From an uncultured Deferribacteres bacterium (GTDB taxonomy: Bacteria > Zhuqueibacterota > Zhuqueibacteria > Zhuqueibacterales > Geothermadaptataceae), in assembly GCA_964014485.1 (NCBI GenBank), contig CAXHAT010000037.1, forward strand, positions 1 to 48,219: a stretch of 48,219 nt of DNA, given 5' to 3'. Position 1 is the first letter of the stretch. Each line of letters opens with the position of its first letter. Under the pieces are notes generated by a model. The model had not been told where the DNA came from. It saw only the letters and a list, made by a program, of their open reading frames with translations, and made no database searches. The translations under genes and the position numbers were made by a program. This document shows, piece after piece, positions 1-48,219 of this stretch.

Positions 1-6
1 CCAAAA

Positions 7-76
7 GTCATTCCCGCGCAGGCGGGAATCTATAAAGCCTGCAACGCCGCTGGAGTCCCGCCTGCGCGGGAATGAC
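7..76. repeat. REP-like inverted repeat (GTCATTCCCGCGCAGGCGGGAATC family), uninterrupted copy
   Basis: GTCATTCCCGCGCAGGCGGGA (7-27) is the exact reverse complement of TCCCGCCTGCGCGGGAATGAC (56-76). The same family recurs at 24360-24583. Confidence 0.9.
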
Positions 77-190
77 GTGGAGCATGAAAGGAAGACATTT
101 GTGAATCAGCCGGGTTAGAATGGCATGAAAGAAAAAAGAGTTCACTACAATCCATAATTGTTTCATTCATCAAACCAAGGGAGATTGGAG

Positions 191-2767
191 ATGAAAAACT
201 TTACCAAAGTGTTCTTAACCGGGCTCGCACTATTGGCGAGTTCAAGTCTGGCTTCCGCCCAGGCTATTGACGTCGCAGCGGCGGATGGAATTAACGCCGC
301 GATCGACTTCGCCAACGCCGGCAACGCCGACACGCTGCGTCTGGTCGACGGCGCTTCGACTGCCGTGTATGAACTGGCTCCGGTGGCGATTACATCGCCG
401 ATGGTCATTATGGCTGCTCCGGGACTCAGCGAAAAACCATTGATTCGCGCGGCCGCTGGCATTGAGCAGAACGATTACATCACGGTCGATAACGACCTGA
501 CCGTCATCGGCGTGATCATTGACGGACAAACCGTCGCGGGCGATTATGCTAAATATAAGTTCATGTTCAAAGTCAACAATCCGCCGGGTGACGCCGCCGC
601 TGAGGCGCCCAGCCTTTGGGTAAAGGACTCACATTTGAGAAATGTCTATCAAAACGGCGATCCGGCAACCGCCGCGGATGGAACCTTTTTTGACATCAGC
701 CGCACCTCCTACGCGGAAAATTTGCATTTTGAGAATACCACTTTTGAGAACTCCGGCGACGAAGGCATTCGTTCGATCAACACGCATAAAGAGCCGATTC
801 ATCCAAATGTCTGGGCGTTCGGAAGTCTGGTTGTTAGAAATTGCACGTTTATCAACATCAACGGATCATCGATCAAGATCGAAGGCGATTCGGACTCGAC
901 CAATGGGGATACGGACGGTGTGTTTGAAAACCTGACTTTCTGGAATTGCCAGCGCCGGGTGATTTGGGAACGCGATAACGCCGGTTCGATCATGCGCAAT
1001 TTGATTATTGCCAACAGCAAAACGGGCAATGACACTTTTGGCGGAACGGATGTGCTGATTTCATTCCAGCGCGCCGGTTCAGTCGTCTCCCATATCGACA
1101 CTTTTAGGGTTGAGCATATCGTCGGCGATGATACTGTACGTTACCAAAACCGCCGATTTTTTACGAAGGGCGGCGACCGCACAAACTCTTCCGACCCCGG
1201 AACCTATGAAGCAACGACAGTTTACGGCTACGATCCGATGTTTGCCGATCCTGAAAACGGTGATTTCACGTTGATGGCGGGTTCCCCGGTTTATACGCTC
1301 GCCCATGACGGCGGCGCGCTTGGCGACCGTCGTTGGGCGACAAATCCGCCTGCTCCCGGCACGAAAATCGATGTTCGCGCTGTAGACGGATTGGTTGCAG
1401 CGATTGATTTTGCCATGGCAGGCAATGCAGATACATTAGTTTTAGTTGACGATCCTGCAACGGGCGTTTATGAATTAACTGATGTTGACATTATAAGACC
1501 ATTGGTCATTATGGCGGCGCCTGGTTTGAGCAGTATGAATATAAAGCCGCTCATTCGCGCCTCTGACTCGATTACTCCGCAAAATGATTGGATCACCGCG
1601 GACGAAGACTTAACAGTTATCGGCGTAACGATTGACGGCCAAACTCCAACAGGCGCTTATGCGCAACTCAAGTACATGTTCAAAATCAACAATCCGGCGG
1701 CGGACAGCCCGATTAATGATTCGCCCCGCCTCAGAGTGATGGATTCACACCTGAGAAACATGTATCAGGAAGGCGATCCCGCCATATCGACAAACGGCAC
1801 CTTTTTTGATATCTCAACAGGCGCCCACGCCGGTTCGGTGCATTTCGAAAGAACGACTTTCGAAAACTCCGGCGATGAAGCCGTCCGCTCCATCAATGCG
1901 CACAAATCGCCAGTGGCTTTCGCGAACAGAGCCATCGACGCTCTCATTATTCGCGATTGTACATTCAATAACATCAACGGTTCGAGCGTAAAGCTCGAAA
2001 GCGACGCCGATTCGCTGACCGTTGACGGCGACGTGCTGCTGGAAAACCTGACCTTCTGGCGCGCACAGCGTCGTGTGATCTGGGTGCGTGAGACGGAAAA
2101 CACCATCATGCGAAATCTCATTATCGCCAACAGTAAGCTCGGAAACGACACATTCAGCAATACCGACGTGCTGATTTCTTTCCAAAGACGTAATTCTGTT
2201 GTCGCATATGTCGATACATTCAACATTCAGAAAGTTAACGCACAGGATTCTGTCTTTATTCGCGCTGAAGCGTTTCTTAACGAGGGCGGCTCACGAACCG
2301 GATCCTCTGATAAAGGCATTGTCAGCACTTCAACGATTTACAACTTTGATCCCATGTTCGTTGATCCGGAAAACGGCAATTTCACTTTAGCAAGCGGCTC
2401 GATGGCCTATAACAAGGGGCATGACGGCGGCCCAATCGGCGACCGGCGCTGGGCGACGATGGGCGTGTCTGTACGCGAAACCGCGCAAGGCATTCTGCCG
2501 AGCGAGTTTGAGCTGAGCCAGAACTATCCCAACCCGTTCAACCCGACAACCACGATTCGCTACGCCGTGAAGCGCGCCGCACATGTCAAGATTCAGGTTT
2601 TTGACATGCTGGGCCGCGTGGTGGAAACGTTGGTTGACGACAAGAGACCGGCTGGAACCTACGCTCTCGAATGGATTCCGGATAGATCATCTTCCGGCGT
2701 TTATTTCTACCGCATGTTGATCGACGGTCAAGCGGTTGAAACGAAGAAGATGACATTGCTCAAGTAA
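191..2767 (+). CDS. Secreted protein with two tandem beta-helix modules (DUF5123-like ends) and a T9SS-type C-terminal sorting domain
   Basis: ATG at 191 follows GGAG and opens a signal peptide (MKNFTKVFLTGLALLASSSLASAQ). Two ~365-aa internal repeats each end in DPMFxDPENGxFTL...GDRRW. C-terminus is QNYPNPFNP...SGVYFY...KKMTLLK. Confidence 0.85.
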   Translation: MKNFTKVFLTGLALLASSSLASAQAIDVAAADGINAAIDFANAGNADTLRLVDGASTAVYELAPVAITSPMVIMAAPGLSEKPLIRAAAGIEQNDYITVDNDLTVIGVIIDGQTVAGDYAKYKFMFKVNNPPGDAAAEAPSLWVKDSHLRNVYQNGDPATAADGTFFDISRTSYAENLHFENTTFENSGDEGIRSINTHKEPIHPNVWAFGSLVVRNCTFININGSSIKIEGDSDSTNGDTDGVFENLTFWNCQRRVIWERDNAGSIMRNLIIANSKTGNDTFGGTDVLISFQRAGSVVSHIDTFRVEHIVGDDTVRYQNRRFFTKGGDRTNSSDPGTYEATTVYGYDPMFADPENGDFTLMAGSPVYTLAHDGGALGDRRWATNPPAPGTKIDVRAVDGLVAAIDFAMAGNADTLVLVDDPATGVYELTDVDIIRPLVIMAAPGLSSMNIKPLIRASDSITPQNDWITADEDLTVIGVTIDGQTPTGAYAQLKYMFKINNPAADSPINDSPRLRVMDSHLRNMYQEGDPAISTNGTFFDISTGAHAGSVHFERTTFENSGDEAVRSINAHKSPVAFANRAIDALIIRDCTFNNINGSSVKLESDADSLTVDGDVLLENLTFWRAQRRVIWVRETENTIMRNLIIANSKLGNDTFSNTDVLISFQRRNSVVAYVDTFNIQKVNAQDSVFIRAEAFLNEGGSRTGSSDKGIVSTSTIYNFDPMFVDPENGNFTLASGSMAYNKGHDGGPIGDRRWATMGVSVRETAQGILPSEFELSQNYPNPFNPTTTIRYAVKRAAHVKIQVFDMLGRVVETLVDDKRPAGTYALEWIPDRSSSGVYFYRMLIDGQAVETKKMTLLK

Positions 2768-2787
2768 GAGGCTGAAGTATTGATTGA

Positions 2788-2849
2788 TGGAGTGTTGGAA
2801 TATTGGCAGGTGAATCGATTTTTCACTTATCCAAAATTCCAATACTCCA
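2788..2849. repeat. Intergenic imperfect inverted repeat (stem-loop)
   Basis: TGGAGTGTTGGAATATTGG (2788-2806) pairs imperfectly with CCAAAATTCCAATACTCCA (2831-2849). Confidence 0.6.
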
Positions 2850-2870
2850 CTTCTTTGCACACAACGAAAC

Positions 2871-4775
2871 ATGAGTCAAGCGTCGCGATTAATTTTCATT
2901 TTAGTCTTGTTTGCAAGCTCAAGTTTGTGTGCGCAGACCTGGTTTTCTCAAATCGTTTATTATGACGGCGACGGTTCTCTGGTTTACAAAGTGGATGACG
3001 AAAACAACCGCGTCCCAAACTTCAGCTACGCCGGTTACAAGAACAGCGAAGAACCGATCCCGAACGTTCCGGTTTTCCTGACGATTTCGCCGATTGACGG
3101 CGACAATACGATGCATATTCAAAACGCTCTCGATCAGATTACGGAAATTCCCTCTGACGGCAACGGCTTTCGCGGTGCGCTTCTGCTGGAACCGGGAGAA
3201 TACGAAGTTACCGGGACGATAAGACTCAATGCCGGCGGCGTTGTTTTGCGCGGTACGGGAGACGGCAGTGATCCCGCATCAAACACGATTTTGCGCGCGA
3301 CCGGGAAGTTGAGCAGTTTTCCGCCGCAGAATTCTGTGATCATCGCAGGCGGCGGCAATGAATCAAATTGGCGAGAGACGATAGAAGGAACAAAGACGGA
3401 CATTGTCTCAGAATTCGTCTCCGTTGGAAGCAGTGTCTTTGAAGTTGCAGACGCCTCGCTTTTTGCGGTCGGTGACAACATTATCATCAACCATCCCTGC
3501 ACCGAAGCGTGGCTGGAAGCCATCGATTACGGCGGCACGCATTCGAACGAATCCGGTGCGGAACCGGGCGTAGACGTGCCGTGGAAGATCGACAGCCAGC
3601 CCATCGTTTTCAACCGGTTCATTGAAAGAATCAACGGCAATGAAATTACGATTGACGCGCCGGTTTTTAATCATCTCGACCGCAGCCTTTCCCAAAGTTT
3701 TATTTACAAATTTGATCGCGCCAATCTGGTGACGAATATCGGCATCGAAAGCTTGCGCATCGACATTGAAACGGCGGGCGGCGAAGATGAAGATCATGCC
3801 TGGAACGGCATTGAGCTCGTGGAAGTTGAAGATGCCTGGGTGCGCAACTGCACGGTCTTGTATTTTGGCAAAGCCGGTTTTCTGACCAACACCGCGACGC
3901 GCGTCACGATAGAAAATTGCAACGCGCTTGATCCCGTCGCCAGAATCACCGGCGGCCGCATGTACAATTTCGAAGCAGACGTTGCTTCACAGCAAATTCT
4001 GTTTCGGAATTGCCATGCCAGCAACGGCAGGCATCATTTTATGTCCAACGGCATGAGTTGGACGTCCGGCGTGGTTTTTCTCGACTGCACGTCTTCCGGC
4101 GCGTACGCCGCCAGCGAGACGCATCGGCGCTGGAGCACGGGAATTTTATACGACAATCATCACGAACTGGACGGTCCGCGCTCCGGCGTGAACCCGCGCC
4201 TGCTTGGACTTTACAATCGCGGCTACTTCGGCACCAGCCACGGCTGGACGGCGGCGCATTCCGTCGCATGGAACTGCGATGTTGCGGACGGTCAATTACA
4301 CATTCAAAAACCGCCGACCGGACAAAATTATGCCATCGGCTGTCGCGGAACGATTACGGGCGACAGACCGCCAAATTCATTCAGCGAACCGGCGGGCTAC
4401 ATTGAAGGCGCAAATCAGTCTGGCCTGGAACCGCGCTCGCTTTTCACGGCGCAATTATTTGAGCGCACCGGCGTAGTTGTTGATGTTGCCGAGTCGAACC
4501 TGTCGCCTGTGGGGTTCAGACTCAAACAGAATTATCCGAATCCGTTCAATCCGACGACCAGTATTCGGTATTCAGTTTCCAGCGATCAGTTTGTGAGTTT
4601 AAAAGTTTACGATTTGCTCGGTCGGGAGATCGCAGTTTTGGTTGAAGCGGAAATTCCGGCGGGAGAGCACAGCGTGATTTTTGATGCAAGAGATTTTGTA
4701 AGCGGCCTATACCTGTATCGATTGGAAACAGCAGGCGGCTATGCTGAAACCCGGAAGATGGTTTTGGTGAGATAA
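2871..4775 (+). CDS. Secreted pectate-lyase-superfamily-like beta-helix protein with T9SS-type CTD
   Basis: Signal peptide, PNFSYAGY motif, GVVLRG, repeated xxNC/DC beta-helix rungs, HRRWSTGILYDN and HGW motifs, QNYPNPFNP CTD. Confidence 0.8.
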   Translation: MSQASRLIFILVLFASSSLCAQTWFSQIVYYDGDGSLVYKVDDENNRVPNFSYAGYKNSEEPIPNVPVFLTISPIDGDNTMHIQNALDQITEIPSDGNGFRGALLLEPGEYEVTGTIRLNAGGVVLRGTGDGSDPASNTILRATGKLSSFPPQNSVIIAGGGNESNWRETIEGTKTDIVSEFVSVGSSVFEVADASLFAVGDNIIINHPCTEAWLEAIDYGGTHSNESGAEPGVDVPWKIDSQPIVFNRFIERINGNEITIDAPVFNHLDRSLSQSFIYKFDRANLVTNIGIESLRIDIETAGGEDEDHAWNGIELVEVEDAWVRNCTVLYFGKAGFLTNTATRVTIENCNALDPVARITGGRMYNFEADVASQQILFRNCHASNGRHHFMSNGMSWTSGVVFLDCTSSGAYAASETHRRWSTGILYDNHHELDGPRSGVNPRLLGLYNRGYFGTSHGWTAAHSVAWNCDVADGQLHIQKPPTGQNYAIGCRGTITGDRPPNSFSEPAGYIEGANQSGLEPRSLFTAQLFERTGVVVDVAESNLSPVGFRLKQNYPNPFNPTTSIRYSVSSDQFVSLKVYDLLGREIAVLVEAEIPAGEHSVIFDARDFVSGLYLYRLETAGGYAETRKMVLVR

Positions 4776-4782
4776 AAAGTCT

Positions 4783-4807
4783 CGTGACAACGGTTCCCGT
4801 TGTCACG
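4783..4807. repeat. REP-like hairpin, same family as 14758-14789
   Basis: CGTGACAACGG-TTC-CCGTTGTCACG. It shares CTCGTGACAA...GTTGxCACGCA with the reverse complement of 14758-14789. Confidence 0.65.
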
Positions 4808-4908
4808 CAATCGAAAGTTTCCTCGAATGTCATTCAGGAGGAATCTATTTTGAAAGCGGGCTGAGATAGCAGTGGTTCAGCAAGAGTTACCGGCGGTAAT
4901 ACAACATT

Positions 4909-5238
4909 CTATTCAGGTAAATCAAGATAATTGAGAAGCTCCTTGTCCGCCGTTTCCAAATCGCCGATAATCTTGCCGGAAATTTTTTGTGAGAAAGGCC
5001 AATTCCTCAGCGTTTCAGGATCGAGATCAGCGCCGTTCGGCCAGACGAGGGTATGGACTTCGGGATTGATGCGGACTTGGTTGAAAAGCTTTAAATCACG
5101 TAGAGGCTGATAGAGTTCGCCTTTCAAAATCGGGCGAAAATCGATGCGTTGTGAAGCGCCGTCATCGAAATAGACATCCAAAGTGTATGGAGCAACTATT
5201 TCAAATGAACGAACTTGGTAAATAGCGTGTGTCATCAT
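4909..5238 (-). CDS. DUF2442 domain protein
   Basis: YTLxVxFDDG...IDF...F.QV.I...TLVWPNGADLDPETL pattern typical of DUF2442. Confidence 0.8.
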   Translation of the reverse strand: MMTHAIYQVRSFEIVAPYTLDVYFDDGASQRIDFRPILKGELYQPLRDLKLFNQVRINPEVHTLVWPNGADLDPETLRNWPFSQKISGKIIGDLETADKELLNYLDLPE

Positions 5239-5245
5239 CGATTTT

Positions 5246-5470
5246 TCACGACTTCTTAAATACGCTTTTGGCTTCTTTTCTTATTTGTTCTAACTCGGAA
5301 ATAAGATAGTCAATATGTGAATCAATTTCTGGTATTGTAAAATCGTGTGAGACGAACTGACGGCCTTCTTTGTCACTGCAATGGGTTCCCAAATAAATAC
5401 AGAACGTCGTGAATAATGGTGCGTTTCGTTTGCAAGGTGGGCTAACCAATAGCTTGAAGCGAGTTGTCAT
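5246..5470 (-). CDS. Small hypothetical protein (74 aa)
   Basis: ATG preceded by an AAGGA SD on the minus strand; ends 7 bp before the DUF2442 start; amphipathic C-terminal helix (IDYLISELEQIRKEAK). Confidence 0.6.
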   Translation of the reverse strand: MTTRFKLLVSPPCKRNAPLFTTFCIYLGTHCSDKEGRQFVSHDFTIPEIDSHIDYLISELEQIRKEAKSVFKKS

Positions 5471-5592
5471 TGAATTATCCTTACTAAGTTAATGATAAAC
5501 GGTTCTTGAAAAAGTTTTTGCTCAAACGTAAAACTCAAGATATAGAAATGTCACTCTTTCACGAACCACTGCTTCTTTGCCAGCGGAATAGT

Positions 5593-5985
5593 TTAATTTT
5601 TTCGAAGTTCGTTTATCCGTTTCCAATTTCGGTCATTAGGTCTTTTGCACTCCCAAAATGTCCAGCCATTCACACTACCCTGTGTGACAGAGCAAGCAGC
5701 GGCTGAGGGAGTCGAGAATTTTTTCCCATTAACAACCAAAGCTGCGTTTATAACTTTGCCATGGTGAATTTTGCCCTTATAAGTTGCACGGAAATCTGTT
5801 CCTTGAGGAAAGACGACTCTTTTGGCAATCCAATCCTGTGCTTTATTCTGAACTGGCTGGTGTTGTTTTGTTTTAACAGGTAACTTAAGCAGATCACGTA
5901 GAACATCGTTGTAATTGATCTCTTCGCTTGATCTCCGGAATGTTAATTCCTTGTAGACATCGAAATCAATTTCAATTGTATACAT
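5593..5985 (-). CDS. SeqA-N-like RHH domain plus RAMA-like (DUF4357/DUF2924-type) domain protein
   Basis: AGGAG SD. N-terminus MYTIEIDFDVY...NDVLRDLL resembles SeqA-N; C-terminus FSTPSAAA...GSVNGWTFW resembles the RAMA signature. Confidence 0.7.
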   Translation of the reverse strand: MYTIEIDFDVYKELTFRRSSEEINYNDVLRDLLKLPVKTKQHQPVQNKAQDWIAKRVVFPQGTDFRATYKGKIHHGKVINAALVVNGKKFSTPSAAACSVTQGSVNGWTFWECKRPNDRNWKRINELRKN

Positions 5986-6054
5986 TGTAGACTCCTAAAA
6001 TTCGATCAAAAATATTTTTTCTATTTGGATAGTAATTACAGGAAAAATAGTTAA

Positions 6055-9000
6055 GTGCGGAATTCAATTTTACAATTTATTAGCTGGGAAACCGCCGTAG
6101 TTGTTTTATTTATCACCGGCAGCGCTCTCGCCAATGACACCATCGTCCGCAACGCCGATGACATTGAAGACGCCATGCAAACCGCCCAGCCCGGCGATAC
6201 GCTGACCATGGCGAACGGCGTTTGGACGGACCAGGAAATTCGATTTCAGGGCGAAGGCACCGCCGAAAATCCAATCTTGCTGCGCGCTGAGACGCCGGGC
6301 AGCGTAGTGCTCAACGGCGAATCGAAACTGAACATTGCCGGAAAATGGCTGGTCGTCGACGGCCTGCGATTTGTCAACGGCTACAGTGAATCCGGAGATG
6401 TGATTCAATTTCGTGTCAGTTCCGCAAAAGCGTATCATTGCCGTTTGACCAACACGGCGGTGATCAATTTTAACCCGCCGGTTGAAGAAAGCTATAAATG
6501 GGTGTCGATGTACGGCACGCACAATCGCGTCGATCACTGCTATTTTCGCGGCAAACAAAACGAAGGCGCGCTGCTTGTTATTTGGGCGGATGCGCAGCCG
6601 GACTCGCATCTGATCGATCACAACTATTTTGGCGTTCGTCCGCCGTTGGGCCGGAACGGCGCCGAGATCATTCGGATCGGCACCAGCGACTGGTCGATGT
6701 TCGACTCCAACAGCATCGTCGAATTCAACTATTTCGAGGAGTGCGACGGCGAGATCGAGATTATTTCCAACAAAACCGGCGGCAATATTTTTCGCTACAA
6801 CACGTTCTACGACAACGAGGGCATGCTGACCCTGCGGCACGGCAACCGCGCGGAAGTTTACGGCAACTTTTTCTTTGGCAATCAGAATCCGCTGGCCGGA
6901 GGCGTGCGCATCATCGGCGAGGATCACAAGGTTTACAACAATTATTTCGAGGGACTCTACGGTACGGGCTTGCGCTCCGCTTTGCCGATCATGAACGGCG
7001 TGCCGAATTCGCCGCTCAACCGCTATTTTCAGGTGAAACGCGCGACAGTCGCTTTTAACACTTTTGTTGATTGCAAAAGCTCGATCGTCCTCGGCGCCGG
7101 AGCAGACAGCGAACGCTCGCTCCCGCCGCTGGACAACGTCATCGCCAACAACGTTGTGCTCGCCGAAGGTCACACGATTGTTTCCCAGGAAGACGAGCCG
7201 ATCAATCTGGTTTGGGAAGGCAATATTTTTCAAGGCGACGCCCTCGGTATTCCCCAACCGGACGGCATTACGTTGACCGATCCGAAGCTTGGTTTTGACA
7301 TGACTGACAGCCTGTGGCGTCCCGCCGATGACAGCCCGCTTATTAGCGCAGCGGTTGGAGACTACGCATACGTCGGTGATGATATGGACGGCCAGGCGCG
7401 CGACGTCAACAAAGACGTGGGTGCGGACGAAGCGTCAGACATTCCGATCACACGCCGCCCGCTCAAGGCGGGGGACGTTGGCCCGGGCTGGAAGAGCAAC
7501 GACAACATGGTTTCCCTGGCGGTCAAAGTCGTGGGCTCCGGGTCGGTGCAATTCGACCCGCCGGGCGGGCTGTATGAAATCGGAACCGAAGTCACGCTCA
7601 CCGCAACGCCTGAGAGTGACATTTGGAAATTTGCTGGTTGGAGCGGCGACATTGTCACGACCGACAATCCAACCACGATCACCGTGAACGACGACATGTC
7701 GATCACCGCCACTTTTACCTCGCCGCCAATTTATGTTCTGGCTGCGTGGAAAAACGGTTCCGGGCAAGTTAGTTTCGATCCGCCGGGCGGCGAGTATTTT
7801 GAAGGAACGACCGTCCGCGTCACGGCGACGCCGGTTGTCGGCTGGCTTTTCTCGCATTGGGAAGGCGATCTCAGCGGTTCGGAAAATCCTGATTCTTTGG
7901 TCATGGATCGCAGAAAATTGGTCATCGCAACTTTTGTCGAAGCGGACAGCGGCGGCGGTCAAGGCGGGGTTCTGGAAGTCTCCGCGGACGACAATTTCAA
8001 AGCCGCGTTCGACTCCGCCTTCGCCGCCGGGATCGACACGCTGATGCTCACCACCAGCGGCGGACTTTACACCACCGACGATCCGCTGGGCATTGAAATC
8101 ATCAAGCCGATCACCATCCTCGCCGCGCCCGGCTTGGAAGAAAAACCGGTGCTCACCAACTCAGACGTCGATCAAAATATTCTGGACATTCTGCGCGTCT
8201 ACGATGATTTGACCGTCGAAGGCGTGGCGTTCGACGGCGGGCATGAATCGTCGCACGGCATGAAGTACGCCGTTCGCGTGCAGCCCAGCGACGAGCGTGG
8301 TCTTGTGCCCAGAACCGGCGTTAACGTCGCCCTGCTGAACTGCGACTTCTATAATTTTTATCAAAACAAAGACCCGAACGCCGACGGCCATGCGCTGCGG
8401 GTTGGCACCGGCGCGGTCTGCGGCGACGTTCGCATTGAAAATTGCACGTTCAAAGACTTTGGCTATGAAGCGATTCGTATTTCGGACACGGAAAAGTTTG
8501 CGACTGAGCGCGCCGTAGAATCGCTCATCGTGCGCAATTGCACTTTCGTGAATATCGACGCGGAGTGCATCCGCTTCTACGCCGACCTCGACGACGGCAC
8601 GCGCGACGCGAACGTCTTGATCGAGCACCTGACCATTTACAACAGCGCCACGCGCGTCGCCTATCTCAAGAATAACAAGAACTCGATTTTCCGAAATATC
8701 ATCATCGCCAACAGCCGCCAGTCCGGGCACAACCGCGACGACGATCTGTTTGAAGTGCAGTCGACCGGCTCCGTTTCCAGCCACATTGACACGTTCCAGG
8801 TCAAGCGCGTCGACATGGAAGCGCCAAAGGGCGGGGCGGTTGTTCAAAACACGATTTACGGCTTTGACCCGATGTTCGCCGATCCGGAAAACGGCGACTT
8901 CACGTTGGCGGAAAACTCTCCGGCATTCGGCAAAGCGCACGACGGCTCCGCGCTGGGCGACTTGCGCTGGGCGGGAACGCCAACCGCCGTTCATGACGAT

Positions 9001-9288
9001 CAAACGGTTGCAGCAATGCCGACGGAATTCATTCTCGAGCAAAACTATCCCAATCCCTTCAATCCGTCAACGACGATTCAGTATAATCTGGCCAAAAATG
9101 CTTTCATCAGCCTTGAAATTTTTGATTTGAACGGTGGACTGGTTGAAGTTTTGGTGAATGAAAATCAGGCAGGCGGCGCGCATCGCGTTTCGTGGCAGGC
9201 GGAGAATGTCGCGGCGGGAATTTATTTTTATACGCTTAAAGTTGACGGGCGGAAAGTTGGTTCACGGAAATTGTTATTGGTCAAGTAA
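6055..9288 (+). CDS. Multimodular PL6 polysaccharide (probably alginate) lyase: PL6 + two bacterial-repeat (InlB B-like) domains + beta-helix module + T9SS-type CTD
   Basis: PGDTxxxANGVW, NRVDH, NGAEIIRIGTS, EIISNK (catalytic Lys), LTLRHG (catalytic Arg), NGVPNSPLNRY; two GSGxV...FxxWxGD repeats; QNYPNPFNP CTD. Start codon uncertain. Confidence 0.9.
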   Translation: MRNSILQFISWETAVVVLFITGSALANDTIVRNADDIEDAMQTAQPGDTLTMANGVWTDQEIRFQGEGTAENPILLRAETPGSVVLNGESKLNIAGKWLVVDGLRFVNGYSESGDVIQFRVSSAKAYHCRLTNTAVINFNPPVEESYKWVSMYGTHNRVDHCYFRGKQNEGALLVIWADAQPDSHLIDHNYFGVRPPLGRNGAEIIRIGTSDWSMFDSNSIVEFNYFEECDGEIEIISNKTGGNIFRYNTFYDNEGMLTLRHGNRAEVYGNFFFGNQNPLAGGVRIIGEDHKVYNNYFEGLYGTGLRSALPIMNGVPNSPLNRYFQVKRATVAFNTFVDCKSSIVLGAGADSERSLPPLDNVIANNVVLAEGHTIVSQEDEPINLVWEGNIFQGDALGIPQPDGITLTDPKLGFDMTDSLWRPADDSPLISAAVGDYAYVGDDMDGQARDVNKDVGADEASDIPITRRPLKAGDVGPGWKSNDNMVSLAVKVVGSGSVQFDPPGGLYEIGTEVTLTATPESDIWKFAGWSGDIVTTDNPTTITVNDDMSITATFTSPPIYVLAAWKNGSGQVSFDPPGGEYFEGTTVRVTATPVVGWLFSHWEGDLSGSENPDSLVMDRRKLVIATFVEADSGGGQGGVLEVSADDNFKAAFDSAFAAGIDTLMLTTSGGLYTTDDPLGIEIIKPITILAAPGLEEKPVLTNSDVDQNILDILRVYDDLTVEGVAFDGGHESSHGMKYAVRVQPSDERGLVPRTGVNVALLNCDFYNFYQNKDPNADGHALRVGTGAVCGDVRIENCTFKDFGYEAIRISDTEKFATERAVESLIVRNCTFVNIDAECIRFYADLDDGTRDANVLIEHLTIYNSATRVAYLKNNKNSIFRNIIIANSRQSGHNRDDDLFEVQSTGSVSSHIDTFQVKRVDMEAPKGGAVVQNTIYGFDPMFADPENGDFTLAENSPAFGKAHDGSALGDLRWAGTPTAVHDDQTVAAMPTEFILEQNYPNPFNPSTTIQYNLAKNAFISLEIFDLNGGLVEVLVNENQAGGAHRVSWQAENVAAGIYFYTLKVDGRKVGSRKLLLVK

Positions 9289-9311
9289 TCCAATATGAGT
9301 TCTCTCAAATC

Positions 9312-10997
9312 ATGAATCGTTGCTGTAGAAAATGCGTTTTCCTGGCCGCAATGTTGTTGGCCGCCTTCACAGGAGAAATCTACGCTCAACAGCCGATTTC
9401 AAACCTGGTTCCCGAGCCGATAACCAAGTCCGGTCTCTCGATCGAGCTTGAGGATTTTGTCCAGATACCGGCAAGTGACAATGGCTCGTCCGCCAAGGCG
9501 CGGATAAACATGTTGCGATCATCACATGATAAAACCGGTCGTCTGTTCGTCAATGATCTGCGGGGAAAGCTGTGGGTTATTCAAGACGAGACGCCGAGCG
9601 TGTATCTGGACGTCAAAACTGAAAAACCGAATTTCAAGGACTCTCCGGGACTTGGGACGGGCTTCGGATCATTTGCATTCCATCCTGAGTTCTCAACAAA
9701 CGGCAAGTTTTACACGGCGCACACGGAAAATCCAGGTTCGGGAACAGCGGATTTTGCCGGTCCCGCCCAACCTGTCGCCGAACTTCAAGGCGTGGTCACG
9801 GAATGGACGGCGTCTGATCCCGCCGCGAATATTTTCGAGGGTGACAGCCGGGAACTGCTTCGGATCGATATTTATCGGACGATCCACGGCTTGCAGGACA
9901 TGAAATTCAATCCCAACGCAATGCCCGGCGACGCTGATTACGGAAAACTTTACATTTGCCAAGGCGACGGCGGCGGCGTAGATCGAGGACTGCCGGAAAA
10001 TTCTCACCGTCTCGACTCTATTCTTGGCACAATCCTGCGAATCGATCCGTTGGGAACGAACAGCCGCAATGGCAAGTATGGAATTCCGGCTGACAACCCT
10101 TTTGCCAGCGACGACGATGCGGATACTCTGGATGAAATCTGGGCTTGGGGTTTTCGAAATCCACATCGCATCGCTTGGGATCTCGGCGGTGATCAAAAAA
10201 TGCTCATCGGCGAAATCGGGCAGCATGGGATTGAAGAAATCAATATTGGCGCCGCCGGAGCGAACTACGGTTGGAACGTGCGGGAAGGCATGTTTCTTAT
10301 CAACCCGCACGGGAATCTCAGACAGCTATTTACATTACCTGCTGACGACAGCACGAACGGCTTCACTTATCCGGTCGCACAATATGATCACGATGAGGGC
10401 GACGCCATCGTTGGCGGGTATGTCTATCGCGGGTCGAGTTCGCCTGATTTGACCGGCCTTTATATTTTCGGTGACATCAAGAAAGGCCGCCTGTTTTATG
10501 TCCCGGTCGACAGTCTGCAAACCGGTAAACAGGCGAAAATTCACGAACTCACCATCTTCTACAAAGGTGAGGAAAGGACAATTCTGAATATTGTCAATCA
10601 CTCGCGGGCGGACATCCGGTTTGGCATTGACGACGATGGCGAACTTTATCTTTTAAGCAAAGTCGACGGAACTATCAAAAGGATTTTAGGCGGAAATGCG
10701 GTGAGCGTCGATGATAAAAAACAAACGCAGCCTGTTCGATACGCGCTTTCTCAAAATTATCCAAATCCGTTTAACCCGGAAACGACCATCGAATTCGAAT
10801 TAGCTGTTGACGAAGTCGTCAATTTATCCGTGTATAATCAACTTGGTCAAAAAGTCGCGACGCTCATCAATGAAAGGAGAACTGCGGGAAGTCATTCTGT
10901 GACTTTTGATGCAAGTCAATTGGCTTCCGGAATCTATTTTTATGAAATGAAGACAGTGAGCTTCACTGCTCGAAAAAAGATGATACTCATCCGGTAA
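9312..10997 (+). CDS. PQQ-dependent sugar dehydrogenase (glucose/sorbosone dehydrogenase family) with T9SS-type CTD
   Basis: AFHPEF..NGKFY, GTILRIDP, YGIPADNPF, EIWAWGFRNPHR, GANYGW, GGYVYRG motifs; QNYPNPFNP CTD. Confidence 0.85.
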   Translation: MNRCCRKCVFLAAMLLAAFTGEIYAQQPISNLVPEPITKSGLSIELEDFVQIPASDNGSSAKARINMLRSSHDKTGRLFVNDLRGKLWVIQDETPSVYLDVKTEKPNFKDSPGLGTGFGSFAFHPEFSTNGKFYTAHTENPGSGTADFAGPAQPVAELQGVVTEWTASDPAANIFEGDSRELLRIDIYRTIHGLQDMKFNPNAMPGDADYGKLYICQGDGGGVDRGLPENSHRLDSILGTILRIDPLGTNSRNGKYGIPADNPFASDDDADTLDEIWAWGFRNPHRIAWDLGGDQKMLIGEIGQHGIEEINIGAAGANYGWNVREGMFLINPHGNLRQLFTLPADDSTNGFTYPVAQYDHDEGDAIVGGYVYRGSSSPDLTGLYIFGDIKKGRLFYVPVDSLQTGKQAKIHELTIFYKGEERTILNIVNHSRADIRFGIDDDGELYLLSKVDGTIKRILGGNAVSVDDKKQTQPVRYALSQNYPNPFNPETTIEFELAVDEVVNLSVYNQLGQKVATLINERRTAGSHSVTFDASQLASGIYFYEMKTVSFTARKKMILIR

Positions 10998-11014
10998 CCC
11001 CAAAGAATCGAGCT

Positions 11015-12004
11015 ATGGTGAAAATAGAGTTTTGGAATTTGCGTCCTGTTTATCTTATCGTTCTAGCAGCATTCCTTTCTGTCAGTTCCGTTTTAGCGCA
11101 GAGCAGTCTGCCTTTGATTTATGAGGAGAATTTTGAATCCGGCAGCACGAATTGGTCACCTAACATTCCTGCAAACTGGAGAGACGGATCGGATGAAGAC
11201 GGACATTTTTACGAGCTGTTGCAACCGGGGCCGTTTGGCTCGCCGAGGAGGCCGACTTCCAGTTCAATTCTGACGCCTTATGTCGTTGGCGATTTTGAGC
11301 TTGAGGTTGTCGCGAAAAGCAATGCGGATTCAACTATCGAAGCGCGGGATATTTGTTTGTTTTTTGGCTTTCAAGATTCTTTGCAATTTTACTACGCTCA
11401 TTTCGCAGCCACGAGCGGCAACGTGCATAATATCATCGCTATCGTGGACAGCGCAGATCGAAAGAAGATTAATTTCGAACCTGCTGGAACATCGACCGCG
11501 CTTCTTGACGACCATCAATTCCACAGACTGAAAATCGTCCGATCCGTAGAATCCGGCAGTATCGAAGCGTTTTTTGATGATCAAAAAATACTGACGGCAG
11601 TCGACAGCACTTTTTCATACGGCAAAATCGGAATCGGCTCGTTTGACGACGCCGCCGTTTTTAGATCCGTAAAATTATGGGGCGAGCTGATTACGACGGG
11701 CGTTGACGGAACGCCCAATCCGCCTGAAGAGTTTGCATTACACCAAAATTACCCAAACCCTTTTAACCCGGAAACCACAATCGGCTTCACATTAGCCAAA
11801 GCAAGCTCGATTAGTATTGACATTTTTGACCTCGGCGGGAAGCGTGTCAAATCATTGCTGAATGAACAAAGGCGAGCAGGTTATAGCCAGGTAAGTTGGA
11901 ACGGAACAGACTTAAATAATGTGCGGGTCGCCAGCGGCGTTTATGTCTATATTCTCAGAAACGGATATTTCAGCCAAACGCGAAAAATGGTGCTGTTGCA
12001 ATGA
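11015..12004 (+). CDS. ConA-like/DUF1080-like beta-sandwich protein with FlgD-Ig/T9SS-type CTD
   Basis: Signal peptide; DFELEV...HRLKI...GKIGIGSF...FRSVKL pattern; QNYPNPFNP...WNGTD...VASGVY CTD. Confidence 0.65.
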   Translation: MVKIEFWNLRPVYLIVLAAFLSVSSVLAQSSLPLIYEENFESGSTNWSPNIPANWRDGSDEDGHFYELLQPGPFGSPRRPTSSSILTPYVVGDFELEVVAKSNADSTIEARDICLFFGFQDSLQFYYAHFAATSGNVHNIIAIVDSADRKKINFEPAGTSTALLDDHQFHRLKIVRSVESGSIEAFFDDQKILTAVDSTFSYGKIGIGSFDDAAVFRSVKLWGELITTGVDGTPNPPEEFALHQNYPNPFNPETTIGFTLAKASSISIDIFDLGGKRVKSLLNEQRRAGYSQVSWNGTDLNNVRVASGVYVYILRNGYFSQTRKMVLLQ

Positions 12005-12026
12005 TCCAGATCATGGAAAAAACAAA

Positions 12027-14456
12027 ATGAAATTGAAAAAAATTAGACTCTTGCAAATTATTCCGCTTGTTATGCTCGCCAGCAATTTAATCGGCGCTGA
12101 ACGTTCAGTACGAAACGTCGATGAATTCAAAAGCGCAGTCGAAGCGGTGAAGCCGGGCGATACAATTGTTTTGGCGAACGGCGTTTGGCGGGACGCGGAT
12201 TTGGTTTTTGTCGGCGAAGGGACGGAAGCAAAGCCGATCACGCTCAGGGCGGAAGAGCCGGGCAAAGTGACGCTGGAAGGTCGTTCAAGGTTGAGGATCG
12301 CCGGAGAGTACCTGGTCGTCAGCGGGCTGGTTTTTATCAACGGCAGTACGCCGGGAAGCGCGGTCATCGCGTTTCGCAAAGATCGACAAAATCTCGCGAA
12401 TTACAGCCGCGTAACCAACTGCGTGATTGACAATTACAACCAGAGCGAGCGTTTCAAAAGGGATTCGTGGGTGTTGATGTACGGCAAACACAATCGCTTC
12501 GATCACAACTATCTTGCCAACAAAAAGAACGACGGCGTGACTATGGCGGTGGTTCTGAACGACGAACGTAATCAGCAAAACTTCCATCGCATCGATCATA
12601 ATTTCTTTGGCTACAAGCCGCGTCTGGGTTCAAACGGCGGCGAAACACTGCGAGTCGGAACCTCAAAGTTTTCACTAACTTCTTCCAACACCATCATTGA
12701 GGAGAACTTTTTCTATCGTTGCAACGGCGAGACCGAGGTCGCTTCGATCAAGGCGGGCGATAACATCATTCGCAACAACACGTTTTACGAGTGCGAGGGG
12801 AGCCTGGTCATGCGGCACGGCAACAACAATGTGATTTCAGGCAATTTTTTTATTGGCAATAACAAGCCGGAGACTGGCGGACTGCGCGTGATCAACGCCG
12901 GACACAAGATTTTCAATAACCATTTTCAGGACTTGAAGGGCGACCGTTTTCGTTCGGCGTTGGCGGTGATGAACGGCGTGCCGAATTCGCTGGTCAATCG
13001 CTACCACAAAGTCAAAGACGCGGTTATCGCGCACAATTCTTTTTACAATTGCGAAAACATCAAGTTTGGCGTGGGCAGCGATTTTGAGCGTACGGACGTG
13101 CCGGACAACGTTCTGGTCGCCAACAATCTGTTCGTCAACGCTGAGAAAGACGCGCCGTTTGAAGAACTGGACGATATGAGCGGCGTGACTTTCGAAGGCA
13201 ACGTTGCGCAAACGCAGAACGGCGATTTTAAGCGCGAAGGCTTCGTTGAGCTGGACCTGGCAATTCAAAGAAACACCGACGGACTCTTGGAGCCGACTTC
13301 AAAAAAGCTCAAGCAGTCGAAACTGCGCAAATTTGATTTTATCCCGAAAGACGTTTCCGGACGCGTGGGAAGCGAGATGCGCGCAAAACCATTGGCGACG
13401 GCGGAAAACACGGGCGTGCCGTGGTACAAGCCCGACGACGATCAAGCCGCGTTTGGCTCCGGCAAAGTCGTTTCGGTGGGCGCGGACGTTGGGGCGCTCG
13501 TCAAAGCAGTTGACAATTCTGAGCCGGGCGAGGGGATTGAAATGACCGAGAGCGGCGATTATTTGCTGGACAAGACGCTGGAAATCCGCCATCCGCTGAC
13601 GATTCGTGCCAAGAAAGGATTGTCTGAAAAACCGCTCTTTCTCTATCCAGGCAGCAGCGGCGGATTCGCGTTTATCAGCATCGAAAACGGCGGCAGTCTG
13701 CAAGTTTCGGGTTTGGCTTTCGACGGCGGCAGCGGCGGATCACAAACCGCGAGCGCGGCGATTCGGTCGAGCGAACAACCGATGATCGAGCATTACAGCC
13801 TGTTTGTGGACAATTGCAGTTTCACGAATTTTCAGGAATCCAGAAGCAACGCTTTCAAGGGATTTGAGAGCACTTACGCCGATTCAGTGGTTTTCACAAA
13901 TTGCTCATTCAGTAAAATGTCCGGCGACGCGATCAGTCTTGCGAGTCAAAAAGAAGACCGCGGACGCTACAACGCGGAATTCGTCGTCGTCGAAAATTGT
14001 GTTTTTCGCGATGTGATGGGGATCGCGTTGAATTTATATCGCGGCGGCAATGACGAGAGCACTTTTGGCCCGATTCTGAGCGTGGATCATTGCGTTTTTG
14101 AGAATGTGAACAATCGCGAGCAAGGTTCGGTGCTGCGACTCATCGGCGTTCAAATCGCCGACATTCGCAACAGTACTTTCTCCAACAGCGGCCGCGGCGG
14201 ACGCTCGGTCAAGTTCGAAGAATTTCGCTGGGATAAAATTCAGGTGAGCCACTGCAATTTGTACAATTCCGGAAGAGTCGAATCATTTTATGATAAAGCC
14301 GCGACGGAAGGAATGCTTTCCGAACCGCCGATGTTTCGCGACAAAGCCGCCGGAGATTTTCGCTTGCAGGAGACTTCAAAGCTTCGCGGTCGGGCGAGTG
14401 ATGGATTGGATATTGGTTTGAAAACTGAGCGCACTGAAGAACAGCCTGAAGGCTGA
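12027..14456 (+). CDS. Two-domain PL6 alginate lyase (chondroitinase-B-like N-terminal domain + C-terminal beta-helix), no CTD
   Basis: ATG at 12027 gives a signal peptide. Motifs PGDTIVLANGVW, LGSNGGETLRVGTS, EVASIK, LVMRHG, NGVPNSLVNRY; C-terminal YRGGNDESTFGP motif of two-domain PL6 enzymes. Confidence 0.92.
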   Translation: MKLKKIRLLQIIPLVMLASNLIGAERSVRNVDEFKSAVEAVKPGDTIVLANGVWRDADLVFVGEGTEAKPITLRAEEPGKVTLEGRSRLRIAGEYLVVSGLVFINGSTPGSAVIAFRKDRQNLANYSRVTNCVIDNYNQSERFKRDSWVLMYGKHNRFDHNYLANKKNDGVTMAVVLNDERNQQNFHRIDHNFFGYKPRLGSNGGETLRVGTSKFSLTSSNTIIEENFFYRCNGETEVASIKAGDNIIRNNTFYECEGSLVMRHGNNNVISGNFFIGNNKPETGGLRVINAGHKIFNNHFQDLKGDRFRSALAVMNGVPNSLVNRYHKVKDAVIAHNSFYNCENIKFGVGSDFERTDVPDNVLVANNLFVNAEKDAPFEELDDMSGVTFEGNVAQTQNGDFKREGFVELDLAIQRNTDGLLEPTSKKLKQSKLRKFDFIPKDVSGRVGSEMRAKPLATAENTGVPWYKPDDDQAAFGSGKVVSVGADVGALVKAVDNSEPGEGIEMTESGDYLLDKTLEIRHPLTIRAKKGLSEKPLFLYPGSSGGFAFISIENGGSLQVSGLAFDGGSGGSQTASAAIRSSEQPMIEHYSLFVDNCSFTNFQESRSNAFKGFESTYADSVVFTNCSFSKMSGDAISLASQKEDRGRYNAEFVVVENCVFRDVMGIALNLYRGGNDESTFGPILSVDHCVFENVNNREQGSVLRLIGVQIADIRNSTFSNSGRGGRSVKFEEFRWDKIQVSHCNLYNSGRVESFYDKAATEGMLSEPPMFRDKAAGDFRLQETSKLRGRASDGLDIGLKTERTEEQPEG

Positions 14457-14789
14457 ACTACAAACGACGGTGCGTTTTGAGCACTCGGAAAGTTGAAGAA
14501 AGCACTGTCGTTTGTAGTCCACGCTTTAGCGTGTTATTGAATTGTGAGCTTTTCTCAAGACGTGGATTGAGTTTATGTATTGGTTGGCGGATGCAATCCG
14601 AGGGCATTGGAGCGTCGGGGATTTTATGAAAGCCGAGCTGGAAGAAAATCCCCGACGAGCATGACTCGCAAGCAGGAATGCTTGCGTTACGACGATGCGT
14701 GAATTGACGACGATGCGTGAATTGAAATTTTAATGACTGGACGCTGAGCGTCCGAGAGTGCGTGGCAACGCAGAGCATTGTCACGAGAG
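14442..14789. repeat. Cluster of REP-like hairpins of several families plus an 18-bp tandem duplication
   Basis: IR 14457-14473/14502-14518 flanked by GTAG-type palindromes (14442-14455, 14520-14533); IR 14613-14625/14645-14657; hairpins at 14667-14686, 14739-14753 and 14760-14786; ACGACGATGCGTGAATTG x2 at 14689-14724. Confidence 0.75.
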
Positions 14790-14810
14790 GTGAATAAAAC
14801 GGAGGCTTTT

Positions 14811-17690
14811 ATGGCACATCAAATTTTTTTGAAGCGCCGCCTTTTAGCAGTTTTTTTAGTGTTCCTGGCGGCTTGCCCGGTCTTCGCGGGGGAGACGGGC
14901 AAGATCGCCGGGAAGGTGATCGACAAAACCAGCGGCGAGCCGTTGCCGGGGGCGAACATTGTGCTCGAAGGCACAAATCTGGGCGCGGCCTCGGACGTGA
15001 ACGGCGATTATTTTATCATCAACGTTCCGCCGGGATTACACCGCGTTCGCGCTTCTTTTGTCGGCTACCAGACCGAAATCCAGCAGGATGTGCGCGTACA
15101 AGTCGACCGCACAACGCCGTTGAATTTCGCGCTTTCCGAAGAAGCGATCAGCGCGGAAGAAGTGGTGGTCGTGGCTTACCGCCCGGAAACGGTGGAGCAG
15201 GATTTGACTGCGACGAAGCAAACCTATGACGTTGCTGAAATTGAGGATTTGCCCGGCATTAATGACGTCGGCGACATCATCAATCTGCAAGCGGACGTTT
15301 CGGACGGGCATTTCCGCGGCGGGCGTGCGGGCGAGGCGGTTTATTTGATCAACGGCGCGAGCCTGCGAAACCCGCTTTCGAATTCTACGGCGTTTGAACC
15401 GTTGACCATCGGCTTGCAGCAGGTTGAAGTTTATACTTCCGGCTTTAGCGCCGAGTACGGCAACGTGCAGTCTGGCGTGATCAACATGGTCGCGAAGGAA
15501 GGGCGCTCCGATAAATGGGAAACGACGATCGACGCATCGACGACGAATTCTTACTACAAGACCCACGGCGGCAGTGTTTTCTCGGAAGATTACATCGACT
15601 ATTTTGACCGTCTCAACAGCACGGAAGAATGGGCGTTCGGCAAAGACCCTATTTCCGGCGTTGATTTATGGGCGCATTTTGGTTTGAGCTTTGACCGCTA
15701 TCTTCCGGACGCTCCGATTGTCTTTCCCCCGCAGCCCATCAGCCGCGAAGACTCCCTGCGCACCGCTGATTTGACCCGAATTCTCTGGCTGCAATCCGTC
15801 CGTGACATCGGTTTGGAATACGACGCGCCTGACTATCGCGTCGAATTTTCCAGCGGTGGACCGCTTGTCAAAAATACGACGATGTTCATCGCCGGACAGC
15901 ACAATGTTTCTCAACCGTTTTTGCCGACGGGCAGACCGAATTTGTCGCAGCAACTGATGAGCAACATCACCTACCACGCCAACGCGAGCAGCAAAATCAA
16001 ACTGCTCTACAATTTCAGCAACGGCTTCAGCAACGGCATCACGAGCAATTATTTTCGCTGGTTTGAGCGCGCCACGAATGTGACGAAGCAAACGCGCAGC
16101 ACGCATCAAGTTGGTCTGGCGTGGAACAAAGTGCTCAACCCTTCAACCTTTGTCGATCTCAAAATCAGCCAGCTCTTTACGCGCGAAGAAGACAAAATCG
16201 ATTTGCTTGGCGACAGCACTTTCACCCAGCTTTATACCGACCGGATCAATTGGCGCGACTACACGGCGCCGACCGGTTACCAAATCGGCAAATTGCAGAC
16301 AACCAGCGGCTCGGAAAAAACCAATACGCTGACCTTCAACGGCAGCCTGACGAGCCAGATTAACAAGAACAACTTGTTGAAGGCGGGATTTCAGTTCTAC
16401 CGCTACGATATTGATGTGGCGTATCTTCGCAGCCGCAGCAACGCATCGCAATTGCGTTTGGAGAATTACAAAAAGACGCCGTTTGAAGGCGCGTTCTATG
16501 TGCAGGACAAGCTCGAGTTCGAGGGGATGATCGCGAACCTGGGCATGCGTTACGATTTTTACGATCTGAACACGCAGTTTTTCACCAACAAGTTCTCGCC
16601 CTATCTAAATCCAAACTTCGATCCGACCGATCCTGAGCAGGGCGCGTTTTATGACGAGTCGCTGGCGGCGACGCAAAACACGAGTCTGCGCCATCATTTC
16701 CAGCCGCGTATTGGCATTTCATTCCCGGTTTCCGATCAGGCGGTGCTGCATTTGAACTACGGCGTTTTTACCCAGCGTCCGGCGTTTGAGTACATTTTTG
16801 TCAACCGCCTGCGCTATCAGGGCACGCCGGATTATGAGCGCCTCGGAAACCCGGAGCTTGAGCCGGAGCGCACGATTTCCTACGACATTGGTCTTGTTCG
16901 CGCCCTGCCGCTCGGCTTCTATCTGGATGTGAGCGCTTATCTGAAAGATGTGAGCAACCTGTTGCAATTCGCGGTTTATGAAGACAACGGCGGCAATCGC
17001 TATTTCACGTTCGACAATCGCGAATATGCCAACGTGAAAGGCTTTCACGTCAATTTGGAAAAGAATCTTGGCTGGCTGCGCGGATATGTGCGCTACAATT
17101 GGGAAGCGGCGAAAGGCAAGTCCGGCGGCGCTATCGGCAGCGGCGCACGCGCGGAGTTTTTTGAGAACGACGCTCTCGACGACATCCTGCCGTCACCCAA
17201 AGACATCTTTCTGGATTTCGACCGGACGCACAAGCTGGTCGGAAATTTGAGCTTGCGCACAAATAAAAACGCCGGCTTCTCACTTTTCGGATTTCACCCG
17301 TTCGGCGATCTTTCCATAAGCGGGACTTACCGCCTGTCTTCGGGACGACCCTTTACCTGGGATCCGAGCGGGCAGGGCTTGCAAATGAATCAGCGTTCAC
17401 CGACCGAGCATGATTTGCGCGCGCGTTTGAACAAGACGGTTTCGATTAACGGCACGGGCGCGAAGTTCTACGCCGAGGCTTTCAACCTGTTGAACAAGCG
17501 GTTCTTCAACTATGGACGGACGTTTCAAGACCCGCAGGGCGAGCAGAATACGTTCAAGATTCGCTACATGGAAGATCGCGAAAACCTGCTGACCCAAACC
17601 GAATTCGCGCCTTACTTCACCAGTCTGGAAGGCTATCTTTTTGGCAACCAGCCCCGGCATTATCGGTTCGGGATCGAGTTTGATTTTTAG
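14811..17690 (+). CDS. TonB-dependent receptor with N-terminal carboxypeptidase-regulatory-like domain
   Basis: GGAGG SD then ATG; TGKIAGKVIDK..GEPLPGANI; plug motifs FRGGR and SGFSAEYGN..SGVIN; PRIGISFP; GNPELEPERTISYDIG; terminal Phe. Confidence 0.92.
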   Translation: MAHQIFLKRRLLAVFLVFLAACPVFAGETGKIAGKVIDKTSGEPLPGANIVLEGTNLGAASDVNGDYFIINVPPGLHRVRASFVGYQTEIQQDVRVQVDRTTPLNFALSEEAISAEEVVVVAYRPETVEQDLTATKQTYDVAEIEDLPGINDVGDIINLQADVSDGHFRGGRAGEAVYLINGASLRNPLSNSTAFEPLTIGLQQVEVYTSGFSAEYGNVQSGVINMVAKEGRSDKWETTIDASTTNSYYKTHGGSVFSEDYIDYFDRLNSTEEWAFGKDPISGVDLWAHFGLSFDRYLPDAPIVFPPQPISREDSLRTADLTRILWLQSVRDIGLEYDAPDYRVEFSSGGPLVKNTTMFIAGQHNVSQPFLPTGRPNLSQQLMSNITYHANASSKIKLLYNFSNGFSNGITSNYFRWFERATNVTKQTRSTHQVGLAWNKVLNPSTFVDLKISQLFTREEDKIDLLGDSTFTQLYTDRINWRDYTAPTGYQIGKLQTTSGSEKTNTLTFNGSLTSQINKNNLLKAGFQFYRYDIDVAYLRSRSNASQLRLENYKKTPFEGAFYVQDKLEFEGMIANLGMRYDFYDLNTQFFTNKFSPYLNPNFDPTDPEQGAFYDESLAATQNTSLRHHFQPRIGISFPVSDQAVLHLNYGVFTQRPAFEYIFVNRLRYQGTPDYERLGNPELEPERTISYDIGLVRALPLGFYLDVSAYLKDVSNLLQFAVYEDNGGNRYFTFDNREYANVKGFHVNLEKNLGWLRGYVRYNWEAAKGKSGGAIGSGARAEFFENDALDDILPSPKDIFLDFDRTHKLVGNLSLRTNKNAGFSLFGFHPFGDLSISGTYRLSSGRPFTWDPSGQGLQMNQRSPTEHDLRARLNKTVSINGTGAKFYAEAFNLLNKRFFNYGRTFQDPQGEQNTFKIRYMEDRENLLTQTEFAPYFTSLEGYLFGNQPRHYRFGIEFDF

Positions 17691-17796
17691 AAAAATGTAT
17701 GTCGTTTTAACTCAAAATGATTGAAGTCAAAATCATAAATCAAAAAACTTCGTCATTTTGACTCTAATAATTCTGACTTTAAAATGGAGTCATAGA

Positions 17797-20115
17797 ATGA
17801 AATTGAAGATGACTCGAATAATTTTGCCTTTTCTTGCGCTTGCTGCTTTTGAAGCGTCAGCGCAGGTGCGGGAGTTTCGTATTCATGATCGCGGCATGAT
17901 CCATCAGACGGTTTTTAACACCGGTACGATTGGCCGCCCGTGGCTCGTATTCGCCACAACGAATTTGCCGCTGATGGAGTGGCCGCCGCGCTCGCGCACC
18001 ATCATTGAAGGCATCGAGTACGACGGGCACCACAATTCGTGGGGCGGCGGCGTGTACGTTTCCGCTAACGAAGACGGCAAACCAGGCGCGGACAATCGCA
18101 TGTACGCCTTCTGCGGCGGTGTTGGGACGCGGACGCAGACCGAGCTGCCGTTTGGAATCTGGAGCTTTCCGCTCTCCCTCGAAGAAATTGAGAATTACCC
18201 GCTTTTGGAAAACGGCGAATTGAATCCGAATTATGATCCGAACGAAGCGGAAGAAATCATTATCGCGAAATGGGCCACACCCGTCGGCATTACCATCACG
18301 CGCACCTCGCGCACCTGGAGCTACCCCGATTTCGACGACATGATTCTCTACGAATACGAGCTCGAGTACACCGGCGACACCGACGGCAATCCGGCGACGA
18401 TTGAGCGCACGACGAAATTGAAGGATGTGCTGTTCCACGTTAATTACGGTTTTGGGCCGTCAAAAATGGCGTTTGGGCGCTGGTACGGCGAGCCGTGGTT
18501 TTACGGCGATCCCGGCGGCATCTACCGCTCGGACCAGCGCTACTCCATGGACCCGGATTATTGGCTGCTCTGGCAGACTTCAACGCAGACCGGTTTTGGC
18601 GACCAGGTAGAGGCTTTCTCCGCCAAGCCGGAACCTGATCCAGATTTGTTCTTGGAATTTGCGCAGACAGGTATTAACGGCGGCGGACTTTTGGGCGCAG
18701 CTTGTCCGGGTTACGCCTTTTTGTACTGGGATTCCAATCACTTGGCGGTCGTCGATCCGATTGACCGCGACCGCAACGAATCGGATTACGTGAATTTTAT
18801 GCTGCGCGACAACAGCAACCGGTTTTTTGAAACCGACGAAAACGGCCATATTCTGCAGCCGTGGAACATGAAAACCGGCACGCCAAATACGCGCTCGCCA
18901 AAGATGATCGACCGCGCCGCGACGCTGGACGAACGCTGGTGGACGGTCTTCGGCGAAGTCGGCGTTCCATCGGGATTTCCTTCCGACGGCGGCCGATACG
19001 TGCTGCCGGGCGGACGGGAATGGAAGGGGCGCGCGCGGTTTGAGTGGGACGAAAGTTACAACGGCGGCATGGCGATTACCGGTTTCGGCCCTTATACTTT
19101 GGAACATGGCGAAAAACTCGAATTTGCGATGGCGGAAGTCATCGGTTATGGCGGCACGGCCGGTAAAATGACGCTCGGCGGTCAACGCGACCGGCAGTTC
19201 TACCCGATTCGAGATTGGAACAAAAAAGTCGAAATTGACGGGCGGGTTTTGACGGAAAATTATCTCGACGATTTCGGCTATCCCGACCACATCAATTCCG
19301 ATGTGATCACTGTGCAGCAGGTCGCTCACAAAGCGCACGAAGCTTATCTCGGCGAAGAAATTCCTTATGACGCGGCGGGTACGGGGCCGGCAGCCAGCGA
19401 ACGTTATCCGACCGGTATGATTTTCCCTGAAATTAATCCGCGCCCCTCGACGAACGCCAACAAGTACCAGATTCCAGCGCCCGTCCCGGCTCCGGTGATC
19501 ACCGTTGAAAATACAGCGACGGCAACGGTAAAAGTCAAATGGGGACGTGCGGTCGAGAGCTTCAGCCATCCACGTTTGTTGGGTAATTTAGCGAAGTTTT
19601 ACGTGTTTCGCGCCGATCTCTCCGCCGGGCCGTTTGCGCTGCTCGATTCGGTTGAGATTGGAAGCGTGAACGATGAAGGCATGTATGAATTTGAGGACAC
19701 GGATCAAGGCTTCAGACTCGGCGAGACCAAATTCTACGCGGTGACCTCGGTTGACGAACACGGCAACCAAAGCGGACGCACGAATTTTACCGAGCACGCC
19801 AAAAACGTCGCTTCAGTGGAAACGTTGGGCAAGGTTTACGCCGTGCCAAATCCGTTCGTCGTCGAATCCGGTTTTGACGGGCAGGGACAGAAAAACGCCA
19901 TTGGCTTTTATGGCCTTCCCGAACGCGCCACCATTCGAATTTTCAGCTACAGTGGTCAGCTTATCGAAACGATTGAGCACGACGAGCGCGTTTTTTCCAC
20001 GCCCTGGTTCCAGGTGACGCGCAATAATCAGGATATCGCCTCGGGCGTTTATTTTTACATTGTCTCAACGCCGGGCGGCGAGAAAGCGACCGGCAAATTA
20101 TTCATCATGAAGTAA
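17797..20115 (+). CDS. TBDR-associated secreted hypothetical protein with Fn3-like region and variant T9SS-type CTD
   Basis: GGAG SD and signal peptide; PAP...YAVTSVD Fn3-like segment; C-terminal VYAVPNPF...IRIFSYSG...IASGVYFY...GKLFIMK. Confidence 0.8.
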   Translation: MKLKMTRIILPFLALAAFEASAQVREFRIHDRGMIHQTVFNTGTIGRPWLVFATTNLPLMEWPPRSRTIIEGIEYDGHHNSWGGGVYVSANEDGKPGADNRMYAFCGGVGTRTQTELPFGIWSFPLSLEEIENYPLLENGELNPNYDPNEAEEIIIAKWATPVGITITRTSRTWSYPDFDDMILYEYELEYTGDTDGNPATIERTTKLKDVLFHVNYGFGPSKMAFGRWYGEPWFYGDPGGIYRSDQRYSMDPDYWLLWQTSTQTGFGDQVEAFSAKPEPDPDLFLEFAQTGINGGGLLGAACPGYAFLYWDSNHLAVVDPIDRDRNESDYVNFMLRDNSNRFFETDENGHILQPWNMKTGTPNTRSPKMIDRAATLDERWWTVFGEVGVPSGFPSDGGRYVLPGGREWKGRARFEWDESYNGGMAITGFGPYTLEHGEKLEFAMAEVIGYGGTAGKMTLGGQRDRQFYPIRDWNKKVEIDGRVLTENYLDDFGYPDHINSDVITVQQVAHKAHEAYLGEEIPYDAAGTGPAASERYPTGMIFPEINPRPSTNANKYQIPAPVPAPVITVENTATATVKVKWGRAVESFSHPRLLGNLAKFYVFRADLSAGPFALLDSVEIGSVNDEGMYEFEDTDQGFRLGETKFYAVTSVDEHGNQSGRTNFTEHAKNVASVETLGKVYAVPNPFVVESGFDGQGQKNAIGFYGLPERATIRIFSYSGQLIETIEHDERVFSTPWFQVTRNNQDIASGVYFYIVSTPGGEKATGKLFIMK

Positions 20116-20136
20116 TGTCAAATCGGAGGACTCAAT

Positions 20137-21132
20137 ATGTTTAGGCGAAGAATCCCTGCCTGCTGCCTGCTGATTATGGCATTCGCTATGACCGGCTCGC
20201 TGAACGCACAGGTCACCGGGCTCGACCAGGTCGGCACAACGTCTTTTCAGTTCTTGCAGATCGTGCCAAATGCGCGCGCGGCCGGGATGGGAAGCGTTGG
20301 CGCGGCAATGCTGCAATCATCAGAAGCCGCATTTTATAATCCCGCCGCTCTGTCTCACACCGAAAATCTCGATCTTTCGCTCTCATATCTTGACTGGTTT
20401 CTAGACGTCAAGCTGACGAGTTTTTCTCTTTCCTATAATCTTTCGAGTTTCGGCACGGTTGGACTGCATCTCTTGTATAATGACATCGGAGAGTTCGAAG
20501 AAACGCGCGTCGATCAACTGGTTCGCGATGACGCGACCGGCGTTTACAACCCTGGCTTGACCGGCAACACCTTTAGCCCGAACTCGATGGTTTTTGGCCT
20601 TTCCTACGCCAAATCCTTAACGGACAAATTCTCATTCGGCTTGACCGCGAAGTTCGCGCGCGAAGACCTGATTGCGCAAAACACATCGTCAATCATTTTC
20701 GACGGCGGTCTGTTGTACTCTACCGGCCTTAAATCGCTGATGCTCGGCGCGATGCTGCGCAATTTCGGGCCGGAAATCAAATATTTCAACGAAGGCTACC
20801 CGTTGCCGCAGGCGTTTTCAATCGGCGTGTCCGGTTATTTGATTGGCCCGGATAACGCTTTCCTCTCAAACTCGAGTTCGCAAAAACTGCTGCTCGCTTA
20901 CGACCTTGCCCAAACGCGCGATCATAGCCAGCAGCAACATATCGGAGCAGAATACGCTTTCAGCGATTTTCTCATGATTCGCAGCGGCTACAAAATTAAC
21001 TTTGACGAAGAAGGCTTGACCCTCGGGTTCGGCCTGAAATTCAGCAAAATGCAATTCGACTACGCTTACAACGATTTCGGCAGTTTCCTCGGCAGCGTGC
21101 AGCGCGTGTCGCTGAATTTTTCATTTAATTGA
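20137..21132 (+). CDS. PorV/PorQ (UPF0164)-family outer-membrane protein
   Basis: GGAGG SD; GTTSFQFLQI.PNARAAGMG...AAFYNPAAL; GLSYAK.LTDKFSFG; beta-strand C-terminus. Confidence 0.85.
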   Translation: MFRRRIPACCLLIMAFAMTGSLNAQVTGLDQVGTTSFQFLQIVPNARAAGMGSVGAAMLQSSEAAFYNPAALSHTENLDLSLSYLDWFLDVKLTSFSLSYNLSSFGTVGLHLLYNDIGEFEETRVDQLVRDDATGVYNPGLTGNTFSPNSMVFGLSYAKSLTDKFSFGLTAKFAREDLIAQNTSSIIFDGGLLYSTGLKSLMLGAMLRNFGPEIKYFNEGYPLPQAFSIGVSGYLIGPDNAFLSNSSSQKLLLAYDLAQTRDHSQQQHIGAEYAFSDFLMIRSGYKINFDEEGLTLGFGLKFSKMQFDYAYNDFGSFLGSVQRVSLNFSFN

Positions 21133-21155
21133 TGGGCTGACGGAGATAACAAACG

Positions 21156-22670
21156 ATGCAAATAAATAGAAAAAAAACATTTTCTCTCGCCGTTCCCCTC
21201 TTCGCGTTGGCTTTTACTGCTTCAGCATTCGCACAGCACCGCGGCGACAATCTGGCGTTTCAAGGATTGGACTTCGCGAACCGGAACGGCGTAAAAGCGA
21301 CGGCGATGGGCGGAGCGTTTACAGCCGCTTCAGGAGAGCTTGAATCCGTATTTTGGAATCCTGCGGGCTTGGTCGGCATTTCCGGCATTCAATTCACGGC
21401 GAATTTCAACTCTTCGGAAAATCTGTGGCGAGAGCGTCAGGACTACCGCCCGAACCGACAGGTTGTTACATTAGCATTCATCCTTGACGGGCTCTATACG
21501 CCGAACCCGGAATTCAACGGCGTGATCGATAACGACGCGTTTTTCGACGATTCGACCTATATCGTTAACGATCCGGTTCTCGGGCAGGATAATTACAGCG
21601 AGGAAGCGGCGGATTGGCAAAAAGAACTCGATCAATCCGGTTTCAGCAATTTTGCTTTAGCCGCACCTTTCAAGCTGGGCAAAAAAGATTTCGTCGCTTC
21701 GGTCGGCTACAACCGGCAAATCGTCGTCTCAAATTACGACCGCAACCAAACCCACACCGTGCCGCATCTTGCCTGGGACGGCTACGGCGACCTGCCAAGT
21801 CGGGTTGTCGGCGCGGGAGACACCGTGCGCGTCACCTGGTCGGATTTTGAGCGTCAGCGTACGGGGCCGTTAAGCAGTTTTACCGCTGCTGTTGCCGCCG
21901 CGCCGATGAAACGCCTTCAAGTCGGTCTCAGCATGAACAGGCTTTCCGGCACGACGCAAGATTTTCAGGCGCTCAACCGCGTCGGCTATTTCGACCTGTT
22001 TGACGGCATCCAGATTTATAGCTTCACTTATGACACCCTGAACGCACGCACCAGCGGAGAGTCAGAATTCAGCGCAACGGAAATCAATCTCGGTTTTCTT
22101 TTCAAATTCGATAAACTGAGTATTGGCGCCTCGCTCAAGCCCGGCTATACTATCAACCGGAATTGGAGCTATTCAACAACAACCGCCGATGCAAATTCAA
22201 ATTCGACGCAGCAAAGCTCTGGAGAAGATAAGCTCGACGTTCCTTTTTCATTCAGCGCCGGATTGCATTTACAACCGCATGAAAATTTTGGAATCGCTCT
22301 GGATTTAGAACGCCGCCCCTATGGCAGCGCCGATTTCTCCTTCAGAACCAACGACGAAACCCACCGTGATTGGGTCGATCAAACCAGCTTCCGCGCCGGG
22401 GTTGAGTTCCGCCCGTTTTCACGATTGGCCTTGCTTGGCGGCTATCGCAGCATCCCGCAAGTCTTCATCCCCGACGGCGCAGCGGATTTGGAAAAGGGCC
22501 CGGTTTCAAATGCGTACACGTTCGGTCTTAGCCTTTTCGCCCTCTTTGGCCGCTTCGATTTTGCCTACGAAATTCAGCGTCTCAAATATTACGACGTTTA
22601 TTTCAGTAACACGAACTGGGCGTTTGAGCGGCTCGAGTATTTGCGGGCGGGTTATACATTTATGTTATAG
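21156..22670 (+). CDS. OmpP1/FadL-like outer-membrane beta-barrel
   Basis: Signal peptide; GVKATAMGGAFTA...VFWNPAGL hatch motif; amphipathic strands ending in YLRAGYTF. Confidence 0.75.
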   Translation: MQINRKKTFSLAVPLFALAFTASAFAQHRGDNLAFQGLDFANRNGVKATAMGGAFTAASGELESVFWNPAGLVGISGIQFTANFNSSENLWRERQDYRPNRQVVTLAFILDGLYTPNPEFNGVIDNDAFFDDSTYIVNDPVLGQDNYSEEAADWQKELDQSGFSNFALAAPFKLGKKDFVASVGYNRQIVVSNYDRNQTHTVPHLAWDGYGDLPSRVVGAGDTVRVTWSDFERQRTGPLSSFTAAVAAAPMKRLQVGLSMNRLSGTTQDFQALNRVGYFDLFDGIQIYSFTYDTLNARTSGESEFSATEINLGFLFKFDKLSIGASLKPGYTINRNWSYSTTTADANSNSTQQSSGEDKLDVPFSFSAGLHLQPHENFGIALDLERRPYGSADFSFRTNDETHRDWVDQTSFRAGVEFRPFSRLALLGGYRSIPQVFIPDGAADLEKGPVSNAYTFGLSLFALFGRFDFAYEIQRLKYYDVYFSNTNWAFERLEYLRAGYTFML

Positions 22671-22731
22671 CCAAGCGCCTGAGTTCCAACTTTCGAGATT
22701 GTTTCGGAATGGAAAATATGGGTTTGAAGCT

Positions 22732-22779
22732 TATCCGTGCAGCGGCGCATTGCAGTAAATCGCTGCACGGATATTTTTT
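22732..22779 (+). terminator. Probable intrinsic terminator closing the polysaccharide locus
   Basis: 13-bp stem TATCCGTGCAGCG/CGCTGCACGGATA followed by TTTTTT; the loop is long (16 nt). Confidence 0.55.
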
Positions 22780-23064
22780 GAACTCGCATTTTGTCGCCGC
22801 TTGCTCCTCCGTAATGACGAATAATCTATCCACAAATATAGCACCCGCACCCAACCTGCCGATCCCGCCCAAGCGACCTCTCAAACCTACTCTGTTTTCG
22901 TGAAAACCTTCCAACATGCTGGCGAATATCTGTTGATTTTGATCGATGCGCCTGTAGATTTATTTATTCGTCCACGAATTAATTCACATTTACAATTCCG
23001 AGCATCTTGAGAAAAACGCGCCGCTCAGCCAGAGATTGGTTTTGCGGTAGATTTGATATTGTAA

Positions 23065-23305
23065 CTGATGTTACGCACAGCAAAACATTCCCTAGGCTCA
23101 ACCGCAAACAGCGGCTCGTTCCCAAACTTCGGTTTGGGAACGGAAATGCACTCGAAACTCCAGTTTCGAGTGCAATTTCGATCCCAATCCAGAGATTGGG
23201 ATCGAGAATCTTGGGCTTCTCGAAATTAGGTTGACGGTAATACGGCTCCGCAGTACTGACGTTAATAATCGGTGGCTGTATTATAGAACTGGCGCGTAAC
23301 ATCAA
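23065..23305. mobile_element. Miniature inverted-repeat element A (241 bp) with 7-bp target duplication and an internal triple-hairpin REP
   Basis: Ends CTGATGTTACGCAC / GCGCGTAACATCAA; direct repeat ATTGTAA at 23058-23064 and 23306-23312; hairpins at 23117-23142, 23147-23174 and 23178-23205. Confidence 0.8.
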
Positions 23306-23327
23306 ATTGTAAATTGAACGGAAAGCC

Positions 23328-23825
23328 ATGCAATCAATCGACCTTATTCGAGAGAATCTAAAATTGAGTGAAAGTATCGTTCTTTCACGAATCGAAGACA
23401 TGCAAGAACATTGCATGATCTTCTCGACCCCAAGAGGCGGTCTGCACACGTTGTGGATACTTGGCCACCTCGCATACATTGAATCGCAAGTCATTCAGAG
23501 TTTTATGCTTGGAAGGCCAAATCCTTTGGCTCGATGGAGTGATTTATTTGACGGCTCTGAAGTTCCGGATGATGAAAACCTCTTCCCGCCGTTTCGTGAA
23601 GTACTGAAAAAATGTAGAGATGTGCGCGTCGAAACGATCTCGCTTCTTGACTCATTTACTGAGGAAGATTTGGACGGCAGAAGCAAGAATGCGCCTGACG
23701 GTGCAGAAGAATTATTCGGCACTTATCGACGCTGTTTCCAGTATGCGTCGGATCATTGGCTTATGCATCGCGGGCAACTGGCCGACGCGCGACAAATGGC
23801 GGGAATGGAGCGGATGTGGTACTGA
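23328..23825 (+). CDS. DinB-family protein
   Basis: WILGHLA...E and HWLMHRGQL His motifs of the DinB/YfiT four-helix bundle. Confidence 0.85.
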   Translation: MQSIDLIRENLKLSESIVLSRIEDMQEHCMIFSTPRGGLHTLWILGHLAYIESQVIQSFMLGRPNPLARWSDLFDGSEVPDDENLFPPFREVLKKCRDVRVETISLLDSFTEEDLDGRSKNAPDGAEELFGTYRRCFQYASDHWLMHRGQLADARQMAGMERMWY

Positions 23826-23857
23826 ATTTAAAGGCGTAACGAAAGAGGGTGTGAGTC

Positions 23858-24253
23858 GTGGCAAAGTTAGAACATGCTGCGCTTTGGGCGAAGGATATCG
23901 ACAAATTAAAGGCGTTTTATGAAAAGTATTTTGAAGCGAAATCGAACGCAAAATACATCAATGAACAAAAGCGGTTTCAATCCTATTTTTTGAGTTTCTT
24001 GTCCGGTGCTCGCTTGGAAATCATGCAGCGACCAGGTGTAGAAACACGCGAGAGGAAGAACTCGGTGCAAGAGTTTATCGGGTACGCCCATTTAGCGTTT
24101 TCAGTAGGTTCGGAAAATAATGTCGATAACCTGACAGACCGACTTCAACGAGACGGTTATAAAAAGCTGGACGGCCCGCGCCGAACAGGCGACGGATACT
24201 ACGAAAGCGTCGTTCTCGACCCTGAAGGAAATCGTATCGAAATCACGGTGTAG
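23858..24253 (+). CDS. VOC/glyoxalase family protein
   Basis: EHAALW..D...KAFY, RLEIM, GYAHLAFSVGS, PRRTGDGYYESVVLDPEGNRIEIT. Confidence 0.9.
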   Translation: MAKLEHAALWAKDIDKLKAFYEKYFEAKSNAKYINEQKRFQSYFLSFLSGARLEIMQRPGVETRERKNSVQEFIGYAHLAFSVGSENNVDNLTDRLQRDGYKKLDGPRRTGDGYYESVVLDPEGNRIEITV

Positions 24254-24359
24254 AGTCAAAAGCTCAAAGTTAAGAATAGGATCGTTTCGTTTTGATATTA
24301 ACTGATGTTATGCACTCTTGGAAATTTCTCAAACAGCACCAGAGAAACGTCGCTTTTAC

Positions 24360-24583
24360 GTCATTCCCGCGCAGGCGGGAATCCAGTCAATCGCGCACAG
24401 CCCCTGGATTCCCGCCTGCCAGGCTGTTGCAGAATAGATTTTCCATAAGATCACGCCTAATAAAATTCGCGACAAAGCTACAGCGAGCTTCCAACGTGCA
24501 GCTATATAGCTCATTCGCTTCACAAATTAAGGCCGCGATTGAGAAATTTTCCATTCTGCAACAGCCTGCTGCGCGGGAATGAC
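24360..24583. repeat. REP-like GTCATTCCCGCG element interrupted by a MITE
   Basis: Left arm is identical to 7-30. The right arm is split into TGGATTCCCGCCTGC (to 24419) and CTGCGCGGGAATGAC (24569-24583). Confidence 0.9.
24420..24568. mobile_element. 149-bp MITE with perfect 16-bp TIRs and 4-bp target duplication
   Basis: CAGGCTGTTGCAGAAT (24420-24435) / ATTCTGCAACAGCCTG (24553-24568); CTGC duplicated at 24416-24419 and 24569-24572. Confidence 0.9.
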
Positions 24584-24785
24584 TTTGACAGGAGTTTTTT
24601 TGGTTTCATAGCTGGCGCGTAACATCAGATATTAAGTCTTCCAGCCTTGGAAGCTTTTGGCGATGCAAACGGGTTGATTCGACCCACCCAGTCAACATAG
24701 AAATACACTGACAACAATCGATACAAAGCGAAAGTTTTTCTGCCAAAAAGAAGTCCTTTCAGTTTTTTTAAGTGAGGAAGTTATC

Positions 24786-26834
24786 ATGAAATTCTTTTCG
24801 AACCCGACCAAGCATTTTTTGAGAATTTTCTTTCTATACTTCAGCCTCGTTTCAGCCGCCTTTTGCCAAAGCCTCGAAGTCATGCCATTGTTCTCGGATC
24901 ACATGGTTTTGCAGCAAAAGACCAAAGCGGCGTTCTGGGGAAAAGCGTCACCGGGAACGGAAGTGGTCGTTTCCGGGAGTTGGGGCAAGGACGCCAAAGC
25001 ACAAGCCAACACTGATGGCAAATGGCGCACAACGCTGAAAACGCCGGAAGCGGGCGGACCGTATCAGGTCGAAATCATTTCGGGATCAGAGACAATTCAA
25101 ATCAAAGACGTCATGGTTGGCGAGGTCTGGCTTTGTTCCGGTCAGTCGAATATGGAAATGCCCTTGCGCGGCTGGCTTCCCAGTGATCCGATTGCGGATA
25201 GTGAAATGACGATCCAATCCGCGGACTTCGAGCAAATTCGCATGTTCACCGTTACTCGCGCTTACGATGACGAACCGCAAGAAACGGTTGCAGGCGCTTG
25301 GGCTGTGAGCTCGCCGGAAACCGCTGGAGATTTCAGTGCGACGGCGTTTTTCTTTGGCAGAAAACTATACGAAACGCTCAAAATTCCCGTTGGTTTGATT
25401 CACACGAGTTGGGGCGGCGCCCCGGCTGAAGCTTGGACTTCCGCTGCTCATCTGGAACAAATCGACGATTTTAAAGATGTAGTTGCGCAGATGGAAGCTT
25501 CGAAAGCGGAGCACGCGGCGCTGGAGAACTGGCTCAAAGACCGCGAAATTGTGACAACCGGCGATCCAGCCGATGAAGACCGTTTGGCAAAACTCGAATT
25601 TGGCGTCGGCGCTCTCGCGGGACTTGATCATGCTGACGGAGACTGGCCGCGAATGAACTTGCCGACGACTTGGGAGCGCACGGAAATGAGCGAATTCGAC
25701 GGCACGGTTTGGTTCAGAAAGAAGGTTGAGCTTCCTGAGGCCTGGAACGGGGAAAACCTCATTCTTGAATTGGGGCCTATCGATGACATGGATCGCGCGT
25801 ATTTCAATGGCGAATTTGTCGGCGGCATGCAGGCGCTTGGACAATGGCAAGAAAAACGATCGTACAAAATCCCTGCGAGCATTGTCCGTTCAGGAAATAA
25901 TATGATTTCCGTGCGCGTTGTTGATACGGGCGGCGGGGGAGGCATTTACGGCGAACCCGGGGACATGCGTGTTTTTCCCGAAAATAACGCTGAGAACGCG
26001 GTTTCGCTGGCTGGTGAATGGGGTTATCTGCCTGTCGCCGAATACAGAAGCGGAAAGTTTTTTGTGATTGGAGGCACTGTGGGCGACTTTGCTTCCCGGC
26101 CTAAGCTTACGACGTCGTTCGGCCCGCGAACGCCGACGGTTTTGTACAACGCCATGCTCGCTCCGCTTGTGCCGTATTCGATCAAGGGCGCAATTTGGTA
26201 TCAAGGGGAGTCGAATGTGGGGCGCGCTGAGCAGTATAAATCGTTGTTTCCCAAAATGATCCAGGGCTGGCGCGAGGCTTGGAAACAAGAATTTCCTTTT
26301 TACTATGTCCAAATCGCTCCGTTTCGGTACTCTCGTCCTGAAAATTCTGAGTCAGCAGAACTGCGGAACGCGCAGAACTTGACCTTACGAGTGCCCAAAA
26401 CCGGTCAAGTCGTGACTTTGGACATTGGCAATGTTGACAACATTCATCCAGCCAACAAAAAAGACGTCGGCGAGCGGCTGGCGCGCTGGGCTTTGGCGAA
26501 AGATTACAAGCAAAAGTCCGTTCATTTCTCCGGCCCGGTCTGCCGCTCCGCCAAGCGCGAAAATGATCAAATCGTTCTGGATTTTGATCCCCGGGCAGAA
26601 TCTTTGTCGAAAAGAGGCAAGCCTATCGAAGGCTTCGAGGTTGTTTTTGAAGACGGTACTATGGCTGCTGTTGAAGCTGAAGTTGGTCTTCTCGGTAAAC
26701 AAATCTTCCTGGCCTTAAGCGCGGCTCAAAAACCGATTGCCGTGCGCTATGCCTGGAAAAACGGCTCGAAGGCGTCGCTTTTTAATTCCGCCGGACTGCC
26801 TGCATCGACGTTTGAGATTTCAATTAAGAACTGA
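24786..26834 (+). CDS. Sialate O-acetylesterase family (SGNH) esterase with inserted sugar-binding domain
   Basis: FSDHMVLQQ, GEVWLCSGQSNME, FSATAFFFG, IKGAIWYQGESN, NIHPANK motifs. Confidence 0.9.
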   Translation: MKFFSNPTKHFLRIFFLYFSLVSAAFCQSLEVMPLFSDHMVLQQKTKAAFWGKASPGTEVVVSGSWGKDAKAQANTDGKWRTTLKTPEAGGPYQVEIISGSETIQIKDVMVGEVWLCSGQSNMEMPLRGWLPSDPIADSEMTIQSADFEQIRMFTVTRAYDDEPQETVAGAWAVSSPETAGDFSATAFFFGRKLYETLKIPVGLIHTSWGGAPAEAWTSAAHLEQIDDFKDVVAQMEASKAEHAALENWLKDREIVTTGDPADEDRLAKLEFGVGALAGLDHADGDWPRMNLPTTWERTEMSEFDGTVWFRKKVELPEAWNGENLILELGPIDDMDRAYFNGEFVGGMQALGQWQEKRSYKIPASIVRSGNNMISVRVVDTGGGGGIYGEPGDMRVFPENNAENAVSLAGEWGYLPVAEYRSGKFFVIGGTVGDFASRPKLTTSFGPRTPTVLYNAMLAPLVPYSIKGAIWYQGESNVGRAEQYKSLFPKMIQGWREAWKQEFPFYYVQIAPFRYSRPENSESAELRNAQNLTLRVPKTGQVVTLDIGNVDNIHPANKKDVGERLARWALAKDYKQKSVHFSGPVCRSAKRENDQIVLDFDPRAESLSKRGKPIEGFEVVFEDGTMAAVEAEVGLLGKQIFLALSAAQKPIAVRYAWKNGSKASLFNSAGLPASTFEISIKN

Positions 26835-27073
26835 TGTTACGCACCGCCGTTTGGCACGCGCGATTAAAGCCCGCAGGCAACTTTTTGATTCTCATTAGCT
26901 CCGCTCTTCAGAACGGAGATTTTTGAAGACGCCAGTCCCATCCCTTCCGCCGCGCCAGCACGGCGGAAGGGATAAAAATGAGAGCCTTGCGCGTCACCGG
27001 GCTCAAGCCCGGTGCTAATGAAACCATGTTCAAGACTGAGCAACAGGCGATGCATTGGCGTGCGTAACATCAA
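26831..27073. mobile_element. Miniature inverted-repeat element C (243 bp), same ends as A/B, different internal REP, no target duplication
   Basis: Ends CTGATGTTACGCAC / GTGCGTAACATCAA; interior TCATTAGC...GCTAATGA with hairpins including CACCGGGCTCAAGCCCGGTG; flanks TTAAGAA vs CGCCAAA. Confidence 0.7.
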
Positions 27074-27138
27074 CGCCAAATCATCTTTCTGAAAAGGCTG
27101 AGCGTCTTCGATTTATTCGCTCACGTCTCTCAAAAACA

Positions 27139-27176
27139 AAAGCCCTTTAAGGATTGCGACAACCTTAAAGGGCTTT
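27139..27176 (-). terminator. Intrinsic terminator of the desaturase gene
   Basis: 14-bp stem AAAGCCCTTTAAGG/CCTTAAAGGGCTTT with a T-rich tail on the minus strand, about 20 bp after the stop. Confidence 0.75.
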
Positions 27177-27195
27177 GAAGTAAGCAGAGGTTTTC

Positions 27196-28275
27196 TTACG
27201 AGAAAGCCAACTCTCCACGTCCAAGCTGTTTCAAAAACCGGACGTGTGCGCCAACCGCCGCTCGGACGCTTGGGTAAGACAGGTATGAAATGCCGAAATC
27301 CTTACAAGTTTGCTCCACGATCTTGCTGATTTCCGGGTAATGCACGTGGCAGATTCTCGGAAAGAGATGATGCTCGATTTGAAAATTCAGTCCCCCCAGC
27401 ATCCATGTAGCCAGCTTGTTTCTCCGTGCAAAGTTTGCCGTCGTCTCCACTTCATGTATCGCCCATTCATTCTCTATTTGTCCGGATGACGGGTCGGGCG
27501 AAGGGAAAGAATTGCCTTCAACCGTATGCGCTAGTTGGAACACGATTGAAGTAATGAAGCCAAGCAAGAGATGTGTGGCAATAAAAAATATGATCACCAG
27601 CCAGATCGGGTGGAAGAACATTGGCAGTATGAGAGTATAAAAGTAGTAAAGTGACTTGCTTACAAAGAAAATCGATGCATTTTTAAGAGTCGGCTTCGGC
27701 AATTTATATTCGCCGATTCGTCCTGAAACCAATTTGTAAAGATCGCCAAACGTCACCCAAATAATCGTCAAGAGACTGTAGGCGGGAAATGCATAGATAT
27801 GTTGAAAACGGTGCCAGGAGTGACGTTTTTGCACCGGACTTAAACGCATGAGTCCGCCGAGGTGAATATCGTCGTCAAGCTCATCGATATTTGTGTAGGT
27901 GTGGTGCAGAATGTTGTGTTTATGGCGCCAGAGCCAGTTGCTTGCGCCGACCAATTCCAGGGTATAGCTGAGAACGCCGTTTATTTTTTTGTTTTTTGAA
28001 TAGCTGCCGTGATTTGCGTCGTGCATGATGTTAAAACCTACCAGTGCAGAGCTCACAGCAAATGTAATTGCAGCGATAATCGCTAAGAAAAGATTTATTT
28101 CAAAGAATACTAGAGAGACGTATGAAGTTATGAGAACAGCCATGATTACAGCCGTTTTTACGAACATTCGCCAATCGCCGTTTTGTGAAATGTTGTTTTT
28201 TTCGAAATAGCGATTGACGCGTTTTTTAAGCTCCTTTTGAAAGCCCGCTCGCCCTGGGAAACTGATTTTTTGCAT
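27196..28275 (-). CDS. Membrane fatty-acid (acyl-CoA/acyl-lipid) desaturase
   Basis: His boxes HDANH, HNILHH and QIEHH; transmembrane segments. Confidence 0.92.
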   Translation of the reverse strand: MQKISFPGRAGFQKELKKRVNRYFEKNNISQNGDWRMFVKTAVIMAVLITSYVSLVFFEINLFLAIIAAITFAVSSALVGFNIMHDANHGSYSKNKKINGVLSYTLELVGASNWLWRHKHNILHHTYTNIDELDDDIHLGGLMRLSPVQKRHSWHRFQHIYAFPAYSLLTIIWVTFGDLYKLVSGRIGEYKLPKPTLKNASIFFVSKSLYYFYTLILPMFFHPIWLVIIFFIATHLLLGFITSIVFQLAHTVEGNSFPSPDPSSGQIENEWAIHEVETTANFARRNKLATWMLGGLNFQIEHHLFPRICHVHYPEISKIVEQTCKDFGISYLSYPSVRAAVGAHVRFLKQLGRGELAFS

Positions 28276-28703
28276 TCGAAGACATCCGTTCGGTTAAAAT
28301 CCAAAGTTTTGTTCAAATAAAACCCCATGAGTCAATGTGCTATTACGCAATTTCAAAATGTAGTTGCGTGATAACAAAATTGCGTGTTCTAACGGCTCTG
28401 ATCCTGTTTCTCGCCTTTCTCCCGCACGAAAGGTAAGGTTCATTGAAAGACCGGGTTTGTGGTCACAGGAGATAAGATGATATAAAAGACGCTTTTGGCT
28501 TAAACGTCGGGAAGTATCATTAGAAAAATAGGGTTGGTTTGGAAAAGATCAGGTTTTCATTGGCGCCGGAAAAGCTAAAAACGGTTCGCGCCGCGCGACA
28601 AAAAATCAATATATAGAGTTTTGTGGCGGTGTGGCAACATTGGCGGGACGAGTTGTAAAGTTATGCAAAAACTTTAACTTTCTAATGACGCCATTTGGGA
28701 GAA

Positions 28704-29999
28704 TTATACGTGTATTCCGCGGTTGACGGCGCTGTATAGCGGAACAGTAAAGACGCCGTCGTTGATTAGATAGACCAATTCCGGGCGCGCTTCTTGGGGC
28801 AGCCCCTTGTCCAAAGCTTCTTGCAGTGAGGTATAATGCTGAATCTCTTCGAGATGACCAAGGGGCTCCGGCAATTGAGAAACGCAAAAGATATGATTCC
28901 GCCGGGAATACTCTGCAAGAAGAGTGCGCATTAATTTTTCTTCAATGCCAGAGAGTTGGTTGGGGGATTCATTCAGAAATGAGCCGTTTGAAGAAGTTGA
29001 ATTTCGGAATCCGTTATACCCAAAACCTTGCTGGCAAGCCGCAGATAAAAAGACGGCCCCGCCAGGTCGCGTGGATCGAAGTGCCCGTAAAAGAGCGGGA
29101 ACGGCGTCAATAAACCGGTTGTCGTGCGGCGCGCCGCCGGGCGAAACGATCGTTGCGTCGGCTTGACGTTCGATATCAACGACGGAGAGAGAATCGACGA
29201 TTTCCAAGCCTGCGGCAAAAGCCTGGAAAGGGTGACCTGAAAATGCGGAAACGAGTCCGTTGTTGTGATTAAACACAACATAAAATCCAAATCGTGCTGA
29301 AATGAATCTTAGCGATTCACGGATGCTTTCTTGAATAGGATTGCCTTCCGTCGAACAGTCGGTGCAGCGTTTATGCACCTTTCCCTTTGCGTCTAGCGCC
29401 TGATCATAGAGCCTGGCAATGGTAACTTCGCCTGCGCAGTCAGGAACTATAACTGACGGCCCGCCGCTATATCCTAAAAGGGGATGCGGCGCAATTGGAC
29501 TGCATAAAATAATTTCATCCGCATCCAAAATATGCTTGTTCAGGAAAATCGGCGTTCCGGAATGTGTTTCTCCGACAAACTCTAGTTGAGCTTGGTCCGT
29601 TGCATCATGCTGGAAAATTTGATAGCGTTCGAATATCTCTTCCCCAAAGAATTGAATAATCTGCGAACGATTGAGCGGAACTCTGCGGCGCCCCGCCAGC
29701 AAAATTTTTACTTCTTTGTCTAAAACATGCGCTTGACGCAGGGAAGCGAGCAGAGCATTTAATGCAGCAACGGCTTGGCCGCGCCAATTGTTTTGAGGAA
29801 GGACAATTAGGAGATTTCGAGCGCGCCGAAAGAGACGGCGGGCGGGGTATGAACCAACGGATCTATCAAGCGAACGGGACAGCAAATCGGCGGAACACTG
29901 CAACGAAGTGACGCGGCGAGGCTTCAATTCCACCAATGGCGCTTTCAGCCGCAGCTTCGCCTGCGTGTAAGAATCTCCATATTTTAACTTCAGTACCAT
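28704..29999 (-). CDS. LarA (lactate racemase/DUF2088)-like protein with degenerate active site
   Basis: LKYG N-terminus, GETxxGTP...N, PHxxxGYSGG, GNP, SPGGAPHD, RPGG...AAC.QGFG follow the LarA layout, but several catalytic residues are missing. Confidence 0.75.
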   Translation of the reverse strand: MVLKLKYGDSYTQAKLRLKAPLVELKPRRVTSLQCSADLLSRSLDRSVGSYPARRLFRRARNLLIVLPQNNWRGQAVAALNALLASLRQAHVLDKEVKILLAGRRRVPLNRSQIIQFFGEEIFERYQIFQHDATDQAQLEFVGETHSGTPIFLNKHILDADEIILCSPIAPHPLLGYSGGPSVIVPDCAGEVTIARLYDQALDAKGKVHKRCTDCSTEGNPIQESIRESLRFISARFGFYVVFNHNNGLVSAFSGHPFQAFAAGLEIVDSLSVVDIERQADATIVSPGGAPHDNRFIDAVPALLRALRSTRPGGAVFLSAACQQGFGYNGFRNSTSSNGSFLNESPNQLSGIEEKLMRTLLAEYSRRNHIFCVSQLPEPLGHLEEIQHYTSLQEALDKGLPQEARPELVYLINDGVFTVPLYSAVNRGIHV

Positions 30000-30155
30000 G
30001 CGTAATCCGACGACATTCTTTGCGCTTCATAGAGAATGGCTCAAAAAAGATGAGAGTGCTGCAATGCTCTCCTGTCAATGGCAAATTCTTTCTAAAAATT
30101 GATTTGAGCCACATTTTGAAAATGCGATTGAGTCATTCATTCTTCTGTCCGTTTC

Positions 30156-30184
30156 AAAGTAGACCTTACTTGCAAAAATGTCAA
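30156..30184 (-). promoter_or_regulatory. Putative sigma70 promoter for the LarA-like gene
   Basis: Minus strand reads TTGACA-17 nt-TACTTT. Confidence 0.5.
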
Positions 30185-30318
30185 TGCTTTTTGCCGAAGC
30201 GCAGTATTGATACAATGTCTCAACTTCGAACAGAGCGTTCACGTCTTTGCGCCCCCAAATGCGTGCCGCCGAAGCGATTTTTGAAGGTGACGAGTCGTTA
30301 AAAAATCGCTCGCTAACG

Positions 30319-30334
30319 TGGCATGAAGTTGGCT
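30319..30334 (+). promoter_or_regulatory. Putative sigma54 (-24/-12) promoter
   Basis: TGGCATGAAGTTGGCT has exact GG-N10-GC spacing and is close to the TGGCACGNNNNTTGC consensus. Confidence 0.55.
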
Positions 30335-30344
30335 AAAGTACTCG

Positions 30345-30686
30345 CAGCTTTTCGTTCTTTTCTCAGACGCCAGAAAAAGTCGGTCGCGCTTAACGCAACA
30401 TGCCAGGGAAGGGCAGACGCAGCAACTCAGAATTTGTCATGGATTGACGGGCGCGCATCTTTGAACTGCTTCACGAACTTACCGACTTTTGGAGTAGGAC
30501 TCATCACCTCGCACTGCAACTTTGCTCCCTGGTGGACAGGGACGCCGCCGGAAATATGGAGTCTGATTGCTAACGCGTGTATGGGAACACGAAAAGAAGG
30601 AATTGCTAAAATTACCTCCTCCTCGTTTTGGGTATACCTTAAAATCTAAAAGGGACATGGCTCTCCGCCATGTCCCTTTTTGTTTT
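30345..30686 (+). ncRNA. Candidate Csr/Rsm-type (CsrA-sequestering) small RNA, about 340 nt
   Basis: 11 GGA motifs, five in loops of short hairpins (30401-15, 30436-48, 30492-502, 30526-42, 30576-91); long-range 10-bp stem 30375-84/30481-90; bounded by a promoter-like motif and a terminator. The 5' end is estimated. Confidence 0.6.
30648..30686 (+). terminator. Intrinsic terminator
   Basis: AAAAGGGACATGGC-TCTCC-GCCATGTCCCTTTT followed by TGTTTT. Confidence 0.85.
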
Positions 30687-30701
30687 CCGGTCGCCTTTCA
30701 C

Positions 30702-30729
30702 TTGCCATTTGACCTTTCCCGCATATAAT
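30702..30729 (+). promoter_or_regulatory. Putative sigma70 promoter for the DapA-family gene
   Basis: TTGCCA-16 nt-TATAAT just after the terminator. Confidence 0.5.
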
Positions 30730-30779
30730 AGCCGTCACGAAATTCATACATAGCGACAAGCATATTTTTGGAGATGTGA

Positions 30780-31679
30780 ATGATGGGTGAGAAATTGCGA
30801 GGCGTATTTCCAGCGGTGACTACGAAATTTACTGAAGATGACAAGCTGGATTTCAAGGAAATGGAGCGGCATTTTAATTTTCAGCTCGAAGCCGGCGTAC
30901 ACGGCCTGGTCGTGACAGGCTCGCTTGGCGAAAACGGTTCGTTGAGCGCGGCAGAAAAAATAGATGTTTTGAAAATAGCGGTTGAAGTCAGCAACGGCAA
31001 AGTTCCCGTCTTGGCTGGCGTGGCTGAAAACACGACTTCTGACATGTGCAAGACCTTGGAAGAGAGCCGCAAACAAGGGGCGGACGGTTTCATGCTCTTG
31101 CCGCCTATGCGCTACGTCTCAGACAGACGTGAAACGATCCAATACCTGCGCACTGGCGCTGCCGCGACTGACGCGCCAATAATGATCTACAACAATCCCG
31201 TCGCCTATGGCGTGGACGTTACCCCGGAAATGTTTGTTGAGTTGGCTGACGAGCCAAAATTTATCGCCATGAAAGAATCTTCCGACGACGTTCGGCGCAT
31301 AACGGATATTTACAATGCCTGCGGCGATCGCTACCAGGTCTTTACCGGAGTGGATAACATTGCATTGGAGAGCATTTTTCTCGGCGCCGTTGGCTGGATT
31401 GCCGGTTTGGTTTGCGCTTTTCCGCGAGAGACGGTTGTTTTATATGATTTGGCTGTGGCGGGAAAAATTGAAGAAGCCAGAAAGCTCTATCGCTGGTTCA
31501 AGCCTCTGCTGGATTTGGACGTTTCGACCAAGCTCGTACAAAATATCAAACTTGCTGAAGCGATGGCGGGCGTGGGCAATGAGCGGGTGCGTTTGCCAAA
31601 ACTCCCACTCGCTGGAGCGGAACGAGAACGTGCCGCACGCACTATTCAAAAAGCACTGAATGAACGACCGGCTTTGTAA
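30780..31679 (+). CDS. DapA/NAL-family protein, resembles 1-pyrroline-4-hydroxy-2-carboxylate deaminase
   Basis: GVFPAVTT, GSLGE, MIYNNP (Tyr), MKESS (Schiff-base Lys), GVD, GWIAGLVCAFPRE, LYRWF.PLL.LD...KLVQ.IKLA. Confidence 0.85.
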   Translation: MMGEKLRGVFPAVTTKFTEDDKLDFKEMERHFNFQLEAGVHGLVVTGSLGENGSLSAAEKIDVLKIAVEVSNGKVPVLAGVAENTTSDMCKTLEESRKQGADGFMLLPPMRYVSDRRETIQYLRTGAAATDAPIMIYNNPVAYGVDVTPEMFVELADEPKFIAMKESSDDVRRITDIYNACGDRYQVFTGVDNIALESIFLGAVGWIAGLVCAFPRETVVLYDLAVAGKIEEARKLYRWFKPLLDLDVSTKLVQNIKLAEAMAGVGNERVRLPKLPLAGAERERAARTIQKALNERPAL

Positions 31680-31717
31680 TCCGGCCGATGTTTTTCAAAA
31701 AATTGGTGGGGGATCGA

Positions 31718-31925
31718 TTAAAGGATTTTTACAAGTGCTGCGATTGCCCCAACAGCAACGACCATCATCGCTCCAAGTCGCTATTCAAGCTCTTTGAGCT
31801 TTTCGTCGAGGCGTTGTCGCGTAACTAATTGTCTGCCCACTAATTCAGCCACGATCTGCGTCTGCACTTCAGCTTGGTTCTCTTGTTAAGCCAAAGGCTT
31901 TGAGTCTCTTTACATGCGTTAGCGC
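31718..31925 (-). pseudogene. DUF1640/CCDC90-like gene remnant
   Basis: Manual translation: THVKRLKAFGLT [frameshift] ENQAEVQTQIVAELVGRQLVTRQRLDEKLKELE*RLGAMMVVAVGAIAALVKIL*. No start codon seen. Confidence 0.75.
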
Positions 31926-32070
31926 TTGGTTTTACACGGAAATTCAACTCTGAATTTACTGTACGCGTGTAAAAGTCAACGTGATAATTTAGTCTGCCGT
32001 GCTTTTTTACCAAAGTTTATCCTTATCGCACTGGATTCAATGGCCTATAGAATCTACGGCAAGTCATGGT

Positions 32071-32502
32071 TCACTGCTTCTGGTTTGCCGACTTGCCAGC
32101 TTTTTGATCCTCTTCAATTATTTTCATACTCTCAGTCCAGTCGGCATAGACCTGCCATAACTTTATTTTATCATTTTCTACTATCGCCTTCCAGGCGGCT
32201 GTCCATCTAACCCGATTTTCCGGAATCAGCCCACGATTGCCATTGTATGTTCCGCAGGCCGTTCCAAGTGCAACGACCAAATTGCCATCTTGAAGTATGT
32301 TTTCAAAGTTGTTTTTATAATCGGGGAACATACGAAAAAAATCTTCCCATCCTTCAGTCATTTCCTTGACTCCTGTATGAGCAGTACCGCTAACGTCTAT
32401 AAATGTATGATCTTCAGCCATCAAACTCGATAACAACTCAATATTACCTTCATTTATAGCATTGTTAAAAGATAGCACTATTTTAATTTCTTTCGTCTCC
32501 AT
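32071..32502 (-). CDS. SnoaL/NTF2-like protein
   Basis: GAGG SD before METKE; F..AIN.G....L..LMAEDHTFID..G, W..FF..FPDY, I..WQVYAD; AT-rich. Confidence 0.8.
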   Translation of the reverse strand: METKEIKIVLSFNNAINEGNIELLSSLMAEDHTFIDVSGTAHTGVKEMTEGWEDFFRMFPDYKNNFENILQDGNLVVALGTACGTYNGNRGLIPENRVRWTAAWKAIVENDKIKLWQVYADWTESMKIIEEDQKAGKSANQKQ

Positions 32503-32684
32503 TTTTCCTCGCTTATTCACGACTAACATTTTCTCAATATATCAAAAGCATCGCATTGACTATTTTAGCGCCCGCCTCAAAGCTTACGGAGCAACCCGCT
32601 TTTTGAATTAAATCAAAATGCCTAAATTCAAAAGATGCGGAAAGCGAACTCGGTTATGGAAGAGATAAAAGAGTTTTCCTTATT

Positions 32685-34910
32685 CTAAAACGCAAAAAGC
32701 TTGGTCGCTTTGAGCGTCAAAATGCGATTCAAAACCGCGCTTGCGCCAGGGAGAGCGTCCAAATCTCTCTCTTCTTGATAAACCAGAAAAATATCGCTCA
32801 GTGGCGCGTGGATGAGGTTGAAGCGCATGTTACTTACCATTTTTTCCTCGATTTGATTGTATTGCACAAACGCGCTCAAAAAGGTGCGTGTATTATGGCC
32901 GTAACGCAATCTTGCTCCAAACAAATTCGCTTCAAATGATTCGCCGCCAAGATTCAGGCGATTTCGCTCGAACGAGCCTGACAAGTACCAACGCACCGAA
33001 GGTCTGAGTGCAAAAGAGCTTGAAATCGAATTCCGCGTGCCGTCAAAAAAGTCGCCGAAACGTAAGGTGACCACCCCGGAAATCTTTTTTCCCCCGTCAG
33101 ATTGATAGCGCAATGCGCCGGAGTTAAACCGGTAATCGCCGGCAGGAACCTCAGCGCTTGCGATAGGGGTCGCCTCCGCCAGGTGCTCAAATCGCGAAGA
33201 AAATTCCAACGTCATTCGACTGCTATTGGTCAAAACGGTGGTGAAGCCGGGCGAGAATTCGCGGCTTTCCAATTTGCCGTCCAAATCTGTAAAATAATCG
33301 ATGTCGATGTAAGGATTGAGCTCAAAGACTTTTTTGATTTTGGGCTGCGGATGCGCACCGACGGTTAGGAATCCACGCCGCACGCCTTCACGACTGACAA
33401 ACCCGATTCCCGGGTCAAAATTTTCGCCGACGGTTTTCAAAAGAAAAGATGCGTTCCAAAGCGGATCGCGCCACGCCATTTGCAGTGACGCCGCTGATTG
33501 GCTCCCGCTTGTGTCGGAAGATTGAACGGTTGCCGCGTAAGCGTTGAGTAATAAATTCCGAAAAAGCCGAAGGTTGGCGTCGGCGCCAACAACCCGATTG
33601 TACTCGTCTGAGTTTTCCTGACGATTGGTAAACATCACGCCGATGTCCGAGCTTTTAAGCACGTTGCGCCGTAATCGGGTGACAAAGAAATTCTCTCCAG
33701 ACTCCACGTCTGAGTCGCGCGTTTGCATGGACAACAGCCCAAGGTCAAAGTCGCCGACGCGCCCTGTCAAACGCGCTCCCGCAGCGATTGGAATTGGCTC
33801 ACGGTCGCTTGAAAGCCCGATGCGCCGAGAGTGAAACAGTTTGAAATTTTGCGGCCCTGAGCCTGTGCGATAATTTCGCACACGAACATCGGAAAAATTG
33901 AACACGCCGTCATTTTCCAGAAAAAAATCCCGTCTTTCCGGGAAAAAAAGCGAAGCGCGAGTCAGGTTGATCTGTTGCTCATCCACCTCGACTTGGGAGA
34001 AATCCGTCAGGGCGGTCATGTCCAGGGTCAAGCGCGGCGTTACGCCCCATTTCACGTCGAAGCCGCCATCGAAATTGTTTTTGACAGCATTTTCTTCCAA
34101 AGATGCGCCTGTGTTTCGCGCCGTACTCAGGTAAGGCTTAATCCAAATATTTCGCCCCTGAACAAGATCGCGTAAGCCTGTGAGCGTGCCCGCCTGAGAC
34201 ATTTTATAAACTCGGAATTGTCGCGGCAGCGGGGCCCAGTTTGAGTCCTCGCTGCGACGGCGAATTCGGCGAGAAAAGTTGACTCCCCAAGTCTGCTCGC
34301 CGTCCTGTTCATTAAAGCGCAGTGTCGTGATTGGAATCGCCATTTCCACAATCCAGCCATGACCGCCTGTTGAAGTTTTGACCTCAACCACACCTTCCCA
34401 TGAGCGGTTGATGTACGCTTGGTCGTTAAACGCCTGGGCATCGAAAAGCGCGCCTGCCGGATTGATCGCAAAAAGAAAGGCGTTTTGACGATCCCAGTAT
34501 GTGTCAATTGCAACGGCGAAAATGTCTGAGTTCTGCGTTTGAAAATCCTGCTCCAGACCCGCCGAAACCAGCTTGTCGGGCTCGGAGTCGTAAAGCAAAG
34601 CGCCAACGTAGAGATTTTTGTTGTCGTAAATAATTCGAACCACGGTGCGCTCAGAAGAATGCACGCCTTGCCGGGGAATGACCTGCCAAAAAACGCCGTC
34701 AGTAGAATCGGCCGCCAACCAGGCGGCTTCGTCTAATTGGCCGTTGACGGAGATTTTGTCGGCTGTAAAGGAGGCGCGCAAGGTTGGTCTGGGCTCAGCA
34801 AGCGGATCAGCGACGGACGCTTCCTGGCTGTGTAAAACAAGCGGAGCCGGGAATAGTAAAAGTAAAAAACACCGTCTCAGAAAAGCGGAGAAGGGGGGAA
34901 GAGCATGCAT
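32685..34910 (-). CDS. CBM9-like/DUF5916 outer-membrane protein
   Basis: VNGQLDEAAW, YDNKNLYVG, WIVEMAIP..TLRF, WGVNF, DFSQVEVD..QINL..LFFPERRDFFLE, LFHSRRIG. Confidence 0.85.
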   Translation of the reverse strand: MHALPPFSAFLRRCFLLLLFPAPLVLHSQEASVADPLAEPRPTLRASFTADKISVNGQLDEAAWLAADSTDGVFWQVIPRQGVHSSERTVVRIIYDNKNLYVGALLYDSEPDKLVSAGLEQDFQTQNSDIFAVAIDTYWDRQNAFLFAINPAGALFDAQAFNDQAYINRSWEGVVEVKTSTGGHGWIVEMAIPITTLRFNEQDGEQTWGVNFSRRIRRRSEDSNWAPLPRQFRVYKMSQAGTLTGLRDLVQGRNIWIKPYLSTARNTGASLEENAVKNNFDGGFDVKWGVTPRLTLDMTALTDFSQVEVDEQQINLTRASLFFPERRDFFLENDGVFNFSDVRVRNYRTGSGPQNFKLFHSRRIGLSSDREPIPIAAGARLTGRVGDFDLGLLSMQTRDSDVESGENFFVTRLRRNVLKSSDIGVMFTNRQENSDEYNRVVGADANLRLFRNLLLNAYAATVQSSDTSGSQSAASLQMAWRDPLWNASFLLKTVGENFDPGIGFVSREGVRRGFLTVGAHPQPKIKKVFELNPYIDIDYFTDLDGKLESREFSPGFTTVLTNSSRMTLEFSSRFEHLAEATPIASAEVPAGDYRFNSGALRYQSDGGKKISGVVTLRFGDFFDGTRNSISSSFALRPSVRWYLSGSFERNRLNLGGESFEANLFGARLRYGHNTRTFLSAFVQYNQIEEKMVSNMRFNLIHAPLSDIFLVYQEERDLDALPGASAVLNRILTLKATKLFAF

Positions 34911-34940
34911 TTTAATACAAAAATCACTTCAGGTTCAAGA

Positions 34941-35201
34941 TTATGAGAGAGCCGTTTTACTGCTGTGTGATTTATTCTCTTGTTGCTGATTTGTGGGCGG
35001 CTCAACATGATACCACGTCATGTGCGGCGACCATTGATGGCAAGCATGACACTGCGTATCCGGCCAAATTTTGCCGCACGAGGGACATTTCCCCATAGTT
35101 TCAAAGGTATGCCAGGAATATCCGCAGCCGCCTCCGGAGAAGCACGTCCAAAGCGCATGAGGCGGCGGCTCCCATTTACATTTTGGGCAATAGATTTTCA
35201 T
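34941..35201 (-). CDS. Small Cys/Trp-rich putative zinc-binding protein
   Basis: CPKC, C-x5-C, CPSC, CHAC plus His; tightly packed between the SSS and DUF5916 genes. Confidence 0.8.
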   Translation of the reverse strand: MKIYCPKCKWEPPPHALWTCFSGGGCGYSWHTFETMGKCPSCGKIWPDTQCHACHQWSPHMTWYHVEPPTNQQQENKSHSSKTALS

Positions 35202-35212
35202 AGCGGCGAAAA

Positions 35213-36961
35213 CTATCCGGTAAAATAAAAATACGCTGCAAAGATGAGCGCCAACACAAGACCGGACGCCAAAACATCAACGCGCGTCCAGCTTGCGCGA
35301 GATTCGGCGCGATCTTCGCTGGTCATGGTGGCATAGGTCAGACCGCTGATTTGCTCATATTCGGGTTCTTCCGTCGCGTAGCTCACCCCGATCATAACGG
35401 CGACGCACACCAGAAAAATGATGAGGCTGTAATACTGAAAAAAGATGTTATTGACGATCCAGAGAAACGAGCCGGGGTCGTAGGCAAAGCCGTCGAAAAG
35501 CTTGACCGGCGTATCAACCGCGAGCCTGAAAACGCCCATCGCGAAGCCGACGCCGAGGGCGGCAAGGCAGCCTTTCGCGTTCAAACGTTTCATAAAAATG
35601 CCAAAGAAGAACACGACAAAAATTGGCGGCGCCAGATAGGCTTGCACCCCCTGCAAATAGTCGTACAGTCCTTTCCCGCCTTGAATCACTGGGATCCAAA
35701 GCAAGCCGACCAGGACCATAACCCCGGTCGCGACGCGTCCAACCCAAACCAATCGTGCTTGAGAAGCGTTTGGCCTGAATTTCGAGTAAAAGTCCATCGT
35801 GAACAACGTCGACGAAGCGTTGAAAACGCCCGCAAGTGAACTCATCAACGCGGCAAGCAATCCGGCCACGACAATGCCGCGGATGCCGACCGGAAGCACT
35901 GTTGTGACGAGCAATGGAAACGCCTGCTGCGCCTGGTCGCGAATGACCTCGCCGTTCGCGTCGAGCATAACTTCTTGAATGGACGCGACTTTGCCGCTTT
36001 GCGCCAACGCCATCGCGATCATACCGGGGATGATGAAAATAAACACAGGCAGCAGTTTCAAAAACGCAGCCGCAATAGTGCCGCGACGCGCTTGCGTTTC
36101 GTTCTCGGCGCCCAATGCACGCTGCACGATGTATTGATCCGTGCACCAGTACCACATGCCGATAATTGGGGCGCAGAACAACATACTGAGCCACGGGTAA
36201 TTGTCGTTGAAATACCACGCCATGCGTCCCGCCTCGCGCACAGGCGCCCAGGTGCCTTCAACGCCTTCGGGAACCAGCGGCTTCCAAAGGTTGAACATCT
36301 CCGACCCCAAAATCTGCCGGAGCTCGCCCCAGCCGCCCAGCGCTTGCAGACCAAAAACTGTGACGAGCAAAGAGCCAACGACAAGAACGACGGTTTGCAG
36401 CGCTTCGGTGTAGGCCACGGCGCGCAGCCCTCCCAAAACTGTGTAAAGCCCGGTAAAGAGAATGACGAGAATCGATCCAATCCAAAAGCTGTCCATGCCC
36501 AGGAAAGAAACATCCGGCAAAAGGACGCTGAACACCACGCCTCCTGCGAAAATGCCGACTGCGATTTTGGTGAGAACATAGGCGAAAAGCGAGATAATCG
36601 ACAACGTCCAGCGTGCGGTGGGGGAGAAGCGCTTCTCGAGGAATTCCGGCATGGTAAAGACTTTGGAGCGCATGTAGAACGGCACCATGACCCAGCCGAG
36701 CACAAGCAGACACCAGGCGTGCAATTCATAGTGCGCCAAAGCAACGCCGTCCGTCGCGCCCGCACCCGCTAGGCCAACAACATGCTCCGAACCAATGTTT
36801 GAAGCGAAAATCGACGCGCCGACAACGAACCAACCGAGATGGCGGCCAGCGAGAAAGTAGTCGTCGGAAGTGTTTTGCCTTTGCTTGATGACACGCCAAG
36901 CCAATCCCATGATAATTGCGAAATAGGCCAGAATCACCAGCCAGTCGAGTGTTTGTAACAA
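35213..36961 (-). CDS. Sodium:solute (sugar) symporter, SSS family
   Basis: DYFLAGR, ASIFASNIGSEH, TMPEFLEKRF, GGLRAVAYT, WYWCTDQYIVQR, LAALMSSL; GGAGG SD. Confidence 0.93.
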   Translation of the reverse strand: MLQTLDWLVILAYFAIIMGLAWRVIKQRQNTSDDYFLAGRHLGWFVVGASIFASNIGSEHVVGLAGAGATDGVALAHYELHAWCLLVLGWVMVPFYMRSKVFTMPEFLEKRFSPTARWTLSIISLFAYVLTKIAVGIFAGGVVFSVLLPDVSFLGMDSFWIGSILVILFTGLYTVLGGLRAVAYTEALQTVVLVVGSLLVTVFGLQALGGWGELRQILGSEMFNLWKPLVPEGVEGTWAPVREAGRMAWYFNDNYPWLSMLFCAPIIGMWYWCTDQYIVQRALGAENETQARRGTIAAAFLKLLPVFIFIIPGMIAMALAQSGKVASIQEVMLDANGEVIRDQAQQAFPLLVTTVLPVGIRGIVVAGLLAALMSSLAGVFNASSTLFTMDFYSKFRPNASQARLVWVGRVATGVMVLVGLLWIPVIQGGKGLYDYLQGVQAYLAPPIFVVFFFGIFMKRLNAKGCLAALGVGFAMGVFRLAVDTPVKLFDGFAYDPGSFLWIVNNIFFQYYSLIIFLVCVAVMIGVSYATEEPEYEQISGLTYATMTSEDRAESRASWTRVDVLASGLVLALIFAAYFYFTG

Positions 36962-37045
36962 TTCTTCCTCCCTCGAATCCGAAGCTATGCTTAAAATCTA
37001 AACCGTTCTCAAAAACCGATGCGTAATTGTTTAGCCTGGCTCGTC

Positions 37046-37160
37046 GCCACAGGTTGAAACCTGCGGCTAACTTGGAAAAACCCGCCTGAAGACGGCTCAA
37101 CCTCCAGCCTGCTTTAGCAGGGTTCAGGCGGATTAGCCTGACGGTTCAACGTCAGGCGGG
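37046..37160. repeat. REP-like multi-hairpin element
   Basis: GCCACAGG-TTGAAA-CCTGCGGC, CCTGC-TTTA-GCAGG, GCCTGACG-GTTCAA-CGTCAGGC and the IR CCGCCTGAA/TTCAGGCGG. Confidence 0.65.
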
Positions 37161-37179
37161 CTGAACATCTACACCGATG

Positions 37180-38217
37180 CTACCCAGCCATTTCTTCTCG
37201 AATGCGTTCAAGCAAGGCTTTCGTTTTTCGAATTCCCTCAGGCTCGGAATGATCCTGGCCTTCGTATTCAATTCCGACATAGCCGCGATAACCGGCGTCG
37301 ACGACGATTTTCATGAGTTTGCGAAAATCCGAGTCAACTTCGTCGCCGTTTTCGTCGAATTTGTGTGATTTTGCGCTGACGGCTTTGGCGTAAGGCATGA
37401 GTTCGCCGACGCCCTTGTTGCGGTCGTACCAGTTTTCTTCCGACATGTCGAAGCGATTGTCCGACAGCCAGAAATTACCAAAATCCGGCAGGGTGCCGAC
37501 GCGGGGATGATCGACCAATTCCATCACGCCCGCAAGCCAGGAGGCGTCACTGGAAATGCCGCCGTGGTTTTCGACGATGATGTTTATGCCGTGCTGTTCG
37601 CCATATTCGCACAAACGACGCAGTCCGTCGGCGGCGAGCTTTTGCTGTTCTTCGGGGCTCAAATTGTGGTCGCTGGCGGCGTTGACACGGATAGAGTGGC
37701 AGCCAAGAAATTTGGCGGCTTCAACCCATTTGTAATGATTTTCAACCGTTTTGGTACGTGCGGCTTCCTCGGGTGCGCCAATGTTGCCCTCGGCGTCGCA
37801 CATAATGAGCAGGCTTGTCACGCCCTCGCTGTCGGCGCGATTTTTTAGTTCGGCAAGATATTCGGAATCCTTCGCGCGGTCAAAATAGAATGTGTTGACA
37901 TATTCGATGGCGTCAATGCCAAATTCCTGACGGGCGATGCGGGCAAAATCGAGCGGATCATAGGTGCCGCCGGTTACGAGGTCACGATAATTTTCGCTGT
38001 ACAGCATCTGACCAAACTGCACCCAACCCATCTTTGCCGGGTCTTGGCTGAAAAAAGATTTATGCAATGACCACTGTGCCAGCGAAATTTTGAAAAGAGG
38101 CTCTTTGGCTGCGTCTCCGCCTCTGGATTGACAAGCCCAGGGCGCAAAGCTTAAAGCAGCCGCAGCGCCAGTCGTCATTTTAATAAAATCGCGTCGATTG
38201 AAATTTGTCGCACTCAT
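37180..38217 (-). CDS. Tat-exported sugar phosphate isomerase/epimerase-like TIM barrel (AP_endonuc_2)
   Basis: NRRDFIK Tat motif with possible lipobox Cys; ISLAQWSLH, IEYVN, LGCHSIRVN, VENHGG, TLPDFGNF, VSAK, GIEYEG. Confidence 0.88.
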   Translation of the reverse strand: MSATNFNRRDFIKMTTGAAAALSFAPWACQSRGGDAAKEPLFKISLAQWSLHKSFFSQDPAKMGWVQFGQMLYSENYRDLVTGGTYDPLDFARIARQEFGIDAIEYVNTFYFDRAKDSEYLAELKNRADSEGVTSLLIMCDAEGNIGAPEEAARTKTVENHYKWVEAAKFLGCHSIRVNAASDHNLSPEEQQKLAADGLRRLCEYGEQHGINIIVENHGGISSDASWLAGVMELVDHPRVGTLPDFGNFWLSDNRFDMSEENWYDRNKGVGELMPYAKAVSAKSHKFDENGDEVDSDFRKLMKIVVDAGYRGYVGIEYEGQDHSEPEGIRKTKALLERIREEMAG

Positions 38218-38584
38218 TTTCTCCCTCCGCTCCGCTTGTTTTTTGTGGATTTGAGCTCGAAATTACGCTTTTCCTCGAAAACTCGGTGAGATTAGCCAAT
38301 GGCTCAGGAAATGGCAAGCTAGATCAATCCGGTAAAACGTTTAACAAACTTCAACGACAATGCGTGCAAATTGACTGATTGCGCTTGATTTCAAGACATT
38401 AAAGTTTAGTTTTTAAAGCGCTTTGCGTTTTAATCTGATTTGAACATTTTCGTAGTATGCCGGTCATTTTTTCGTAGTTGTTTTGCTATTCCGGACTAGG
38501 TTCAAACTCTTTTCAGTTGGCGAGAGTCCGTCTATCAGACAGCAACATTATTTCGGCGTTTGACAATTAAGTCATGGAGAATGC

Positions 38585-40807
38585 GTGCTCATGAGAAACT
38601 TTTCCAGGATTGCACTTAGAAGTTTTCTATTATTCACGATTATCATTTACGGTTCGCAAATTTCTGCGGCTTCCGATTGGCCGAGCTGGCGCGGGCCGAA
38701 CCAGAACGGCGTTTCGGATGAGACCGGCCTGGTTTCGTCATGGTCGCTGGAAGGCGAAAATTTGATTTGGCGCTCCGATTTTAGCGGTCGCTCAACCCCG
38801 GTAATTATGAACGGCCGGGTCTACGCGCTTGGCCGGACCGGAACAGACGTTGACCGGTCGGCAATTCTCACCTGCTTTGACGCCGGCGACGGTAAAGTCA
38901 TTTGGGAAGAGCGCATCAGCCTCTACCACACCACCGTACCGTTTACACGCGTCGGCTGGACGCACGTGGTCGGCGATCCTGAAACCGGCAACGTTTACAT
39001 TCTCGGCGTTGGCGGTGTTTTCCGCGGCTATAACGGCGACGGCAAGTTGCTCTGGCACCGTTCTCTGACGGAAGAATTCTGGATGTGGTCAGGCTATGGC
39101 GGACGCACCAACAATCCAATTATTGACGAAGATCGGGTGATCCTGACCATCGCAAACTATGGCTGGGGTCCGGAATTCGGCAACTGGAGCCATCGCTTCT
39201 ATGCCTTCGATAAACACACTGGTGAAATTCAATGGATCACCGCTCCGGGCGGCCGTTCGAAAGATTTGAACACGTTTTCAATCCCGGTCGTGACCGTCAT
39301 CAACGGCCAGCGTCTGTTGATTCACGGTAACACCGACGGCGGCGTTTATGCGATTAACGCGCGCACTGGCAAGAAAATCTGGGGTTTTAACCTCAGCAAG
39401 CGCGGCGTCAACGTTTCGCCAGTGGTTTATAACGACAAAGTTTATATCGGCCACAGCGAGGAAAACATCGACGAAGCGACGATGGGACGACTTGTTTGCA
39501 TTGACGCGACCGGCTCCGGCGACGTGACCAAAACGCATGAAAAATGGCGTTACGCCGTCGGCATTGGCTACACCACGCCGGTGATCAAAAACGACCGCGT
39601 TTACATCGTCGACAACTCGGCCAATTTAATTTGCCTGGACGCCAACACCGGTAAAGAATTCTGGATTCATAATCTCGGCACTGTCGGTAAAGCGTCACCG
39701 GTTTGGGCGGACGGCAAAATTTACGTGCCGGAACTGAACGGCCGTTTCCACATTCTCAAGCCCACCGACGAAGGCTGCGAAGAACTCGATCTCACTGAAA
39801 TAAAACTGGAAAACGGACGCGGCGCGGAAATTTATGCCTCCCCAGCCGTCGCTTATGGCCGAGTTTATTTCCCGACCGAGGAAGGCATGTACTGCATCGG
39901 CGACAAAAGCGCGCCGTTCAGCCCAACCAAGCCCGCCATGCCCGATTTGAACGACGGAGAAGCTGAGAAAAATGCGGAAATTGCGCACATTCAAGTTAGC
40001 CCGGCTGTAAAAATGATACGCTCCGGCGAATCGGTCAATTTCAAAGTCCGCGCTTTCGATGAGCGCGGTCGTTATGTTCGCGATCTCAAAAAAGGCGAAT
40101 TCTCTCTAGATGGACTACAAGGGAAAATCAACAAAAAGGGCAAGTTTGTCTCAGACAAAAACAGTCGCGAGCACATCGGCAAAGTCATGGTCAAATCCGG
40201 CGATCTCGAAGCGGTCGCCGATATTCGCGTGATCCCGGCGCTGCCGTGGTCGTTCGATTTTAACGAGATGGAAGACGGCGTCAGTCCGCCGTCCTGGGTC
40301 GGGGCAAACAAGAAATTTGTCGTGCGAACCATCGACGACGAAAAAGTGCTTGTGAAGCCGCGCGCGCCAATCGGTCTGCATCGCACCTCGGCGTATTTTG
40401 GGCCTTCGACGATGAAGGGGTACACCGTGCAAACGGACGCCCTCGGCACAAAGGATAAGCGCCGCATCCCGGACATGGGTTTGATTGCCAACGGCTATAT
40501 TTTGGATTTACAGGGGAAGTTGAAAAAACTCGAAATCCGCTCGTGGACTTCCGTGCTGCGCATGGCGAAAACCGAGAAATTCGAATTTCAGCCCGACACG
40601 TGGTACACAATGAAAATGCGCGTGGATTACGAAGGAGGCAAGGCCATTGTCAAAGGCAAAGTCTGGCTGCGCGGCGAGACGGAACCGGGAGAATGGACAA
40701 TTACCGCCGAAGACCCGCACCCGATTTTGGAGGGCAGCCCGGGGCTTTATGGCAATTCTCCGTCGCTTGTTTATTACGACAACATTAAAGTAACCAGGAG
40801 TGAATAA
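38585..40807 (+). CDS. PQQ-like (BamB-type) beta-propeller protein with Ig-like and ConA-like C-terminal domains
   Basis: Signal peptide, DWPSWRGP, repeated xDAxTGxxxW blades. Start is GTG 38585 or ATG 38591. Confidence 0.85.
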   Translation: MLMRNFSRIALRSFLLFTIIIYGSQISAASDWPSWRGPNQNGVSDETGLVSSWSLEGENLIWRSDFSGRSTPVIMNGRVYALGRTGTDVDRSAILTCFDAGDGKVIWEERISLYHTTVPFTRVGWTHVVGDPETGNVYILGVGGVFRGYNGDGKLLWHRSLTEEFWMWSGYGGRTNNPIIDEDRVILTIANYGWGPEFGNWSHRFYAFDKHTGEIQWITAPGGRSKDLNTFSIPVVTVINGQRLLIHGNTDGGVYAINARTGKKIWGFNLSKRGVNVSPVVYNDKVYIGHSEENIDEATMGRLVCIDATGSGDVTKTHEKWRYAVGIGYTTPVIKNDRVYIVDNSANLICLDANTGKEFWIHNLGTVGKASPVWADGKIYVPELNGRFHILKPTDEGCEELDLTEIKLENGRGAEIYASPAVAYGRVYFPTEEGMYCIGDKSAPFSPTKPAMPDLNDGEAEKNAEIAHIQVSPAVKMIRSGESVNFKVRAFDERGRYVRDLKKGEFSLDGLQGKINKKGKFVSDKNSREHIGKVMVKSGDLEAVADIRVIPALPWSFDFNEMEDGVSPPSWVGANKKFVVRTIDDEKVLVKPRAPIGLHRTSAYFGPSTMKGYTVQTDALGTKDKRRIPDMGLIANGYILDLQGKLKKLEIRSWTSVLRMAKTEKFEFQPDTWYTMKMRVDYEGGKAIVKGKVWLRGETEPGEWTITAEDPHPILEGSPGLYGNSPSLVYYDNIKVTRSE

Positions 40808-42267
40808 TGAAAATCTTTCGGAAATTGAAATCGGAACCGCAACTGCTGGTTCATTTGCTCATCGGCGCGGCGGTCGTTTCAATGATCGCGTTCTATTCTT
40901 CGGACATGGCGATGTTCGGCGGCACCTATTCGCGCAACATGGTTTCCAGCGAAACCGGCCTGCCGGACGATTGGGACGCGGATACAAATATGAATATCAA
41001 ATGGATGCAGCCGCTCGGATCGCAATCTTACGCAGGCCCGGTCGTTTTCGACGGCAAGGTTTTCATGGGAACGAATAATGAAGGCGTGCGCAATCCGAAA
41101 TACACCGGCGATAAAGGCAACGTCATGGCCTTCGTCGCGGAAACCGGCGAATTTCTCTGGCAGTCCGTCCACGACAAACTTTCCGCCGGACGTGTAAACG
41201 ATTGGCCGCTGCAGGGCGTTTGTTCGACCCCGTTTATCGAAGGCGACCGCATGTGGTACCTTTCAAATCGCGCCGAGGTCGTCTGTCTCGATATCAACGG
41301 TTTTTATGATGACGAAAACGACGGCCCGATGACTGACGAAGCCAACAAAGGCAAAACCGACGCTGATTTTATTTGGTCTTATGACATGATTGAAGAGTTG
41401 GACGTCTTCCCGCACAATTTGGCCACAAGTTCGCCGCTAGTCGCGGAAGATTTGGTTTTTATCGTCACTGGCAACGGCGTGGATGAAGGTCATGTTTTGA
41501 TTCCTTCGCCGGATGCGCCGAGTTTTATCGCCGTGAATAAAAACACGGGCGAATTGGTCTGGGAAAGCGCACTGCCCGGCGAGAATATTCTGCACGGTCA
41601 GTGGGCGAATCCGACTTACGGCGTGATCGATGGTCGCGCGCAGGTGATCTTTCCCGGCGGCGACGGCTGGCTGTATTCTTTTGCGCCCAAAACCGGCGAG
41701 CTTCTGTGGAAATTCGACTGCAACCCAAAAGAGTCGGTTTGGGAACTTGGCGGTCTCGGCACGCGCAACAATCTGATCGGCACCGCGGTGATCTGGGACG
41801 ACAAAGTTTACATCGGCGTTGGTCAGGATCCTGAGCACGGGGAAAGCACCGGCCATCTTTACGCCATCGACGCTTCCGGCAGCGGCGACGTGACTGATAC
41901 GCACGTCGTCTGGCGGCGCGAGGGCGAAGATTACAATCGCACGATTTCAACCGTAGCCATTGATGATGGCATTCTCTACGCCGCCGATTTGAGCGGATTC
42001 CTTTATTGTCTTGACGCCAAGACCGGCGAGCATTACTGGACGTACGATACATTTGCGGCGGTTTGGGGCTCGCCTTTCGTCGCTGATGGAAAAGTATACC
42101 TGGGTGATGAAGACGGCGATATCGTCATTCTCAAGGCTGGCAAAACCAAAGAAGTCTTAAAAGAAGTCAACATGGGCAGCGCGGTCTATACCACGCCGGT
42201 CGCCAAAGACGGCGTGCTCTACGTCGGTGCACGCAATCGTTTGTTTGCGATTGAAAAGAAGTCATGA
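40807..42267 (+). CDS. PQQ-like beta-propeller repeat protein
   Basis: TAATG overlap with the upstream gene; MFGG..SRN, NIKW..PLGSQSY, repeated TGE..W blades. Confidence 0.85.
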   Translation: MKIFRKLKSEPQLLVHLLIGAAVVSMIAFYSSDMAMFGGTYSRNMVSSETGLPDDWDADTNMNIKWMQPLGSQSYAGPVVFDGKVFMGTNNEGVRNPKYTGDKGNVMAFVAETGEFLWQSVHDKLSAGRVNDWPLQGVCSTPFIEGDRMWYLSNRAEVVCLDINGFYDDENDGPMTDEANKGKTDADFIWSYDMIEELDVFPHNLATSSPLVAEDLVFIVTGNGVDEGHVLIPSPDAPSFIAVNKNTGELVWESALPGENILHGQWANPTYGVIDGRAQVIFPGGDGWLYSFAPKTGELLWKFDCNPKESVWELGGLGTRNNLIGTAVIWDDKVYIGVGQDPEHGESTGHLYAIDASGSGDVTDTHVVWRREGEDYNRTISTVAIDDGILYAADLSGFLYCLDAKTGEHYWTYDTFAAVWGSPFVADGKVYLGDEDGDIVILKAGKTKEVLKEVNMGSAVYTTPVAKDGVLYVGARNRLFAIEKKS

Positions 42268-42274
42268 CCAGAAG

Positions 42275-42302
42275 CCCTGACAGGGTTCGAACCCTGTCAG
42301 GG
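42275..42302. repeat. Perfect 28-bp palindrome (REP-like/terminator-like)
   Basis: CCCTGACAGGGTTCGAACCCTGTCAGGG equals its own reverse complement. Confidence 0.7.
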
Positions 42303-42324
42303 TTGGAGTGACCAGCAAACTTTA

Positions 42325-43329
42325 ATGACAAGCCTCCCCCCAATTTCCGTCATTCTGCCCGTTTTTAATGCCGCAAATACCCTCCGCTCTGCTGTCGAAA
42401 GTATCTTAAAACAAACATTTCACGATTTTGAATTCTTGATTATTGACGACGGCTCCACCGATCAGAGCTTAGAAATTTTATCCCGGATCAAAGACGCACG
42501 CATAAAAATTTTACGGCAAAAGCACGCCGGGATCGCCATCGCCTTGAATGCCGGTTTAGCCGCTGCTCAAGGAGAATTCATTGCTCGTATGGACGCAGAC
42601 GACTTGAGCCTGCCAGAGAGATTTGCGCGGCAATTGGCTTTGATTGAGAGCGATTCACGGATAGGCGTTGTCGGCTGTCGAGTTGAGATGTTTCCAGCTA
42701 ACGAACTCACGCATGGCATGAAGTTTTACCTCAATTGGTTGAACAGCCTTTTGTCTCACGAAGAAATCGTTACGAATCTTTTTGTGGAAACGCCGCTGGC
42801 CCATCCGACGATGTTTTTTCGTAAAGCTGCGTTGATTGACGTTGGCGGTTACCGAGCCGGTGATTTTCCAGAAGATTATGATTTGCTTTTTCGTTTGCAT
42901 GAAAAGGGCTGGCGTTTCTCAAAATCGCCTACAGTGCTTTATCAGTTGCGGGATCACCCTCAGCGCTTGTCTCGCACCAACAGTGCTTATTCCGAAGCGG
43001 CTTTTCGCCGTTTGAAAGCATTCTATCTTTTCAAAAATATCATCACAGAAGAAACAAAGTTTTCAATCTGGGGCGCAGGGCGGGACGGCAAGAAGATGTG
43101 CGCCGAACTCTTGAAATGTAATCGTCGTCCAGGATCTTTTATCGATATTGACCCCAAGAAAATTGGCGGCGCAGTGCGAGAGATTCCCGTTCTTTCTTAT
43201 CAAGAGCTCTCTAAAAATATGGGCTTGGTGCTTGTCTGCGTTGGGACGAAGGGAGCGCGTGATGAGATTCGCACCCATTTGCGCAAAGCCGATTTCGTCG
43301 AAGGGGACGATTTCATTTGTGTTGCGTAA
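42325..43329 (+). CDS. Family 2 glycosyltransferase with C-terminal Rossmann-like domain
   Basis: ISVILPVFN, IIDDGSTD, ARMDADD, HPT, EDY; C-terminal IWGAG..GK. Confidence 0.88.
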   Translation: MTSLPPISVILPVFNAANTLRSAVESILKQTFHDFEFLIIDDGSTDQSLEILSRIKDARIKILRQKHAGIAIALNAGLAAAQGEFIARMDADDLSLPERFARQLALIESDSRIGVVGCRVEMFPANELTHGMKFYLNWLNSLLSHEEIVTNLFVETPLAHPTMFFRKAALIDVGGYRAGDFPEDYDLLFRLHEKGWRFSKSPTVLYQLRDHPQRLSRTNSAYSEAAFRRLKAFYLFKNIITEETKFSIWGAGRDGKKMCAELLKCNRRPGSFIDIDPKKIGGAVREIPVLSYQELSKNMGLVLVCVGTKGARDEIRTHLRKADFVEGDDFICVA

Positions 43330-43379
43330 CAAAGCGTTTTATATCCCGCCCTGGAAAAACTATATTTTTGAATATTGAG

Positions 43380-44186
43380 ATGCGGTTTCACTACCTGGAA
43401 ATCGGCGAAAACTCGTCGCGTCCCGTTCTTTTTTTGCACGGCTTCTTGGGCTGCGCTGAAGACTGGAAACCAATCATGTCAGCATTGTCCGAATCGTTCA
43501 GGTGCTTTGCACTGGATTTACCCGGCCACGATGCGACGCAGACGGATTCTGATGATGAATTTGAAATGCCGGGTTGCGCGCAGGCGGTCGTCGAATGGCT
43601 TGCCGCAAAAGATTTGGCTAAATGCGATTTGGTCGGCTATTCCATGGGCGGCAGGCTGGCGCTATACCTGGCTTTGAATTTTCCTGAGAGATTTAATCGC
43701 GTGATCTTGGAATCAGCTTCGCCGGGCTTGCGAACGAAAAAAGAAAGGACGGAACGAAGGAAAGCCGACGCGATTTTGGCGGGAAAGATAACTAGCCAAT
43801 CGTTGACTGAGTTTTTAAATACGTGGTATAACTTGCCGCTGTTCGGCGATATTTTGTCAAAGCCGGGAGTTCAGGAGCTTCTGACGCGTCGAGTGCGAAA
43901 TTGCCCGACAGGTCTTGCGAAATCTCTACAGAAAATAGGCGCCGGGAGCCAACCAGATTTATGGTCTCAGCTCAAAAAGTGTCAAAACAGAATGTTACTG
44001 ATTGCCGGTGAAAAGGATGTTAAATACCGGCGTATTCATCAGGAAATGATCGCTTTTTTGCCGAATGCGAAGCGATGCACGATTTCCGGTGCGTCTCACA
44101 ACACGCATTTTGAAAAGCCGAAAGAATTTACTTTTCAACTAAAACATTTTTTACAGATTGGAGGAAAATTTCATGAGTTCATTTAA
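43380..44186 (+). CDS. menH: 2-succinyl-6-hydroxy-2,4-cyclohexadiene-1-carboxylate synthase
   Basis: [27 protein letters not shown]...D, GEKD.KY, HN.H; directly upstream of menB. Confidence 0.88.
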
Positions 44187-44994
44187 CTGGACGTCGGCGA
44201 AAGAATATACCGACATCAAGTACGAAAAAACCGAGGGCGTGGCTAAAATAACCATCAATCGCCCGCACGTTCGAAACGCTTTTCGCCCGCTGACGGTTCG
44301 GGAAATGATTGAAGCCTTGGACGATGCTCGTGACGATGCGGAGATCGGCGTTATTATTTTGACCGGCGAAGGGGAAAAAGCCTTTTGTTCCGGCGGCGAT
44401 CAAAAAATTCGCGGCGACGCCGGGTACGTGGATAGCCAAGGCATACACCGTCTCAATGTTCTGGATTTTCAGCGGCAAATGCGCGCCTGCCCCAAACCCA
44501 TCATCGCAATGGTGGCGGGATATGCGGTCGGCGGTGGGCACGTGCTGCATGTCATGTGTGATCTGACGATCGCTGCTGAAAACGCGATTTTTCAGCAAAC
44601 CGGCCCAAAAGTCGGTTCATTTGACGGTGGGTACGGTTCGAGCTATCTTGCTCGCATCATCGGGCAGAAAAAGGCGCGTGAAATTTGGTTTCTATGTCGT
44701 CAGTACAACGCACAACAGGCTCTGGATATGGGGCTGGTGAACACCGTTGTGCCTTATGAAAAGCTCGAAGAAGAGACGATGCAATGGTGCCGTGAAATTC
44801 TACAACATTCGCCTTTGGCGCTGCGTTGTCTGAAAGCCGGGCTCAACGCGGACTGCGACGGTCAAGCGGGTTTACAAGAACTCGCTGGAAACGCTACACT
44901 GCTTTTCTATATGACCGAAGAAGGGCAGGAGGGGCGTAATGCTTTTAACGACAAACGCAAACCGGATTTTGGGAAATTTCCACGCAGACCTTAA
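44173..44994 (+). CDS. menB: 1,4-dihydroxy-2-naphthoyl-CoA synthase
   Basis: [56 protein letters not shown]. Confidence 0.96.
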
Positions 44995-45038
44995 TTCTGC
45001 ATTACAGCTATTTCGAAAATTCATCATGGAAAAGAGAA

Positions 45039-45917
45039 TTGTCTAAAATCCGGATTTGGTTAAGCGCAACCCGCCCGAAGACGCTTTGGGCGGCGATTGG
45101 CCCTGTTGTTATGGGGCTCGCGATTGCTTTTGACGATGGTTTCTTCCATTGGCCTTCCGCCGTTGCGGTTCTTGTCGCCGCTGTTTTGATACAAATCGGG
45201 ACAAACTTTGCGAACGACTATTTTGATTTTGTCAAAGGCGCGGATACTTCTGAGCGGCAGGGGCCGACACGCGCAACACAGGCCGGACTCGTCCGGCCCG
45301 AATCTATGAAAATCGCCTATGTTGCGGTATTCTCTTTGGCTCTGCTGATTGGCGTATACATTGCGTGGCGCGGCGGTTGGCCGATCATCGTTATAGGATC
45401 GATTTCGATCCTGCTCGGCGTGCTGTACACGGCAACGCCGTTCGCCTTGTCCTACACAGGTTTCGCTGATCTGTTCGTGCTCGTTTTCTTTGGCCCTGTG
45501 GCGGTCGGCGGGACTTATTACGTTCAAAGTTTGACGGTGAATCCGCTCGCGGTTATTGCCGGTTTTGCGCCAGGTCTCATTTCCACGGCAATCCTGACTG
45601 TAAATAACTTGCGAGACGTCGAACAAGATAGAAAAGCGGAAAAGAGAACGCTTGCCGTACGTTTCGGCAAGCGTTTCGCAAAAACCGAGTATCTGCTAAC
45701 GATCACTGTTGCCGGTATCATTCCTGTAACATTGGTTTACCTGACCGCAGCGCATTTTTTCTCTCTTGCTGCTCTGATTTCTTTCCTGATGATTTACCCC
45801 GCCGTCAAGGTTGTATTGAGCGATGCCCAAGGGATTGTTCTGAACGAAGTTTTGGCCGACACCGGCAAGTTCCTTTTGGCGTTCAGTCTACTTTTTTCCA
45901 TTGGCTGGGTCTTATAA
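45039..45917 (+). CDS. menA: 1,4-dihydroxy-2-naphthoate prenyltransferase
   Basis: RPKTL, QIGTNFANDYFD..KGAD, VNNLRD...D....KRTLAVR; TTG start. Confidence 0.92.
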   Translation: MSKIRIWLSATRPKTLWAAIGPVVMGLAIAFDDGFFHWPSAVAVLVAAVLIQIGTNFANDYFDFVKGADTSERQGPTRATQAGLVRPESMKIAYVAVFSLALLIGVYIAWRGGWPIIVIGSISILLGVLYTATPFALSYTGFADLFVLVFFGPVAVGGTYYVQSLTVNPLAVIAGFAPGLISTAILTVNNLRDVEQDRKAEKRTLAVRFGKRFAKTEYLLTITVAGIIPVTLVYLTAAHFFSLAALISFLMIYPAVKVVLSDAQGIVLNEVLADTGKFLLAFSLLFSIGWVL

Positions 45918-45921
45918 TTTC

Positions 45922-45950
45922 TTGACTTTCGAAAAGAACTTGTCTATCAT
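45922..45950 (+). promoter_or_regulatory. Putative sigma70 promoter for the protease gene
   Basis: TTGACT-17 nt-TATCAT. Confidence 0.55.
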
Positions 45951-46288
45951 TGCGGAAACGACCTATTACCCATGCTATCTTTTCCAATTTTCAGGACAGA
46001 ATTTCAATAAACTCATTTTGAGATTTGCGGGATAATGTCGTGTACTTGTCTCGTTTACGGATGTCAGGAAGACAGCCCCGTCTATGCAACTCCTCTGCAT
46101 ACCCCTTCTTCAACGGATGAAGCCCTCAATCTTTTTGTGACCCTGCGGGTCAATTTAATTGATCTGTTTTTCGGACAGGTAACGACGTATTTTGCGTTGC
46201 TTGCATTTTTTGCGGCGCCAAGTATTGCACGGTTGCTCGTTCTTAAAGCCGTTTCTATTACTCACCAAATTCCCAAAGGAGGATGCGT

Positions 46289-48219
46289 ATGAAGTCGTGG
46301 AAGAACTGTTACCGGAAAGTTGGGAGCGCATTGTTGTTCTTGCTCGTTCCCGCTTTTGCTTTCGCTCAAACAGCAAATGTTCCGCAACATCAGCAAACGT
46401 ATGGTTTTATTTCTGACACTCACGACGGTTCAGGCGACGCTCTCGCTGAAACGGCGGTAACAGAAACCCACATTGTTCGTGCAGACGGCGCACCTTGGCT
46501 GCGCGTGCATTTTAACGACGCTAATCTGGGCGCAGGCAGCTATTTAACGATTAGCTCTTTGAAAGACGGCGCGAAGCAAACGCTGGATGCGGAACGGCTG
46601 GCGCAATGGTACAATTCCACGGCGTATTTTAACGGTGATGCTGTAGAAGTTAAATTGCACATCGCTCCGGAAGATCGCGGCGTATATTTTGAAATTAATC
46701 AACTGACGGTCGGCGATTGGGTGGGCGGCAAGGAACTCGTGACGCCGGAAAGCCAGTGCGGGCCCAACGATGATCGCGTGCCTTCAAATCATCCGGCCTC
46801 CGGGCGCATCGTCAACGTCGGCTGCACCGGGTGGATTATTGACAACGGCAATCACATCACCGCAGGCCATTGCCTCAATTCATTTTCTGCGACGACGCTG
46901 CAGTTCAATGTTCCCAATTCACTGCCTGACCGCACTTTGCAGCACCCCGGCCCGGAAGATCAGTATTCCTTGAACAGCGCAACGGATGAATGGGTTGACG
47001 GCGGCGTCGGCAATGATTGGGGCGTGTTTGAAGTTTTCGACAACTCTGAGACCGGGCTTCAACCCATCGAGGCGCAGAACGCGTCATTTACTTTGGTTCA
47101 AGACTTGGGGCCTTCCACGATTCGAATCACCGGTTATGGCGTTGACAACGATGACAACGAATTAACTCAGACCCAGCAAACTCACGCCGGACCGAACGCA
47201 GGCTCTTCCGGCACAACAATGCGGTATCAAACGGATACGACGGGAGGCAACTCCGGAAGCCCGGTTATTGATGACGCCACGGGATTTGCAGTTGGCGTCC
47301 ACTCTCACGGCGGATGCTCAACCGCCGGAACCGGAAATAACAACGGTACCAGCACTTTCAATTCTGCATTTTGGGATGCGACCGGCGTCACAGGCGGCGG
47401 CAATCCCCCCGCCGCGCCGAGCAGCCTGACGGCTTCGGACGTATCCGACAGCGAAATCGATCTTTCCTGGGACGACAATTCCAACAACGAAGACGGTTTT
47501 TCGATTGAAAGCGACGGCGGCGGCGGGAGTTTTTCGGAAATCGCCACGGTCGGCGCGGGCGTGACCAATTACAGCGACACGGGCCTGAACGCCAACACGA
47601 CCTACACCTATCGCGTGCGCGCCTTCAACGGCGACGGCAATTCCGGCTATTCGAATGAAGCCGACGCAACGACGCAAGGCGGTGGCGGCGGCAACACCCC
47701 GCCGACGGCGACCATCACCGCTCCGGCCAACGGCGCGGCGTTTCTGCCGAACGCCACGCTTAATTTCTCCGGCGACGCGACCGACAACGAAGACGGCACG
47801 GTCGACGCTTCCGGATTTGTCTGGACGGTCAACAGAATTTCCGACAACAAAAGCCGGGAAGTGGCCAGCGGGGTGAAATCCGGCAGTGTTTCTCTGCCCG
47901 GAACCGAAGGCGATTACCAGCTTGAACTCCACGTCACCGACAGCGGCGGTCTGGAAGATACGGCCGTCATCGATTTCACCATCGACAGCAACGCCGGCGG
48001 CGGCAATCCTCCCGCAGACCCGAGCAACCTGACCGCGAACGACGTTTCGAGCAGCCAAATCGATCTTGACTGGGACGACAACTCTAGCGATGAAGACGGT
48101 TTCTCGATTGAAAGCCACGACGGCGACGGCAATTTCAGCGAGATCGCTACGGTCGGCGCGGGCGTGACGAGCTACAGCAACACCGGTCTTGCCGCGAGCA
48201 CGACCTACACCTATCGCGT
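46289..48219 (+). CDS. Secreted trypsin-like (S1) serine protease with Fn3 and Ig/PKD-like domains; runs off the window
   Basis: AAGGAGG SD then ATG 46289; signal peptide MKSWKNCYRKVGSALLFLLVPAFAFAQ; CTGW...TAGHC, NDW and GNSGSPV triad motifs; two similar Fn3 repeats (~47400-47680 and ~48000-end). Not in the ORF track because there is no stop in the window. Confidence 0.88.
   Translation, partial: MKSWKNCYRKVGSALLFLLVPAFAFAQTANVPQHQQTYGFISDTHDGSGDALAETAVTETHIVRADGAPWLRVHFNDANLGAGSYLTISSLKDGAKQTLDAERLAQWYNSTAYFNGDAVEVKLHIAPEDRGVYFEINQLTVGDWVGGKELVTPESQCGPNDDRVPSNHPASGRIVNVGCTGWIIDNGNHITAGHCLNSFSATTLQFNVPNSLPDRTLQHPGPEDQYSLNSATDEWVDGGVGNDWGVFEVFDNSETGLQPIEAQNASFTLVQDLGPSTIRITGYGVDNDDNELTQTQQTHAGPNAGSSGTTMRYQTDTTGGNSGSPVIDDATGFAVGVHSHGGCSTAGTGNNNGTSTFNSAFWDATGVTGGGNPPAAPSSLTASDVSDSEIDLSWDDNSNNEDGFSIESDGGGGSFSEIATVGAGVTNYSDTGLNANTTYTYRVRAFNGDGNSGYSNEADATTQGGGGGNTPPTATITAPANGAAFLPNATLNFSGDATDNEDGTVDASGFVWTVNRISDNKSREVASGVKSGSVSLPGTEGDYQLELHVTDSGGLEDTAVIDFTIDSNAGGGNPPADPSNLTANDVSSSQIDLDWDDNSSDEDGFSIESHDGDGNFSEIATVGAGVTSYSNTGLAASTTYTYR

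Follow-up and report, generated by a model that had tools for sequence, protein, structure and literature searches.

The unit at positions 30319–30686 on the forward strand of the window, by which we mean the whole analysed stretch of 48,219 nucleotides on contig C37, is a real gene which stands alone and specifies a non-coding RNA of approximately 340 nt, and this assignment is well supported. The function which we favour, tentatively and with somewhat less than even confidence, is that of a trans-acting, Hfq-independent riboregulator, which would be induced via sigma-54 and would pair with ribosome-binding sites.

Promoter and terminator

The unit begins with a sigma-54-type promoter on the forward strand, TGGCATG-AAGT-TGGCT (30319–30334), which places GG at -24 and GC at -12 and predicts a transcription start near 30345. 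This sequence, TGGCATGAAGTTGGCT, has the form GG-N10-GC, deviates at one position from the consensus TGGCAYGNNNNTTGCW and is the sole match to it with at most one mismatch in the window. Genome-wide, the consensus has 30 matches at this threshold, 17 of them intergenic, the C37 site included, in contrast to only 5 of 77 matches for the reversed control motif. Therefore, the consensus is in real use in this genome. A gene for sigma-54, rpoN, was found on contig C224 and the genome yields 44 strong matches (131 bits or more) to Sigma54_activat, the domain of the enhancer-binding proteins. None of these 44 is located on contig C37, and no enhancer-binding protein gene lies beside the unit.

Upstream of the promoter, a palindrome with 13-nt arms that are 12 nt apart (AGCGATTTTTGAA and TTAAAAAATCGCT, 30273–30310, without strand) ends 9 nt before the -24 element; it may serve as a binding site for a regulator or be of the IHF type. 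The whole palindrome is absent from all other sigma-54 sites of the genome; GCCGAAGCG repeats were not found at these sites either, and the idea of a common upstream activator site was given up.

At its 3' end the unit carries an intrinsic terminator (30648–30686, forward strand) consisting of a 14-bp stem, a 5-nt loop and the tail TTTTTGTTTT. The stem-loop itself (30648–30680) includes 7 G-C pairs and is followed by TGTTTT. On its 5' side an A-run is present, which makes the terminator look two-directional. From promoter and terminator the ends of the predicted RNA were set to 30345 and 30686 (forward strand). An earlier sequence-only reading had described this region as a self-contained unit with a GG-N10-GC motif and a strong terminator, driven by sigma-54; its literal statements about the sequence are all correct, and the sigma-54 part is supported by the promoter motif, by rpoN and by the numerous enhancer-binding proteins.

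Transcript in seawater RNA libraries

Five contigs of 151–280 nt from seawater metatranscriptomes (four runs, one study) lie wholly inside 30360–30656 and show no loose ends, with the reservation that such contigs carry no strand and do not show the true ends of an RNA. They stop at or before the terminator. This coverage agrees with the discrete transcript that the sequence-only reading had called for. The four runs had been picked for holding part of the stretch. The same runs gave no contigs over the divergent larA-like gene or over the downstream gene of the dihydrodipicolinate synthase (DHDPS) family; because of this choice of runs, we rejected the gap as a measure of gene silence or of abundance. 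Two strain differences are found among the RNA contigs, at 30462 and 30470. Both disrupt predicted pairs in every fold that was made, and therefore they speak neither for nor against a particular structure.

Coding potential

An open frame of 108 aa spans the unit on the forward strand (30323–30649), which we judged to be non-coding. Its codon score of -0.08 is below that of 99.5% of real gene segments (0.27 ± 0.11) and falls in the middle of the range for shadow ORFs (-0.10 ± 0.17). The frame belongs to no Pfam family, and neither a search of 60 relatives nor one of 1.84 billion representative proteins gave a true homolog; two protein matches were tandem-repeat proteins with E = 3.3 per repeat and were discarded. 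An mRNA for a small protein, encoded by this frame or by a short frame inside the transcript, is a most improbable identity for the RNA. Such a frame length is uncommon in non-coding DNA, and the frame stops exactly at the start of the terminator stem, which would suit a gene. However, its ATG is part of the -24/-12 element and precedes the predicted transcription start, the next in-frame ATG follows only at codon 87, the short internal frames have no Shine-Dalgarno sequences, and both strain differences are non-synonymous in the 108-aa frame. Together with the codon score and the negative searches this agrees with the earlier opinion that the unit holds no credible ORF; 30323–30649 encodes no conserved protein.

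Genomic location and the downstream gene

The unit is situated in a 780-nt intergenic region between the divergent larA-like gene and the DHDPS-family gene (30780–31679). The latter is directly downstream and co-oriented, and the terminator ends 94 nt before its start codon. This arrangement, the RNA contigs that stop at or before the terminator and the structured body of the RNA (folding z-score -2.63) would all be compatible with a cis-acting leader: the sigma-54 promoter would serve the DHDPS gene, the terminator would be a conditional attenuator under control of a riboswitch or a protein, and the RNA in the libraries would be the prematurely ended form of the DHDPS transcript. Sigma-54 promoters commonly drive catabolic operons, which also fits. 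Nevertheless, we consider such a leader clearly unlikely. Between the terminator and the DHDPS gene, outside the RNA, there is a sigma-70-like promoter on the forward strand, TTGCCA-16-TATAAT (30702–30729), with 11 of 12 positions matching. Matches of this type and quality are enriched between genes in this genome (74 of 146 are intergenic), and for 43 of these 74 a co-oriented start is no more than 150 nt away. The separate promoter which had been proposed for the next gene is therewith confirmed as a motif. Furthermore, Rfam gives no riboswitch or leader match, no obvious antiterminator alternative is visible in the folds made, and nothing similar precedes the DHDPS orthologs of seven relatives (59–71% identity), which also have no larA neighbor.

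Search for homologs

Judged by sequence searches, the unit is an orphan. No Rfam family was matched at gathering score in the window, and the unit thus matches no other Rfam family, a possibility that had been left for checking. No homolog was found in the 166 other genomes of the phylum, nor in 160 loci fetched from metagenomes and genomes. A BLAST-type DNA search, carried out against 60 relatives and then against the 166 phylum genomes, returned chance matches of about 30 nt (E 0.004–0.009); nhmmer found nothing below E 2.7 in the 217 fetched loci and no paralog in the own genome. By the synteny route, the best relatives from metagenomes were only 72% identical. The LarA homologs of the order were not accepted as orthologs, being only 33–41% identical. 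Identity with known abundant RNAs was considered and rejected as well; a 6S-like RNA (43.2 bits, below cut-off) and the RNase P RNA (294 bits) are on contig C23. With regard to the host, the DHDPS proteins nearest to this one bear the label candidate division KSB1, and T9SS sorting domains and SusC-like receptors in the window agree with the FCB-like lineage that had been suggested earlier.

Secondary structure

Helices and seed were predicted from one sequence only, there being no homolog. The 5' domain (30375–30490, forward strand) may be closed by a perfect 10-bp stem, AAAAGTCGGT/ACCGACTTTT (30375–30384/30481–30490), which encloses the hairpins TGCC-AGGGAAG-GGCA (30401–30415) and TTTGTCA-TGGAT-TGACGGG (30433–30451), the loop of the latter having an unpaired probability of 0.97–0.99. 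Further downstream on the same strand follow GAG-TAGGA-CTC (30492–30502), TCCCTG-GTGGA-CAGGGA (30526–30542) and CGTGT-ATGGGA-ACACG (30576–30591), the last of which exposes its GGA in the loop with an unpaired probability of 0.99. All five hairpins and the long-range stem named in the sequence-only reading exist as complementary sequence, but GAG-TAGGA-CTC and TCCCTG-GTGGA-CAGGGA are missing from the minimum-energy fold. In energy, the fold with the 10-bp stem exceeds the minimum by 1.9 kcal/mol. The overall tendency to fold is modest and alike on both strands (z-scores -2.63 for the forward and -2.97 for the reverse strand).

An anti-Shine-Dalgarno element and its predicted target

Directly before the terminator the forward strand carries AAAATTACCTCCTCCTCGTTTTGGGT (30608–30633), the proposed seed region with a 12-nt loop. 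Within this loop the anti-Shine-Dalgarno run CCTCCTCCTC is found at 30615–30624; in the RNA this is the CU run CCUCCUCCUC, with a mean unpaired probability of 0.81. Positions 30612–30633 can form approximately 21 bp with the stretch from -32 to -9 of a gene on contig C64, coding for a TonB-dependent receptor (Plug and CarboxypepD_reg domains). At -32.0 kcal/mol this duplex is the best of 6186 start regions, and none of ten shuffled seeds reaches this value, their best energies being -26.2 to -29.5. The mean energy of the shuffled seeds is nearly equal to that of the seed, and the single outlier, C64, is to be read against 10 shuffles; moreover, the anti-Shine-Dalgarno run would pair with any strong Shine-Dalgarno sequence. 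Targets inside the window were considered too and set aside, as pairing with the start regions of all window genes was unremarkable (best -20.5). The search for Hfq in this genome of 97% completeness was negative, and because of this a role of the RNA as an Hfq sponge was dropped.

The element AAAATTNCCTCCTC occurs four times in the genome when both strands are counted, compared with approximately 0.25 occurrences expected by chance according to our own arithmetic. Two copies are within coding sequence. The other two are located directly before the terminators of sigma-54 orphan units, one on C37 and one on contig C253. The C253 unit has a similar length and carries the same AAAAUUNCCUCCUC element at the same position. 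The two resemble each other only in the promoter and in 13 specified bases; a global alignment proved meaningless, as the units do not align. On the basis of this one 13-base element, they look like sibling regulators. In a short sigma-54 orphan on contig C84, the 5' end carries CUCUCUCCUCCUC in unpaired form. Only a minority of the 37 sigma-54-to-terminator units listed contain CU-rich runs.

It is possible, albeit rather unlikely, that the GGA and CU motifs are incidental and that the structured RNA has another role, be it the binding of a protein other than CsrA or an effect of the act of transcription beside the larA-like gene. The unit is an orphan in which no conserved feature anchors a mechanism, all motif enrichments are modest, and the length of the divergent intergenic region leaves room for interplay with larA. 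However, the presence of AAAAUUNCCUCCUC also in the C253 unit is hard to call incidental, and a strong terminator together with a discrete RNA suggests a product and not simply promoter interference.

According to the riboregulator model that we prefer, an enhancer-binding protein would switch the promoter on in response to a signal, and the RNA would act in trans through base pairing, without Hfq. The unpaired CCUCCUCCUC loop, placed after the folded body and ahead of the terminator, would pair with Shine-Dalgarno regions and block the initiation of translation, the best predicted target being the ribosome-binding site of the TonB-dependent receptor gene on C64. An effect on the leader of this receptor would depend on CCUCCUCC. 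The C37 and C253 RNAs would form a pair of siblings, comparable to multi-copy sigma-54 sRNAs.

GGA motifs and the CsrA sponge model

The sequence-only reading had proposed a sponge for CsrA, that is an RNA whose GGA loops titrate CsrA dimers from mRNAs with a timing set by sigma-54. Its count of 11 GGAs is exact. In 342 nt this corresponds to about one GGA per 31 nt. By its count the unit ranks among the top 2.6% of genome windows, and 2.1% of dinucleotide shuffles have at least as many GGAs. The loop exposure claimed for them holds in part: by local complementarity six GGAs are in hairpin loops when stems of 4 bp or more are required (top 0.43% of windows) and seven when 3 bp suffice (top 2.0%), but in thermodynamic folds only two to four, namely two of 11 firmly unpaired in the ensemble and four of 11 in hairpin loops of the fold with the 10-bp stem. 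Among the 37 sigma-54 orphan units the one on C37 is the richest in GGAs, with 11 against 7 for the next, and this, together with the local-loop enrichment, speaks for a sponge.

Known Csr/Rsm sponges have roughly one GGA per 15–18 nt, compared with which the density here is low. The stricter motif A(R)GGA occurs only four times in the RNA body; this still ranks among the highest 2.7% of non-coding windows, but 87 non-coding loci of the genome score higher by A(R)GGA and at least 21 by GGAs in hairpin loops. One locus that surpasses the C37 unit in loop GGAs is an array on contig C144 with 20 GGAs in 303 nt. Considered as a rival sponge and not retained, the array consists of a tandem repeat of GGAATAAT and has neither a promoter or terminator match nor an Rfam match. 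CsrB, CsrC, RsmX, RsmY and RsmZ gave no Rfam match at E values up to 10 in the region 29900–30900. The box of the GacA/UvrY type, TGTAAG-N6-CTTACA, has no match with fewer than three mismatches near the unit, and its matches in the window number seven versus 8.9 expected. Furthermore, a paralog or homolog of the supposed sponge was not found. Taken together, the low density, the 21 or more to 87 better loci and the missing similarity to Csr/Rsm RNAs argue against the claim of a Csr-type sponge, which is weakly supported and which we regard as improbable; any binding of CsrA by this RNA is putative. The GGA hairpins may provide one or two contacts to CsrA and would not be the defining feature of the RNA.

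CsrA and FliW in a genome in which no flagellin was found

The protein side leaves some room for the sponge model. The three genes to be looked for, csrA, fliW and rpoN, are all present, with a single csrA (85.7 bits) adjoining fliW on contig C16, and csrA is widespread in the phylum (84 of 167 genomes, the source genome counted). The flagellin N domain, the flagellin C domain and FlhA were not found in the genome. Because of this, the usual flagellin–FliW–CsrA partner switch cannot work in its described form, which makes another input to CsrA plausible. The exposed loop GUCAUGGAUUGAC resembles the Shine-Dalgarno site of flagellin leaders: eight such leaders from flagellated relatives have an invariant ATCA(T/G)GGAGGAT at this site and share TCATGGA with the loop. 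Against a sponge speaks that fliW is described in a review (PMC7652899) as anti-correlated with BarA-UvrY, the system which drives the Csr sRNAs.

One may imagine from this that, after loss of flagellin and with FliW–CsrA kept, CsrA was rewired to an independently evolved, sigma-54-induced RNA decoy of low valency. The exposed AUGGAU and AUGGGA loops, similar to the site for CsrA in the flagellin leaders of the flagellated relatives, would then contact CsrA, and the signal of an enhancer-binding protein would be coupled to CsrA activity outside the Gammaproteobacteria. We consider this scenario quite improbable. Retention of fliW-csrA without detectable flagellin is seen in the source genome and in most of a sister family, which raises the question what controls CsrA there. 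The C37 RNA does not answer it and is one of few testable candidates.

Comparison with known systems

To our knowledge, almost nothing is known about RNA regulators of FCB-like bacteria. If our riboregulator reading holds, the C37 RNA would be the first small RNA to be described from candidate division KSB1, and sigma-54-controlled riboregulation would gain a further case, from the wider FCB-like bacteria. An expressed transcript together with a concrete predicted target, the TonB-dependent receptor, makes testing in a heterologous host possible.

The CsrB/CsrC and RsmX/Y/Z RNAs of Gammaproteobacteria resemble the C37 RNA in that they are non-coding, end in a terminator and carry several GGAs, some of them in short hairpin loops, which for the C37 RNA are predicted, and here as there the cognate CsrA is encoded in the same genome. 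Different from the hosts of those RNAs, the C37 host possesses fliW, with its anti-correlation to BarA-UvrY as described in PMC7652899. The C37 unit is further set apart by a GGA density that is roughly 2–3 times lower, when compared with the general figures for sponges given above, by the lack of Rfam similarity and by a promoter of the sigma-54 type instead of a GacA/UvrY-dependent one.

A sigma-54-dependent promoter and a length of about 400 nt are characteristic of CrcZ and CrcY. These Pseudomonas RNAs are described as sequestering Hfq/Crc via A-rich motifs, their promoters being induced by CbrB (PMC5113210, PMC4063720). The C37 RNA would resemble them as a long RNA proposed to soak up a translational repressor, in the context of carbon use and of induction by an enhancer-binding protein. 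In contrast to CrcZ/CrcY, no Hfq was found in its genome, the repeated motif would be GGA and not AAnAAnAA, sequence similarity is absent, and no activator gene lies beside the unit or elsewhere on C37. A further parallel is provided by the sigma-54 regulome of Desulfovibrio vulgaris Hildenborough, which according to PMC4641369 includes four non-coding RNAs: there, too, orphan sigma-54 promoters give rise to non-coding RNAs in a free-living bacterium with many enhancer-binding proteins. The C37 unit belongs to a different phylum.

The Qrr1-5 RNAs of Vibrio are multi-copy sigma-54 sRNAs that share a short seed and differ in the rest, and in RsaE/RoxS-type sRNAs a C-rich seed masks Shine-Dalgarno sequences. 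Compared with Qrr, the C37 RNA is three times longer, comes from a genome in which no Hfq was found and has targets that are predicted only. The putative C37/C253 siblings are Qrr-like in having one promoter class and a short seed in common while the rest differs, and the unpaired C/U-rich seed of the C37 RNA, complementary to ribosome-binding sites, is of the RsaE/RoxS kind. As it stands, the C37 RNA appears to be a regulator of an ordinary kind, from a new, lineage-restricted family.

Promoter, terminator and transcription of the RNA unit

A small RNA gene occupies 30319–30686 (+ strand). It is real, expressed and restricted to its lineage, has a promoter of the sigma-54 type and is located in a 780-nt gap separating two divergent genes, a LarA-like gene (28704–29999, minus strand; Lar_N, 7e-31) and a gene of the DHDPS family (30780–31679, plus strand; 1.2e-58). 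Polysaccharide lyases, TonB-dependent receptors and proteins with T9SS sorting tails are further encoded in the window, and the assembly as a whole comprises 8.4 Mb on 465 contigs (97% complete).

The promoter sequence TGGCATGAAGTTGGCT (30319–30334, + strand) is the only one in the window that matches TGGCAYGNNNNTTGCW with one mismatch at most. Throughout the genome, 17 out of 30 such matches (GG and GC fixed) were intergenic, i.e. between crude gene calls that leave about 15% of the genome intergenic, against 5 out of 77 for the same motif written backwards. Because of this enrichment, the presence of rpoN and 44 matches to Sigma54_activat at 131 bits or more, 30319–30334 very likely functions as a sigma-54 promoter, from which transcription would begin near 30345. 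The GG-N10-GC motif of the sequence-only reading is thus substantiated, and so are two other parts of its anatomy. Its strong terminator is a 14-pair stem with a T-rich tail (30648–30680, + strand), and the promoter-like motif assigned to the next gene, TTGCCA-16-TATAAT (30702–30729, + strand), agrees at 11 of 12 positions. Since 74 of the 146 matches of this latter type are intergenic and 43 of these 74 have a co-oriented gene start no more than 150 nt away, the DHDPS gene probably has a promoter of its own. Orientation and terminator position of the RNA unit would also suit a cis-acting leader or attenuator of the DHDPS gene, but with a good promoter intervening between terminator and gene and no riboswitch match in Rfam we regard this as unlikely.

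A second sigma-54-like site, TGGGATCGAAATTGCA, is found at 23171–23186 (minus strand), followed by a terminator-like hairpin about 99 nt on. It may be a small repeated unit, as the nearly identical 16-mer TGGGATCGCAATTGCA occurs on two other contigs, C16 and C261.

Seven public sequencing runs contain part of 29900–31100, four of which are seawater metatranscriptomes from one study. Comparing these four with 28000–33000 yielded five contigs of 151–280 nt, in line with the expected discrete transcript; the runs had been chosen for containing part of the stretch, and the contigs carry neither strand, true ends nor level. All five lie wholly inside 30360–30656, without loose ends, and have two differences from the window in common (T30462C and T30470A). 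Such a pattern would be expected after k-mer assembly of a discrete RNA that extends from about 30345 to the terminator; the plus strand is favoured by the anatomy of promoter and terminator only.

Coding potential and conservation

A frame of 108 aa (30323–30649) spans the RNA unit, its stop coinciding with the start of the terminator. In its codon usage it appears unlike a gene: the score of -0.08 falls below 99.5% of 2000 long-gene segments (0.27 ± 0.11) and is mid-range among 2400 shadow ORFs (-0.10 ± 0.17). Furthermore, its ATG falls within the promoter element, no Pfam family was assigned, and six-frame translations of 60 relatives gave no match (best E 0.005, with internal stops). Among 1.84 billion representative proteins searched with HMMER, two long tandem-repeat proteins came up, rejected as homologues because their score is built from 22 weak matches, all identical and of E = 3.3 apiece. 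Ribosome-binding sites were not seen at the short internal frames on reading the sequence. The absence of a credible ORF, as originally proposed, is therefore upheld; no conserved protein is encoded, and a small-protein gene is highly improbable.

No Rfam family reached its gathering score in the window, and at E ≤10 five chance-level matches appeared, with neither a Csr/Rsm family nor a riboswitch among them; the region is not claimed by a different known family. The RNase P RNA and a 6S-like RNA of this genome are located elsewhere. The RNA unit has no paralogue in its own genome, 166 other genomes of the phylum yielded no homologue, and nothing similar was detected in 217 fetched loci, 160 of which surround DHDPS relatives found in metagenomes or species genomes. 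By these searches the RNA unit appears to be an orphan, which leaves room for some other role, possible though rather doubtful in our view.

Among species genomes, the DHDPS protein has its nearest relatives in MAGs labelled candidate division KSB1 (70–71% identity). Synteny is uninformative for the RNA unit, because DHDPS orthologues in relatives have different neighbours. Homologues of the LarA-like protein exist in 20 of the 28 other genomes of the order, only 33–41% identical. The larA/RNA/DHDPS arrangement seems to be specific to the window's lineage, since no close LarA orthologue was found among these 28 genomes.

The CsrA-sponge reading

The RNA unit had been proposed to be a CsrA sponge with GGA motifs exposed in loops. 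Besides rpoN, the genome has a single csrA adjoining fliW, and csrA is widespread in the phylum, with 84 of 167 genomes carrying it. Other conditions that might have refuted the proposal did not apply either: a transcript exists, no different Rfam family covers the region, and no conserved protein is encoded. All 11 GGAs, the five hairpins named and the perfect 10-bp stem exist, hairpins and stem as complementary sequence. However, the signature is weak. With eleven GGAs the unit ranks among the top 2.6% of genome windows, a count reached by 2.1% of dinucleotide shuffles. Loops of local hairpins contain 6 (top 0.43%) or 7 (top 2.0%) GGAs depending on stem length. In the Boltzmann ensemble 2 of the 11 GGAs, in loops at 30441 and 30584, are firmly unpaired; the fold with the 10-bp stem lies 1.9 kcal/mol above the minimum and places 4 of the 11 in hairpin loops. 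In windows non-coding by crude calls, the unit is exceeded in loop GGAs by at least 21 distinct loci, and by an A(R)GGA measure by 87 non-coding loci. A GacA-type box was not found near the unit, and a review describes fliW as absent from Gammaproteobacteria and anti-correlated with BarA-UvrY, the driver of Csr sRNAs (PMC7652899).

The densest GGA stretch among non-coding windows is located on another contig (C144:3350–3653; 479–583 of locus L105), with 20 GGAs in 303 nt, mostly in a degenerate tandem array of 13 copies of GGAATAAT, immediately ahead of the start of a large, divergently oriented minus-strand gene. Promoter, terminator and Rfam match were not found there; the stretch might represent an RNA bound by CsrA, a (UCCA)n leader on the opposite strand or a repeat at the level of DNA. 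At the end of the same contig (C144:10–313, minus strand), downstream of the large gene, a unit of about 130 nt that is rich in TTTGGA and GGATTTGCCGGAAAA occurs twice.

The most interesting question raised is how CsrA is regulated in flagellin-less, fliW-bearing genomes. In this genome fliW and csrA are adjacent amid unrelated genes (C16:49553–50104), and neither flagellin domain (PF00669, PF00700) nor FlhA (PF00771) was detected. In a sister family of the same order, CsrA and FliW occur without a Flagellin_N match in 15 of 19 genomes (13 of 17 without two unpublished genomes). Flagellin is present in 8 of 9 other genomes of the window's own family, and in flagellated relatives of this family a flgL-like gene is grouped with fliW and csrA. 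In flagellin-less genomes the classical flagellin-FliW-CsrA switch cannot work as described; therefore another input to CsrA is called for and plausible. Keyword searches of open-access main text revealed neither a Csr-type sRNA in a fliW-bearing lineage nor FliW-CsrA retained without flagellin.

Eight flagellin leaders of flagellated relatives (L136–L143, six genomes) have an invariant ATCA(T/G)GGAGGAT as Shine-Dalgarno region, a sigma-28-like TTAAAG-N-GACGATAT promoter and a conserved GCCA(T/G)GGC-type hairpin, a layout that would be expected for a CsrA-controlled flagellin message. The best-exposed loop of the RNA unit, GUCAUGGAUUGAC, has TCATGGA in common with their Shine-Dalgarno region; this likeness is no more than suggestive. 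Even with a retained fliW-csrA pair in its favour, the Csr-sponge label is not earned, and this reading is improbable.

A proposed base-pairing riboregulator

We favour, if loosely and with some hesitation, a sigma-54-induced, Hfq-independent riboregulator acting by base pairing. The RNA would be induced from the sigma-54 promoter and its anti-Shine-Dalgarno seed would pair with target messages; Hfq was not found in this 97% complete assembly. The putative seed, a feature absent from the earlier reading, is the run CCUCCUCCUC (30615–30624). It is located in a loop of 12 nt that separates the folded body from the terminator, and its mean unpaired probability is 0.81.

At several other sigma-54 sites of high quality, too, no gene follows, only a short non-coding stretch and then a terminator; allowing two mismatches, 37 such units were found in the genome. 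The 14-mer AAAATTNCCTCCTC occurs four times (both strands), twice within coding sequence. The remaining two copies are directly upstream of terminators in sigma-54 orphan units of similar length, the one studied here and one on another contig (C253:3125–3497), which has a perfect promoter match and measures about 365 nt from promoter to terminator end. The two units share AAAAUUNCCUCCUC and do not align outside the shared element; sibling regulators sharing only a seed would look like this. A unit of about 85 nt (C84:3701–3800) starts with an unpaired CUCUCUCCUCCUC and carries UAUGGAUGA in the loop of its terminator, and further orphan units are located at C12:46650–46840 and C85:27316–27448 (minus strand). 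In three of these four units GCAAC occurs about 10–15 nt past the -12 element.

When the 30-nt seed region was scanned against 6186 predicted start regions, the best duplex (-32.0 kcal/mol; about 21 bp, 12 pairs consecutive) was with the ribosome-binding site of a TonB-dependent receptor gene on contig C64, whereas the best energies of ten shuffled seeds were -26.2 to -29.5 kcal/mol. The encoded protein (1109 aa, Plug and CarboxypepD_reg) heads a triad (C64:13170–19739) paralogous to one in the window (14778–21132), each consisting of a receptor with CarboxypepD_reg, a protein of 730–790 aa without family and a PorV/FadL-like outer-membrane protein. Our preference for the riboregulator is loose because anti-Shine-Dalgarno seeds pair with numerous messages, the target rests on ten shuffles and nothing is conserved.

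Comparison with known systems

Among the systems with which the RNA unit may be compared are the Qrr sRNAs and sRNAs with a C-rich seed. Sigma-54-dependent non-coding RNAs are already known: in a published reconstruction, the sigma-54 regulome of Desulfovibrio vulgaris contains 4 non-coding RNAs (PMC4641369), and CrcZ and CrcY of Pseudomonas are described as induced by the activator CbrB and sequestering Hfq/Crc (PMC5113210; PMC4063720).
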